Part shown: positions 1 through 64,000 of the stretch, one piece after another
How positions within the stretch are numbered: the first letter of the stretch is position 1
Layout of the letters: the number at the start of each line of letters is the position of its first letter
Source: Octopus vulgaris
Taxonomy: Eukaryota
NCBI GenBank assembly: GCA_951406725.2
Contig: OX597821.1
Coordinates: forward strand, 61,504,001-61,568,000
DNA: 64,000 nt
Direction of reading: 5' to 3'
The notes under the pieces: model-generated
What the model was told of the DNA's origin: nothing
The model's input: only the letters and a program-made list of their open reading frames with translations
Database searches by the model: none
Made by a program: the position numbers and the translations under genes

Positions 1-275
1 ATTTATATTGTTATATTAAACTGTTAAGTTGCATCAATGTATTGTTCTAGACAGAGATTGAATAAACAAGGCATTCTATGAGACTAATGTTGGAATAAGC
101 AATTATATAGGGATCTATAACATACACATATCCACACACTATGTGTTTATTTATTTGTTGAACTAGCTATCTCTGTCCAAATGTCTGTATGATTTACTAC
201 ATACATACATACATACATACATACATACATACATACATACATACATACATACATACATACATACAAACATACATA

Positions 276-1370
276 AGGCTGATAACTTCATAAGTCTTGG
301 AAGGCAGCTTTTTGAGCAACATTCCTTGTCTGATAACCTAGAATATATGCTGAAAGAAGTCACACGACTCAAGCACAACGTATCATCAGATGAGAGCATG
401 AGCCTATATGAACAGAAGACTATGCATAGATATGTTAGTAGAAAGCTCCGAGATGTTAGTAACATTGATCATTAAAATAGTCTATCATGAACCAATAGCC
501 GGATTACTACCTCCCAAGTTGAAGGGTATGCGTTTACAATCCAGGAACAGGAAATATCAGCTAAGTACCTAATGCACAAAAGGGACAGAGATGCGGGAAA
601 ATAAGTAAAGTGTGACAACCGATGCATACTTCGAGAACTTAACATCGAATATATCACCCACATCATAAGCAGTTGTCCGAAAATGTCATCACGGGTAATT
701 CTACCAAATCCGTCGGAAGAATAACGCCGAGGACAAAGAAATAAAAACTCACAGTAAGGTAGAAGCCATAGCTAGTCAAAATAAAAAGGAGTGCTGGAGT
801 ACCAGTGAAGACCTCAATAAAATGTTAACAAACATACTTGATATAATGATTTGGCATAGAGAAGAGAAACTGTGTACAGCTGTAGAAATTTGCTGCCCAG
901 CGGATGTTAACATAAAGCTGAAGATCAGTGAAAAAGAGAATACCTACACTGAACTACTGAGAAATCTGCAGTTACTCTATCCAGATTACAAGTTCAGGTT
1001 TATACCTGTAATTAGTGGGACCCTGGGATATGTAACACACTGCCTAAAGACCAATCTTTTCAAAACTAGAAAGGAGAAAGCTAATTCAAAGACTACAGAT
1101 CCAGTTTATCACTGGAACTAAAAATCTGTAAGACTTCCCAGAAGTGTATCATTTAAATATATATAAGCAGGCTTAGACATGCAACTATAGGCATGCGAAT
1201 ACATACATAAAGCAAATCATACAAATATGCACATATACATACATACAAACAAACAGACAAACAAAAATACCCTGTTGTTGATGTTAAAATTCCGATGTAG
1301 GAGCCTTGGATCTAGGTAAGAAACCAGTTCTTTCTCTATTTGTAAGAAAACTTGAAATAAAAATGAACAA
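276..1370 (+). mobile_element. Degenerate 3' part of an RLE-type (R4-like) non-LTR retrotransposon plus 3' UTR, following an (ACAT)n array
   Basis: Broken frames read TTSQVEGYAFTIQEQEISAKY, CDNRCILRELNIEYITHIISSC (CCHC-like) and DIMIWHREEKLCTAVEICCPAD...KENTYTELL...FIPVISG (RLE nuclease end). The same family and UTR recur at 53.7-54.2 kb. Confidence 0.8.
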
Positions 1371-2355
1371 TGACGTATGTACATATATAAATGCACACAC
1401 ATATATAGGATCTTTGGGCAAAATTTGAAGAAAGTTACATCTCCCTTTTCCAGGAATAACTTGATGTATTAGTGAACAGTCAACAGCGTTCGAGACTATG
1501 AATATTAAAGGTATAGTTAAAAAATAGTTTACCTGACGTAGAGGAGTGGAAGCCATAAACATATTGGTAAATTTAATTGTATCGTGATGATTAAGGCCGG
1601 GTATCAAAATGCTGCTCAATGTTCTTTGAACGTTGTAAAACCTGTATGGCATGATATGGACAGCTGCGACGGAAATTACGAAGCTGTGGCCAGTAAGGGG
1701 AAAATAAACATCCAGTACAAAGTCGTCCACATTTGAACGAATAACACCTTCGTGTCAATTCAGAGGTCTATTTGAAGCTGCCGGACATTGTAGTCAATCT
1801 ATGGCTGGGCTGCTGCTGGAAGTCCATATGTGAGGAAGTAGGATTCGGCATCTTGCCGTATCTCTGCAGAATGTCAGAAGTGGTGATTAAAGAATTTCTA
1901 CGACTTCATTAACTCCAATTTCCAGTAACCTATTTCTCCGATTGAAATCCCATTGGATGAAATGTGAGTGGGTCGCAGTTGAGAAAGACACAACCAATCT
2001 ACCTGAAAATGTAAGGACGTGTTCATATCCAATACCAAAGGGGTGCACGAAGCTCGTCCCAGGGATACAGCAACGACAACATGCAATATGTTCCGGAGCC
2101 GTCTTCAGGTTGTAGTACAATCGGAGAGCGAATACTATGAGTAAAGGCTTATCCTCCAGCCATAATCTAGTTGATCCTTTTTGATTTTTTTAAAATGATG
2201 TGATTTACGGACGGGAGATTTTGTATTTTGTTTAGTTTTCCTTTATGAAAACTGCCAAATTTAACCCGAATATGATGATGATGATGATGATAACGATGAT
2301 GATGATGATGATAATAATAATGATAACAATGATGACAATAATAATAATAATAATG

Positions 2356-2417
<62 letters not shown>

Positions 2418-2418
<1 letters not shown>

Positions 2419-3800
2419 TCAGAAGAGAGATGTTCCCGGTAGACAGCCGTTGCTTTTCGTTCTCTGCATGAAACCCCTGACTTTGGTACTCAGGAAAATG
2501 AACCTGGGGTACCAACTAAATGAAAAATCCCAAAACAATAAACTACCCACTCTTCATGGATGATTTGAAACTGTATGACAAAGATGAGATACAAATGAGT
2601 TCCTTGGTGAACACGGTTCACTGTTTTAGTACTGGTGTTAGAATGGAATTTGGACTCAAGAAGTTCGGAATAATCTATCTAAAATGAGGCAAGGTACAGT
2701 CCCTAGCAGGGATAATAATTACCGAATAGAGACTTGATGAAACAAATTGGAACGGAAGGATACAAATAGCTTGGTGTACTTGAGTGCAACGAGATAATGG
2801 ACAAGGAAATGGAAGAGCAACTGAAGATGGAGTATTTCCGAAGACTGAGGTTGTTATTGCGCTCAAAATTGACTTGATGAAATAAATTTCAAGCCGTTAA
2901 TACGTAGGCGATAGCATCACTTTGGTATGGGGCAAGAATTATAAATGGCAAAAGAGATAAATGAAGAAAATAGATTCCAAGACCAGAAAAATGTTGACAG
3001 TACGCGGGATCTTCCACCCGAAGAGAGACAATGATAGACTGTACTTGTCCTGAAGAAAAGGTGGGAGTGGTTCGATCAGTCCCTAGGACTATATCGAAGC
3101 AGAAGAAAACAGCTTAGAGTGGTAGGTATATAAAAAATGCCGTGGAGCTACTGTTGAAAGATTCGAAGAAGCCCGGAGTCACCAAAACTGAAAATTGTGT
3201 AACTAAAGAAAAATTTTAACAAGATGTGAACAAAAAAGAAAATAAAAAAGCATGGAAAGAAAAGAAAATGTACGGTCAGTTTGCAATAGATGTGAACACC
3301 AAGACAAATACAGAGGATCGGTGACTATGGATGAGGAGTGTCATGAAGATAAATAGTGAAGCACTCTTATGCGCAGCTGTGGAAGAATCGTTAAGGATAA
3401 ATTATATGAAGTGTAAAATTGACAACATAACCGATAGGAACAAATGCAGAATGTGTGGTGAGAGGCGTGAAACGGTATGGTACATCGTTAGCGAATGCCT
3501 GAAATTGGCACAACGCAAATGCAAACGACGCCATGACAATGTGGCAGGACTGATTCATTGGGAGCTGTGTGGAAATCCCGTCCTATATAGAGCAATGTGA
3601 AAGAAGAAGGAAAAATAAATAACTATAACGATTTGAAGTAGGAAATACGAGAAGAGAATAGACGTGATACGAATAGTGATTGGTGCACTTGGAAGTATCA
3701 GCACTCAATACCAACATGGCTGAAAAAGATTGGTGCAAGTGTGGAGGTAGAACACTTACAAATATCAGCTTTGTTTGGAACTGCAAGAATTCTCACTGAA
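2418..3800 (+). mobile_element. Degenerate 5'-truncated R4/Dong-like LINE
   Basis: LFMDDLKLYDKDE...RMEFGLKK (RT) near 2550-2670 and CRMCGERRETVWYIVSEC...RRHDNVA (zinc knuckle) in ORF 3331-3600. It is preceded by an (ATG/AAT)n array and ends CACTGAATAATAAT. Confidence 0.85.
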
Positions 3801-3814
3801 TAATAATAATATCA

Positions 3815-4457
3815 TACTCCTGGATAACAAGAAAAATGGCGATGTATGGAGTAGCAGAACATATGAGAAGCCTTATATGGAACAGTATGAAATGCTGGAG
3901 AAATAAATTGACAGCAGGGTATCAGGTATTAGGATTGGAGAAAATCAAGAGAGGAATCTTTCAGGCATCAGTGTGACCCCACTAAACTTTCCGCTGTGAA
4001 AGATCCCCTTGAGTGAAATACTACAGAAGACAAAGTTAGGGTATGGTGTGGAAAGAGGTAAAGGGAATCTTACTATTTATGGACGAATAATAATTGAGAA
4101 GGAAAGCAAACGATGCTAGATCATAGATATAACATACCCAGCTGACAAGGTATGCGATAAGGAAGAAAGAAAAGTCGATAGATATGACAGGTTAGCTTGG
4201 GAAGTTAAGTTATTGTGGTCGCTGGAAAAGGTGGTAGTAGTACCAATAATTGACGTAGCCCTCAGAACAGTGAGTAAAAACCTTGATAAATACAACGAAT
4301 AGGCGCTGCAATAAGGGTAGAGCACTTGCAGAAAATACAACTGCTTAGAACCATTCGAATACTCTGGATAGTGCTCAAAAATGAACGGTTTTACTTTAGT
4401 TAGGGAGCAACTGGCACCGCATTACATCTCCATCGTTAGAAGCTGTGCAAAGAAGAT
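3815..4457 (+). mobile_element. Internally deleted R4/Dong-like LINE fragment
   Basis: IIDITYPADKVCDKEERKVDRYDRLAWEVKLLWSLEKVVVVPII is the RLE C-terminus. It runs into the (AAT)n array. Confidence 0.75.
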
Positions 4458-8590
<4,133 letters not shown>

Positions 8591-8681
<91 letters not shown>

Positions 8682-8717
8682 AATGATAATAATAATAATG
8701 ATGATAATAATAATAAT
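8591..8717. repeat. (AAT)n microsatellite, 3' flank
   Basis: Seen directly in the sequence. Confidence 0.95.
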
Positions 8718-9929
8718 CTATATATTTATAATGGTATTTTTATGCAAGCTTAAATCTTATGGCAATCACCGTGCAATGACTAAGGAAAATAGTCTAATAA
8801 AGGGGCATATACACCCTCAACAGAGAAAAGAAAGCTTTCCTATCCGAGTGTGAGTCGAACCACATCCCTTTGTTATATATATATATATATAACAGTTATG
8901 TTTGAACTCATTTTTCCTGGGTTTCTTTCTGTAACTGGATTTCTTATACTGCGCCGGTCAGAGTCGACATTTGAACTCGCGCTGCCGATGAAAAATTCTA
9001 AATTTGCACCCGAGGATATATGTATTCATTAGAATACCGATCAAAATGACTTGAAGTATTTACTCCGTTTTCCTTTTGCCTTCTGACAGCAATGTTTGCG
9101 ACAATAAAAACGTCGTGCTGTAACTTTCATCGTCTTTCTCTTGTACAATATTGGGGGTGTGGATAGAGGAATGTAGCATGAAGAGAAACCCGTATGTTTT
9201 CTATGTGAAAAAACAAGCAAAGAATTATTAGTATTGCAGGAGATAAATTGTCGATGTACATCCATGATATCACAAACCATATGAAAACCCCTAGTATAAT
9301 AAATTTTATTGTTGTTTATGCAAGCAGATATAAAAAAATATAGCAAAGACAAGAAAAATAACTACAATATCAAATTCATATTATTTGCTAGTAATAATAA
9401 ATGGATTTGTAAGACCGGAAATAAATATAGAGTATGTCGAAAACCAGAAAGTTGACGAAAACAAAATGAGGAAAATGTCAACCGTTGTATATTCATGCTG
9501 CTCGGTTTTAACAGGAATACAATTATGGGCAAATGGATGATGATTCAACCACACATTTGACCACATTAACTGTTATACTATACCGGAAAGTGGAAAGAGA
9601 ATTTGAAGAAGGTATTCCGCCCAAATTATTGCTTGTTAGTGAAATGTAATAAAATAGATAGTTGACAGAATAGTTACATTTGCTACGTATGTGTACTTGT
9701 CTGTATGCCTATGTATACGACAAGAATAATGCGCATGTTGGCATCATAACATATAAGTATTCATTTCAGTACATGGGACAGAGGTCGCGTGATTTAGTTT
9801 GGGAGGAGAAAATATCGTTTAAATTCTTTTCATCTCTGTCCAAGGGGACAACGTTTTGCTCGTCGAACATAAATGAATTAAATTAGTATGTAGACACATA
9901 TACACATACACACATACACAAACACACAG

Positions 9930-10012
<83 letters not shown>

Positions 10013-10179
10013 CATGTGTACAAACATATGCACACTTACAATGTACTAAACACATTAATTGCAAAATATGAGAAAATGTATTACATTTCCCATTTAACAA
10101 TATTTTGTGAGTACAGTAGATAGTAAATTCATTTTGGCAACCTCGATTTCTAATCGAATAAAAAGGCATTCAACCACCA

Positions 10180-10370
10180 GGTGTTGGACTTTGAGATCTT
10201 GGCAAATCAGATTGGAGAGGATTTTTATTGACAATCATGTTAAAGTAGAATAATATGCAGCTTATTAAGGATTATTTGAAATATTTATTAGCTAATTGCC
10301 GAACATTATGGTGACGAGGAGGTTCAACATGTGTTTAAGATGTGGTCAATGAGTTTCTCGACAATATGAA
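10180..10370 (+). mobile_element. Possible DNA-transposon transposase relic
   Basis: Broken frames read FIDNHVKVE...GGFNMCL, resembling an FLGNHK...LGCNMSLK motif I recall from a widespread invertebrate transposase-like family. Weak, by-eye match. Confidence 0.3.
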
Positions 10371-11121
10371 CTTGATCAGACGAATTATGCTTGAAACCGC
10401 TCGTGTCTTATTTGCTGGACCTCTTAATGTCAGACATCATTTAAAACATATATTGCTGCATTATTGGCATTTTCCCGGTTCCGAGGCCCGCATTTTCACT
10501 TTCGTATAATTTTCTTCTTAATTGATGAAATTTACATTAGCTCAAAGTTTCAACGCTTTGGAAATAAAAAAATACTTTTAACATTAAAATTTAAAATTTT
10601 ACATTTTATAAATTTCTGGTTTGCTCTATAAGCTTTTCCTGCAAAAAGAAGTGGACTAGCAAAAAAAAAAAAAACAAATCGATGCAGGATTGATAATTTA
10701 AATGAAACAGAGAAAATACAGAAGAAGAAGGGAGATGAAATATGCTGCAGGTGATGTGAGAAATGAAATCTTTAAAAATCTCTTGATTTTTCTTTGATGC
10801 AAGTATAAAGGTTTACACCTTCTTTACTGTGTAACTTCTCTCAAAAAGAAAACCTATAAACAAATCACGAGTTTTGTATGTATATTCCTTATAAAATAGA
10901 ATATCGTTACTGTTGGAAAACGGTCTGAGAAATTGTTTGTGTCGGCAATGTAGATTCTCTTTCAAAACTAAATTATACTTAGCTACATTCTTTCCACAAT
11001 TTTCAGCACCAGCTGAGCTCGCATTGAGGCTATAATTCCACACAGAGTCCGGTAGTGATAGCTGGATAGATAGATAAATATATAGATAGATAGACTGGGT
11101 AACAGATAGACAGAGAGAGGG

Positions 11122-11162
<41 letters not shown>

Positions 11163-11330
11163 GATACGTAATATCAATAATTTATAAATATATGTACGTC
11201 CACGGTAATGCGTTGGGTACTTCAGATTTAGTGCATGACAAGATGGTAATGTCAATGTTTTAAAACAGAAATATACAAGAACAGATATATACATACATAC
11301 ATTCATAATCCATACACACATACAAACATA

Positions 11331-11379
<49 letters not shown>

Positions 11380-11425
11380 TAGCTTATATAGATATGCAAC
11401 TGATACATATGTTTATATATTTGTA

Positions 11426-11468
<43 letters not shown>

Positions 11469-12308
11469 TATACACACATATATATATATATTTTTATATA
11501 TATGTACATATATTTATATACATATATGTATACACACACACACATATATATATATATATATCATATATATGTGAACACACATATTTGCACTCACTTCTAC
11601 ATACATTAGTTTAATTTAATCTAGCGATCTATTATCTCCGTTCATTTAAAGAGGAAATTGCGTGTTTTCTCCATTCTTTTGTCAGTTAACGATGTGGTTT
11701 ATTTTTTTTTATATTTTGAGATTCGTTCTTCCTTTGTTGGTATTTTCTTATTCTTATTGTCACTATTAATGACTTTCTTGTTATTAATAACATATTCAAC
11801 CAAGTAATATTTCTTTCAACACATGACGTTCGTATATTCATTAACTTTTCATTCTCTGTATAAGTCACGTGAATGGGGATATGATATAAAGAATCGTATT
11901 TAAATTCAATTCTTCTATTATTTTTATTTGTTTTTTGCTTCGTTATAAGCGTCTTCTTTCAACTTATAGTTGCAAGATATATTTTCAAAATTAATGAGTC
12001 TTCTTAATATAAATTATTTATATAGAATATAAAAAATACACACTATTGATATTCAAACGTAATTCATGATCTTGTGACATTCATTATAATTAAAGTGAAA
12101 ATTACTATTATTATCGATATATAATGAATTATCTGAGTTGACAGACACCACAGACCACCTAATATATATTTTACTAAATCATTTTCCAAATATGTTTACA
12201 ATGATTGTGTGTCATGTATGTTTGTACTATACATACATACGTGAAGAACATTCACACATGCGTACTCATTCATACATGCAAATACATACATGCAAGCGTA
12301 CATACATA

Positions 12309-12364
<56 letters not shown>

Positions 12365-13806
12365 ATACAAATATATAGTACATACATGCAGTTTATCCCA
12401 CACTAATTATGCATGCATGCATGTGTGTAGGTGAGCGAGCGTTTGTGCGTGTGTGTGCGTTTGTGTGTATGTGTGTGTGTGTATCGTGTATTGATATCAT
12501 AATTGTGGTTGAAATTATTTTACGTTATGGTGTCTTTTCATATTACGTATCAGTTCAATGTAGCATTTACTAAAGTTCACTGGCTGACACGAATCGCAAG
12601 GGACGTTTACGAAAGTACGAGGAATTGCCTAAAATTTAAACTGTCTCTCATAAAAAGAATTACACACACACACAATATTGTTCATACTTGTAAAGACAAC
12701 TCCTCTAAATCCTTTCCATATTCGAATTCCTGTTGTTGTGGGAGGGGACTAATCTTATCTGACGTAAAAATGACATAAGTATAATTTATTAAAACGTATA
12801 TGCCGGCCTATAAGAAGCACCTAAGAAATATTTAAAAAATGTCCAATTCTGTATTATTACAACGGAAGACTGTTTTAGGCAAGGGATCCAGATAAGCATA
12901 ACTCAGCTTGAACAATAATTATTACTCATATTAATATATTGAAAATCATCACAGTCCCTTTGCAAAAATTTAAGTAAATCTTCCTTATGCTACTCCTGAA
13001 TCTATGGGGTAAAGCCACATCATAGTATTATACCTCTATCCCCAGCATAATAACCACAGCTAATATCTGCTTCGCATAATTTAATGGCAATGTTTTGTAA
13101 TTATCTTGTAACGAAAACAAGATATGTTGTTGAAAAAATCGTTCGGCCTTGTTTATATATGTAGCTACCATTTAATTGTTGCCTCTCCACATTCATTTGT
13201 TACGAGTGACTAAAATATCCATCACTTGAGTTTTTAACCTGTTATTGAACGCTGTGCCGTGCTTGATTAAATGCTGCACGGGAATTGGATTCAAAGTTCA
13301 AGCGTATTTTGAGCGACAATTTCTATAAGTATCCTGGAGCCTAATTTGGATCCTATTCTGCAGCTAGCTTAAATCACCTGGTTGATGTAGAAACAACAAC
13401 CCTGCGGAACCTGTTAATGTTTTCATTGTGTCCGAACTATTGTGAAAATATTACGAAGGAATAAAGACTCAATGCTAATTTTCAAGATTGTCTTTTTTAT
13501 TCCTCGAACACTTAACATAATATTGAACAATGAACTGCACCTTCGTAACAATCTCAATGAAAACAGGAACATGAAAAGAATCTTAAACGTCTACCCAACT
13601 ATAAGTTAATTTCAATGAAGGTTATGAGAACAGCTCTGTAGATGACGTGCAGCACACTGTTCGTTGATCGCATAACACAAAATACCATAGTCAAAAATAC
13701 AAGTTTTACATTTTGTATTGCAATTCATCTGACCAAAATATAAACAACTATACTATTAACCTGGAAGTGGACGAAATCCAAAAATGGTACACGTATATGC
13801 CAATGG

Positions 13807-13854
<48 letters not shown>

Positions 13855-13970
13855 GGCGAAAACAGTAATGTAGTTTACATATAAATTTATGCTTTGCTAC
13901 TTTATTCCTGCACAGTGTTACGACTGTCTTTTTCTATACACATGATATATTTTCACTTACAAAACGACTT

Positions 13971-14158
13971 AGACAGGTGTAGGAACAAAAAGCAGGTGTA
14001 TTAGGTTGACGCTCAGGAAGAATGGAAAAGTATTTTACGTTTCGAGTCTACGCTCTTCAACACAAAGGAATAAGAGTGAATAAATGGAGAGAGAATTAAA
14101 CAAAAAAACCGGTAAGATTAATAAAACAGTGTAGAGTTCAGCGGTCCAACATAGCGTA

Positions 14159-14160
<2 letters not shown>
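13971..14160 (-). mobile_element. ~190-bp PLE pLTR-like fragment with a degenerate minimal hammerhead
   Basis: Minus strand reads cttt GTGTTGA A GAGcgtagaCTC GAAACGTA aaat. It aligns by eye with 15505-15680, 41955-42130 and 45050-45245. Confidence 0.65.
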
Positions 14161-14204
<44 letters not shown>

Positions 14205-14208
<4 letters not shown>

Positions 14209-14912
14209 TGGAGTTAAACGCAGGCATTATTCAGATCTTTATATTCCTACATAAGTTTCGAAGGGAAAAAGAGAGAAACAAAACGCATCAATAAGACATT
14301 TTAACCAAATGTGATTACTGCATATACGATGAAGGGAATGCTGGTAAGTTATTTTTAAAGAAAAATCGTTAATAGATGTAAACTCAAACGCAATTTATAG
14401 AAAGATAAGAAGGGGGAAGAAAGAAAGTAGCAGAAACTAATAGTGGAGACATATAGTGCGATAGGAATAGGAATTAAGATTAAAGACATGGAAATAGATA
14501 TATTTAGTGGAAATGAAATGTAAAAAAAAATAGTTAAGGTCGAATTCTTATAGACTGGCAAAAATTACTTATAGGAACTAAAGGTATGATTTTTGCCAAT
14601 GTTTGCAACGATAAACGCGTTTTTTAAAACTTGCTTACAAGAGGATTCTCTAAGAACAGGATAAAATACAGTTTATCGTTACAGAGCGAACAAAAAATGT
14701 ACCTTTATCGTAAGGGTAGAACCTAGAGAGTATATACGCAATTGCAAATCAATTTTTTTATTGCGCCACTTTAGAGACCAAATTAATTTACTAAGCCCAG
14801 TATTGTTGCTTTTATTGATATGGCTAAATGTAGAGTAATGGTTAGAAGTTCTTTTGGACAACTCAGATGAACTACCTGAGATGAATACCTGTATATCTTT
14901 GGGAACAAACAT
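14205..14912 (-). mobile_element. Naiad-type PLE 3' remnant (GIY-YIG C-terminus plus tail)
   Basis: ISGSSSELSKRTSNHYSTF...NNTGLSKLIWSLK, then frameshifted CSLCNDK...RCKH, parallels the GIY-YIG at 35364-35756. The tail has GAAACTTATGTAGGAAT and ends at (TA)n. Confidence 0.75.
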
Positions 14913-14929
14913 GGGTAATTCCTTCTTTA

Positions 14930-15440
14930 AAAATTCTTGGACTCTTTTCGAAGAATGGGCGGACGCGGAGTTCAGTAAAAGAATGATTTGACTTTCATCC
15001 TAATCCAAAGCAACAAAACTACTACGATTTTGAGATAATCTGCTGTGTTGATTTTAAGACCCACTTCAATAAAATAAGAAGGCATCAATTTTCTATCACT
15101 TGCAACATGTCCACAGCCCATAATGAGCGCTGGATTCTTGCTATGCATGGCTGAAACTTGGGAAAGGTCATAGGCAATCACTAGTGAATTTTAATGCTTT
15201 GCGACTTCGTCTACGATGAACTTCCTTTCATCCACGAAGATGCGGACGTCCCCGCCACGATGTTTCAGATCACTATGAAGTTTTTATCTTGTTTTTTCTT
15301 TTATCTTGAATGGCTTTAGAGCATAGAGTTAAAGATATTACGGTATATCCTCACGTACGATTTCATATTGAGTTCTTGACACACATTCTTAGAAATGGTC
15401 TTTTTACTGATTCCTCGATCTTGAACCAACTTCGCCATAT
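14930..15440 (-). mobile_element. Tc1/mariner-superfamily (DD37D/maT-like) transposase relic
   Basis: FVDERKFIVD and SKNPALIMGCGHVASDRKLMPSYFIEVGLKINTADY resemble the FSDEK...KHPASVMV.G.VASDG..MP motifs. Confidence 0.7.
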
Positions 15441-15504
15441 GTATATATATATTTATATGTATATATATATATATGCGCGCGCACACACACACACATATAT
15501 GTAT

Positions 15505-15674
15505 GCCATGATAGATAGCTAGCCACTAAACCTTTTTTTCATTTTCTGTCGCTGTGATGCTTTATGCGAATAGCGTAGGCTCGAAATGTTAAAAACTTTC
15601 TTACTTCCTGAGCGTTAAACTAATATATCTATTTGTTGTTTACACACCCGTCTTCGTCTTTTGCTTTTCGTAAA

Positions 15675-15680
<6 letters not shown>
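15505..15680 (+). mobile_element. Degenerate copy of the ~190-bp HHR-like pLTR family
   Basis: AGCGTAGGCTCGAAATGTTAAA...TTCCTGAGCGTT...GTCTTCGTCTTTTG, ending at (TA)n. Confidence 0.6.
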
Positions 15681-15718
<38 letters not shown>

Positions 15719-15785
15719 CATCAATAATATGGTCGGCAGGATATTTACTCGTATCGATATATATCTTAATATTACAAAGGGTGAT

Positions 15786-16000
15786 TAAGGCGGTTAGTTT
15801 ACAGAATCATAAACATGCCGGACGAAATGCCGCCAATCATTTCGACCGTTTTTACGTTCGAATTTCAAATACCGACGAAATCAACTTCGCTCTTTTGTCT
15901 TTTGGGACTCGATAAAATAAGTACTACCCGTGTACTGGGGTTGATGTAATCGACCTGGCCACTTGAAATTGCTGATGTTTAGCCAAAATTTGAAACCAAT
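15786..16000 (+). mobile_element. tRNA-derived SINE (degenerate)
   Basis: A GGCGG...CAGAATC head, TTCAAATACC B-box-like motif and GATAAAATAAGTAC...ACTGGGGTTGATGTAATCGAC body resemble a common octopus SINE as I recall it. Related minus-strand pieces lie near 8950-9045, 52150-52270 and 56530-56660. Confidence 0.6.
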
Positions 16001-17799
16001 AGTAAAACTATAAGCCATCTGCGAGATGCCTTACTTTGATTCTTTATTTTTCGAATTTAAGTTACAGTTTATAAGAGATAGATAGATGGAGAGAGAGAGA
16101 GAAAGAGGGGAAGTTTTCGATTCAAGATGACAACTCTGTGTTGCCACTAAAGACTTTTAGACTTTTAATATTATTCTCTTCTTTATTAGGAAAACAGTAA
16201 TAACCAAAGTTCTTGATTTTATTGAACCTCTCTTCCTTCTAAATAGTCATCACCATGCTGTCAGATGACACTTTTCTATTAGAACTTTGATCTCTTACGT
16301 TACATATCAGCGGTCTCCCAACCTTCAGAACTTCCGACGAAATTATGCTTCATGCTGTTGACAGAAGTATGGCTGCTGACCAAATAGAAACATCTAAGAT
16401 TACATAGCAAATTATGAGCTCCAAGTCCCTATCATCAGTAAATTGTGTAATTTCTTGTCATATTGCACAACTTTCAATGTGCATTAGTATGCCTTCTTCC
16501 ACGAAATCACTATGGCAGTTTGGATCATTTGATCTACAATACCTAAATAAGATCTGCTCATAAAGCACTGATAATAGTCACACTGTTACCTGGTTGTCTG
16601 CACATGCGCGTCATCTTTTCAAAGTCCAAATGCATCAGGTCAAACAGGAACCCTCTTCAAAAGCAACGTTCTAGAAAATAGACCTCAATGTTGACATGAA
16701 AATCTACACCCTTCATACACACATGCAAAAACAACGCCCTACATATTCCATCGTTGCAATCATATATATTTAAACTTTACACAGTTACAGAATAAGAAAA
16801 TACCATTATGCTTCTACTCGGCGAGAAATTAACATAAAGAATTCTGTTACTATATCTCGAAGTTGATTTTCAGCATTCTGAATCTATCCTTGTATGCACT
16901 TTCTACCGGATTCCGAATCCCTTAAGCCTATAATATCTTGACAATTTCAGCACATCGGCCTATTTTCAAAATGATTACCGTCGCAAAGATTCGATGCATT
17001 TATCTCTTCCCAGCTTTCGATTGCGCAATATTTAGCATAGACCTCTTCTATGCCTCACCATTCCAAACATGTTTCAGTTCTGTAGAAACGCTAAATTACA
17101 TCCCTCACCCAAAAATTCCGTATCTGCTCATGATTTCCAGCACAAAAACGACGAAATTTAACGTCAGCTTATTTGTACTTACCAGTCTAGGGAGGGAAGG
17201 TCAACTACGAATCATGTGGATTCTGCTCCCCAGGAAAGTCATATGCAGAAAAGAAATATTTACATCTGTGTGCAAAATTATCCCACAAAATTATCATAAT
17301 GAAGTATTGAAAATATTAAAATAAAGCGGAATCGAAAAATAGTAAATTTCAAAGAGATCAAATATAATATATAATATAACTTCTTCAATGATTGAAAGAT
17401 ATCGTTGTTGTAAATAATTCATTTGTGTTTATTAGTACATCAAAGTTGCAAATAACACTAAAATATTTTGACAATAAAAAATATTAATTATCTCAAGATA
17501 ATCTGTGAAATTCATGGTAACAAAATTTTTATTAATTATGATATTTACTGAAGACATTAATGCCAAGACAATAGTCATACGAATGGGCTCTGAACAAAAC
17601 CAAGTCACTTCAACAAATATAGTCATTGAAACTGCAGCAAAAATCGAAGTGATAAAAGGAAAGTAATGTACAGGATTAAATTTCTCGACTAGGAGACGCC
17701 GATGGAAACCCTTGCATTTTTCTATTTGCGTGTAAACAGGTGTGTGAATGTCTTTGTGTGAGTATGTCTGTGCGGGGGTGTCTGGTATTTGTGACAGCT

Positions 17800-17940
17800 T
17801 ATGGCCTTGTATTTAGGGTTTTGGACTCATAAAGATGTGTGTTCAAATCGTAGACGCGTTGGCACATCGTGTCTTTGAGGAAACCACATCATTTTACGAT
17901 GTTGCAACGAGCTCAGGTTAAAATAAATACCAGCCGAGTG
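17800..17940 (+). mobile_element. Degenerate tRNA-head SINE
   Basis: TGGCCTTGTATTTAGGG (A-box-like) and GTTCAAATC (B-box-like), with a body resembling the SINE at 59300-59545. Confidence 0.45.
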
Positions 17941-18105
17941 CTTATGTAGTCGTCTTTCCTTCCGTCTGCCATACACTTAACGTACAATCGAGCCAACTAT
18001 AGTATGTTTACTCGCGACTTCGTAGGTACACACACACGCGCACCCACAAACATACACACAAACAAACATACGTATGTACAGATATCTATCTATCTATCTA
18101 GCTAC

Positions 18106-18138
<33 letters not shown>

Positions 18139-18141
18139 CAT

Positions 18142-18181
<40 letters not shown>

Positions 18182-19561
18182 ATATATATATATATATACA
18201 TGTACATGCATATATATATACACACACATACACATACAACATATATACGTATATATATTTATGTATATATATATATTTATATATCTATATATATATATAT
18301 ATATATGTCCTCCGAGGCACAAGTCCGGGTAAGGCTATTTATGGAAGATCAGTAGTCGCCTATCCATAGCAGCTTTCCTCTCCACGTCAACGATTTTATT
18401 CAAGGGAAAGACAAAGCCCAATCGAACTCACTACCTCATCATTGTGAGCTCGACCCTCTCTTTCTCTCTCTCTCTTTTTAAATATATATATATTTGCATA
18501 CATACATGCATATATATATTCTCCATTATCACTCGTACTTGAGTTCCTTCTATCTCTTTCCCTCTGTCCTGTTTATATATTTTGGAGCATGCGCAAGGAT
18601 TTGTGTCTGAATATTGGAAATGCTGAGGCCTCGTTGCCAGTAACTAGTTTCTCCGGTAGGATCTTTGTTGAATATAATTTGCGCTTGATCAAATTCTTCC
18701 CACAGATTTGACGATATTGCAAAATTATATGAATTCCATCAAAATGGACATACTGTTTCATGAATGATATTTGCTTCTAGATAAAAATAATAGTATCTTG
18801 TTTTAGTTTGGAATAGGGTGGAATATTTCAAAACGCAGCCGGTAAATAAAATCTAGATAAGCAATATGTCAAATACCCTGTTGCTTTTCCCGAACAGACG
18901 TCTTTATGTTATGTCAATGGGTAAATGTTTGGAAGAGTAACATTGGAGTCTGAAGTATATTAGATTATTTGGGCGCGTGTGTATCAGCTATTTATGGCTG
19001 TTTCTGCTTATGAGATATTATACGATTGTATTTATCACACAAAATACTCGCAATACCAAGATAATCGCACGCAGAAATAACTTAGAATATTCACACATAT
19101 TCACTATGAAAAGTGCAAATCTAACGCGGTAGACCGTTGTAAACTACTCCCAGAGCAGCTGACGTTAAACAGTATGCAGTTGGGTTTAATGATGGAAGTT
19201 AATGTAAATTCTGGAAATAAAGTGCAAATCACTTGAGACCATTTCTTATAACACTTGCATCTCTTTCTCATGAAAATCCCATATGATGATTAAATTTCTT
19301 CCACTTGTAGATGAGGAAATCAACACATTCGAATTTGAAAGGGAATTTGCGATAAATAGTGAGGCAAAGTTTGAGCTTTAATCGCAAACTTGTAACATCT
19401 TCAAGTGATAATATTGAAAGTTTGTGATCAATTTATTTAAATGCAGACACACACACAAACGCACGAACGCTTACACTCACATATATGCATATGTATATAA
19501 GTTTATATACTTATTCATACATGCATATATAAATGTACATATATAGATATGCATATATACC

Positions 19562-19596
<35 letters not shown>

Positions 19597-19614
19597 TGAG
19601 AGAGATGTGCATAT

Positions 19615-19653
<39 letters not shown>

Positions 19654-19684
19654 TATATACATATATACATACATAAATACATAC

Positions 19685-19756
<72 letters not shown>

Positions 19757-21117
19757 GTATAAATGTACATATATAATATAAATATATATATATATACAGA
19801 TACACACACAGATATGTACCTATATCCTCATATTTTTGCTCCTATGTATCAAAAACTAGCCCGACATTAACATTCATATTGGTTGAAATAAACTGCAATG
19901 AATATTGTGGTACTTCTCGTTCTTTCTTAATGTTTCGGTGGACCACCCCTGCAACAGAAAACAATCGTATGTATGGGTTGAATTGAATTAATTCAATATG
20001 GTCCATGACATTTTCTTCAACAGACGAAGCCTCGATTAATTTTCATATGGAGAACCTTGCTTTCCTTACTGTTTCTATGTATATCATATATGCATAGTTC
20101 ATAAATACCCTGCCTCTAATATATGCAACTGTGCATGTATAAGTTAGGCAATCTCCGGGTTAATGTGTTACACAGATATTGAAAGCTTAGATTTCTGCCA
20201 TACCTGTATAACATCCAAAACGTGTTTAAACCATCATTTCAAAAAGCACACGTATACGCTACCGTAGATTGCTGCACAGTTATAGGGGAAGGTGTAACGC
20301 TTACAACCACGAGCATGTGGGAATCTATCCAAAATTTTGCAAAGGTAAAACTGAATTCTCCAACACAGCTATCAGTTACCTCTCTATTACATCTTACTTG
20401 GCTACCATTGACATAACTGTGTCTGGTTTAATCAACAGCAACCTATGTACCACATTGAATTAACTCAATTCAACCCATACATACGATTGTTTTCTGTTGC
20501 AGACAAGCTACTTACTTCACCACATAGCATTTTCTATTCATTTATATATCTATTTATATATCTAACTCCGTAACAACATCATTGTTAAAACTGAGAAATA
20601 TATTAAGTTTATTAGTGCAGAAGAACTAGAAAGACGGATCGAAACTCCTAAAACTGTATCGTTACACGTAAAAATTCACCCTAAAACCAGTATATCAGCA
20701 TGAAGAGCCACTATAAATTCATAGAAACATATCACTCGAAGTATATTTCACTCAGTCTTAAATTCAAATATTGAGTACGTAGTTGAAGTACATCTATCGA
20801 CTTTTGATGTGTATACATTTAGTGCTGAATCTCTTGGCATCCAATTCAGTTCTGGAAGAAGAATAAAGAAACAAAACCCCAACAAAATCTTCATACATTT
20901 TACTTAGAAATCCGTAATCACAGGGAGATTATTACTTTGCAAATGATCGATAGGACTCTGAATCATGAATAAATATCGTACCCCCAAAGATTTATTAATA
21001 ATGGATTCTAGAATGGTTCGATACACAATTTTCCTCTTTGATCGTTATTTTTTATGCATTTCCCTACATACTATTGGGAAGGATTGCAAGCGTTTTAATA
21101 AAAATTCGTCGCTGCCT

Positions 21118-21153
<36 letters not shown>

Positions 21154-21310
21154 CATACATACGTACATACATACACACATATGTGTGTATATATATGTAT
21201 ATATATACACACACATACATACCATATATTATATATATGTATAAATGTATATGATTATATATACACATATATGTATATATATATATATACACACACATAT
21301 ATATATATGT

Positions 21311-21396
<86 letters not shown>

Positions 21397-21744
21397 CACA
21401 CACACACACTATATATATGTATATATACATATATCCACATATGTAAGCTTCTATATTTACGTGATTGTGTGTTTGTGCATGTGAATGCATTTGCATAAGA
21501 ATATGCAAAGGGAGTGACACACTTGAAAGAGCTAAACTATTTATGCAGCGTTATTATACAGCAAAAGTCTAGTTGTTTTTTTTCTTTTCAATTTTTTTGT
21601 AAGCTTGAGAGAAATATTTGCAGTTTGATAGTTATAGGAAAAAATAGTTGGCTTCACAACCCCTTCCATATTTATAACCAATTATGGAAACGAATTAGAA
21701 ACCCATATATATGTATATATATATATATGTAGATACATACACAG

Positions 21745-21805
<61 letters not shown>

Positions 21806-23135
21806 TATATACGTATACATATATAGGTATGTATATATGCGTGTGTATATATATGTATATATAGATATATATATGTATAAATATACATGTACATATATAT
21901 GGATGTGTACGTGTCTGCATGTCTGTATACGTGTGCATGTATGCATTCAGGTAACTGCTACGAGTAGATATCCGAGTGATGTTTTTTTTTATGCACTATT
22001 CGCTTCAAGTATATTCTGAAACTCACTTAGGATTGCGAAGCTTGACAGTTAGAAAAGAGTTTTCTAAATTGCTTCTTGTTATCGGCTCTTCCTTGTCTCC
22101 ATAGTACAAATATGGAAATTTTGAAAAGCATCCCACTGATAGGCAAATAGGAATCGGAGCTCGGGAACAACTCATCACATCTAATAACAGCACGTCTGTG
22201 AGGATAGCAATGGTTACAATGCGTTGTATGGTTCTTTCAGATCCTTATATTGACTTTAAAGCAAAGGGATTGGGTTACAGAATATTCAATGTTCTTATAA
22301 AAAAATAAATAAACATTGACAGAAAATATCTCGTGATGTCCTACTGTATAAACACGATTTTCTCTTTAGTAAGCGAAATAGTTTAAATCGAAATATGCGA
22401 CAGTAGAGGCTACTACACCATATATATTAAAAATAGTATGTATATTCTTAATTCCTGAAATTATCCCTGCAGTAAAGATGCAATATCACACCCGACTGAG
22501 ATATGACTTAAAATTTTAAAACATTCTATACATTTTGTATATCTTTCTATAAATTTGAATTTATTCATTTCAGTGCAGTTATCTTTCTTGGTTTGAAGCA
22601 TTGAACCTTTCTTCGGTTATACTCACTAAATCAAAGAATTTGAATATCCTAGTATTCGTAGGTGACAAGCAACGATAGGGATGTCAAACTCTTTCGCCTT
22701 TGCCGGAATATGTGAAACATAAGCTAGATTTTCCACGCCGGCTGTACAGAAATAATTATTAATAAAAATATTATTCCTAATGTATGTCAATTAAAACGGC
22801 TAATTTTCTTCTGTTCTACGCAAATGAACCTATAGTCAGAAGCATTCTAATAGCATCTTTTAATAAATAACTCGGCTAGAAGAATACTATATTTCGACGT
22901 TATCTCACATGAAATCATTTCCATAGAGTTATCGCACTTACACCAATGACCATAGAACAAAAAACAGGTGTTGTTTCTTCCTCAAGTCACACCTGACTGT
23001 TTAAAAGAAAGAAACACAGAAAATGTTTATTATATTATATTGTTGCAAAAGAGGTGCCGAATTCAGTTATAGAATATGGAAGCATTTAGAGCATTAAAAG
23101 TAAATGACACGTAGAGTAATAACCCTCAACACATC

Positions 23136-23186
<51 letters not shown>

Positions 23187-24029
23187 ATAGAGACACTCTC
23201 GAAAAGGGCACCCATCACAAATATGCTGCATTAGAGAGTCAAACTTCAAGATTAGTATAAGCTACTTAGCACCAAATGTAGATAATCCAAGAAGTCAAAA
23301 AGAGGTAAATGTTATGGTTCAACCTACATTGTAGCATGAATGTAGCCCCTAACACTCACAATATCTAGTGGCATTCAGGAAAAAAAAGACATGCGCCATC
23401 CCTATCCAATATGATATGGACATTGAATGAAGGAACCCCCAGATAACATCGACAATTATCGTTAAAGCCAAAATATACATGGTACGGAGTACCACATGTG
23501 AGCTTTATATTATTGCAAAGCTAAATATTATCCAATCAAAAGATAACATCGTAAATATTAGGGATGAAACCTTCTCTCCCTCAGTGCACAAACAATATTT
23601 TACACTCCAACATTTCAAAGAGGAACCACCACCCGCTCCAACAATCTTATAAGGAGAGGTTGTTTTTCCCTGAACGTGAACATTAAATATATACATCATG
23701 TGAACTTCACACACGGAAGACATATGATCCCCATGATGAACACCTTCAACACGAAAGCAAACGAATATTACACGTACGCATAATATAATATAAATATAAT
23801 ATAAGCAAACTCATCATCGGGGCATTTTTCCCAAAAGCTAAAGCGAAGGGAAATAATCCCACAAAATAAGTTATCTGAGAGTAACTCACCTTGATTTCTT
23901 GTTTTGTTTACGATACTTTATCGAAAATGACTGCGACTTTTGCCTTTTAATCTAGAATGAAGACGAACTCCATTCCCCCAATATTGTTAAGATATTAAAA
24001 TATTTTAAACACGAAAATCAATGGTAACC

Positions 24030-24867
24030 TTTGTGCGGGAATAAGAAAAGTCGTTTGACAAAGATTGACCTTGAACTTTGTTGTACATGTAAACCAAGTT
24101 TTAAAGTTCTACATCACTTCCGCTGATTATAGCATTGCTTAGAAGGAACTTATGTAGCGTGTGATCGTCGCATTGACGAAGACAGAGAAAGTTGTCATGG
24201 TGATACCTATTTAGAGGCCTGCGCAAAGATACAGAAAGTGCATGGAGAGGCGTGTATGAGCCACAAACATGCCTTCGAGTGGCTCAGACGTTTCCAAGAT
24301 AGCCGAAAAATATCGATATTGACGAACGTTCTGGGAGATCCGCAACCAGCAGAACTGAGATGTGTGTGCAGATGTGTGAGTGGAAATCGTCGACATTCGT
24401 GTGTTATCAGAGGATGTGCAGATTAGCTACGGTCGGTTCAATTCAGTTCATTATCAACGAAGTTTCTGTATTAGATATGCGACTGCTAAGTTTGTGCCAA
24501 AACTACTTTCTGATAACCAAAAAGACACTTGGGTTTCAGTTGCACAAAATCTCCTTGACAGTGTCGAGAATGATGAAAAGGTTTTGAAAATTTGGCAGCC
24601 TCTGAGCCGGCATCGCCAAGCTTTCTGCAAAATTTGATTCAGATTCTCTGCTCAACGTTCTCTACCATGCTCAATGCGACGATCACACACACTACACAAC
24701 TTGGTTTTAAACACAGCTGAAAACAGCGGAAGTGAGATAGAACGTTAAAACCTCGTGAACATACACAACAAAGTTCAAGATGAATCTGATCCAAGCGCTT
24801 TTGCTCTGCGTGCTTTAGCTTTGTTCCTATGGCACCAGTCCGGATATTTATTGATAAGACCATGTAT
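24030..24867 (+). mobile_element. Internally deleted mariner element with a duplicated, inverted 5' end
   Basis: MHGEACMSHKHAFEWLRRF (HTH) and IRVLSEDVQISYG...TAKFVPKLLSDNQK are mariner transposase N-terminal motifs. 24063-24190 is a diverged inverted copy of 24655-24787. The right end reverse-complements to TACATGGTCTTATCAATAAATATCCGGAC (mariner-like TIR with TA). Confidence 0.8.
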
Positions 24868-27800
24868 TGTACAATTATTAATTCAAATTTGCTGATATTA
24901 CATCAGTGTAGAAAAGTGCAAGAAACATTCTTATTCATATTCTGTAGTCTGTTTGCTTTTATATACTGTAAATAATTATGTGTTGCACTGCAATATCTAA
25001 AATATTTCTAATGTCTAAGTAATGCAAATAATCAACTAGAATAACTACGTAATCAACTAGAATACCTATGTAGGTTTACGACGTAGTTTACGTCAAAGAA
25101 AAAACATTTACTGGCGATTTAAGCGTATGTCTGCGAAATATGCGAGAAACTTTGTCTTTATTAATATACATTTATCAAAATTCCTCTTGTTAATATATAT
25201 ATATATATATTCAGTATATATACAGTAGTGTTTTGTTAATTATGTCAAAAGCTAGATAGACAATACTTTTGTGAAAATATATTTCATAATTTATCTCTTA
25301 TGTCCTCACAGGGTCATAGAGTGAAAACATCATAAATGATGGATTCCAGTAGCTTCAACATTTCTCTGTCATATTTCAAATTAATGTTCCTCTGATCTTG
25401 TAATAACACAATATATTGAAGTTTATTGATGTTCGTTATCTCATATATTAATAGAAATGGTACATTTAATAACATCTATTAGGATGCAAGTAATGGACAA
25501 GCATAGCAAACGAGTTGCTAGCAACACTGATGCAAGAGAGATATAATGCAACATACCTAAGTATTTCATCTTGTTTATGACATAATTTTAAACAAAGAAT
25601 AGAATAAAGACAACACTGCTGTCAATAAGTGTTCGTTAACTGCTTTCATTTCAATGCACAAGCTATTTCATGTTAATTCTAAAGTGAATGTTCATGAGGA
25701 AAATATGAAATGTACTTGTGTACTCAGATGATTAGTTAGGAACTGACTTGATAATAAAAATGAATATACAATTATTTATAGGCTATTGTTTGTAATTAGT
25801 GAGCAGAGTTGACGTAATATATAAATAAGCTTCCTTTACACAATTTTTTGTACGATGTGACACGAACATTCTCTCCCCATATTGTTTAGAGTTCAGCATT
25901 CAAGAAGAACTTAAGTTATTTTAACATGAGTTTTCAGTTTACCACCAACAATTATCAATTTTTCTAATTGTCTTGATTTCTTTTTTGGTTTACCATCAGT
26001 GCTTATATGTTTACCACCAGTGCTTACCAGAAATAGATGCGTATGATATGGATGATACAGACGTATGATATTTGTCGATTTCAATGACAATACATATATA
26101 CCATTCTAAAGAAGAATAGCAATGTAGAAGTTGAACAATTACGAGCTGAGCTGAAGATGCTGAAGTGTTTCGTATGGACTTTTCTTTAAAAGACTGACAA
26201 GCAATAGATGACAAATATATTTTTGACAGATACTCTCCCATACATGATGGATTACTGATGAATGAAAAATGAAGACAGGAAATAAAACAGTTCCTGGCAA
26301 TTGAGAAATAAAACATTTTCTATCAATTAGCGCATAGATTTGGTACATGTTGCGCATTCTGAATGTGTAGAAACTAAGTGTGATAAATTAATAGCTTGCT
26401 AATGATGCCATCTACTGTATATCCGATGCTAGAAAACAGGATGATGAAATTCAATGTCATTGTGACAATCAGAACACAACATACTGTCATTGCATAGATT
26501 TATATCTCTCTGAGCAATCGCCCATTGTACCGAACTTGTTATAAGTCCCTATGAATACAAGGTTGTGAAGACGTACAATGAAAGGATTAGACTTGTTCCT
26601 TGTATATGTATGTGTAATGAATTTCGATTAAAAGTAGCACGAAGCCGTACATAAATTTTATATTCGTATGTTCCAGTGACTGATTTATCGGCTGATGTGT
26701 GTCTATTGAGTGTTCTTCTTAGGTTACAGAGCAACCATTGAAATGTTGGTAGAGACAAGAAACGTTTTACTCGTGTTTATATTGTCGACGCAGGTTCACC
26801 AAGTCAGATTAGGCTGGAAATGTTGAGGTTTACCTAAACGTTTGTCACGAGCGGAATGCAGTAAATATCTAAGCCAAGATGGAAGGCTCTACGTTTTTCA
26901 AAGCAAAGATATAGGATAATCGTCAGTGAGTGGCTAGCGGTTAGATTAATGACGGCGATACGCTGAAAAGAAGCCCTGAATAATAATGGAAATGAACTAG
27001 ATACTCTAAAAAGTAAGACGATATGGTAGTTGCTGTAGAAATGCCTTTAAACGACGAAGCACTACTGTCATTAGAAGGGTTCTCATTGATCTTCATGCTG
27101 CTTTTCAAGTGACTCGCTTTCAGGAGATATCTTGGAATCCAATGCAATGTGAATATTGGTAAAGCGCTCTTCGATCATGAAGGTTATTGGCCTGAGAATA
27201 TTAAGCCTGTGTAACTGATGTGAGCATATATAAACCCATGCTGAAGATATAATTTCCTATATTTACATTGTTGTATTGGTCATACTTTAAGAATATCATA
27301 CTAACAAAAATATAGAAGAAGGGAGATGCACGGTTAAAAAATTGTTTAGGACACAATATGTGAGCGACAAAATCTACGCAGAGGTATAGCATTGTTGGGC
27401 TGTTTTCTATAAAGATGCTACTATAATGATGCTACCGTTGATGGTATGATAATATAGTTGTAAACTTATAATCATCGAGAAAAGCGAACACACATGCTAC
27501 ACATTGCTGTTCTGGCGTAGAAATTGTAGTGGCTAAAGAGAATGATGGAGACATATTATATGTGCTACCAAGGTTTAAGATAACACCGTTGACTCTAATT
27601 TACTCTAAGACTATTTGTTTTCAAATTGTAAATGATAAATGTCTATTAATATTTCAGTTATTAAAGTATATCGATTACTATGTAAACTCATAAATTATTC
27701 ATCGGTTAACTTATTTATATATTATTCATACGGAAAAGTATCAGTGATGTATAAGTATACACAATATTTCTCGGAGAATAAAATTAATTTTACTTTCTTT

Positions 27801-28647
27801 ACCTGAATTTAATGCATGACTGTATGTAGGATGTATTTGTCTCACAATATTTCTGAGGGTTGTTGTCATGCGGAGGAGTATTTGTATACTTTTGGCTGTA
27901 CAAATATTACATTATTGCTACTATATATATAATGATATGCCTTAGCTCAAGTCTTATAACATAGTTACAGTTTTGTTATGTCCTCTAGCGGATTTGAAAC
28001 ATTCGCTTTTATTGCGTAAGGCATAATTTAAAAGATTAAAAGTTATGCCTATATTGGTTATAACACCATATACGTTGTATTGCTATAGCCCTCTATAAAC
28101 ATTTCTTTAGAACTCCTAAGTTTATTCTTATTACTTTTCTGACTTAAGTTTTCTTACTGCCGTCGATATATCTTATAACTTTTAATTTTTAATTCAACTT
28201 CTTTCATCTTAAACTTTTAATTGATGTATCACTCTTTAATTATTTTGTACTTTTCACGTATATTTTTACCTCATGTATTTCTTATTTCTGTTCTAAATAA
28301 TACAGTGATATGTTTCTCGTCTTGGTGTATTTATTATGCTACATGTATTTACTATTTTGATGTGAATCATAACTATAGGATGATTATCTAAATTTTGTCT
28401 CTTCTTAAACCAAGTTATACCATACATATATATATATAGTGAGAATTTTCAAAAGTACAAAAAAAAAAAAAAGTCGAAGACACAGGCTAATGATAGAAAT
28501 TCGCAATAGTTGATTCAGCAGCATATTTTTATTTCTTTGGTGAGATGGATTATACTGAGGATGCATGCAGAGAAGTCGAACGACTATTCAGCAAAAAAGA
28601 ATGCTGCTGAAACAGTTGTTATGAATATTTAAAACCCACTTTTGTTG

Positions 28648-28695
<48 letters not shown>

Positions 28696-29562
28696 TGTGT
28701 GAAAAATTGGTAACCGGGGCAAAATTAGTATTTGTTGATTTTAGAGATATTATTCCCTACCTGTTTGAAAATTACATCGTGAGTATTGTATTATTATTTT
28801 GTATTGTTGCATCATCTTTGGGAGTAAAAATTGGTCAGCATAGTTGTCGTTGTTGAAACGGTCAGAAACAGTCAGGTGCCTGTTTGCTGAAGAAATTCCT
28901 CGTGAATAGCTCGATCAAAATTGAGGTTGCTAATAAAATATCTGGATAATTTAAGGTGTTTGGCAATCAACTTTATTTTTTCAATTGGATTCAAATTTTC
29001 CAGATTAATGTCAGATTTGATAATTTCCAAGTTTCAAAATGTAATGTTCAAACTGTCACAAGATGTGTAATTTCAGTATTTTCGCTCCTCTCTTTAAACA
29101 ACATGGTGCATAAATACACCAGGAAGAGAGCCATCCCAAGAAATCTTTAAGAAGCTATAGAAAATACTTCATATTCAGTTTTTAGATTTAGTCGAGTTTC
29201 GTTAAGTTCATACTATGTGCCATTTTTTCATGAACCTATTTCGATTTCACCTAGATATTTCAAATCTTTGTTGCATTTCTGATCTTTCTGATGTCTATTT
29301 TGGATATTGGTGTGTATGAGTTTTTTCTCAAATGTAATTTTGGAGAATTGAAGAGACACATTTACTATATCTCGTCTTACTCATTCAGATTACATCATAG
29401 TGTAGCTATAGTCTTTGTAATGTAGCCTAGCATTGGCAAAAAAAGTATATTTTGACTCAATGAGATACAGTAAATCTTATTCATTATGCTCCTCGTAAAT
29501 ATATATATTTGTGTGTGTGTGTGTGTGTATTTTTTCCGTTGCTTTTGAACCTTCCTGTTTCC

Positions 29563-29599
29563 TGTTTCTGAAGAAGAGCTTTAATCGAAACGTAAAACA
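29563..29599 (+). ncRNA. Minimal type I hammerhead motif (degenerate stem II)
   Basis: TGTTT CTGAAGA agagctttaatc GAAACGTA AAACA. Stem I is TGTTT/AAACA and the core is intact. It lies in a fragment ending at (TA)n (29668). Confidence 0.6.
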
Positions 29600-29659
29600 C
29601 CCTTTCTTTCTTTCCCTGGGTGTCTTATTTATACTCTCGCGTTCTTTTCTCTCCGTCTG

Positions 29660-29767
<108 letters not shown>

Positions 29768-29799
29768 TATATGCCTGGTGTATTTAGAAGACCTTACCC

Positions 29800-29978
29800 A
29801 GTGTGTTCCCCTCTCTACATGCCGAATGCAGTGCCTACTGCTATCTATGCGTGTGAAACGTGGACAAGCACAGCTAGGGTCAAATTGGACGTCTTCCATA
29901 GGCGATCAATTCGTGTTATACTTGAAATATGGTGGAAGGATTACACCACCAATGAGGAGATCACGCTGGCTTTGTAAA
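29800..29978 (+). mobile_element. RTE-like LINE fragment
   Basis: [45 protein letters not shown] is the typical post-RT region of RTE LINEs. Confidence 0.75.
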
Positions 29979-29979
29979 T

Positions 29980-31330
29980 AAGCCCTGGCTTGTTCAAAGC
30001 CACCATAGAGAGGGGATCTGCCTGCTAAAAAGGACAGAAAGGACCAGAAGAAGATAGATAAGGCCAACTCATAGTATGACAACAAAACAAACCAGAGTAT
30101 CGTGTTCGTTGGTGATACCCCTGGCGGCGAACTAGCATACCGTTTTAGAAAAGTAATAGATAAGGCTAATCTGTGGGTTAAAGTAGTAGAAAGATCTGGA
30201 GCGCCCATAATATCCTAATCGGTAGCCCCTTAAAGCCCTTGATCCATGTACGGAGAACAACTGTATTGTATGTAGGATGAATCTGCAGGTTAAGTTTAAG
30301 GTTAGGAATATAGTGTGTAGATTTTATGTACTGAGGACGGCGCAGAAACAAGACAATTACTTAGAGAGATAGCACGCAGTATAGGTGAACATATGGGCGG
30401 ACACTGGCGTGAACTCAAAGTTCGGAGAGGCTTGTCAGTGATCTGCCAAGTAGTTCATAGAGGCACGGTCAATAATATAGGAGTTAAGGTATCATAAACG
30501 CATAATATTGACACGACTCTAAGATAAATCACCGAGGCTATTCACATTGTAATAGACAGACCGAGCCTCAACATAAAACATATATGGAACAATAACTCCC
30601 ACCACCACACTACGCAACATGACGACTAAAGACAGAAGTAATACTCACACATTGTAATACACACACAATGGACAAAGCCATGATGAATATCGGAAATAGA
30701 GATAAATAGGTAAATACAAAAAAACTCCATAGTAAGCGAATCCATATACAAACATACATACCTTAACTTCAAAAACTGCTGAAATATCAACAACGCGACC
30801 ATCAACGACAACAGCAACAACGGCAACACCCTCCAGACCACCACCATCACTACTACCACCACCAACAACAACAAACATAACAATAAAAACAACAAGAGCA
30901 GCAGTAGCAATAACAACAATAGGTACCACAATGGCGGCAACGTATGCGAACGCACAAACACAGAGGGATAGAGGAACGGTACCAAAAGTCGGAGTCAAGG
31001 TCAGCAACATCGGTTACGGGGGAAGGGGACAGTATGAAAGGACAGTTGTAGTGCTACTAAGAACCACAGAACACTCTCACGCAAACACATACACACACAC
31101 CCACAAACACACACAAAGACAGATGCAAAAGTAGGCGCATGTAAGGATACACATCATAGAAGAACAGAATCGAGAAAGCGGAGCGGGAGCACACAGGATG
31201 AGGGGAAAGTTTCAATGAAGACGTCACGCATGTGTGACGAACGATGTCATGAATAGTAATAAACCAGTGAAGAACAGTAATAAACCAGTGAAGAACGAAT
31301 ATATAGTGCGTGTGTTTATTTGGCGCAAAA
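29980..31330 (+). mobile_element. Degenerate Penelope-like element 3' part (Neptune/Poseidon-like linker, GIY-YIG and tail)
   Basis: SIVFVGDTPGGELAYRFRKVI...VKVVERSG, REIARSIGEHMGGH and R*ITEAIHIVIDRPSLN. A decayed HHR lies at 31211-31253 (TTCA ATGAAGA cGTCACgcatgtGTGAC GAAC gat GTC aTGAA). Confidence 0.7.
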
Positions 31331-31411
31331 AAATGACTATACCGAAATATTACGATATCGGTTTCAACACACGGTTTCACTTCAGGAGTCTTTCAACACA
31401 AATTCATAAAC

Positions 31412-31450
<39 letters not shown>

Positions 31451-31519
31451 GGTCCCGGGTAAATAAGGTAAATAAGGTACTCAATACATAGCAGAGTAAA
31501 TTAATTTATTTTATAGAAG

Positions 31520-31572
31520 GAGCTTCTACAGGTCTAGAACTGTTTCATTCAAATGAAATCATCAGGAAGCTC
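31520..31572 (-). ncRNA. Type I hammerhead ribozyme (minus-strand copy)
   Basis: Minus strand reads GAGCTTC CTGATGA tTTCatttGAAt GAAA CAG ttctagac CTG TA GAAGCTC. Confidence 0.85.
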
Positions 31573-31574
31573 AT

Positions 31575-31627
31575 GAGCTTCCTGATGATTTCATTTGAAT
31601 GAAACAGTTCTAGTCCTGTAGAAGCTC
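31575..31627 (+). ncRNA. Type I hammerhead ribozyme (plus-strand copy)
   Basis: GAGCTTC CTGATGA tTTCatttGAAt GAAA CAG ttctagtc CTG TA GAAGCTC: 7-bp stem I, canonical CUGAUGA and GAAA core, GUA cleavage triplet. Confidence 0.85.
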
Positions 31628-31638
31628 CTTCTATATAA

Positions 31639-31720
<82 letters not shown>

Positions 31721-31832
31721 ATATATATATATATATATAAAATATTATTAGAGACAAAACCACTATTTTGCAAAACAAACAAGGGAAGACTTAATCAATA
31801 CATAAAATTTTAATAAATAGTAAAAAAAACCG

Positions 31833-31875
31833 CCACTACAATCGTTTCTTGTCTTGATCGACAATATTCAGGTGG
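31833..31875 (-). ncRNA. Minimal hammerhead-like motif (G8U variant)
   Basis: Mirror of 40038-40080. Confidence 0.6.
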
Positions 31876-32299
31876 ACTTCAATCTAAAATATCAATATTT
31901 TAAAATATACAAATAATAATTTTAAAATAATTAAAGTATGAATGAAAAAATATAAATATATAATCCATATATAACCTATATATAATCCATATATAATCAA
32001 TATATAAACAATATATAAACTAAAATAAACCTATCAACAATTAAATATAAAATATAAAATATAAAACAAAACAAAAAAATAATAATAATATAATAATAAA
32101 CTATATATACACCCATACACATATACCTAATTATATATAACCATATCTAACTACATACACTAAACCACACACCTATATATATATCCCTATACATATACAT
32201 AAAAACGTCTAGGCAACTATAAATAAATAAAATAGCTAAATACTTCAACACAATACTTATTCATACTCCCACACACACACACATACAACCCACATTCAC

Positions 32300-33940
32300 G
32301 CTCTAGAAAACGGACATCACTCAAAATTATGAACGGAGAAATGGAATAAATGGAATTAAAAATTATATTCACTTGGTAAAACGAACACTACTTAAAAATT
32401 ATGAATGAAACAATGCAATAAAACAACAGACATCGCAAATATACACAAATTACTACGAATTCCTTAACAAACCTACCATGATAAACCAAAACTCACAAAA
32501 ACATATAATGATAAAATCTCCCTTTACTAAACTCTATAACATACCTATATAGCAATCCCCCTAACCTAAACATTCACACACAAATACACACACGTAAACC
32601 ACACACCCACGACATATACAAATACCCACACCACTTACACATACCAATACATACATATAAACCTCAACATATACTCCAAAAACCCACTCAACCCCACACA
32701 GACAAATAAACACAAAAAAATATGAATGGATTCTTTTATAAAACTACCATGATAAGCTAAAACTCACAAAACAGAAATGATAAAACCTCCCTTTACTAAA
32801 CACTATAACATACTTATATAGCAATCCCTTTAACCTATACATTCACACACAAAAACACACACGTAAACCACACACCCATAACAAATACAAACACCCACCC
32901 CACTCACACACACCCACAAGTACATATAAGCCTCAACATATACACCAAACAAAATTACTTTACCAAGGAACTTAACATATGTATAAAAAGTATAACCGCT
33001 CCGGAAACGAACATCTCTAAATTAATGAATGGAGAAATGGAATAAATGGAATTAAAAATAATATTCACGTGGCAAAACGAACACCACTCAAAGATTATGA
33101 ATGAAACAATGCAATAAAACAACCAACATCGAAAATAAACAAATTACCACGAATTCCCTAAAAAAAACCATGATAAACCAAAACTCTTAAAAACATATAA
33201 CGATAAAATCTCCCTTTGCTAAACTCTATAACAAACCTATATAGCAATCCCCCTAACCTAAACATTCACACACAAATACACACACGTAAACCACAGACCC
33301 ACGACTTATACACATACCTATACTAACTTATAAACCTCAATATACACCAAAATCCACTCCCTCCACACACAGACAAATTAACACATACATCCCAAAACCT
33401 AAATAACAAACCCATATACACATTCACACACAAACACACACACAGGCAAAACACACACACACAACAGATACATATACTCCCTCACATATACGCATATACA
33501 TACTCACTAAACTCGATATATACAACAATATTTACACACCCACACTCATACAGATAAATAAATTATACAACTAAAAACTCACACACAATCTCATATACAT
33601 AAACACTCCTATGAAAACAACATTAAATACATCGTAATTAACCAGAATATCAAAAATAACAATATGACATAAGGATAAATAAAATACATACTTACAAGTC
33701 AGTTTCAAATTATAAAGTGAAATTAAATTCTTAGCCGTTAAAAAAATCAAACCAAAATTACGTTACCATAGAAATAACTTATGTAAAAAAAGAATACGCG
33801 TCATGGAAAGTAAACGTCATTTAAAATTATGAATGGAGAAAAAGAATAAATGGAACTAAAAACTATATCCACGTGGCAAACCAACACTACTTAAAAAAAT
33901 TTATTATGAATGGATTCTTTAAAAAACTACCATGAAAAAT
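32300..33940. repeat. Diverged tandem modules within the arm (C/A-rich strand)
   Basis: The module AAATTATGAA(C/T)GGAGAAA..GAATAAATGGAA occurs at ~32324, 33018 and 33824. The module ACCATGATAA...CTCCCTTT.CTAAAC.CTATAAC...ATAGCAATCCC occurs at ~32475, 32746 and 33167. Confidence 0.85.
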
Positions 33941-35363
33941 CATTATATACATTTATGAGCTTTAGCTCACCTTAGCAGCTCTAACAAACAACTTGCAGCA
34001 ACCCAAACCTATTCTCGATGCCTACCTCACTACTACACTATTCCACTCACAATTCCAAGCAACGCTAGTCCACCACCCGGTTACAATTCCCAACTCCACC
34101 CATTCATTCACAATTTCAACGACGTTCGCCTCCACAGCGCTACATATAAGCCTCAACATATACACCGGAGATTCACATCCGTGCGGATGGGTGAGAGTAT
34201 ACATTGAGTGTAGTGATGGGGCTCCCATTACTATACACATTTGTACCTGTGTGGTAGTCTCCATGTGTATATTCACGCACGGGTATAAATGCAGGGGGTA
34301 CACGCGCACGTCATTAGCGTGTACCCCCTCACATGTACATATGCATGCTATTTGGGCTCGATATATGCAACAATGTAATCGCGCCCGCATACATGCATAT
34401 GGGCGAGTTGCACAATCAAAAAACGCACACATGTGTGTGTGCGTTCCCTGGTTGTGCAATTCACCCATCTTGGTGTGAGTGGGTGTAAACGTATCGCTGT
34501 GGATGTCGAGCTTGATACGTATGTATATGAGTGTGTATTGGGGGGTTGTACGTATTTATTGTATGCATGTGCTTCACGCACGTGCGTCCATGTATGGATG
34601 AATATATTGGGATTGCTATGTGGGTGTAAATTGGGTATGGAGGGGGGAGTTTTGTCATTGTATGGGTGTGGGTTTCATATGTGATGGTGGTTAGTTGGTA
34701 ATTTTTGGTATGTTCTGTATATTTGGGTTAGTTATGTATTATTCTAGTGTGTATAATTGTATACACAATTTTTGGGGATGTATGTGTTTATTTATCCATA
34801 TGGGGCGGGAGTGGCCGTTAGGTGTATATGTTGAGGCTCACATGCAATTCCAGGTACAGCGAATGAAGTGGGCACTTACATTTGTTATGGGTGTGTGTAC
34901 TTTATTATAACAGACAATACCCAAATAAAATCTGTCAATTCAACATACCAAATAAAAAACAAAAAACAAAGGGATCATAAACATTCACACATACATACAA
35001 AACTCAATAAAAACACCACTAAATAACACCCATCAACATATAAATATATCCTCCAAAATACATATAGCAAATGCATTATAAAAATACATAATAAAATAAA
35101 ATAAAAATAAAAAAATAAAAAAATAAAAAAAATAAAAAATAAAAAAATATATAAATAAAGAAAATAAAAAAATCTAATCTAAATTATTAAAGTTTTAACA
35201 TACCATATACTGTTAAAATAATATACATTAAAAATGAACTAATTAAAACAAAGAAATATCAATAAAGACTAACTATAATTAAATCCTAGACAACATAACC
35301 AAAAATATATTATCTAAACTAATTTAAACTAAACTAAAGTAACCTAAAAGGGAACTATTATTG

Positions 35364-37233
35364 CTATTTATCATGAAACTTATTATATAGGTAAAGTAAC
35401 TTATGTCTGCATTTTATTTTGCGCTCTTCACCAGTATTAAGTAAATTATCATACTTATAAAATAAAATTTCTTTAAACTCATTAGAGCATAAATAACAAC
35501 AATTAGCTCCTATAGTATATGATTTAGTTTTACAAATTATTTCCCAAATTAAACTATAATTAATATTTAGTGATTTAAGACTCCAAATGTACTTACTAAG
35601 TCCGGTTGAGTTGATTAAGTTTTTATTTTTAAAAGAATTCATATGTTGTGCGATTCTTAGTTTTATTTTTGAGGAAGTAGAACCTATATAAACCGCTTTT
35701 GTGTAATTATTATTCTTAAAGTTATTATCATGTAATGTAACTATACATTTATACACTACATCGTTAATATCACAATTATTGTTTAATATACAATTAGATT
35801 TATCTCTACATGTACAATTAATATAAGTCTTATCATTATTAATATTATTATCAAATAATTTCTTTTTATAAAAATTATTCAGTTTATATTTATTAAATAA
35901 AGAAATAATGTTACCAACATTATTAGTGGTAGAGTAACCAACTCCAAAATTATTAAAAGAGAAAATGTTTCTATATTTACGATTATCTCTAATAAATAGT
36001 TCTATAACATCTAAAATCTCTTTAATAATATTCGTTTTTACTTGATCTCCATAAGGAACTATTAACCAAATTTTATTCTTATTAACCTTATTATTATTAT
36101 CATTATTATAAATATTTTTATTTTATTAAAATTATTATCAGAATTATATCTATGTACAGCATTTAAGGAATTATTAATATTATTAAATTTATCAATATAA
36201 TTATAATAATTATTAAATTTATTTTTATTTTTATTATTCTTATTTATATTATTATTATTATATTTATTATTATTATTATTATTCTTATTTATATTTTTAT
36301 CATTTTTTATAATTATTATTAGAAGTATCTCGAAAATTAACAATTAAATCTTTATCACTAATATTATAAAATTTAATATTCCTATTATAACCTGCCCCTC
36401 TAAGGGCCTCATTATAATATTTAGCATGTTTATTAAAAATCTCTATATCATAAGAGAGTAATGAAATACGTTTACTTATATTATTAATCAACGATTTTTT
36501 AATAGAAAATGGGTGATTACTATTAACATTTATATATCTAAGGTTCTCATTAAGTTTATGATATGGTTGTGTTTTACCTGTAATAAGATTAAAATTAACA
36601 TCTAAATAATTAACATTATAATTCTCCTTATATATAGTAATACTTAAACCATATCTTTTAAAGAAACTATATAGTTTTTTCTTATATACTTCTAGATTCC
36701 TATTAGTACAATTCTTTGTAACTAGTAGAAGATCGTATCTATATAAACCACCCTCTATCTTAAGATTTTCTAATTGGAGTTCAGATAAAAGAAAAATACC
36801 TACTAAATCAGTAGCCTGTGCAGAATCTGGTGCTCCCATAGGTATATCAAAAAAATCTCTAGTATCATTCCTAGCCCATAATTTATTTTTATATTTAATT
36901 AGCGATTTCCTAGCCATTTTAATTACATTAACTTCTTCCCGTGACATACCCACTTTATTCATTGCGAAAATAAGCGCTTTATTAAACACAATTTCATTAA
37001 TAGAAGAATAATAATTATCTATATCTATTTGAATAAATTTATAACGATTTTTATCTTTAATATTATTAAACCATTTCAATGTATTATTATTACTAAACCA
37101 TAATTTAAAATAATTAAGTTTATTTAACTTATCAATATATTTATCTAAAATAAATTTACTTAATTTACCTAGGTCCGATTAACATGGGCAAATTAATCTA
37201 ACTTTAGGGTCTGAATAAAAATTATCTTTATGG
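35364..37233 (-). pseudogene. Naiad-type PLE reverse transcriptase-GIY-YIG ORF, disrupted and 5'-truncated
   Basis: RT: HKDNFYSDPKVRLICPC*SDLGKLSK, FIQIDIDNYYSSI, IPMGAPDSAQATDLVG, LYRYD (for YRDD), NYLDV, YINVNSNHP. Linker: IWLIVPYGDQVKTNI...VGYSTTNN. Endonuclease: NCTCRDKSNCILNNNC..DVVYKC...VYIGST...R..QH...STGLSKYIW...CYLCSNE...LLN...KCRH. It has one stop (~37180) and two compensating frameshifts in an Asn-rich tract. Confidence 0.9.
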
Positions 37234-40177
37234 TATGAAACCCACACCCATACAATGACAAAACTCCCCCCTCCATACCCAATTTACACCCACATAGCAA
37301 TCCCAATATATTCATCCATACATGGACGCACGTGCGTGAAGCACATGCATACAATAAATACGTACAACCCCCCAATACACACTCATATACATACGTATCA
37401 AGCTCGACATCCACAGCGATACGTTTACACCCACTCACACCAAGATGGGTGAATTGCACAACCAGGGAACGCACACACACATGTGTGCGTTTTTTGATTG
37501 TGCAACTCGCCCATATGCATGTATGCGGGCGCGATTACATTGTTGCATATATCGAGCCCAAATAGCATGCATATGTACATGTGAGGGGGTACACGCTAAT
37601 GACGTGCGCGTGTACCCCCTGCATTTATACCCGTGCGTGAATATACACATGGAGACTACCACACAGGTACAAATGTGTATAGTAATGGGAGCCCCATCAC
37701 TACACTCAATGTATACTCTCACCCATCCGCACGGATGTGAATCTCCGGTGTATATGTTGAGGCTTATATGTAGCGCTGTGGAGGCGAACGTCGTTGAAAT
37801 TGTGAATGAATGGGTGGAGTTGGGAATTGTAACCGGGTGGTGGACTAGCGTTGCTTGGAATTGTGAGTGGAATAGTGTAGTAGTGAGGTAGGCATCGAGA
37901 ATAGGTTTGGGTTGCTGCAAGTTGTTTGTTAGAGCTGCTAAGGTGAGCTAAAGCTCATAAATGTATATAATGATTTTTCATGGTAGTTTTTTAAAGAATC
38001 CATTCATAATAAATTTTTTTAAGTAGTGTTGGTTTGCCACGTGGATATAGTTTTTAGTTCCATTTATTCTTTTTCTCCATTCATAATTTTAAATGACGTT
38101 TACTTTCCATGACGCGTATTCTTTTTTTACATAAGTTATTTCTATGGTAACGTAATTTTGGTTTGATTTTTTTAACGGCTAAGAATTTAATTTCACTTTA
38201 TAATTTGAAACTGACTTGTAAGTATGTATTTTATTTATCCTTATGTCATATTGTTATTTTTGATATTCTGGTTAATTACGATGTATTTAATGTTGTTTTC
38301 ATAGGAGTGTTTATGTATATGAGATTGTGTGTGAGTTTTTAGTTGTATAATTTATTTATCTGTATGAGTGTGGGTGTGTAAATATTGTTGTATATATCGA
38401 GTTTAGTGAGTATGTATATGCGTATATGTGAGGGAGTATATGTATCTGTTGTGTGTGTGTGTTTTGCCTGTGTGTGTGTTTGTGTGTGAATGTGTATATG
38501 GGTTTGTTATTTAGGTTTTGGGATGTATGTGTTAATTTGTCTGTGTGTGGAGGGAGTGGATTTTGGTGTATATTGAGGTTTATAAGTTAGTATAGGTATG
38601 TGTATAAGTCGTGGGTCTGTGGTTTACGTGTGTGTATTTGTGTGTGAATGTTTAGGTTAGGGGGATTGCTATATAGGTTTGTTATAGAGTTTAGCAAAGG
38701 GAGATTTTATCGTTATATGTTTTTAAGAGTTTTGGTTTATCATGGTTTTTTTTAGGGAATTCGTGGTAATTTGTCTATTTTCGATGTTGGTTGTTTTATT
38801 GCATTGTTTCATTCATAATTTTTGAGTGGTGTTCGTTTTGCCACGTGAATATTATTTTTAATTCCATTTATTCCATTTCTCCATTCATTAATTTAGAGAT
38901 GTTCGTTTCCGGAGCGGTTATACTTTTTATACATATGTTAAGTTCCTTGGTAAAGTAATTTTGTTTGGTGTATATGTTGAGGCTTATATGTACTTGTGGG
39001 TGTGTGTGAGTGGGGTGGGTGTTTGTATTTGTTATGGGTGTGTGGTTTACGTGTGTGTTTTTGTGTGTGAATGTATAGGTTAAAGGGATTGCTATATAAG
39101 TATGTTATAGTGTTTAGTAAAGGGAGGTTTTATCATTTCTGTTTTGTGAGTTTTAGCTTATCATGGTAGTTTTATAAAAGAATCCATTCATATTTTTTTG
39201 TGTTTATTTGTCTGTGTGGGGTTGAGTGGGTTTTTGGAGTATATGTTGAGGTTTATATGTATGTATTGGTATGTGTAAGTGGTGTGGGTATTTGTATATG
39301 TCGTGGGTGTGTGGTTTACGTGTGTGTATTTGTGTGTGAATGTTTAGGTTAGGGGGATTGCTATATAGGTATGTTATAGAGTTTAGTAAAGGGAGATTTT
39401 ATCATTATATGTTTTTGTGAGTTTTGGTTTATCATGGTAGGTTTGTTAAGGAATTCGTAGTAATTTGTGTATATTTGCGATGTCTGTTGTTTTATTGCAT
39501 TGTTTCATTCATAATTTTTAAGTAGTGTTCGTTTTACCAAGTGAATATAATTTTTAATTCCATTTATTCCATTTCTCCGTTCATAATTTTGAGTGATGTC
39601 CGTTTTCTAGAGCGTGAATGTGGGTTGTATGTGTGTGTGTGTGGGAGTATGAATAAGTATTGTGTTGAAGTATTTAGCTATTTTATTTATTTATAGTTGC
39701 CTAGACGTTTTTATGTGTATGTATAGGGATATATATATAGGTGTGTGGTTTAGTGTATGTAGTTAGATATGGTTATATATAATTAGGTATATGTGTATGG
39801 GTGTATATATAGTTTATTATTATATTATTATTATTTTTTTGTTTTGTTTTATATTTTATATTTTATATTTAATTGTTGATAGGTTTATTTTAGTTTATAT
39901 ATTGTTTATATATTGATTATATATGGATTATATATAGGTTATATATGGATTATATATTTATATTTTTTCATTCATACTTTAATTATTTTAAAATTATTAT
40001 TTGTATATTTTAAAATATTGATATTTTAGATTGAAGTCCACCTGAATATTGTCGATCAAGACAAGAAACGATTGTAGTGGCGGTTTTTTTGACTATTTAT
40101 TAAAATTTTATGTATTGATTAAGTCTTTCCTTGTTTGTTTTGCAAAATAGTGGTTTTGTCTCTAATAATATTTTATA
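37234..40177. repeat. Right arm of the 2944-bp inverted repeat
   Basis: Reverse complement of 31736-34679, followed by ~80 bp of unpaired tail before (TTA)n(TA)n. Confidence 0.97.
40038..40080 (+). ncRNA. Minimal hammerhead-like motif (G8U variant)
   Basis: CCAC CTGAATA TTGTCgatcaaGACAA GAAA C gatt GTA GTGG. Stems I and II pair perfectly and stem III is minimal. The core is CUGAAUA instead of CUGANGA. Confidence 0.65.
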
Positions 40178-40252
40178 ATATTTTACTATAAAATTGGATT
40201 TAATCCTAAATCTGATTTTTTTCCCTGTAAATTTGGATTTATTCCCTAATAT

Positions 40253-40311
<59 letters not shown>

Positions 40312-41156
40312 ACGGCTTTAACAAATGACCTGTTTTAAATTGTTACTGAACAATGTAGAGACCATTGAACTTACACTTACCCCATTGTGGACCATAGGCG
40401 GTTTCTTGGTATTAATTTCCTGTGAGTTAATTTTTTTCTTTAGTAATCTACGTTAATTCGTTTACCTTCATTTAAGTTTTCTCCGTTAACATACGTTTGA
40501 ACTTTGACTTTTATGTTTGTATTTCCTTTACAACTTGATAACTTATTTTTTATAACACCCTGACACCCACTCCTAACTGCTTTCTCCCGTTAATAATTTT
40601 AGTTTTCCTTAGTCCTTTAATAGCTCGCTCTCACACCTACGCTCTTTGAAACCTGATGTGCATTTAACATACTAGGCTTCTAGACTTATTGCCGAAGACA
40701 TGTTTTCCTTTCTTTTTCCTTCTTCCGCCTGTTTATACTGTATGCTCTTCTTTTTTCACTTTGAAGATCTGTTGCCTTAATTCGAATGCCCCATGAAAGT
40801 GAATAATTTTATTCTCGCATTTATGTGTAGACTGCATTAAGGTATTTTGTTTAGCAACAGCCGTTTGTTACGTCATGCATTGTATCAATAAATATGATTT
40901 AAATTGTTGTCCTATCGATCAGCTGGTTAATCTATGTTTTTCTCTACTTTGTAATTATTTGCATTGGTCCCTGATAAATTTTGTTTAATATATATTAATT
41001 TGAGTTATATTTTTTGTATCTAAATATGTTGATACGACAGAAACGATCGTCGGCTTATAAAGGGAATTCAACAATTAAAGATGTGATATTTTCTATCTGT
41101 ACTTTTGTTATATAATATATATATATACATACGTGCATACATAACACACACACACA

Positions 41157-41227
<71 letters not shown>

Positions 41228-41241
41228 GTATATATATAAAC

Positions 41242-41272
<31 letters not shown>

Positions 41273-41954
41273 TATACATATAGATATAAAACTTACTTGG
41301 AAGAGAATGGGTGAAGTTCAATCATATAATAATATGAATTATATATATGAATATATACATACGTATATGTGCATACTTACATCTATGCGTATATATAATA
41401 TATATATATATATATTTGTGTGTGTGTGTGTGTGTGCATATGTGGGCACATGAGGTCACGAAGGGTGTACAACAAAAATGTACATGGAACGTGAACAACG
41501 AAATACGCAAATGGAAAGCAAAGCAAACGACATAAAAAATTACCCTTCTGGCTGTTTTTCTAGTCTCGTATTTCGAGTATTTAACAACACTATACGCTTC
41601 CGATAAAATAGCTGCTCCAGAAAGCAAATTACATAAAATTTGTGATTTTGCAGAGGGTCAAAATAGGTAACACAAAAAGGATAGTGAAAACAAACAGGGA
41701 GGGCTGCTAAGCCTAAACGTAGTTGTGTTGGCGAACGCATAAATCAAGCTAGGACAGAAGGTTGTCCGCTTTAACAATTATATATCCGCGATATCGGAAA
41801 TCTGCAATAGCTCCATTACTATCATCTCGGCTGCAAACTTGGAGACTTATTAATCCGTAAAAGCACTTTCCTAGCGTATCTAATTGTTTAGGTCAGCAGT
41901 GAACTACCCCGCCATACTTTGTGTGTATATATAAATAGTTATAATTTATATAAA

Positions 41955-42130
41955 AACTAAAGACAGGTGTATGAACAACAAACAAGTGTATTATTTTGAC
42001 GCTCAGGAAAACTGAAAAAAGTCTTATACGTTTCGAGCCTACTCTATTCAACAGATAGGAATAAGAGAAAATAAACAAAGACAGAATTTAAAAAAAACTT
42101 GTAGATTCCAGCGGTCCAGCATGGCGAATG
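41955..42130 (-). mobile_element. Copy of the ~190-bp HHR-like pLTR family
   Basis: Minus strand reads CTGTTGA ATAGagtaggCTC GAAACGTA. It is colinear with 13971-14160. Confidence 0.65.
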
Positions 42131-42322
42131 CGTTGATATGTGTATATAGCTTTAGTAAATTGCGATAAATATCATGAAGAAAAATAGTATAATCTTTGAA
42201 GGTATTGCCTGAAGATCTATTAGAAAGAACTTGTCAAATGTGTCACATAGTGGCACCATGTGGTTGGGAAAGAAACGTTTTACCACACACCCATATATAT
42301 ATATTATAATATATTATAATTA

Positions 42323-42477
42323 ATATCAGAAAATCAAGATTAGAAAATTCTTCAGAAAGATATATACGTGTGTAAAATAATTGTTGTATTAAATATATAT
42401 ATATATATATATATTTAATACAGCAATAATATTACACACGTATATATCTTTCTGAAGAATTTTCTAATATTGATTTC

Positions 42478-42484
<7 letters not shown>
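42323..42484. repeat. Imperfect palindrome with ~70-bp arms centred on (TA)n
   Basis: ATTAGAAAATTCTTCAGAAAGATATATACGTGTGTAA pairs with TTACACACGTATATATCTTTCTGAAGAATTTTCTAAT. Confidence 0.9.
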
Positions 42485-42525
<41 letters not shown>

Positions 42526-42648
42526 ATATAGAGGGCATTATTATACATACATGCCACCCGCTAAGAGGGACAAAATTAGTCATTTCTACCAAAAATTTTA
42601 CTAATCCCACCGAATGCAATTTTTCAAAGTAAGACATTTAAAAATATG

Positions 42649-42695
42649 GACTTGTATCACCTGTGATTTCATACCTCTGTATTCATCAGCAAGTC
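42649..42695 (-). ncRNA. Type I hammerhead ribozyme (minus-strand copy)
   Basis: Exact mirror of 43106-43152. Confidence 0.88.
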
Positions 42696-43105
42696 TGGAC
42701 GTATTATAAATAAACGACCCTACATCGTCAAAGCCGGGCAGCCAACTGGCCAACATCAACGACGCACATGGGTTAGTTTACATATATTACATCCGGTAAA
42801 TGGCAAACTTTTACGAATTGCATTTCGGGAAAGGAAAAGTTTTTTCGGAATAAAAATTTATTCTCTTATGAGGTTTTTCACGCTATCTACCCGATAATTT
42901 CTTGTTAAGTTTTCCTTATTAAGAAGTTGTCCTTAATTGCTAAATTTTTATTCCGAAAAAACTTTTCCTTTCCCGAAATGCAATTCGTAAAAGTTTGCCA
43001 TTTACCGGATGTAATATATGTAAACTAACCCATGTGCGTCGTTGATGTTGGCCAGTTGGCTGCCCGGCTTTGACGATGTAGGGTCGTTTATTTATAATAC
43101 GTCCA

Positions 43106-43152
43106 GACTTGCTGATGAATACAGAGGTATGAAATCACAGGTGATACAAGTC
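43106..43152 (+). ncRNA. Type I hammerhead ribozyme
   Basis: GACTTG CTGATGA ATACagagGTAT GAAA TCACagGTGA TA CAAGTC. All three stems pair, the core is canonical, and the cleavage triplet is AUA. Confidence 0.9.
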
Positions 43153-43383
43153 CATATTTTTAAATGTCTTACTTTGAAAAATTGCATTCGGTGGGATTAG
43201 TAAAATGTTTGGTAGAAATGACTAATTTTACCCTCTTAGCGTGTGGCATGTATCTATATATAAATTTAATATGTTCAATAAGAAAGAATTATTTTCGAAA
43301 TTTTTTCTCTTATGAGGTTTTTCACGCTATCTACCCGATAATTTCTTGTTAAGTTTTCCTTATTAAGAAGTTGTCCTTAATTG

Positions 43384-43427
<44 letters not shown>

Positions 43428-43429
<2 letters not shown>

Positions 43430-44453
43430 TAGCATTAAAGACCCGTTGTTGCCGGGTCATAGTGCTAGTGTATGTATATATGTGTATATATGTGTGTACA
43501 TATTACATGTACATCTATATATATACATCTACACATAAAATACAAAATACAAAGTTATATCTTGATATCGCTAGTGATAACAATACTCAAAATATATAAA
43601 AGACCGGAATTGTTAGCCCGTCTCATGTAATTTCGATGAATTGTATCTTGTCCTCCCTCTTGTATAGAAGTGTGGCTACAATCCAGCCTACGTCTACTTC
43701 GGTGGGGGGGACATTTTAATTTTTTTCCGGGACGTCCTACGTCCCAGATATGAAGGTGTAAATAAAATATTTCCACTTTGCAAGTTCGAGTCGAGTACTC
43801 CCTTGCACGCTCCGTTGACTCGAACCTTGCTTCTATTGTGGCGAATTTACCGACTCTGATTAGATATCTTTCATAGTCGCACCAAGTCACTTATAGAAGT
43901 TGCTTTCCTCCATGTGTTCAAATCTTCTTTTTTCTCTACATTGTATACTTTATAGACAATAGTCTTTTCTTTAATTTAATTTTTTTATTATCCATCTGGA
44001 CTATTCCATTTCTGCACGCTAATTTTATATTTAATTTATTCCCATTCATTTGAAACCACTTATTCAAGTTCAAGTCATTGATGCAATTTTATACCTATTT
44101 TTACTGTTGTTATGTTACGATTATATTATACTTTAGTTTGATTTTAATTATTACTTACTACATATAATTCAATTGTTATTATTTTTATTATTAAAGTGAA
44201 AGTATCTGACATAAAATAGAGAAATGTTTTTGTTTCACTTTTAACACGTAATACTGAAATAGTGGAGAAGATATGATATTGCTATGGGCTCGCTCTAGGC
44301 AAGAAGTTGAACATTTTTTTTGCCCATGAAACTACATGGACCCTAAGTAAGGCATGTGTAAAATTTGAATGAAATTGGTTGTGTAGTTCTCAAGTGTTAG
44401 GGAAACACACAGACAGACAGACAGACACATTCTCAGTTTTATATATATAAAGA
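43428..44453 (+). mobile_element. Possible non-autonomous Helitron/Helentron-associated (HINE-like) element
   Basis: It starts CTAGCA..GACCCGTTGTTGCCGGGTC (hairpin) and ends (CAGA)n...TTTTATATATATAAAGAT, a pattern I recall from such elements. No Rep/helicase motif was seen. Confidence 0.4.
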
Positions 44454-44525
44454 TATGACCTCGTGTGTACCGTTGGCGATTTGTTTCCCTCTGTCTTCCC
44501 TTCGCGGGATCTTTCCTTCTCCTAT

Positions 44526-44560
44526 GTTTCCGACGAAGAGCTCCGCTCGAAACGTTAAAC
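44526..44560 (+). ncRNA. Minimal type I hammerhead motif with a loop-less palindromic stem III
   Basis: GTTT CCGACGA A GAGCtccGCTC GAAACGTT AAAC, with the AACGTT palindrome. It lies within a ~200-bp fragment (44457-44660) ending at (TA)n. Confidence 0.7.
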
Positions 44561-44655
44561 CTTCCTTCTTCCCTTCTTTCCTGAGCGTCCAATAATACTA
44601 TATTTGTTCCATGTCCTCGCGTTGTTGTGTTTTTTGTGTTTTCTTGTTTGGATTA

Positions 44656-44719
<64 letters not shown>

Positions 44720-45049
44720 CATACATACATATATATATATATATCTTCATATATCGAATGGTAGTTTTTTTAAAAATATGATGTAATATGATAAAATGGT
44801 GTTTGTTTGAAATATAAACTAAAACTTGAAATTTACTGCTTTTGATTTTGGTAAGTACACTTTAGTATGAGACTCTTTAAATTCATATATGTTTCTTTGG
44901 TAAGTCTTCTGTAATAATCCATAATAGCTATGTGTAAAATCCGTTATATTTTCCTGTATTCCCAATATAGTTCATAGACTTAGATAATATATATATATAT
45001 ACATACATGTGTGCGTGTTTGCGCGCGCGCACGCGCGCGCGTGTGTGTG

Positions 45050-45245
45050 TGTATTCGGCATAATAGATCGCTAGCCACTACACATTTTTATTTTCTCTCC
45101 TTGTTTCTTTCTGTGTTCCTTTCTGTGGAAGAGTATAGGCTTGAAACGGTAAAGAATTTTTCACTTCCCAAGCATTATACTAACGCATCTGTTTGTTGTA
45201 TATACCACCTGTCTTCGTCTTTTGTTTTTTTGTGATTTCTCCCTA
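45050..45245 (+). mobile_element. Copy of the ~190-bp HHR-like pLTR family
   Basis: CTTT CTGTGGA A GAGtataggCTT GAAACGGT AAAG ... CACCTGTCTTCGTCTTTTG. Confidence 0.6.
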
Positions 45246-46704
45246 TATATATGTGTGTGCGTGTGTGTGCATCGGTGTGTTTTTGTGTATGTATATGCGT
45301 AGTTATGTTTATGTTTGCATGCATACGTATATGTATATAGCTTTTGGAAGTTGTGATAAATGTCATGAAGAATACAATACCAGTATAATTCATGAAAGTA
45401 TTACACGGGTAGCATGTATTTCTTAAAAGAAATATATATGTAATCGCCTCATTGTTTGAACATGGTTTGATTAATATATTTTCGACTTAGCAGGGGAATT
45501 TTACGATCCTAGACGTTCTCCGTTCAACGATAATAGTCGGAATCGATAGAAGTTATTAATCGTCGACAATAAAGTATATATATATTCTGAAAATCACTTG
45601 TTATTTCCTATTTCTATTAATCATAGCGAGCAAAAGGGAATATGGAAAAGTTTAGCACTAACTTATTACTGACACACAGAAATTATTTTACCCTCGATAT
45701 TTTCTAAAGCGCGCTAATAAAAACATGCTGTGTAATATATTTGGCCTTGTGTCGTGGTCACTTGGAAGTCATAAAATCTTAGTAATATATAAGTAGCGTA
45801 ATGGTGGAAGGCAAAAACCAATATTACATTCATATAATACTTTTTTATCATTGATACTTTGGGAAGTTCTGAAAACTGTATATAAAATTGTCAGTGTAAT
45901 GTTTAGTGGACAGAACGATCAGTGGCATTTAATAAGTTATTACATGTTTCCTGTCTAAATAATTCTGCCTAATGACAAGTGTTATTACATATCTGAAAAT
46001 ATTTAAGCATTATCATCTATCGGCAATCGAATGATTTGTAATCGGAATTCACGTAGGGGTTTCCATGATCAAAGATTCATTTAGTTTAATTACAGTACTA
46101 CCCTGTCTCTATATGAAAATATTGTTAAAAATATAAACTAATTCAATATTCACATATACGGCGATATACATGTGTCTTCGTTGCGTATTATTTTCAATTC
46201 TCACATCCCTATTTCAGTAACGTCTACTGGTACGTAGTATTCAAAGTTTTAGAATTAATTATTTTATGTAGGTCCATTATTTACAATATGTATATGAACA
46301 ACATCTTTTATATTTTAGCACTGTAGCACGTATATCTTTGTGAGCCTAACAGCGAAATATATAGGAAAAAGAAAACATCAAACGAACGTGACATTTCTAT
46401 ATTTGTTAATGCCATTTTACTGGTTGTGTTTATTAGATTATTTCATATTGTTTATAATATTTATATCTACTTTGATCACACAACCCTGTATGCTTTTGCA
46501 TTTGTGCATGTCTAGAATCTTTCATATCTTTTCATAAGAAATTCTACTGTTTTATGTCGTGTCTTATAGTATAATCAATATTATGACTAGATTGGATTTT
46601 TGTATATTTAAAATAATCGAGGTCTCCTGTTCCACATTTGGCTGCTAATATAAACATACTTGCATACGTACATGCATACAAACACATATGTACATGTTTT
46701 ATAA

Positions 46705-46743
<39 letters not shown>

Positions 46744-47977
46744 CGTGCGTGCATGCATGTATGCACAGAGAAATAAATACATATATTACATGTATGCAAT
46801 ATATACATATATAAATACATACATATATATATATATTCTTGAGATAGTGCAACTTTCCCCACTTTCCCCGATTTTCCATAGCAAAATTCCTAAGCTACTT
46901 GCAGTTCATCACCAAATATGACATTTGAATTTACTGACGTAAGTTCTCGTTCTAATTCTTATCTCCAGCTCACCCGGACTTAGTGATTTTTTCGGAATTC
47001 TGATTTCATGTGACGTGTTGGGATTATTGCAGCTATTGTAATAATGGTGTATATTTTAAGTAGAACGGAATACATCCGAAGTGAATTAAACACATACTCT
47101 TCATTTTTAGCGTCCAAAAATATATTATTTAAATAACGTGAATGTCAATGACAATTTTCCCTTTTCAACAACATGTTGAGATTGATCGTCAGAAGTGTTA
47201 CATTTCCTTGAAGGTGAACAAAATTGGAATCCGTACACGAAATTTTGATAGGAGCAGCTTTTTGATCATTTGCTTGTTTCAACGGAGCTTCACAATATGA
47301 AAAATTATAATTATTTTCTAGCATGAATTCCGTGTATTTGTTTTTCTCTCTCTTTCACTACGTTAAGGGTAGCATTCTGGTAACCTGAAGTGTGTATTCT
47401 TTTGACATTTTAAGGATGCTTGTTATACCCAAGTTATTATGTCATTCTGCAGCAATGTAATAACGACATCAGCAAACATTCAAGCATAAAGACAGGTGAA
47501 GACTACATAATTTCAAGCAGGTATCACACATATTTCCTGATAACTAAATTTAGAAAATTTTAGAATTTCTTGAAAATATCTACCCCGGAGACATATGAAG
47601 GACTGCCGTTAGGCGTTTTATGATCTGCAACTATTGCAAAGAGAATTTTCATTGAATTACGAATTTATATATACGGTGTTAAGCATATCACCTTTTAACT
47701 TAATTATCTAAATTCATATTATCGATTAATTACAGTTATTTCCTTTGGTTCTTTACTATCTAATTATTTCCCATTAACCTTGGCCAAAATACACACATTA
47801 AACTTTCTATTATATTCAGCAATCTATTTCATCTTCTTTAAACTAAATTATATTGTACTATGCTGACATGGCGGATTGAAACATATGTTTATAGCTGTAT
47901 CTTGACTGCAAATAAAGACAGGTCAATAGTTAACTGTTCTCTTCAACAGTGAAAATAAATGTTTCATGAATTTTTAA

Positions 47978-48010
<33 letters not shown>

Positions 48011-49989
48011 TAGTGTATCTCTAGCTTTCACTCACAGACAAACTATAGGACTAAAGAAATCTGTTGTAGCTAACCTCGCATTAATAACTCGAACATGATT
48101 TCCTAGTGGAAGCTTGGTTCGAAATTTTGCAAGACTGAATTTGATTAAAGACACCCTTCGATAGACTGTGGAATGGATTAGTTCTATCACAAGAAATAAA
48201 CATGTACATGTATCTGTGTGTCTGTTAGGAAATTATTGTTTCTCTTTATATACCAGGAATATAATTCCTTTATTTGTGTAAACGGGAGAATTTCCAGATT
48301 CAGCAGGTAATTGCACACTAAAATGTATTATCGAAGTCAATATAAATTTCCTCGTTTAACATTTTAGCTTGCATAGTTTCCCTCGGTTGTCTCTTACTTC
48401 ATCGTCAATACATTGCGACGATAAAATACGAGAATATGTTCCACTTCACTCTGTTTTTGTGGTGACATTAACAATGATTTCATGATTCGTTTTTATACAG
48501 TAAACCATACAAAAGCTGCACACATCTATCAATTCCATCATTCCTATAATCTCCCATGCAGTATTTTCAACCATGTATTCATATTTATCATAATCTGGGT
48601 TTGATTAATTCCTGTATCGGTGTCTTTAAAGCTTTTCCCGATTTACGTTCGTGTCTATTTTCATATATATTATTTGGTATGCATCACATTAACATCAAAC
48701 GGCTGTAATGCTAAGTTTTGAGGAGGTTATATTTATTTCCTTTGTTCCCTTTAATCGTCGACAATATTCGGAATATTGATAACTATTGTTTCTACTGTTA
48801 GAAAAAGAAAGTGTGATATCCATTGGCTAACGTAATGCTTAAATTTCCGATATTGAACACAATACAGACTTCCATTTATTTACTAAATTTCCTCCAGCAC
48901 AGCAACTGCTCAATTCTTAGTATCGTACACTATCCTGCTGAAATCTAGGACATATAATGATGAGATCTTTTGTTTTCTTTGTTTTTCTCGGTCTGTATTT
49001 TTCAGCAATAACGCAATATTGTTTCTACTTGATATCTGGAATTATCTTCAGACTGTAAGAAGTGTAGATGTATTAGCCGATCTCTATAACTATGATTTAT
49101 ATTCTAGTTTGGAAGTATTTATATGTTTCCTTTACCTTCATGCACTGAAAATAGTATAATCGATGATATGAAACCTCCATATACTACGGTTAGTTTTTCT
49201 GAAACTGGATTCGTACTAGTTTGTCGCAGTTGGTTTTTTATGCAAAGTCATTAAGCAGCATAATTAAAACCATTATGCTTTTGCTTTCTCATTATAATTC
49301 ATAGCATTTCACTCAAGGTTCTGAGCGTTGCCAAACCAGGATGTCTCCTTTGACACAATGTCATAATATTTTAGTAGAAGAAAAAAGAGTTTGTTTACTG
49401 TTGCCCGCCTTAGTTTTGAATTTACATGTCACCATGTATGCTGATGCATACGTAGTGTCCATATTTGCCAGGAGCAGCATTATATAACAAGCACAAGTCA
49501 TTTTTTTGATTGCAGAAGCGTCTGCACCAAGCCATTTAAATGGACTAGCGGGTAATTCTCTTAATTGCAGCATGTTAAAAGCAACTTTGGTCTTAACAGA
49601 AGTTGAACTGAAAACATAAAGAACAATTATACATACATTAAAACTCCAGCGATCTAATGATTTTGCCAATCCATCGCCTTAGGTATCAAATTACCTCTAA
49701 TATAAACTGAGCTTCAAATGCCTTGCTTGATACGTATTCAGTGAGCTTGCATAGGTCTTTAGGTGCCCCCGAATATTTCTGATTTAGCTATGAATTAACA
49801 GTGCCTAAAATAGAACAAAATTATATTCTAATCTACTTATAATTTTTAAGGTAAATCATTCATTTTGAGATTCTATATGAAACTGCTTTTCTTTTTTGAT
49901 ATTTTCTTTTTTGCAAGGCAAGGATTCTGATTTTAGAGAAATGTATAATTAGTTTATGTGAAATGGCTTCGATAAGAATTCGTGTCTGT

Positions 49990-50415
49990 GCTTTTGTGAT
50001 TCAGTGATTGATGCTCGGAGACCAGACATCCTTGTAGTTGACAAAATTACGAAAGTCACCAACATCACATACATTTCCATACCTGAGGATGAACGAGTTG
50101 ATGACAACGAAGTCGAAAAGATTAAAATGTACAAGCCACTAAAATATAAGATTGCACGAATGTAGGCAATGAAGAAAGTAACTCTCATACCAGTAGTTGT
50201 TTGGCAATGAGAGTGTTAACAACCAGGTTTAAGAAATCTGTTGGCAGTTTGGGATTGACATGAGGGTAGAACTGCTCAGAAATCTACTTTATTGGGAACA
50301 ACAATCTGTGATTGGTACATGCATGTTAAGTGTCTTGGAAAGATACTGTAAGGCTCTTGACAATAGTCGGAGGAAGTGAAATGAAGATCTTTGAGACGTG
50401 AAATGGAAATAATAA
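49990..50415 (+). mobile_element. R4/Dong-like LINE 3' remnant
   Basis: IDARRPDILVVDKITKVTNITYISIPEDERVDDNEVEKIKMYKPL...VTLIPVVV is the RLE motif. It ends in AATAATAAT. Confidence 0.8.
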
Positions 50416-50419
50416 TATT

Positions 50420-51520
50420 GATGGTATCGAGGTTTAGCACAAGCTTAGTTTAGAGGAAACAGTTAGTCGATTACATTGAACAGGTAATTGACTGGTACAC
50501 AACTTTTTCAAACTCCTGGTTTGAACTCGGAATGTAAGGTGCCGGAAGAAATACTTTTGAACATTTTACTGAAGCCACTGCTCGAATGAACTTGGGAAGA
50601 AATGGGAAAAGGATGTCAAGAAAATTGTCACTGAGTGTTTTATTAGAAGTGTAGCAAATGAGAGAGGCTTCAGACAAAGGATGAAGCAAATATGGGAGGA
50701 AGAAGGTCATTTTGAAGTTACATAGCAAAGGCAAAATTGCCAAGCTAGAGCAATTACAAGTCATAAATGGCTAACTAAAATTGAAATGGAGGAGATCAGA
50801 AGAAAAATTGGGCACGAACGAGAAGGGGAAGAAGTAGGCGAAGACGCTGACGAAATCAGAAGAATTAAAGTTAATTTAAACGATAGATGAAAATACAATA
50901 ATTAGGAATGCACAATTTGTAGGGATAGATGAAGAAGAATACTCTGTTTTCACGAAAGTTCTGGGAAAAATGCAAGAAAATTCTGAGGAAATCCATCAGA
51001 AATTAAGATATATGGCTAGGAATAAGTATTAGACTTGAAACACTAGAAAATAAAGCTGGAGACAGTGGTGTCAAAATTATGTAACCGTAAAAATACTTTG
51101 ACAGGCACTGCAGCAAATGACGTAGCGGAAGCAGTAGGGTTTAAGGAAAGAAGTAATAGAACTTATAAGAACCACAATGAAGAAAATATGTTTTTTTAGT
51201 TAAACACACTGAAAGTCATCTTCTGTAGAGTAGACAAATTGAAAATTAGCGAGTTACACGAAAAAGTCGGAATGAGTTCACAAGTTTACAGGAAAAGTCA
51301 TTGAAAATGACTAGAAATGAACGGCACAGTCAGAATAAACATTTTTTAAATTCAAATTTCTCAAAACTGCTTCAGGAACTAGAAGATAATAAGAATGATG
51401 TTGTTATTTTGGATGCAGAAAAAAGTAAAGGGTTTTAGACTGGAAATTGGGACACACTAAATATATCAGCATATCATCAATACAAAATTGTAAAACAAAA
51501 GTCGAAAGAAGAGATAGAAA
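50420..51520 (+). mobile_element. R4/Dong-like LINE 5' remnant
   Basis: RGFRQRMKQIWEEEGHFEVT*QR...QARAITSHKWLTKIEMEEIRRKI resembles the Dong-type N-terminal domain. Confidence 0.65.
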
Positions 51521-52021
51521 GCATAGCGAAATAGGGAAATATAATTAATGGAATAGCCAACGTTGTATCATTCCTATTGTAAATATATCGTTGAACGGCA
51601 ATTTAATACTATATTTTTACAGAGATAACATATCTTAAGGATGTGCTGTGCTGCTGCTATATTTTAAGCGACAATATATATGAAAGAGAGAGGAAAATCA
51701 CCCTAGCATTGATAGTGAGACCACAGAATTGATTTCTTCCTCGGTGAAAGTTAATAGCGTGTTATCAGATGTATATGCGTGAACGAGACTTGCCGCAACC
51801 AATATAAAGGAAACTGAAAAATAATTTGCTCGTGTCTCTAATAGTCATAGAATTCCGTTATATGACATAGACGCTGTATTGGAATAAAATAGCCATCTAC
51901 GTATCATATTTAATGTAAATGTTTGAACGAGATTTTACTGTGTTACAGCAAAATTCAGTCAGAACTTATGACCTCTAAAACGTGGTAGTACACTTAGTAA
52001 CACAATAACATTATTTGAAAT

Positions 52022-52118
52022 ATCATCATCATCATCATCATCATCATCAACATCATCATCATCATCATCGTCGTCGTCGTCGTCGTCGTCGTCATCACCA
52101 TCATCATCGTCATCATCA
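52022..52118. repeat. (ATC)n/(GTC)n compound microsatellite
   Basis: Seen directly in the sequence. Confidence 0.95.
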
Positions 52119-53714
52119 TTTCTTAATAAATTTATTAAGAAGAAATTGTCGATTATATGAGCTCCAATAAATAATCGGCAATCGAGTTTTTTGAACACTG
52201 CCGGATTTGAGCAAACAGCATAAAGAAGCGTAAATATATTCGGCAAAACATTTGGTGAATATCTTTCAATATTGCACTACCCATCACATTCACAGATAGT
52301 AAAATAATTATAATACTGACACGATGTTTTCAGCGTGGTGAAGTCATAATATTTTCTTGATATTTTTCATTCATAGCATTGACGTTTGTCTAATAAATGA
52401 TTAGGTTGATTAGTTTGAAATATTTTCAACGATGTAATTATTGAAGAATAATTCAAAAAGTTATATTTCTTTTTTTTTTCTGCAAAGCTGATTGTGTTTT
52501 GTTGGTATTTCTATATTTTTTTGGTTTTATTATTTGTCCTTTCGTTTATTCTTAATACTATATTTTGCAAATGACTGGCTTACGCTGGATTTATCAACAG
52601 CTGTTGATGTCAGCAAACAGCTGAGTGGACCGTATTGTAAAGGTCAGAAAAAATGTTTCCAATAATGAACAAAATGAAAATAGATATAAAGATAAAAATA
52701 AAAATGAAAGATACAAAACTATCAAAAGCCAAAATGCAAATCCATTTATTTTATAAAATATCAGTCAAGATAAAATGATTATATCGAAACATGAAATAAT
52801 ATTGATGGTAAATATATTCAAACTAACAAATTCACTAAGCGCAGAAGTCTGGGAATATTTAGAAAAAATAAAACAGAAAGTAGTGAAACGTAAATGTTTC
52901 GGCTGAAGTGATTGATGAAGAGATATTTATACAAGCTATAGGAGAGTTTTTCAATTTTTTTAGCAACATCAGAACTTCTAAGGGAAAAATAAAAAAAAAC
53001 ATGAAGCACAGAATCTGAAACATTGGTTAGAAAAAGCGTCGTATAGTTTCTGGTATAGAGACATATTGCGTAGTAAAAAAATAATAAAAACTATGTGTGA
53101 TAAGGTAACACATTTTGTGGTTGTTAACAGAATTCTTAGGGCTCTAACAGGAGAAAATAATTGATGATCCGTTACATTTTTAAAGAGACGAACTCTACGT
53201 ATACTATATTGTTCTCCAAAAAGTCCCGATTTATTAAGTAAATCTGTGCAATTTATATCCAGTGATTATACAACTGATAAGTCACTCGAGGATTTATTTA
53301 AACCCTGTGTATATAAGAATCATTCTTTGAAGAAGCAAACCAGATATTACAAACCTTATTTGCATTTGGGGTCCACATATTTAAATCGGGGTTGCTTTGA
53401 CTTCTGTGGAAGGCAGACATGGCTACAGCGTGTATTGAGGATGTTTGCCACAAGACAACACACTGCACTTCCAAAGCGTGGATCCATAAACACTTGTTCT
53501 ATATATATATGCATATGCATACAGACATACATATATACATAAATGCATGTATGCATGTATGTATGTATTTATGTGTGTGTATATATATCCCCGTCATGAT
53601 TTACACACACCTATCCTCCAAGTTATAGTGTGTAATTAGTTATGTCTGCGTCGATATTATACATGAATGCATACATAATATTTAAATACATACATAGTGA
53701 AAATACAATAGACT

Positions 53715-54200
53715 TGACGTAAGGATTTGGGATAGAGAAGAGAAACAATGCACCTGTGGAATCAGTTCCCCATCGGAAAAGAAAATGCCTACGCTGAATT
53801 ATTGAGTAATTTGCAGCTAAGCTATCCAAATTACAAGTTCAGGTTTATACCTGTAATTATTGGAGCACTGAGATATGTAACACACTGCCTAAATACCAAT
53901 CTTAAGAAATTAGGCTTCTTAAAACCAGAAACCAGAAAGCCGATTTGAAGACTACAGATCCAATCCATCACTGGAACTGTAGAAATCTGCAAAACTTTCT
54001 AGAAGTTTATAATTTAAGTATATATAAGGATGTCTATATAAGCGACTATATGCATTAAAATACATACACAAAACATAAAATTCTGTACATATACATATAT
54101 ACATACAATAATACCCTGTTGATATTTTTGAAATTCCAATGAAGGCACCTTGGATCTAGGTTAGGAAGCGGCTCTTACTCTATAGGCATAAAATCTGAAT
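53715..54200 (+). mobile_element. 3' remnant of the same RLE LINE family as 276-1370
   Basis: KENAYAELLSNLQLSYPNYKFRFIPVIIGAL aligns with ORF 822-1121. The UTR AATACCCTGTT...CCTTGGATCTAGGT is shared. Confidence 0.85.
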
Positions 54201-54271
54201 AATGTCATACATATATGCATAGATACATAGATACATAAATACATACGCACACATAAAATATATATGCATTT

Positions 54272-54344
<73 letters not shown>

Positions 54345-56709
54345 TAGTAAGAAACTACCTGCAACATTTCACCTATTATGCTATTGTTTATCAATGTGTT
54401 AGTCATAATATTAACATTAGACTTAAATGTTTTCATCGTGCATTATAACACAGAAAGTAGGAAATGTGTCCTGGGTGACTGAATATTGTGAGATAGTAAG
54501 CGTTGAATATGATATAAAACTATTTTATGTTTTATATCATTTTACGTAGAAATTATGAAATATGTAACCATTATATGCTGTTGATTATCTTCTGCAAGAG
54601 TAATTGCGACATCTGGCATGTAGCACTGTAACACATGGTGAAGAATCAATGTATATACAACATTTGTTACTCGATTATTTATGTATGGAATGTAGATTTC
54701 GTCATTGGTATGTAATAAACTGAGAGTTGATCAAGATAATTCCATCGAGTGTCATCCTATATTTTTGTGTGATTAGAACTACATTGCTCTTAGTATACGC
54801 GCTTTATAGAGGAACCCTTTATTGCTTGTCTATTCGGACGTAACTGAAAAACAGAAGTTTTGCATGAGTGTCGTGTGAACATCGGTCCTTAGACTGAAGT
54901 GTTGGGGTTTTTAGAACATGAGATTCAAAATACAACTATAATGTTTCTCCCCAATATAGAATGACTATTTCACAGTAGATGGTTATATGATCTTTAGTTG
55001 CTGTTCATTCAAATTTTATTAAAATTGGTTCTCGTTCTCAGTGTCGTTTAGTAAGTAACATATAACGAATATTTATGTTTAATTATCTTACATTCATTCG
55101 ACATTTAGATATTTTCCTAATTAATAATGCTATGCACATTAGTTTATAAAGAAAAAATATATTACAAGTATTTGTGTAAAGTGTATGAGACTAATATGTC
55201 TCTCTCTATTTTTAGATAGAAGCTACTGAACGTTTAATACAAACTATTGAAATAATATTGGCTGAAAAGATTTTCGAATGAAAAAAAATAATTTTCTCAC
55301 TGATGAGAACGGAAACTAAATTTGAAGAGAATTTGAAAAGGAGTATGAAGCAAATAAAATGCTACAGACAATTTTGAGTTCATGTCGGTGCCAAGAAAAT
55401 TACGAAAGCAATACGATTCTTCGGGCTAATAATATAGCAATTGTTGACAAATAAACAAAGGAACCCCCAGCAACTAACAACAATTAAATTCCATTCTAAC
55501 GAAAAGGATACAGGACAAAGAATATTTGAAGAATTTACAGACGGACCAAAATAGATAGCTAAAAGAATACTTGCCTCTTAAATATATATATATATTTTTT
55601 TAACTTCATGTATAATCAAAAGTGACACAACTGCTTTATGAGAAAAATAATTAAACTTAGCGAGCTGATAATTTCTTGAAGACATTATTCTAACGATATA
55701 GCATCTCATGATTCGAATGTTTTGTGTCTGCTTATGAAATATGATTATTGGCCGTAATCGAACATGTAGATCCTTGGTAAATGGTTTTCATGGTTTCCAT
55801 GGTTATCATAGTTTAAATATTCTATATTATATAAAGAAATATCATATTGACGTTGAATATCGTTTGTTCCGCTCGTATTTTGCCGACGTACAAAATTCGG
55901 CATACCACAAAAGAACTAATAAAAATTAGTTGAACGGGTGAATAAATATATGTCATTATTATGTCATTAGCGATGTAACATTTGAACTTCAGTATGAAGA
56001 AACACATTTATAAATCGGGTGATATAACTAAATTTAAAGGAGTAACTTTATTTATTGTTTTCCTCTGTATTTCCAATAATTAGCAAATTATGTCCATCTC
56101 CTAGAAACTCCAACTGTTTCATTGGTGATTAGCTTCAGTCCGATTTATAATATTCCAACTTCCAGCGCCGTACCACGCATTAAGATAATTATTCAAGATG
56201 AAATAATGAATAATGCAGTTATAATGTGAGGTAAATTTAATTGCACCAATAGCGAGTTTGGAAGTGGTGAATTATAAGGGTTTGTGTATCTCAGTTTATT
56301 TGTGATTATGTCTGTGTGCATATATATTTGTACGTGTGTATTGTGAAGAATAATGATTAATATCCCGATTTACGTTTGCAATTATTGAGGATGTTACAAA
56401 AGCAAATTACACTCCTGAACAATTTTAGGTATTATGCCTATATGAATAAATTGGTAAAATATTTCGTCATATAGAAAGCAAGCATCAAATTTGCCTTAGA
56501 GATATGGTATATAATATCGATAGCAGGATCTGATTGGTACTTTATTTTATAGACCTCAGAAGAATAAAGGAAGGTAAAGATGACGACTGTAGCATTATTT
56601 GAACTGAAGGCCTAAAAAGACATAATTAAACGATATTGTTATCAACTGTCCGCTATAAAATAATGAATAAATTTACGATATTATTTTGTTATTTTAATAC
56701 ATAAGCAGA

Positions 56710-56870
56710 CTTGACAATGTGGTAGGAAGCTTGCTTCCCAGCCACATGATTCCTGGTCGAGACTCACTGCTTGGTACCTTGGGAAAGTGTTTTCTACTAT
56801 ACCTTCGAGTTGACCAAAGACTTTTTAGTGGAACTGGTAGACGGAAATTGAAAGGAGATCCTCGTGTATA
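56710..56870 (+). mobile_element. tRNA-derived SINE
   Basis: TGTGGTAGGAAGCTTGCTTCCCAGCCACATG...CACTGC..GGTACCTTGGG.AAGTGT.TTCTACTATA...GGTAGACGGAAA resembles an abundant octopus SINE as I recall it. Confidence 0.6.
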
Positions 56871-56904
56871 CACCCACCCACAAACATACACACAGACATA
56901 TGTA

Positions 56905-56967
<63 letters not shown>

Positions 56968-57039
56968 GTGTGTGTATCTATCTATAAATATATATGGCAC
57001 CAGCACGGCCACCGTTAAGTTCTGGAAACAGGTAAAACA

Positions 57040-57070
<31 letters not shown>

Positions 57071-57203
57071 GCGTTAGACAATATACCAGAAATCCCTAGT
57101 TTTGTCGGGACGTTCTGAGTCTGCGCAGTGATCTGATTAGTTAGAGAGAGCAAATCATTAGAAGCACATGCTTCTAGTGAGTTAGGATCTCAGAACAACA
57201 GGG

Positions 57204-57277
57204 CTCTTACCGATGAATTCTCCCTGAGCAAATAAATTATCTTTATTGCTGAAAAGAACGAAACTGCAGTCTAAGAG
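57204..57277 (+). ncRNA. Type I hammerhead with extended stem II (copy 1)
   Basis: CTCTTA CCGATGA aTTCT..AGCAAATAAA ttatc TTTATTGCT..AGAAc GAAA C tgca GTC TAAGAG. U4C core variant, palindromic ACTGCAGT stem III, GUC triplet. Confidence 0.8.
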
Positions 57278-57600
57278 GAACCGAGTTAGTAAATGTTTTT
57301 ATTTTCATTTCACTAAATTTATCTAGCTTCTGTGTTTCTATCACATATTTCGCCTTAATGTACTGATATATGAATAATATATGGCTTGTGCTAGAAATAC
57401 CAGCGATAATAATTAATTTTATTTTATCACAATTTGAATTGTTTACATATTTCTCGATAAATTTTGAGCGTTAGACAATATACCAGAAATCCCTAGTTTT
57501 GTCGGGACGTTCTGAGTCTGCGCAGTGATCTGATTAGTTAGAGAGAGCAAATCATTAGAAGCACATGCTTCTAGTGAGTTAGGATCCCAGAACAACAGGG

Positions 57601-57674
57601 CTCTTACCGATGAATTCTCCCTGAGCAAATAAATTATCTTTATTGCTGAAAAGAACGAAACTGCAGTCTAAGAG
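57601..57674 (+). ncRNA. Type I hammerhead with extended stem II (copy 2)
   Basis: Identical to 57204-57277. Confidence 0.8.
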
Positions 57675-57837
57675 GAACCGAGTTAGTAAATGTTTTTATT
57701 TTCATTTCACTAAATTTATCTAGCTTCTGTGTTTCTAGCACATATTTCGCCTTAATGTACTGATATATGAATAATATATGGCTTGTGCTAGAAATACCAG
57801 CGATAATAATTAATTTTATTTTATCGCAATTTGACTT

Positions 57838-57888
<51 letters not shown>

Positions 57889-58578
57889 AATGTAAGATCC
57901 TTGGACCTACACATTCTGAACGCATCTTCAATGTTTCAACATGTACCTCCTTGCGATAATGTAGCCCTTAATTGCATCAAGATATCTTTGGCCTGAAGAA
58001 TAGCCTGCCTGGAAGTTTCCCACTTCTGAGGTCCCGCTCGCTATGAAACATATGTAGCCCGGATCTTAACTGCTCCATTCCGTAACAGATGTATACACAC
58101 ACACACACGCGCGCATTGTTACACACACACACACACACTGACACACACACACGTATGGAAATAAAGTTGTTTTGACTGTTCTAACAATGTTGGTACTACT
58201 TAGCTCCTTCTGTCACTCTAGTGACGTCTATAAATTTGCCATTAGGTTGTTAAATTGCTAATAAGCAACCCATATTATTTATAGATACATACTGACATTT
58301 ACAAACACACACAAGCAAACACACACACACACATACACAGAGACAGACACACAAACAGATTTCAGTGCAGTGTTGAAGTTCTTGCAGTTCAGTTTCTATA
58401 CACAGCAGTGTAAACAAGAAAGACTAGACACGCACAAACATTAAGACTGATAAATCATTTAAAGAAAACATGATATGATGAGAAATAATGTACTTCAGAG
58501 AATTGATTGTAAGATTATGCAAAACGTATCATGGTCCCAATAGAACAGTTGCAATGAAAACATTAAATTTATTCAACA

Positions 58579-58657
<79 letters not shown>

Positions 58658-59299
58658 TTGTTCTATTACAATTTCCGAATATCCCATTCCATCATTTACA
58701 AAAGAAATTAGGAATTGTTAAGACATTCACAACTCTCAATACCGCTGAAATTAGTAGAATAACGCATGCGGGGTGGTTTTCCTACCATTTATGTAGTTCA
58801 TTTACTCATTATAATTTAAAAAGGAAGGCATTTGAGTCTTTGATGTTTTCCGCTATGATACAGTAGAGTTGTATGAATTTGTAAAGATGATCGAAATTAG
58901 ATTTAGGAATAATTTTAAGATTTTAACAATTATTAAATCTCAAGTTGAAACAAGAAAATTGTGAAAGTAAAAATATTTTACCATTTTTTTCTCCTTTTAG
59001 TAAGCATCATATATACAACTGTTGATAGACAAAATACTATGTATCGCAGTTATGCAATAAAAACATGGTACATGCTGTTTCTTTACGTGATAAACATCGA
59101 TGCGAGTGGTGGTTTACATGTATTGAAGCTGTTCGTAAAAATCTAGAAATAATGGAACTCCACCAAAATGCTGAAACATCAGCAATATAACTTGTCTTCT
59201 GTAGACTACTTTTGTCTACTTGTCTTCTGTAGACTAATAGTGTAGTGAACATGAATATAGTAACTATCTACAATATATATAATAATAAAAAAATAAATG

Positions 59300-59542
59300 C
59301 GCCCTTTTAAAGCCTAACCAGGCTCATGGGCCCGGTTTCCCGGTTTCTATGGCGTATGTTTCCCAGCTGGACGGGATGCCAGTCCATCGCAGCGTTACTC
59401 ATTTTTGCCAGCTGAGTGGACTGGAGCAACGTGAAATGAAGTGTTTTGCTGAAGAACACAACGCGTCACCGGGTCCCGGAATCGAAACCACAAACTTACG
59501 ATCATGATGCTGACACCCTAACCACTATGCAACACGCCTCCA
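59300..59542 (-). mobile_element. tRNA-derived SINE, well preserved
   Basis: The minus strand starts GGAGGCGTGTTGCATAGTGGTTAGGG (A box) and has GGTTTCGATTCC (B box), followed by a body TTGTGTTCTT..GCAAAACACTTCATTTCACGTTGCTCCAGTCCACTCAGCTG. Confidence 0.75.
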
Positions 59543-61048
59543 CATATATAATAATGGGTTCAAATATATAGAAATCACTCATACAAGGAACGTTTTATTC
59601 TATGCACACACAACACATTCTCAGTACATAAGAAGCAACCTGGTAAATTACTGTAATCATTAAAATAAACTGAATTTGCAAAAACCTATTTCAGCTGTCA
59701 GAATTAATTTTTTCCTAAAGGACTTTATTTTTATAAACTTTTATATATCTCCACCTCGACACATAACACATCCACCTAAGCTCAAAGCTATTCCTGTCGG
59801 TAAAATCCCGGAATTTCATTCCTTTCAGAACTTTTATTTTTCAATTTATCCATCAATGTGAGGCACCGTTCGATGGTTTCCATACATAGGATTTTTAGTT
59901 CAATATTTGCACGCTATTATCCACGACTTTCTCCGACTTATACCATTTAAAAGGACAGATTTTCGACTGGTTCCTAGTGTGGTCAATATGAACCGGTGCC
60001 CAGGTCCAATGTAATGTCGTTCGTTAACAAAGCCTCCTGTCACCCACGAAGGGTTTTAGAGTAAGGATTCAAATCTTGTGCTCAAGTATTGAAATCTTGA
60101 TTCCCCCCTCAGATCCTATTACAATGAGATTTTTGGTGTCCAGTTGGTTTAAAAACCGCATCTTCTATGTTCTCGTCCTAACACTCACTAAAAGGGAAAT
60201 CATTGGCATGTCGTTTGGCTTTCCCTACCATTTACGCTCAATGTCAAGACTTGCGTGGGGAGGATATTCTTTAGATTCGTGGACAAGCAGTTCACACAGT
60301 CACACATATACGGATGGTGGTTTAACAGACACTAATTAAGTCCCTCCTTCAGTTGTGCACCTAGCGTTGAAAAGTATTACTGAGCAGACCTAAACCACGT
60401 GCAAAGGTTGGATGTATATGCAGGGTTGAAATGAGTACTCAGTGGAAGTGGGGTTTCGATGCAACACAGAGAGTGTCCTCTGTGAAGCTGAGGAAGTGGT
60501 TGACACTGGTGACTGCAGAGTCAGTGACATCAATATTAGCAACTGCATCAACAACAATAACGACACCAAGAACACAGCCACCAATAAAATCAACAACCAC
60601 TGAAATTGCACGAAAAAATGTAACTCCAAAGAGAATGTAAAAAACATATTTTTCAGTTAATCCTAAACTCGAGTTTCTGTATTAATGCACAAATAAATCG
60701 ATTTGTCATCTCTTCTTCATCAGTGGGATCGCTTAAGACATATAATTATGTAGCAAATACACACTAAAATACCACGTATGCTGCATACTTATACATTTAC
60801 GTTTTCAATTCAACCGCGTAAGGGCAATTATATAGTCAGCAGCACAGTTGGGACTCCTTAATAGTGCCTTTTTGATAATATTCTTTCGTAATCGCCTCTT
60901 TTATGTATAAATACTCTACACTTTATATATGAAAATATGCAGTCTGTTGAGTTTTATTACGCATGCTAGCCACCGGTATGGAATTTTTCTAAATTTTCTA
61001 CTCTTATAATTTTCACAACACACACAAACACGTACACACACACTCATG

Positions 61049-61106
<58 letters not shown>

Positions 61107-64000
61107 TGCATATATGTATACATACACATACCGACACACATTATTTGAGTGATCACATATTTCCTTATGTTAGAGATTCAGTCTCGTTAAATCCATCTTG
61201 CAGGGGATTATTGATGAAAAATTTTTTTTGAAAACCGGTGTCGTAGAATGCTTGCTCGCACATTCGCTTGAGCAAGTCATGTGTGACAAGCGCCAGAAAT
61301 TAAGTCATCAATGAACAAAACTTAACATGAAAAGCGCAAAGGAGGGTAATTCATGCATAACAAGGGACTGTGCGTGTTCAGGCGTTTAGGTTACGAATAG
61401 TAATTACGGTTAAAAATTTGAATTATTAAAAGGAATAATTAAACTGATAATATTAATTGAGTATAATTGAAAGTGATACTGCAAGGCAATTGTTAAAAGG
61501 GAGATAACTTAAGTGTTATCAGATGAAATAGCTGGAGGTGATTTTAATTTAAGTTTTCAGAGAAAATAATTACATTAATTAAAGCAATCAATAGAAGAGG
61601 ATAGTCTGTCAAAAATTTCCGAAACAAAAGTGAATCAGTTATAGTGCTTCTCTGTTGGGGCTACTTAATAGTGCATTTTTGATAATGTTCTTTCATCATT
61701 TAAATATCAGTGTTCTATTCAATTTGCAAGATAAATATTAGCAGCTAAATGTCAAACTTGTTCACTATTCAGGTCTCAGATATTAATGCTATAGTTTCAC
61801 AACTACGACTGGAGTCCATAAAATATATGCAAAAAATAATTGCTCAGCTTTGTGCTATCAAAACACGGTCACACTATATAAATTGTAATTATGATTCCTA
61901 ATATCTGAGAAAGCAAATTTAAGCATCAGGCTTCAAAGGGATTTTGATGCTTAAAGTTTAAAAACTGAATGCCGATTAATCAACTCAAAGAAACATCAAC
62001 AAAACCTATTCAAGAAAATCATACTAAATTCTATAGATATTACAATTCGAAAAGAGACCAACCTAATACAACAGGATTCGAGTTATGTTAAGCGTTCAAT
62101 CTAATCGAAGGCAAATTGAAACGAATCTCTCAGTTCAATATTTGAATGGACTAAATCATTAAGTCCTTCATATCATTTACTGCAAGTAGTAGTTTTCCGT
62201 AAAAAAAATTATAATATTATTTAAGAAAACACTAATATAATAACTGAAACAAAAAGCTACTGTTTTATTATAGTTCTTTCTGAAAAACTTGAAATTTCTT
62301 GTAATTCAGCAGGAAATTATTTCTATCATTATCAAAGTTTTAACTACCAGTATTATGTTCCCGAGCTATCATAGATACAACCAATGGAAATATCCTTTCT
62401 GCTGAATCTATGTTAACTAGGAAAGAGCACAAATACCAATACTCGTCATTCTGCAAATTTAACTTACATTTAGAAATAGAATAACATTTACAAATTCAGG
62501 AAGATACTGCGATGATGCCCTTAAGATTAACACATGCAGATACGTGAATCAGAATAGCACATTAAAACCCCAATGTCAAAAACACTAAATTTCTAGGCAC
62601 ATTACTAGGCTTGAATAGTAGTAGCAACAATGCAGGAAGGTGAAGCAAGAAAGAACATCCAGGATTAAATCTTTTAAAGATCTATCACAGTTACAATATT
62701 CTCATACTCATTTCCGTTATATTATCCATCACGTTAGTAGTTATACTACGCCATGCGATAACAGATAACTTATACAGAACAGTTGCAAAATATAATAGTA
62801 ACACATAGTAGCAAGAATATAATCGGACATATATTATATATGTTATATATATTATATATTATATATATTATATATATTAAAACAAAATATTTCGACAAAA
62901 ACAACATTGATTATATAGCTGTTATATATTCTCAAACGTTCTTAGAGAGATATAAGATATTTAGTTGTAACTCAGTAAAATTCAGCTATATTTGTTTATG
63001 AGACATAACCTTACAATGTCCAAGTATAAAATTAATATACAGTATCTCTGGTTCGAATTTATCACTAGAGTAGTAGCTAATTATAATCTTCATATAAAAA
63101 AGAGCTTATGAAAAATGCTGATGCATCGAAACTACAGTGGAATATGTAATATTCCGATCAAATGATCTAATTAATGAAACCTTGAAATGGCCTCACTATA
63201 TATTAAAAATTTGTGCAACCTAAAACGCATGACTCGCTGATTGTTAATACATTGACAACGATAAAAGGAATGTTTTCTTCTTGGATTACAAGAATATTTA
63301 AATTACAGTCCTGATACATACTGAAGGCAATCAATCCAAATTTCGAATCCACATGAGATGAAATTTAAAATGGGGCTTCACTAAGTGCACGATCACACTC
63401 TGCACTAACGTAGTCCATTGACTCGGTTACGAGATTGGTTATTATCAACGAGTTTAATTCGATTTACTGTTTTACATTCAAATCATGAAGTGTAATATTT
63501 CATGGAAATTTCTGTAATATGAGCTGAGATCAAGGTAGGATGAAATCAGCTTCACCTGAATCCACAAACTTATTAAGCTGTTGCAAAATTTATGTGGTCT
63601 GTGTAACCTTTTCATTATAGAAATTATGTGTTTGTAGTGAGCAAACCGTTTAAGGCAATATCAATGCATAGGATTCGGAGGAAGCGATTTATTACTGTCC
63701 GCAAAGTTATCTCTGATAAATTATGTGTAATTACAAAAAGGATTAGGGATTGCTTTATTGAAGTCATTACGGCGTTGTATTTTACGTCAGGCATTTTAAT
63801 ATTTAAAATATTTTCTTTTTCCTAAATTATGAACCACACCCAATAAACAATCCAATACTGTGACTGATTCAACATAATTCATCCCGGAATATTTGATCAC
63901 CATGTCTCCCTCTAATTATACAAATTAGTTTAATAATTTTCCTTTGAATTATTACAAAGACAAGGGGTCAAATTAGCAGGATCGCTATAATTCGGTTCAA

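What the first reader, a model, noticed from the sequence alone, without database searches (positions are those of the whole stretch)
31736..40260. 8.4-kb palindromic Naiad retroelement with 2.9-kb near-identical arms
Seen: the RT is cut at 37233, exactly where an inverted copy of the last 2944 bp begins. Both HHR-bearing 3' ends point outward into (TA)n, there is no net indel between arms, and about 3.6 kb of non-coding, strand-skewed, repetitive sequence follows the stop codon. Known: PLEs often have inverted 5' pLTRs, usually a few hundred bp. Inference: this one is unusually long, mimics a TIR transposon, and would yield about 3 kb of dsRNA if transcribed through.
Basis: partly seen in the sequence, partly recalled or inferred. 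Interest (0 to 1): 0.75.

Follow-up and report, generated by a model that had tools for sequence, protein, structure and literature searches.

The report
Head-to-head Hydra-type Penelope retroelement insertion
This is a broken copy of a Penelope-like jumping gene of the Hydra group (not Naiad) with a mirror-image second copy of its tail end attached, a layout already known for these elements; the arms are long likely because the family carries an unusually long (3.7 kb) non-coding end.

Summary
The inverted repeat is real in the assembly: 2,944-bp arms, 5 substitutions, no indels, reverse transcriptase (RT) cut at the inner junction, (TA)n flanks. The label is wrong. The endonuclease is C-terminal, lacks CCHH, has CxCX5C, CxxC and CxH motifs, and a type I hammerhead motif sits near each 3' end. 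That is the Hydra clade; Naiads have an N-terminal endonuclease and no canonical hammerhead. An inverted 5'-truncated copy at the 5' end, with a tail at one end only, is the standard Penelope-like layout and is recorded for a Hydra family (966-bp arm). Two more such cassettes lie within 3 kb, and this scan noted the pattern before on other DNA of this genome. The copy is dead: stop codon, YRDD to YRYD, two frameshifts, hammerhead G8 to U. Most likely two cDNAs from one donor were primed at opposite target strands and joined; later arm-to-arm conversion is the main rival. What is unusual is the 3.7-kb repetitive 3' region (27 published Hydra families are 3,045 bp or shorter). No read was seen to span the junction; dsRNA is untested.

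The parts
31639..31739 (.). (ATCT)n(TA)n microsatellite, left flank / target
31736..34679 (-). Left arm: 3' region of the main copy, ending at the 'short' end (no tail); 31736-31739 may equally be target (TA)n
31833..31875 (-). Type I minimal hammerhead motif, core CUGAAUA (G8 replaced by U), near-palindromic stem III
   Evidence: layout compared by eye with File S2 of PMC8557442
32308..33938 (-). Two to three diverged direct repeats about 700-800 nt apart inside the 3' region
   Evidence: score 507 against shuffle maximum 45 for the best pair
34280..34620 (-). GC-richer patch predicted to fold into several hairpins (mirrored in the right arm)
   Evidence: z = -6.9, 0 of 100 shuffles fold as well
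34434..34897 (-). Old, degenerate inverted copies of the upstream repeat motifs; strand skew flips here
   Evidence: scores 56-59 against shuffle maxima 24-37
34680..35363 (-). Proximal 3' non-coding region, present once (part of the spacer)
35364..36122 (-). C-terminal part of the ORF: linker CxCX5C, GIY-YIG-type endonuclease without CCHH, CxxC and CxH motifs, stop at 35364-35366
36123..36302 (-). Asparagine-rich low-complexity insert, out of frame in this copy (two compensating frameshifts)
   Evidence: similar inserts in octopod relatives P0011, P0023
36303..37233 (-). 5'-truncated RT; in-frame TAA at 37179-37181; YRDD motif reads YRYD (36737)
37234..40177 (+). Right arm: inverted, 5'-truncated second copy of the 3' region
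40038..40080 (+). Hammerhead motif, identical to the left one
40178..40265 (+). One-sided tail ('long' end), about 83-88 nt, family sequence
   Evidence: depth at 40215-40216 of the same order as at 40102 in 4 of 4 runs: about equal in X1, higher in X2 and X3, about half in X5
40266..40308 (.). (TA)21, right flank / target

Best explanation
This is a defective copy of a high-copy Hydra-clade Penelope-like retroelement that was likely inserted in one event in which both strands of a (TA)n target primed reverse transcription on RNA from one donor, giving a 5.5-kb and a 3.0-kb cDNA whose truncated ends were joined head to head. Shown: anatomy, clade motifs, unequal ends, lesions, shared variant letters in both arms. 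Inferred: (a) a GIY-YIG/RT complex, probably supplied in trans by an intact family member, nicked both strands; (b) one cDNA started at the long end and the other 83 nt inside it, like the two RT start sites that make the PLE tail; (c) the overlap of 2.9 kb needs two sibling RNAs, a tandem RNA or re-copying of one RNA; (d) the ends were joined over at most 1 nt of microhomology; (e) 5 differences in 2,944 nt mean a young insertion, roughly 0.2 million years. The structure has no function of its own; read-through would give a long hairpin RNA.
For: Clade motifs and domain order (PMC8557442). Inverted 5'-truncated copy plus one-sided tail is the published PLE layout. A purified PLE protein cuts and extends both target strands and starts RT at two sites that bound the tail (PMC11167929; Poseidon clade, not Hydra). 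The right arm holds 83 nt the left lacks and the flanks differ, so it is not a copy of the left arm alone. 8 of 8 arm sites I picked where most family depth has another letter carry the same letter in both arms, so the arms share one source. All 30 bins have depth in 4 of 4 runs, with the element orders of magnitude deeper than the unique flank at 40409-40775; ORF and proximal non-coding bins are of similar depth and depth rises toward the 3' end. 2 of 2 other head-to-head cassettes in the window also have a tail on one side.
Against: No read or contig was seen across 37233/37234. The copy looks about 1% diverged from common family alleles (best run holds 0.65 of sampled words; about 1.4% by arithmetic) and has four ORF lesions, against 0.17% between arms, so a young insertion needs an already dead donor, which I could not look for (no genome held). 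All 5 arm differences lie in the outer 1,403 nt (P = 0.025 for an inner gap this long, 0.15 for the longest gap anywhere; post hoc). Base 34679, the last of the left arm, differs from the family letter in 4 of 4 runs and matches the junction base 37234, which is predicted to belong to the ORF (68 of 72 relatives with the pattern have KD before HK). These points fit later arm-to-arm copying. The tail (83 nt) is longer than the published 30-40 nt.
Confidence: 0.55

Rival explanations
1. Same PLE head-to-head insertion, but old: it decayed in place (about 1%, a few million years) and the arms were made alike afterwards by intrachromatid gene conversion between inverted repeats.
For: Family-discordant letters occur at similar density in arms (8 sites, 2 of them also common in runs X2 or X5) and spacer (7 sites) among the 40 of 197 rows shown. 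Inner 1,541 nt of the arms are identical; base 34679 looks like a 1-nt overrun of copying from the junction. The ORF lesions fit neutral decay. Several of the copy's letters were not seen in any of 4 runs, which argues against a large sibling subfamily. An earlier AI note (e1-8666025) reached this reading for a 35-kb palindrome in the same genome; not tested here.
Against: A single dead donor gives the same densities. Contigs drop rare variants, so absence of the letters proves nothing. Near-complete conversion of 2.9 kb is needed. The 34679 hint is one base and can be 1-nt microhomology.
Confidence: 0.3
2. Assembly or polishing artefact: a fold-back chimera, a mis-join of two loci, or real but more diverged arms made alike by read mis-mapping during polishing.
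For: No spanning read seen; very high-copy family; published warning that such structures trouble assemblies; two frameshifts lie in A-rich runs.
Against: A fold-back chimera would mirror the flank too and could not add 83 nt of true family end on one side; arms differ at 5 sites and share letters that differ from the family majority, the opposite of polishing toward consensus; the layout equals the known PLE one and recurs twice nearby.
Confidence: 0.09
3. Fold-back synthesis: one cDNA switched onto itself at the truncation point and copied its own 3' region backwards (self-priming, as proposed for Adineta Penelope).
For: Would give identical arms from one template; self-priming is proposed in PMC3846280.
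Against: No palindrome at the junction (2,554-nt spacer); copying the left arm cannot supply the 83-nt tail unless the left end lost it later.
Confidence: 0.04
4. A unit that moves as DNA through its long inverted ends (TIR or foldback-like transposon).
For: Shape only: 2.9-kb terminal inverted repeats.
Against: Ends are unequal, carry hammerheads and sit in (TA)n; the spacer encodes RT and GIY-YIG only; the junction is a 5' truncation inside the RT.
Confidence: 0.02

Closest known systems
Hydra clade of C-terminal EN+ Penelope-like elements, e.g. Hydra-1_Obim and Penelope-13_HM (Craig et al. 2021, PMC8557442; read: parts 1-6 of 10 of the text, passages, supplement part 2 of 59 and two term searches)
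   Same: RT then C-terminal GIY-YIG; CxCX5C linker; CxxC and CxH; no CCHH; no IFD (64 residues from motif A to motif B against 65 in Hydra-1_Obim, counted by eye); hammerhead near the 3' end; (TA)n target; Penelope-13_HM has a 966-bp inverted 5'-truncated copy.
   Different: A different family from Hydra-1_Obim; 3.7-kb repetitive 3' region and an inferred full length above 6 kb, against 1,080-3,045 bp for 27 of 27 listed families; asparagine-rich insert; 83-nt tail.
Canonical PLE insertion layout: Adineta vaga Penelope families (Arkhipova et al. 2013, PMC3846280; read: passages and part 2 of 5)
   Same: Inverted 5' copy, optional tail on one side, dead copies bounded by inverted repeats, N-rich inserts in the ORF, a 0.9-1.5-kb spacer before the 3' repeat in Pen1_Av.
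   Different: Arms there are about 180-220 bp; here 2,944 bp. No direct (tandem) pLTR and no junction palindrome here; no TSD can be read in (TA)n.
Naiad clade (PMC8557442)
   Same: PLE, GIY-YIG endonuclease, (TA)n preference, inverted structures, present in octopods.
   Different: Naiads have an N-terminal EN with CCHH, usually an IFD, and no canonical hammerhead; this element shows the opposite on every point that could be tested.
Poseidon_Ac in vitro mechanism (Frangieh et al. 2024, PMC11167929; read: parts 1-2 of 4)
   Same: Both target strands cut and extended; two RT start sites give short and long ends; AT-rich target.
   Different: Other clade; start sites 30-40 nt apart inside the ORF 5' part; the joining step of an inverted insertion was not shown there.

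Membership tests
Naiad | GIY-YIG endonuclease N-terminal to RT | tested here: not met
   EN follows RT on the same strand; 0 of 36 relatives of 650 aa or more matched my N-terminal GIY-YIG pattern, 27 of 36 a C-terminal YIG-type pattern
Naiad | CCHH motif with two cysteines between GIY and YIG | tested here: not met
   One cysteine only between VVYK and YIG
Naiad | No canonical hammerhead | tested here: not met
   Canonically ordered type I motif with three stems, one core mismatch
Naiad | IFD, about 20 extra residues between RT motifs A and B (absent in some Naiads) | tested here: not met
   64 residues against 65 in Hydra-1_Obim (counted by eye)
Naiad | DKA and CxC motifs upstream of RT | not testable with these tools
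   Region lost by 5' truncation; 32 of 36 long relatives have DKT or DKS instead
Hydra | Single ORF, RT then C-terminal GIY-YIG | tested here: met
   (broken in this copy)
Hydra | CxCX5C linker | tested here: met
   CTCRDKSNC
Hydra | No CCHH; CxxC and CxH around the conserved E and N | tested here: met
   CYLCSNE and CRH
Hydra | RWK and DKT motifs in the N-terminal part | not testable with these tools
   Truncated in this copy; among 36 long relatives 21 match R[WF][KR] and 32 DK[TS]
Hydra | Canonical hammerhead near the 3' end | tested here: inconclusive
   Stems and position fit, but the core has U for G8 in both arms; the family letter was not among the rows shown; cleavage untested
Hydra | Insertion in (TA)n | tested here: met
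Hydra | Generally short (under 3 kb); descriptive, not diagnostic | tested here: not met
   Main copy 5.5 kb although truncated; 27 of 27 listed families are 3,045 bp or less
Hydra | RT phylogeny with named Hydra references | not tested
   No named reference sequences were available to the tree tools; placement rests on motifs and by-eye colinearity with Hydra-1_Obim
TIR / foldback DNA transposon | Equal inverted termini, TSD, transposase or recurrence as a unit | tested here: not met
   Ends differ by 83 nt; spacer encodes RT-EN; TSD unreadable in (TA)n; recurrence not testable

The most novel reading that the evidence does not exclude
An octopod lineage of Hydra-clade elements has grown a 3.7-kb 3' region by recycling its own tandem and inverted insertion products, so that routine head-to-head insertions form kilobase palindromes; these are kept near-identical by arm-to-arm conversion long after the element dies and act as standing sources of long dsRNA for ADAR editing or small-RNA silencing.
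Probability: 0.15. Interest if true: 0.5.

Novelty: new member of a known kind. Interest (0 to 1): 0.23.

Why it matters
As it stands it adds one long-tailed octopod family to the Hydra clade and corrects a label. It is a clean example for a question the field calls open (how PLEs form tandem and inverted structures, PMC8557442): unequal ends with a 2.9-kb overlap rule out simple L1-type twin priming on non-overlapping parts of one RNA (L1 model recalled, from no call) and disfavour cDNA fold-back. With the whole assembly, one search for the copy's lesions would separate a dead donor mobilised in trans from post-insertion conversion. It does not reveal a new kind of element.

Tried and rejected
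No genome is held for this window, so other copies, donor and arm-length distribution could not be mapped. Rfam at E up to 1 over 28,000-46,000 gave 56 matches, none at gathering score and no hammerhead family; the motif was found with my own descriptor. Minimum-energy folding of the 66-nt motif did not give the hammerhead fold (z 0.5-0.7), as expected of a weak minimal motif but no support either. Pfam found no RT or GIY-YIG family in the two ORF pieces; a homolog search with the EN piece among longer proteins found 0 of 5,330 candidates; the EN was identified by tblastn with P0001-P0005. ADAR hyper-editing, suggested by earlier notes: among 15 family-discordant sites that I took from the 40 of 197 rows shown, 5 are A to G on the sense strand, 4 A to T, 3 C to T, 3 other; not a hyper-editing pattern. 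I dropped the other rows as flank sites, mirror duplicates or minority variants. Likeness of the post-stop T-rich stretch to the pre-hammerhead stretch is not above shuffles (84 against maximum 91). Look-ups of earlier findings by sequence, by nearness and by words were empty. Paper searches showed no description of a Hydra family with a multi-kb 3' region or of kb-long Hydra arms; the library lacks most subscription papers and Repbase, and I read only part of the Craig supplement, so this is weak.
Full report
Observation. The longest inverted repeat in the window has arms 31736-34679 and 37234-40177, 2,944 nt each, 2,554 nt apart, with 5 substitutions and no indel. The left end abuts (ATCT)n(TA)n; the right arm continues for about 83 nt of non-mirrored sequence before (TA)21. 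A strict three-stem hammerhead descriptor hit 4 places in 64 kb, two of them near the outer ends of this element, and none in 20 shuffles. Both copies have U at core position 8; C3-G8 pairing is needed for cleavage in another PLE hammerhead (PMC11167929), so this copy's ribozyme is predicted to be impaired. From the stop at 35364 to the left end there are 3,628 nt with strong strand skew, two to three direct repeats 700-800 nt apart, old inverted remnants of the same motifs, and a 340-nt patch that folds far better than shuffles.

What it encodes. [quoted passage not shown] Relatives are 700-900-aa proteins aligned from about residue 185-215 onward; the best is 49% identical. Among the 8 close relatives looked up, 4 carry names, all from octopods (Octopus sinensis, O. 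bimaculoides, Argonauta hians), which agrees with an earlier AI note that the genome is an octopus; the host is therefore inferred, not shown. The copy has an in-frame TAA and YRYD for YRDD; family contigs carry the other letter at both sites (4 of 4 and 3 of 3 runs with cover).

Clade. Craig et al. 2021 (PMC8557442) define Naiads by an N-terminal EN with CCHH, usually an IFD, and no canonical hammerhead, and Hydra by a C-terminal EN without CCHH, a CxCX5C linker, CxxC and CxH motifs, a canonical hammerhead and (TA)n targets. This element has CTCRDKSNC, CYLCSNE, CRH, no cysteine pair inside GIY-YIG, and a motif A-B distance of 64 against 65 in Hydra-1_Obim. Of 36 relatives of 650 aa or more, 33 have the linker pattern, 33 CxxC, 30 CxH, 32 DKT or DKS and none an N-terminal GIY-YIG pattern. 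It is a Hydra-type element and not a Naiad. No tree with named references was built.

Family context. Contigs of four public runs cover every bin of the element at depths far above the unique right flank; ORF and proximal non-coding bins are alike and depth climbs toward the 3' end, the profile of a high-copy, 5'-truncated retroelement. Summed contig depth is not a copy number. Listed pieces and joints link positions from 35221 down to 31880 in other copies, some skipping whole repeat units (803, 821, 1,503 nt), so the long 3' region is likely a family trait of variable length. No listed contig bridges the stop codon itself, so the link to the ORF in other copies is inferred from depth. All 27 Hydra families in the published table are 3,045 bp or shorter. 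A recent Octopus vulgaris annotation lists 336 recently active PLE insertions covering 1.83 Mb, about 5.4 kb each (PMC13282606, passages), so multi-kb PLE insertions are not rare in octopus.

Is the layout new? No. An inverted 5'-truncated copy at the 5' end and a tail on one side are described as typical of PLEs, and Penelope-13_HM of the Hydra clade has a 966-bp inverted copy. The same window holds two smaller head-to-head cassettes with hammerhead-core motifs and one-sided tails, at 31449-31640 and 42531-43384. Earlier AI notes report the same pattern elsewhere in this genome.

Mechanism. Both arms share 8 of 8 tested letters that differ from most family depth, so they come from one source, not from two random copies. 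The right arm holds 83 nt that the left lacks and there is no palindrome at the junction, which disfavours fold-back copying. A PLE protein cuts and extends both target strands and starts at two sites that bound the tail (PMC11167929). The simplest model is two cDNAs, one from each start site, primed at opposite strands of (TA)n and joined at their truncated ends. Five differences in 2,944 nt give about 0.24 million years at the rate implied in PMC13282606 (0.09 per 25 million years; my arithmetic, rough). Because the copy is dead and about 1% diverged, this needs a defective donor moved in trans. The alternative is an old insertion with converted arms. Two weak hints favour it: the inner 1,541 nt are identical (P 0.025 to 0.15, post hoc), and base 34679 differs from the family in 4 of 4 runs while matching junction base 37234, predicted to be ORF-derived because 68 of 72 relatives with the pattern have KD before HK. 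I put 0.55 on the young insertion, 0.30 on conversion, 0.09 on artefact, 0.04 on fold-back and 0.02 on a DNA-mobile unit; the first two share the same origin.

Limits. No read across the inner junction or the whole structure was seen; no empty allele; no RNA data; no genome for copy mapping. Papers seen: PMC8557442 (parts 1-6 of 10, passages, supplement part 2 of 59 and two term searches; unread parts hold the consensus sequences), PMC3846280 (passages, part 2 of 5), PMC11167929 (parts 1-2 of 4), PMC4209133, PMC13282606 and 10.64898/2026.07.22.740005 (passages only; supplements not seen).

Verdict. A real but ordinary PLE insertion type, mislabelled by clade; mildly interesting for the long 3' region of the family and the mismatch between a dead ORF and near-identical arms. 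Interest 0.23.

Noticed in passing
window 31449-31640: Small head-to-head palindrome directly left of the element: 67-nt arms (1 mismatch) around a perfect centre at 31573/31574, CTGATGA...GAAAC hammerhead-core motifs on both strands (not passed by my strict descriptor), and a roughly 58-nt tail on one side, between microsatellites.
   Followed up: partly
window 42531-43384: Second head-to-head cassette in (TA)n: 322-nt arms 98.8% alike, intact CTGATGA hammerheads at 42689 (minus) and 43112 (plus), a unit of about 444 nt with a partial tandem copy of 80-91 nt and a one-sided tail; retrozyme-like.
   Followed up: partly
window 34280-34620 and its mirror 37293-37633: GC-richer patch predicted to form several strong hairpins (z = -6.9); some family contigs skip it (joint 34176-34774). 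May be a captured element or a structured RNA module.
   Followed up: partly
window 34679 and 37234: The last base of the left arm differs from the family letter in 4 of 4 runs and matches the junction base: 1-nt microhomology or a footprint of arm-to-arm copying.
   Followed up: partly
window 31810 / 40103: Three contigs in run X1 join these mirror positions at a short local palindrome, which may mean other copies with very short head-to-head arms (table 5; one run, 23 letters on the short side).
   Followed up: no
window 57060-57847: Two tandem 397-nt units, 97% alike, between (TA)n tracts, with a CTGAAAAG...GAAAC core-like motif; possible retrozyme or pLTR pair.
   Followed up: no
window 60180-60482: Short fragment with weak similarity (E 1e-5 to 1e-7) to the linker region of Hydra-type proteins, upstream of (TA)n at 61049.
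   Followed up: no
window 6067-8491: Non-LTR retrotransposon remnant: RVT_1 (E 5e-31) and weak zf-RVT in two consecutive frames.
   Followed up: no
P0011, P0023: Octopus proteins annotated as 'GATA zinc finger domain-containing protein 14-like' and 'putative uncharacterized protein DDB_G0282133' are fragments of this retroelement group, named for their asparagine-rich insert (inferred).
   Followed up: partly

Follow-up and report, generated by a model that had tools for sequence, protein, structure and literature searches.

The window analysed here, a stretch of 64,000 nucleotides of Octopus vulgaris DNA (contig OX597821.1, positions 61,504,001 to 61,568,000 of the forward strand), contains on its minus strand a 5′-truncated Penelope-like retrotransposon with a C-terminal endonuclease (31736–37233), the 3′ end of which adjoins (TA)n/(TATC)n repeats. 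The part of the open reading frame (ORF) that covers the reverse transcriptase (RT) domain (36300–37178, minus strand; 292 amino acids) has lost its N-terminus to the truncation. The linker and GIY-YIG endonuclease (EN) part (35364–36122, minus strand) contains CxCx5C, CxxC and CxH motifs and no CCHH motif, as read by eye. The RT and EN parts of the window copy lie in different frames, with the break in an Asn-rich linker; a relative, L031, has one continuous frame of 862 amino acids, whose C-terminus carries a GIY-YIG-type motif, recognised by motif. A Pfam search with the RT and EN parts returned no family at the cut-off. The 3′ untranslated region (UTR), or pseudo-LTR, occupies 3.6 kb (31736–35363, minus strand) and consists of repeated modules of about 250–450 nt; its ORF-sense strand is rich in U/G and poor in A/C. 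Within it lie direct modules that are largely without edits (32436–33600, minus strand), which an earlier note on this DNA had used as reference copies, and a segment of about 950 nt (33946–34899, junctions approximate) that is inverted relative to an older subfamily (L091, L093 and L104).

Next to the element is an inverted copy of 31736–34679 (37234–40177, plus strand; 2944 nt, 5 mismatches), followed by a tail of about 80 nt and (TA)n. This is the typical 5′ inverted structure of Penelope, and the 2944-nt duplication includes a mirror of the edited hairpin at 37234–37967. In a full-length copy, L032, the start ATG (L032:3481 onward) is located about 140 nt past an upstream tandem pseudo-LTR, and the tail beyond the window's inverted arm (40178–40260) matches the L032 stretch between pseudo-LTR and ATG. 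The family is large and young: a first look yielded 17240 candidates for the EN protein, of which 150 were scored, many with 97–100% identity, and 423 candidates for the hairpin DNA, of which 40 were scored. Elsewhere in the window we observed a second, unrelated non-LTR retrotransposon (4826–8491, plus strand), with RVT_1 in 6067–7113 (E 5e-31) and a C-terminal part that lies in a different frame and matches zf-RVT weakly (7100–8491), and a 397-nt unit repeated twice in tandem with 97% matches (57060–57847), with (TA)n runs on both sides.

The host element of the fold-back is a young Penelope-like element (PLE), likely of the Hydra clade as judged from motifs and architecture. Like the Hydra-clade, C-terminal EN+ PLEs described in PMC8557442 (this and the other papers are cited from excerpts), it combines an RT with a C-terminal GIY-YIG domain and has DKT, the CxCx5C linker and CxxC plus CxH around E and N, with CCHH absent (translation read by eye). 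The (TA)n targets and the tandem and inverted pseudo-LTRs are likewise alike, and a hammerhead-like core may be a further parallel; (TA)n insertion, 5′ truncation and tandem or inverted pseudo-LTRs were seen at the ends of the window element and in several relatives. The family unit differs in its length of about 6.3 kb, including the 3.6-kb modular UTR, as compared with the generally <3 kb of Hydra-clade units, and in having KWK in place of the clade's RWK near the N-terminus, with R-I before it (PMC8557442). The excerpt of that paper does not mention A>G clusters for these elements. A hammerhead-like motif lies near the 3′ end (31830–31876, minus strand). Its core is degenerate in both arms of the window (the second at 40037–40083, plus strand), whereas the 48 matches to the core CUGANGA...GAAA in the fetched loci keep CUGANGA and vary at N only. 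Rfam gave no hammerhead match, and only sub-threshold miRNA-like matches at the apex of the fold-back; the hammerhead region by itself, folded as a single sequence, scored no better than shuffles.

The earlier note had described an imperfect fold-back assembled from the modules of 32.5–33.6 kb, with runs of A replaced by G. The four pairs of sequences that it quoted all lie where it placed them. The fold-back is genuine: its apex lies at about 34431, and its z values against 20 shuffles are −8.1 (plus strand) and −10.8 (minus strand). When the left arm was compared with the window module at 33326–33585, 46 of 121 A residues had changed to G, as against 0/6 for G>A and 5/48 for T>C; against L092, the closest hairpin-less genomic sister, the arm had A>G at 51/111 and T>C at 2/59. 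The opposite half of the hairpin, for which the same bias had been reported, has it as well (right arm, plus strand, versus L092: A>G 35/82, T>C 20/148), and the transition mismatches between the two arms on the plus strand comprise 75 G.U versus 18 A.C (binomial p 2e-9). The changed zone had been delimited to 34165–34860, which is real but too small, since 33946–34141 is a further inverted module; on the minus strand this module has A>G at 50/101 and T>C at 1/55. The G state is not specific to this copy but common to the family (40 scored of the 423 candidates; 55 near-complete copies compared).

We constructed a maximum-likelihood tree from the EN gene and adjacent sequence, leaving out the hairpin, for 52 of 59 labelled loci (the other 7 are without the region), which had been selected by similarity and not at random. 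The tree is a ladder that leads from outgroups through hairpin-less copies, stage-1 copies (L091, L093 and L104), early flipped copies and mid copies to young copies including that of the window, with several short internal branches unresolved. Relatives at 90–93% EN identity lack the hairpin and carry A in the corresponding modules. Because the hairpin-less outgroups carry A, and because of the ladder form of the tree, A is ancestral and G is derived; the G-rich hairpin is the common state of the young copies. Ancestral G followed by G>A decay was first hinted at by the 30 closest copies, in which no change on the plus strand of the window is as frequent as G>A (81/334 G versus 35/558 C for C>T), and was ruled out by the outgroups and the tree. 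Nor is the substitution spectrum symmetric or unrestricted, the other finding that would have spoken against editing: the changes are skewed to one side, and they lie in inverted or paired parts only.

The stage-1 copies carry the hairpin in the orientation opposite to that of the window. In this lineage an inverted copy of a module block of about 480 nt arose, and both arms have 47–58% A>G on the ORF-sense strand (hereafter round 1). For the round-1 insert of L104 compared with L092, the ORF-sense counts were 112/194 for A>G, 8/115 for T>C and 9/99 for C>T, whereas 1655 nt of non-inverted UTR in the same pair had A>G at only 2/405 (versus the insert, p 7e-65). The round-1 partner arm, in L093 versus L042, had A>G at 45/95 and T>C at 7/164. 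The branch on which these changes fall amounts to about 0.001–0.007 changes per site in the marker. Among 198 gap-free sites with A in both L042 and L051, five stage-1 copies have G in all at 100, in none at 80 and in some at 18, a sharing pattern that fits one founder burst or a few closely spaced ones. A pattern search found no unedited round-1 apex or hairpin, although this does not prove absence; single and several close bursts are therefore inseparable. A round-1 origin on an antisense transcript was considered and dropped, as the hairpin of the older copies points the other way.

The neighbour preference of ADAR, depletion of 5′ G, was evident in the round-1 insert, where A had changed at 49/65 sites after U, 31/54 after A, 29/57 after C and 3/11 after G (p 0.004), or at rates of 0.75, 0.57, 0.51 and 0.27. 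It was evident also in segment I1 of the later rounds, in which A after 5′ G was changed in any copy at 0/9 sites versus 69/87 for the others (p 4e-6), with flat rates for U, A and C (0.42, 0.41 and 0.40) and depletion at G only. It failed to appear in the round-1 partner arm, where 5′ G was undepleted (6/14), and the pooled pairwise test for 5′ G was weak (12/46, p 0.03). As to the 3′ side, A was changed at 13/25 sites before G versus 220/537 before other nucleotides, a difference that is not significant (p 0.30), there being few 3′ G sites.

In the window family, about 950 nt of the stage-1 UTR are inverted (33946–34899), and because of this flip the round-1 changes now stand on the other strand. 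Segment D1, the left arm (34142–34431, plus strand), is the remnant of the first hyper-edited inverted insert, whose A>G changes lie on the plus strand on account of the flip. Segment I2, the right arm (34432–34899, plus strand), is the round-1 partner arm, with A>G on the plus strand, to which later sense-strand A>G has been added (34/208 versus L093, in three patches). Segment I1 (33946–34141, minus strand) is direct and unchanged in the older subfamily; here it is inverted and has 50/101 A>G on the ORF-sense strand. The flip makes the formerly direct I1 and I2 complementary to the downstream direct modules.

We scored 55 near-complete copies against the three stage-1 copies after dropping two duplicate loci. 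L137 had 0 A>G in both I1 and I2 and reads as a putative unflipped precursor. Eight early copies had A>G at 29–45 of 98 sites in I1 and at 4–24 of 218 in I2, and the remaining 46 copies at 43–50/98 and 28–32/218, respectively. For ten early copies, which include L100 and two partial copies but not the near-twin L096, and which are not fully independent (L119/L133 and L095/L100 are related), the I1 totals were A>G at 359 of 980 A-calls, T>C at 10/560, G>A at 9/209 and C>T at 4/220, and the EN gene, in seven of the ten, had A>G at 4/1911. Each early copy has a largely private A>G pattern in the newly inverted parts: in the 55 pairs among 11 early copies, I1 differed by 3–33 A/G differences (mostly 13–30) and by 1–6 at other sites, and in the four-gamete test 439 of 861 informative column pairs were incompatible with a single tree. 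Thirteen I1 sites have G in all ten early copies, which suggests an earlier shared round. One early pattern, with few additions, was inherited by the young copies including that of the window. The earlier note had proposed editing 'in more than one round or orientation'. The rounds stand; as to orientation, the ORF-sense RNA is the strand that shows A>G in each round, and changes appear on both strands because the hairpin was inverted as DNA between rounds.

In a minimum-energy fold of 2400 nt of the sense RNA of L035, the changed I2 patches and most of I1 are predicted to lie in long helices with direct modules, and the middle of I2, which is without A>G, is unpaired. Over 383 A sites, change correlated with predicted helix length (rho 0.29, p 6e-9). 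For one heavily changed part of I1 the fold predicts short helices only, and the partner direct modules have a smaller sense A>G excess. An A opposite C was not favoured in I2 (19/62 versus 17/45); in D1, in the later rounds, the counts were 4/32 versus 0/26.

Several other observations were made in the UTRs. Besides A>G, the window UTR (31736–35363) and the family UTRs show a sense C>T drift, with G>T also raised, that is not CpG-specific and that ADAR does not explain. Along the ladder, C>T in I2 rises from 4–9 to about 20–30. The drift was absent from ORF singletons (C>T 10/63 versus G>A 14/85) and was no higher at edit-derived C (20/42) than at old C (32/75). When 60 loci were scanned for further hairpins rich in G.U, the scan brought up L058, L059, L046, L038, L070, L080 and L087 as G.U- or A.C-skewed; most of these were set aside as low-complexity or microsatellite self-matches. 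The 3′ UTRs of L058 and L046 (EN 87% and 84% identical) had A>G at 44/137 versus G>A at 11/82, and at 24/207 versus 2/45, respectively, which is suggestive of older, independent sense A>G patches in a TA-rich UTR, the sequence being of low complexity; RNA rich in UA may pair with itself and undergo editing towards UG. The hairpin-less L044 has a mildly G-rich, partly self-complementary UTR block (oriented 3380–3560), perhaps left over from an older inversion that had been edited. L042 carries a GC-richer insertion of about 310 nt, SINE-like by eye, in a (TA)n run of its UTR (oriented ~2980–3290), and L092 has a near-perfect fold-back of about 100 bp (oriented ~700–900) in the flank outside the element.

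The reading given by the earlier note, hyper-editing of the element RNA followed by retrotransposition, is supported by these sequence comparisons. We consider it very probable, as judged from the genomic copies, that ADAR repeatedly hyper-edited the element RNA in the germ line and that the element's own RT fixed the edits. The inverted UTR modules would form long duplexes in the Penelope-like RNA, in which ADAR would deaminate A in germ-line or early-embryo cells. Reverse transcription reads inosine as G, and the element's RT would in this way write the edits into heritable DNA. A DNA inversion then flipped the hairpin, so that previously direct, unchanged modules became antisense to their neighbours; the newly inverted parts would be edited afresh, at a differing set of sites in each early daughter, and edited copies would serve as source elements for later bursts. 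Penelope elements form inverted junctions routinely (PMC8557442), which would supply new duplexes. PLEs also retain introns (PMC8557442); we would expect an RNA template located in the nucleus to be particularly open to ADAR. An ADAR2-type deaminase is encoded in the genome (E 2e-102 to human ADAR2), at least four loci of which match the A_deamin family. The signature matches that of ADAR: the A>G changes all lie on the ORF-sense strand of the subfamily of origin, at 47–58% in round 1 and with an I1 plateau of 43–50/98 A in mid and young copies.

The rival explanations account poorly for the confinement of the changes, the switch after the inversion and the avoidance of 5′ G. Polymerase error, in which the RT or second-strand synthesis puts G opposite T owing to a skewed dNTP pool or to stalling at structure, would likewise be strand-specific and private to each insertion, and the sense C>T drift, another strand-biased change of the UTR, may be polymerase-related. 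It is nevertheless improbable in our judgement: the ORF (4/1911) and the unpaired UTR (2/405) are nearly clean, and the changes shift to segments just as these become inverted, reach ~55% and avoid 5′ G. We know of no polymerase with clustered sense A>G behaviour of such a kind. We would give slightly less credence to a different deaminase or substrate, either an ADAD/ADAT-type enzyme on RNA or a deaminase on the DNA of the RNA:cDNA hybrid or of the second strand. The multiple A_deamin loci would provide candidates, and ADARs can accept dA of DNA:RNA hybrids as an in-vitro substrate (review PMC12925331); editing of first-strand cDNA, however, would leave sense T>C, which is near absent (10/560), and the pattern tracks intramolecular RNA-type pairing and the neighbour rules of ADAR.

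Point mutation with selection on the hairpin, where G.U is tolerated or a weaker duplex favoured, would have to act on siblings that are ~0.1–1% apart elsewhere and yet have 13–30 A/G differences per 200 nt, which is too fast and too pure, and transversions and C>T, which could change the pairing just as well, are not raised in I1. Its counterpart, ancestral G with decay, could draw on the predominance of G>A among young copies, but the outgroups and the tree fix A as ancestral, and we regard this pair of explanations as very improbable. Least credible of all is an artefact of sequencing or assembly, or gene conversion between the paralogous modules. The region is indeed repetitive and of low complexity; the same G pattern nevertheless recurs on many chromosomes with tree structure, the two arms of the window's 2944-nt duplication agree, and the direct modules used in the comparison have A where the G's stand and so could not donate them.

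Repeated ADAR hyper-editing agrees with what is described for the enzymes. Human ADAR1/2 have the neighbour order U>A>C>G and a ceiling of 50–60% in long dsRNA (PMC3113232), and the 5′ order and A>G level of the round-1 insert match these rules. Animals in general show hyper-editing in which upstream G is depleted, and its level in Octopus is very high (PMC5625713); a downstream preference is weak or variable in invertebrates (PMC5625713, PMC3113232). The hyper-edited inverted repeats of metazoans are alike in their long duplex, 50–60% ceiling and upstream-G depletion (PMC5625713, PMC3113232); such editing is normally an RNA–DNA difference only (PMC5625713), whereas here the pattern is in the DNA. 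The excerpts of PMC8586724 and PMC5974252 give the neighbour rule and no transposon case.

The closest precedent comes from avian retroviruses, which have ~50% A>G in an inverted repeat (avian leukosis virus) and in the U3 of Rous-associated virus (Felder 1994; Hajjar & Linial 1995; as summarised in PMC12925331), likewise fixed by reverse transcription. The present case differs in that the element is endogenous and Penelope-like and the changes are inherited through the germ line. A single lineage went through several rounds, its sibling copies record many private patterns, and the dominant young family was founded by edited copies. APOBEC3 editing of genomic retroelements (mouse IAP, human HERV; PMC2873906) similarly leaves clustered, strand-specific deaminase marks in genomic copies, but acts as C-to-U on cDNA, giving G>A, in contrast to the sense A>G found here in paired RNA only and avoiding 5′ G. 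ADAR also engages the RNP of a non-LTR retrotransposon in human LINE-1, the restriction of which by ADAR1 appears editing-independent (PMC12925331, PMC5224506); here, the template for transposition appears to be heavily edited, and amplification appears to continue nevertheless. A literature search of incomplete coverage brought up no description of ADAR hyper-editing that is inherited within a lineage of endogenous transposons.

RNA editing is normally not inherited, and here a retrotransposon family appears to pass ADAR edits into germ-line DNA repeatedly, as an A-to-I counterpart to the APOBEC DNA editing of retroelements. Each early insertion would preserve one edited molecule, and the genome sequence alone would reveal the specificity of ADAR in the germ line and how the Penelope RNA folds in vivo. 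It is also a sign that hyper-edited RNA can still be used as a transposition template, against the editing-independent picture for LINE-1. A practical caution is that editing bursts can inflate the divergence and dating of repeat libraries. Whether duplex-weakening edits aid escape from dsRNA-triggered silencing is now testable. On balance, we lean slightly towards the broader view that germ-line ADAR editing has been a recurrent heritable mutagen of this lineage, in which duplexes made by inversion are edited and the less double-stranded copies become the successful sources. If this is true, the A-poor, G/U-rich UTR would be the product of recurrent editing over time, germ-line ADAR activity would be recorded in the genome with dates and at the level of single molecules, and other retroelements may follow the same route.
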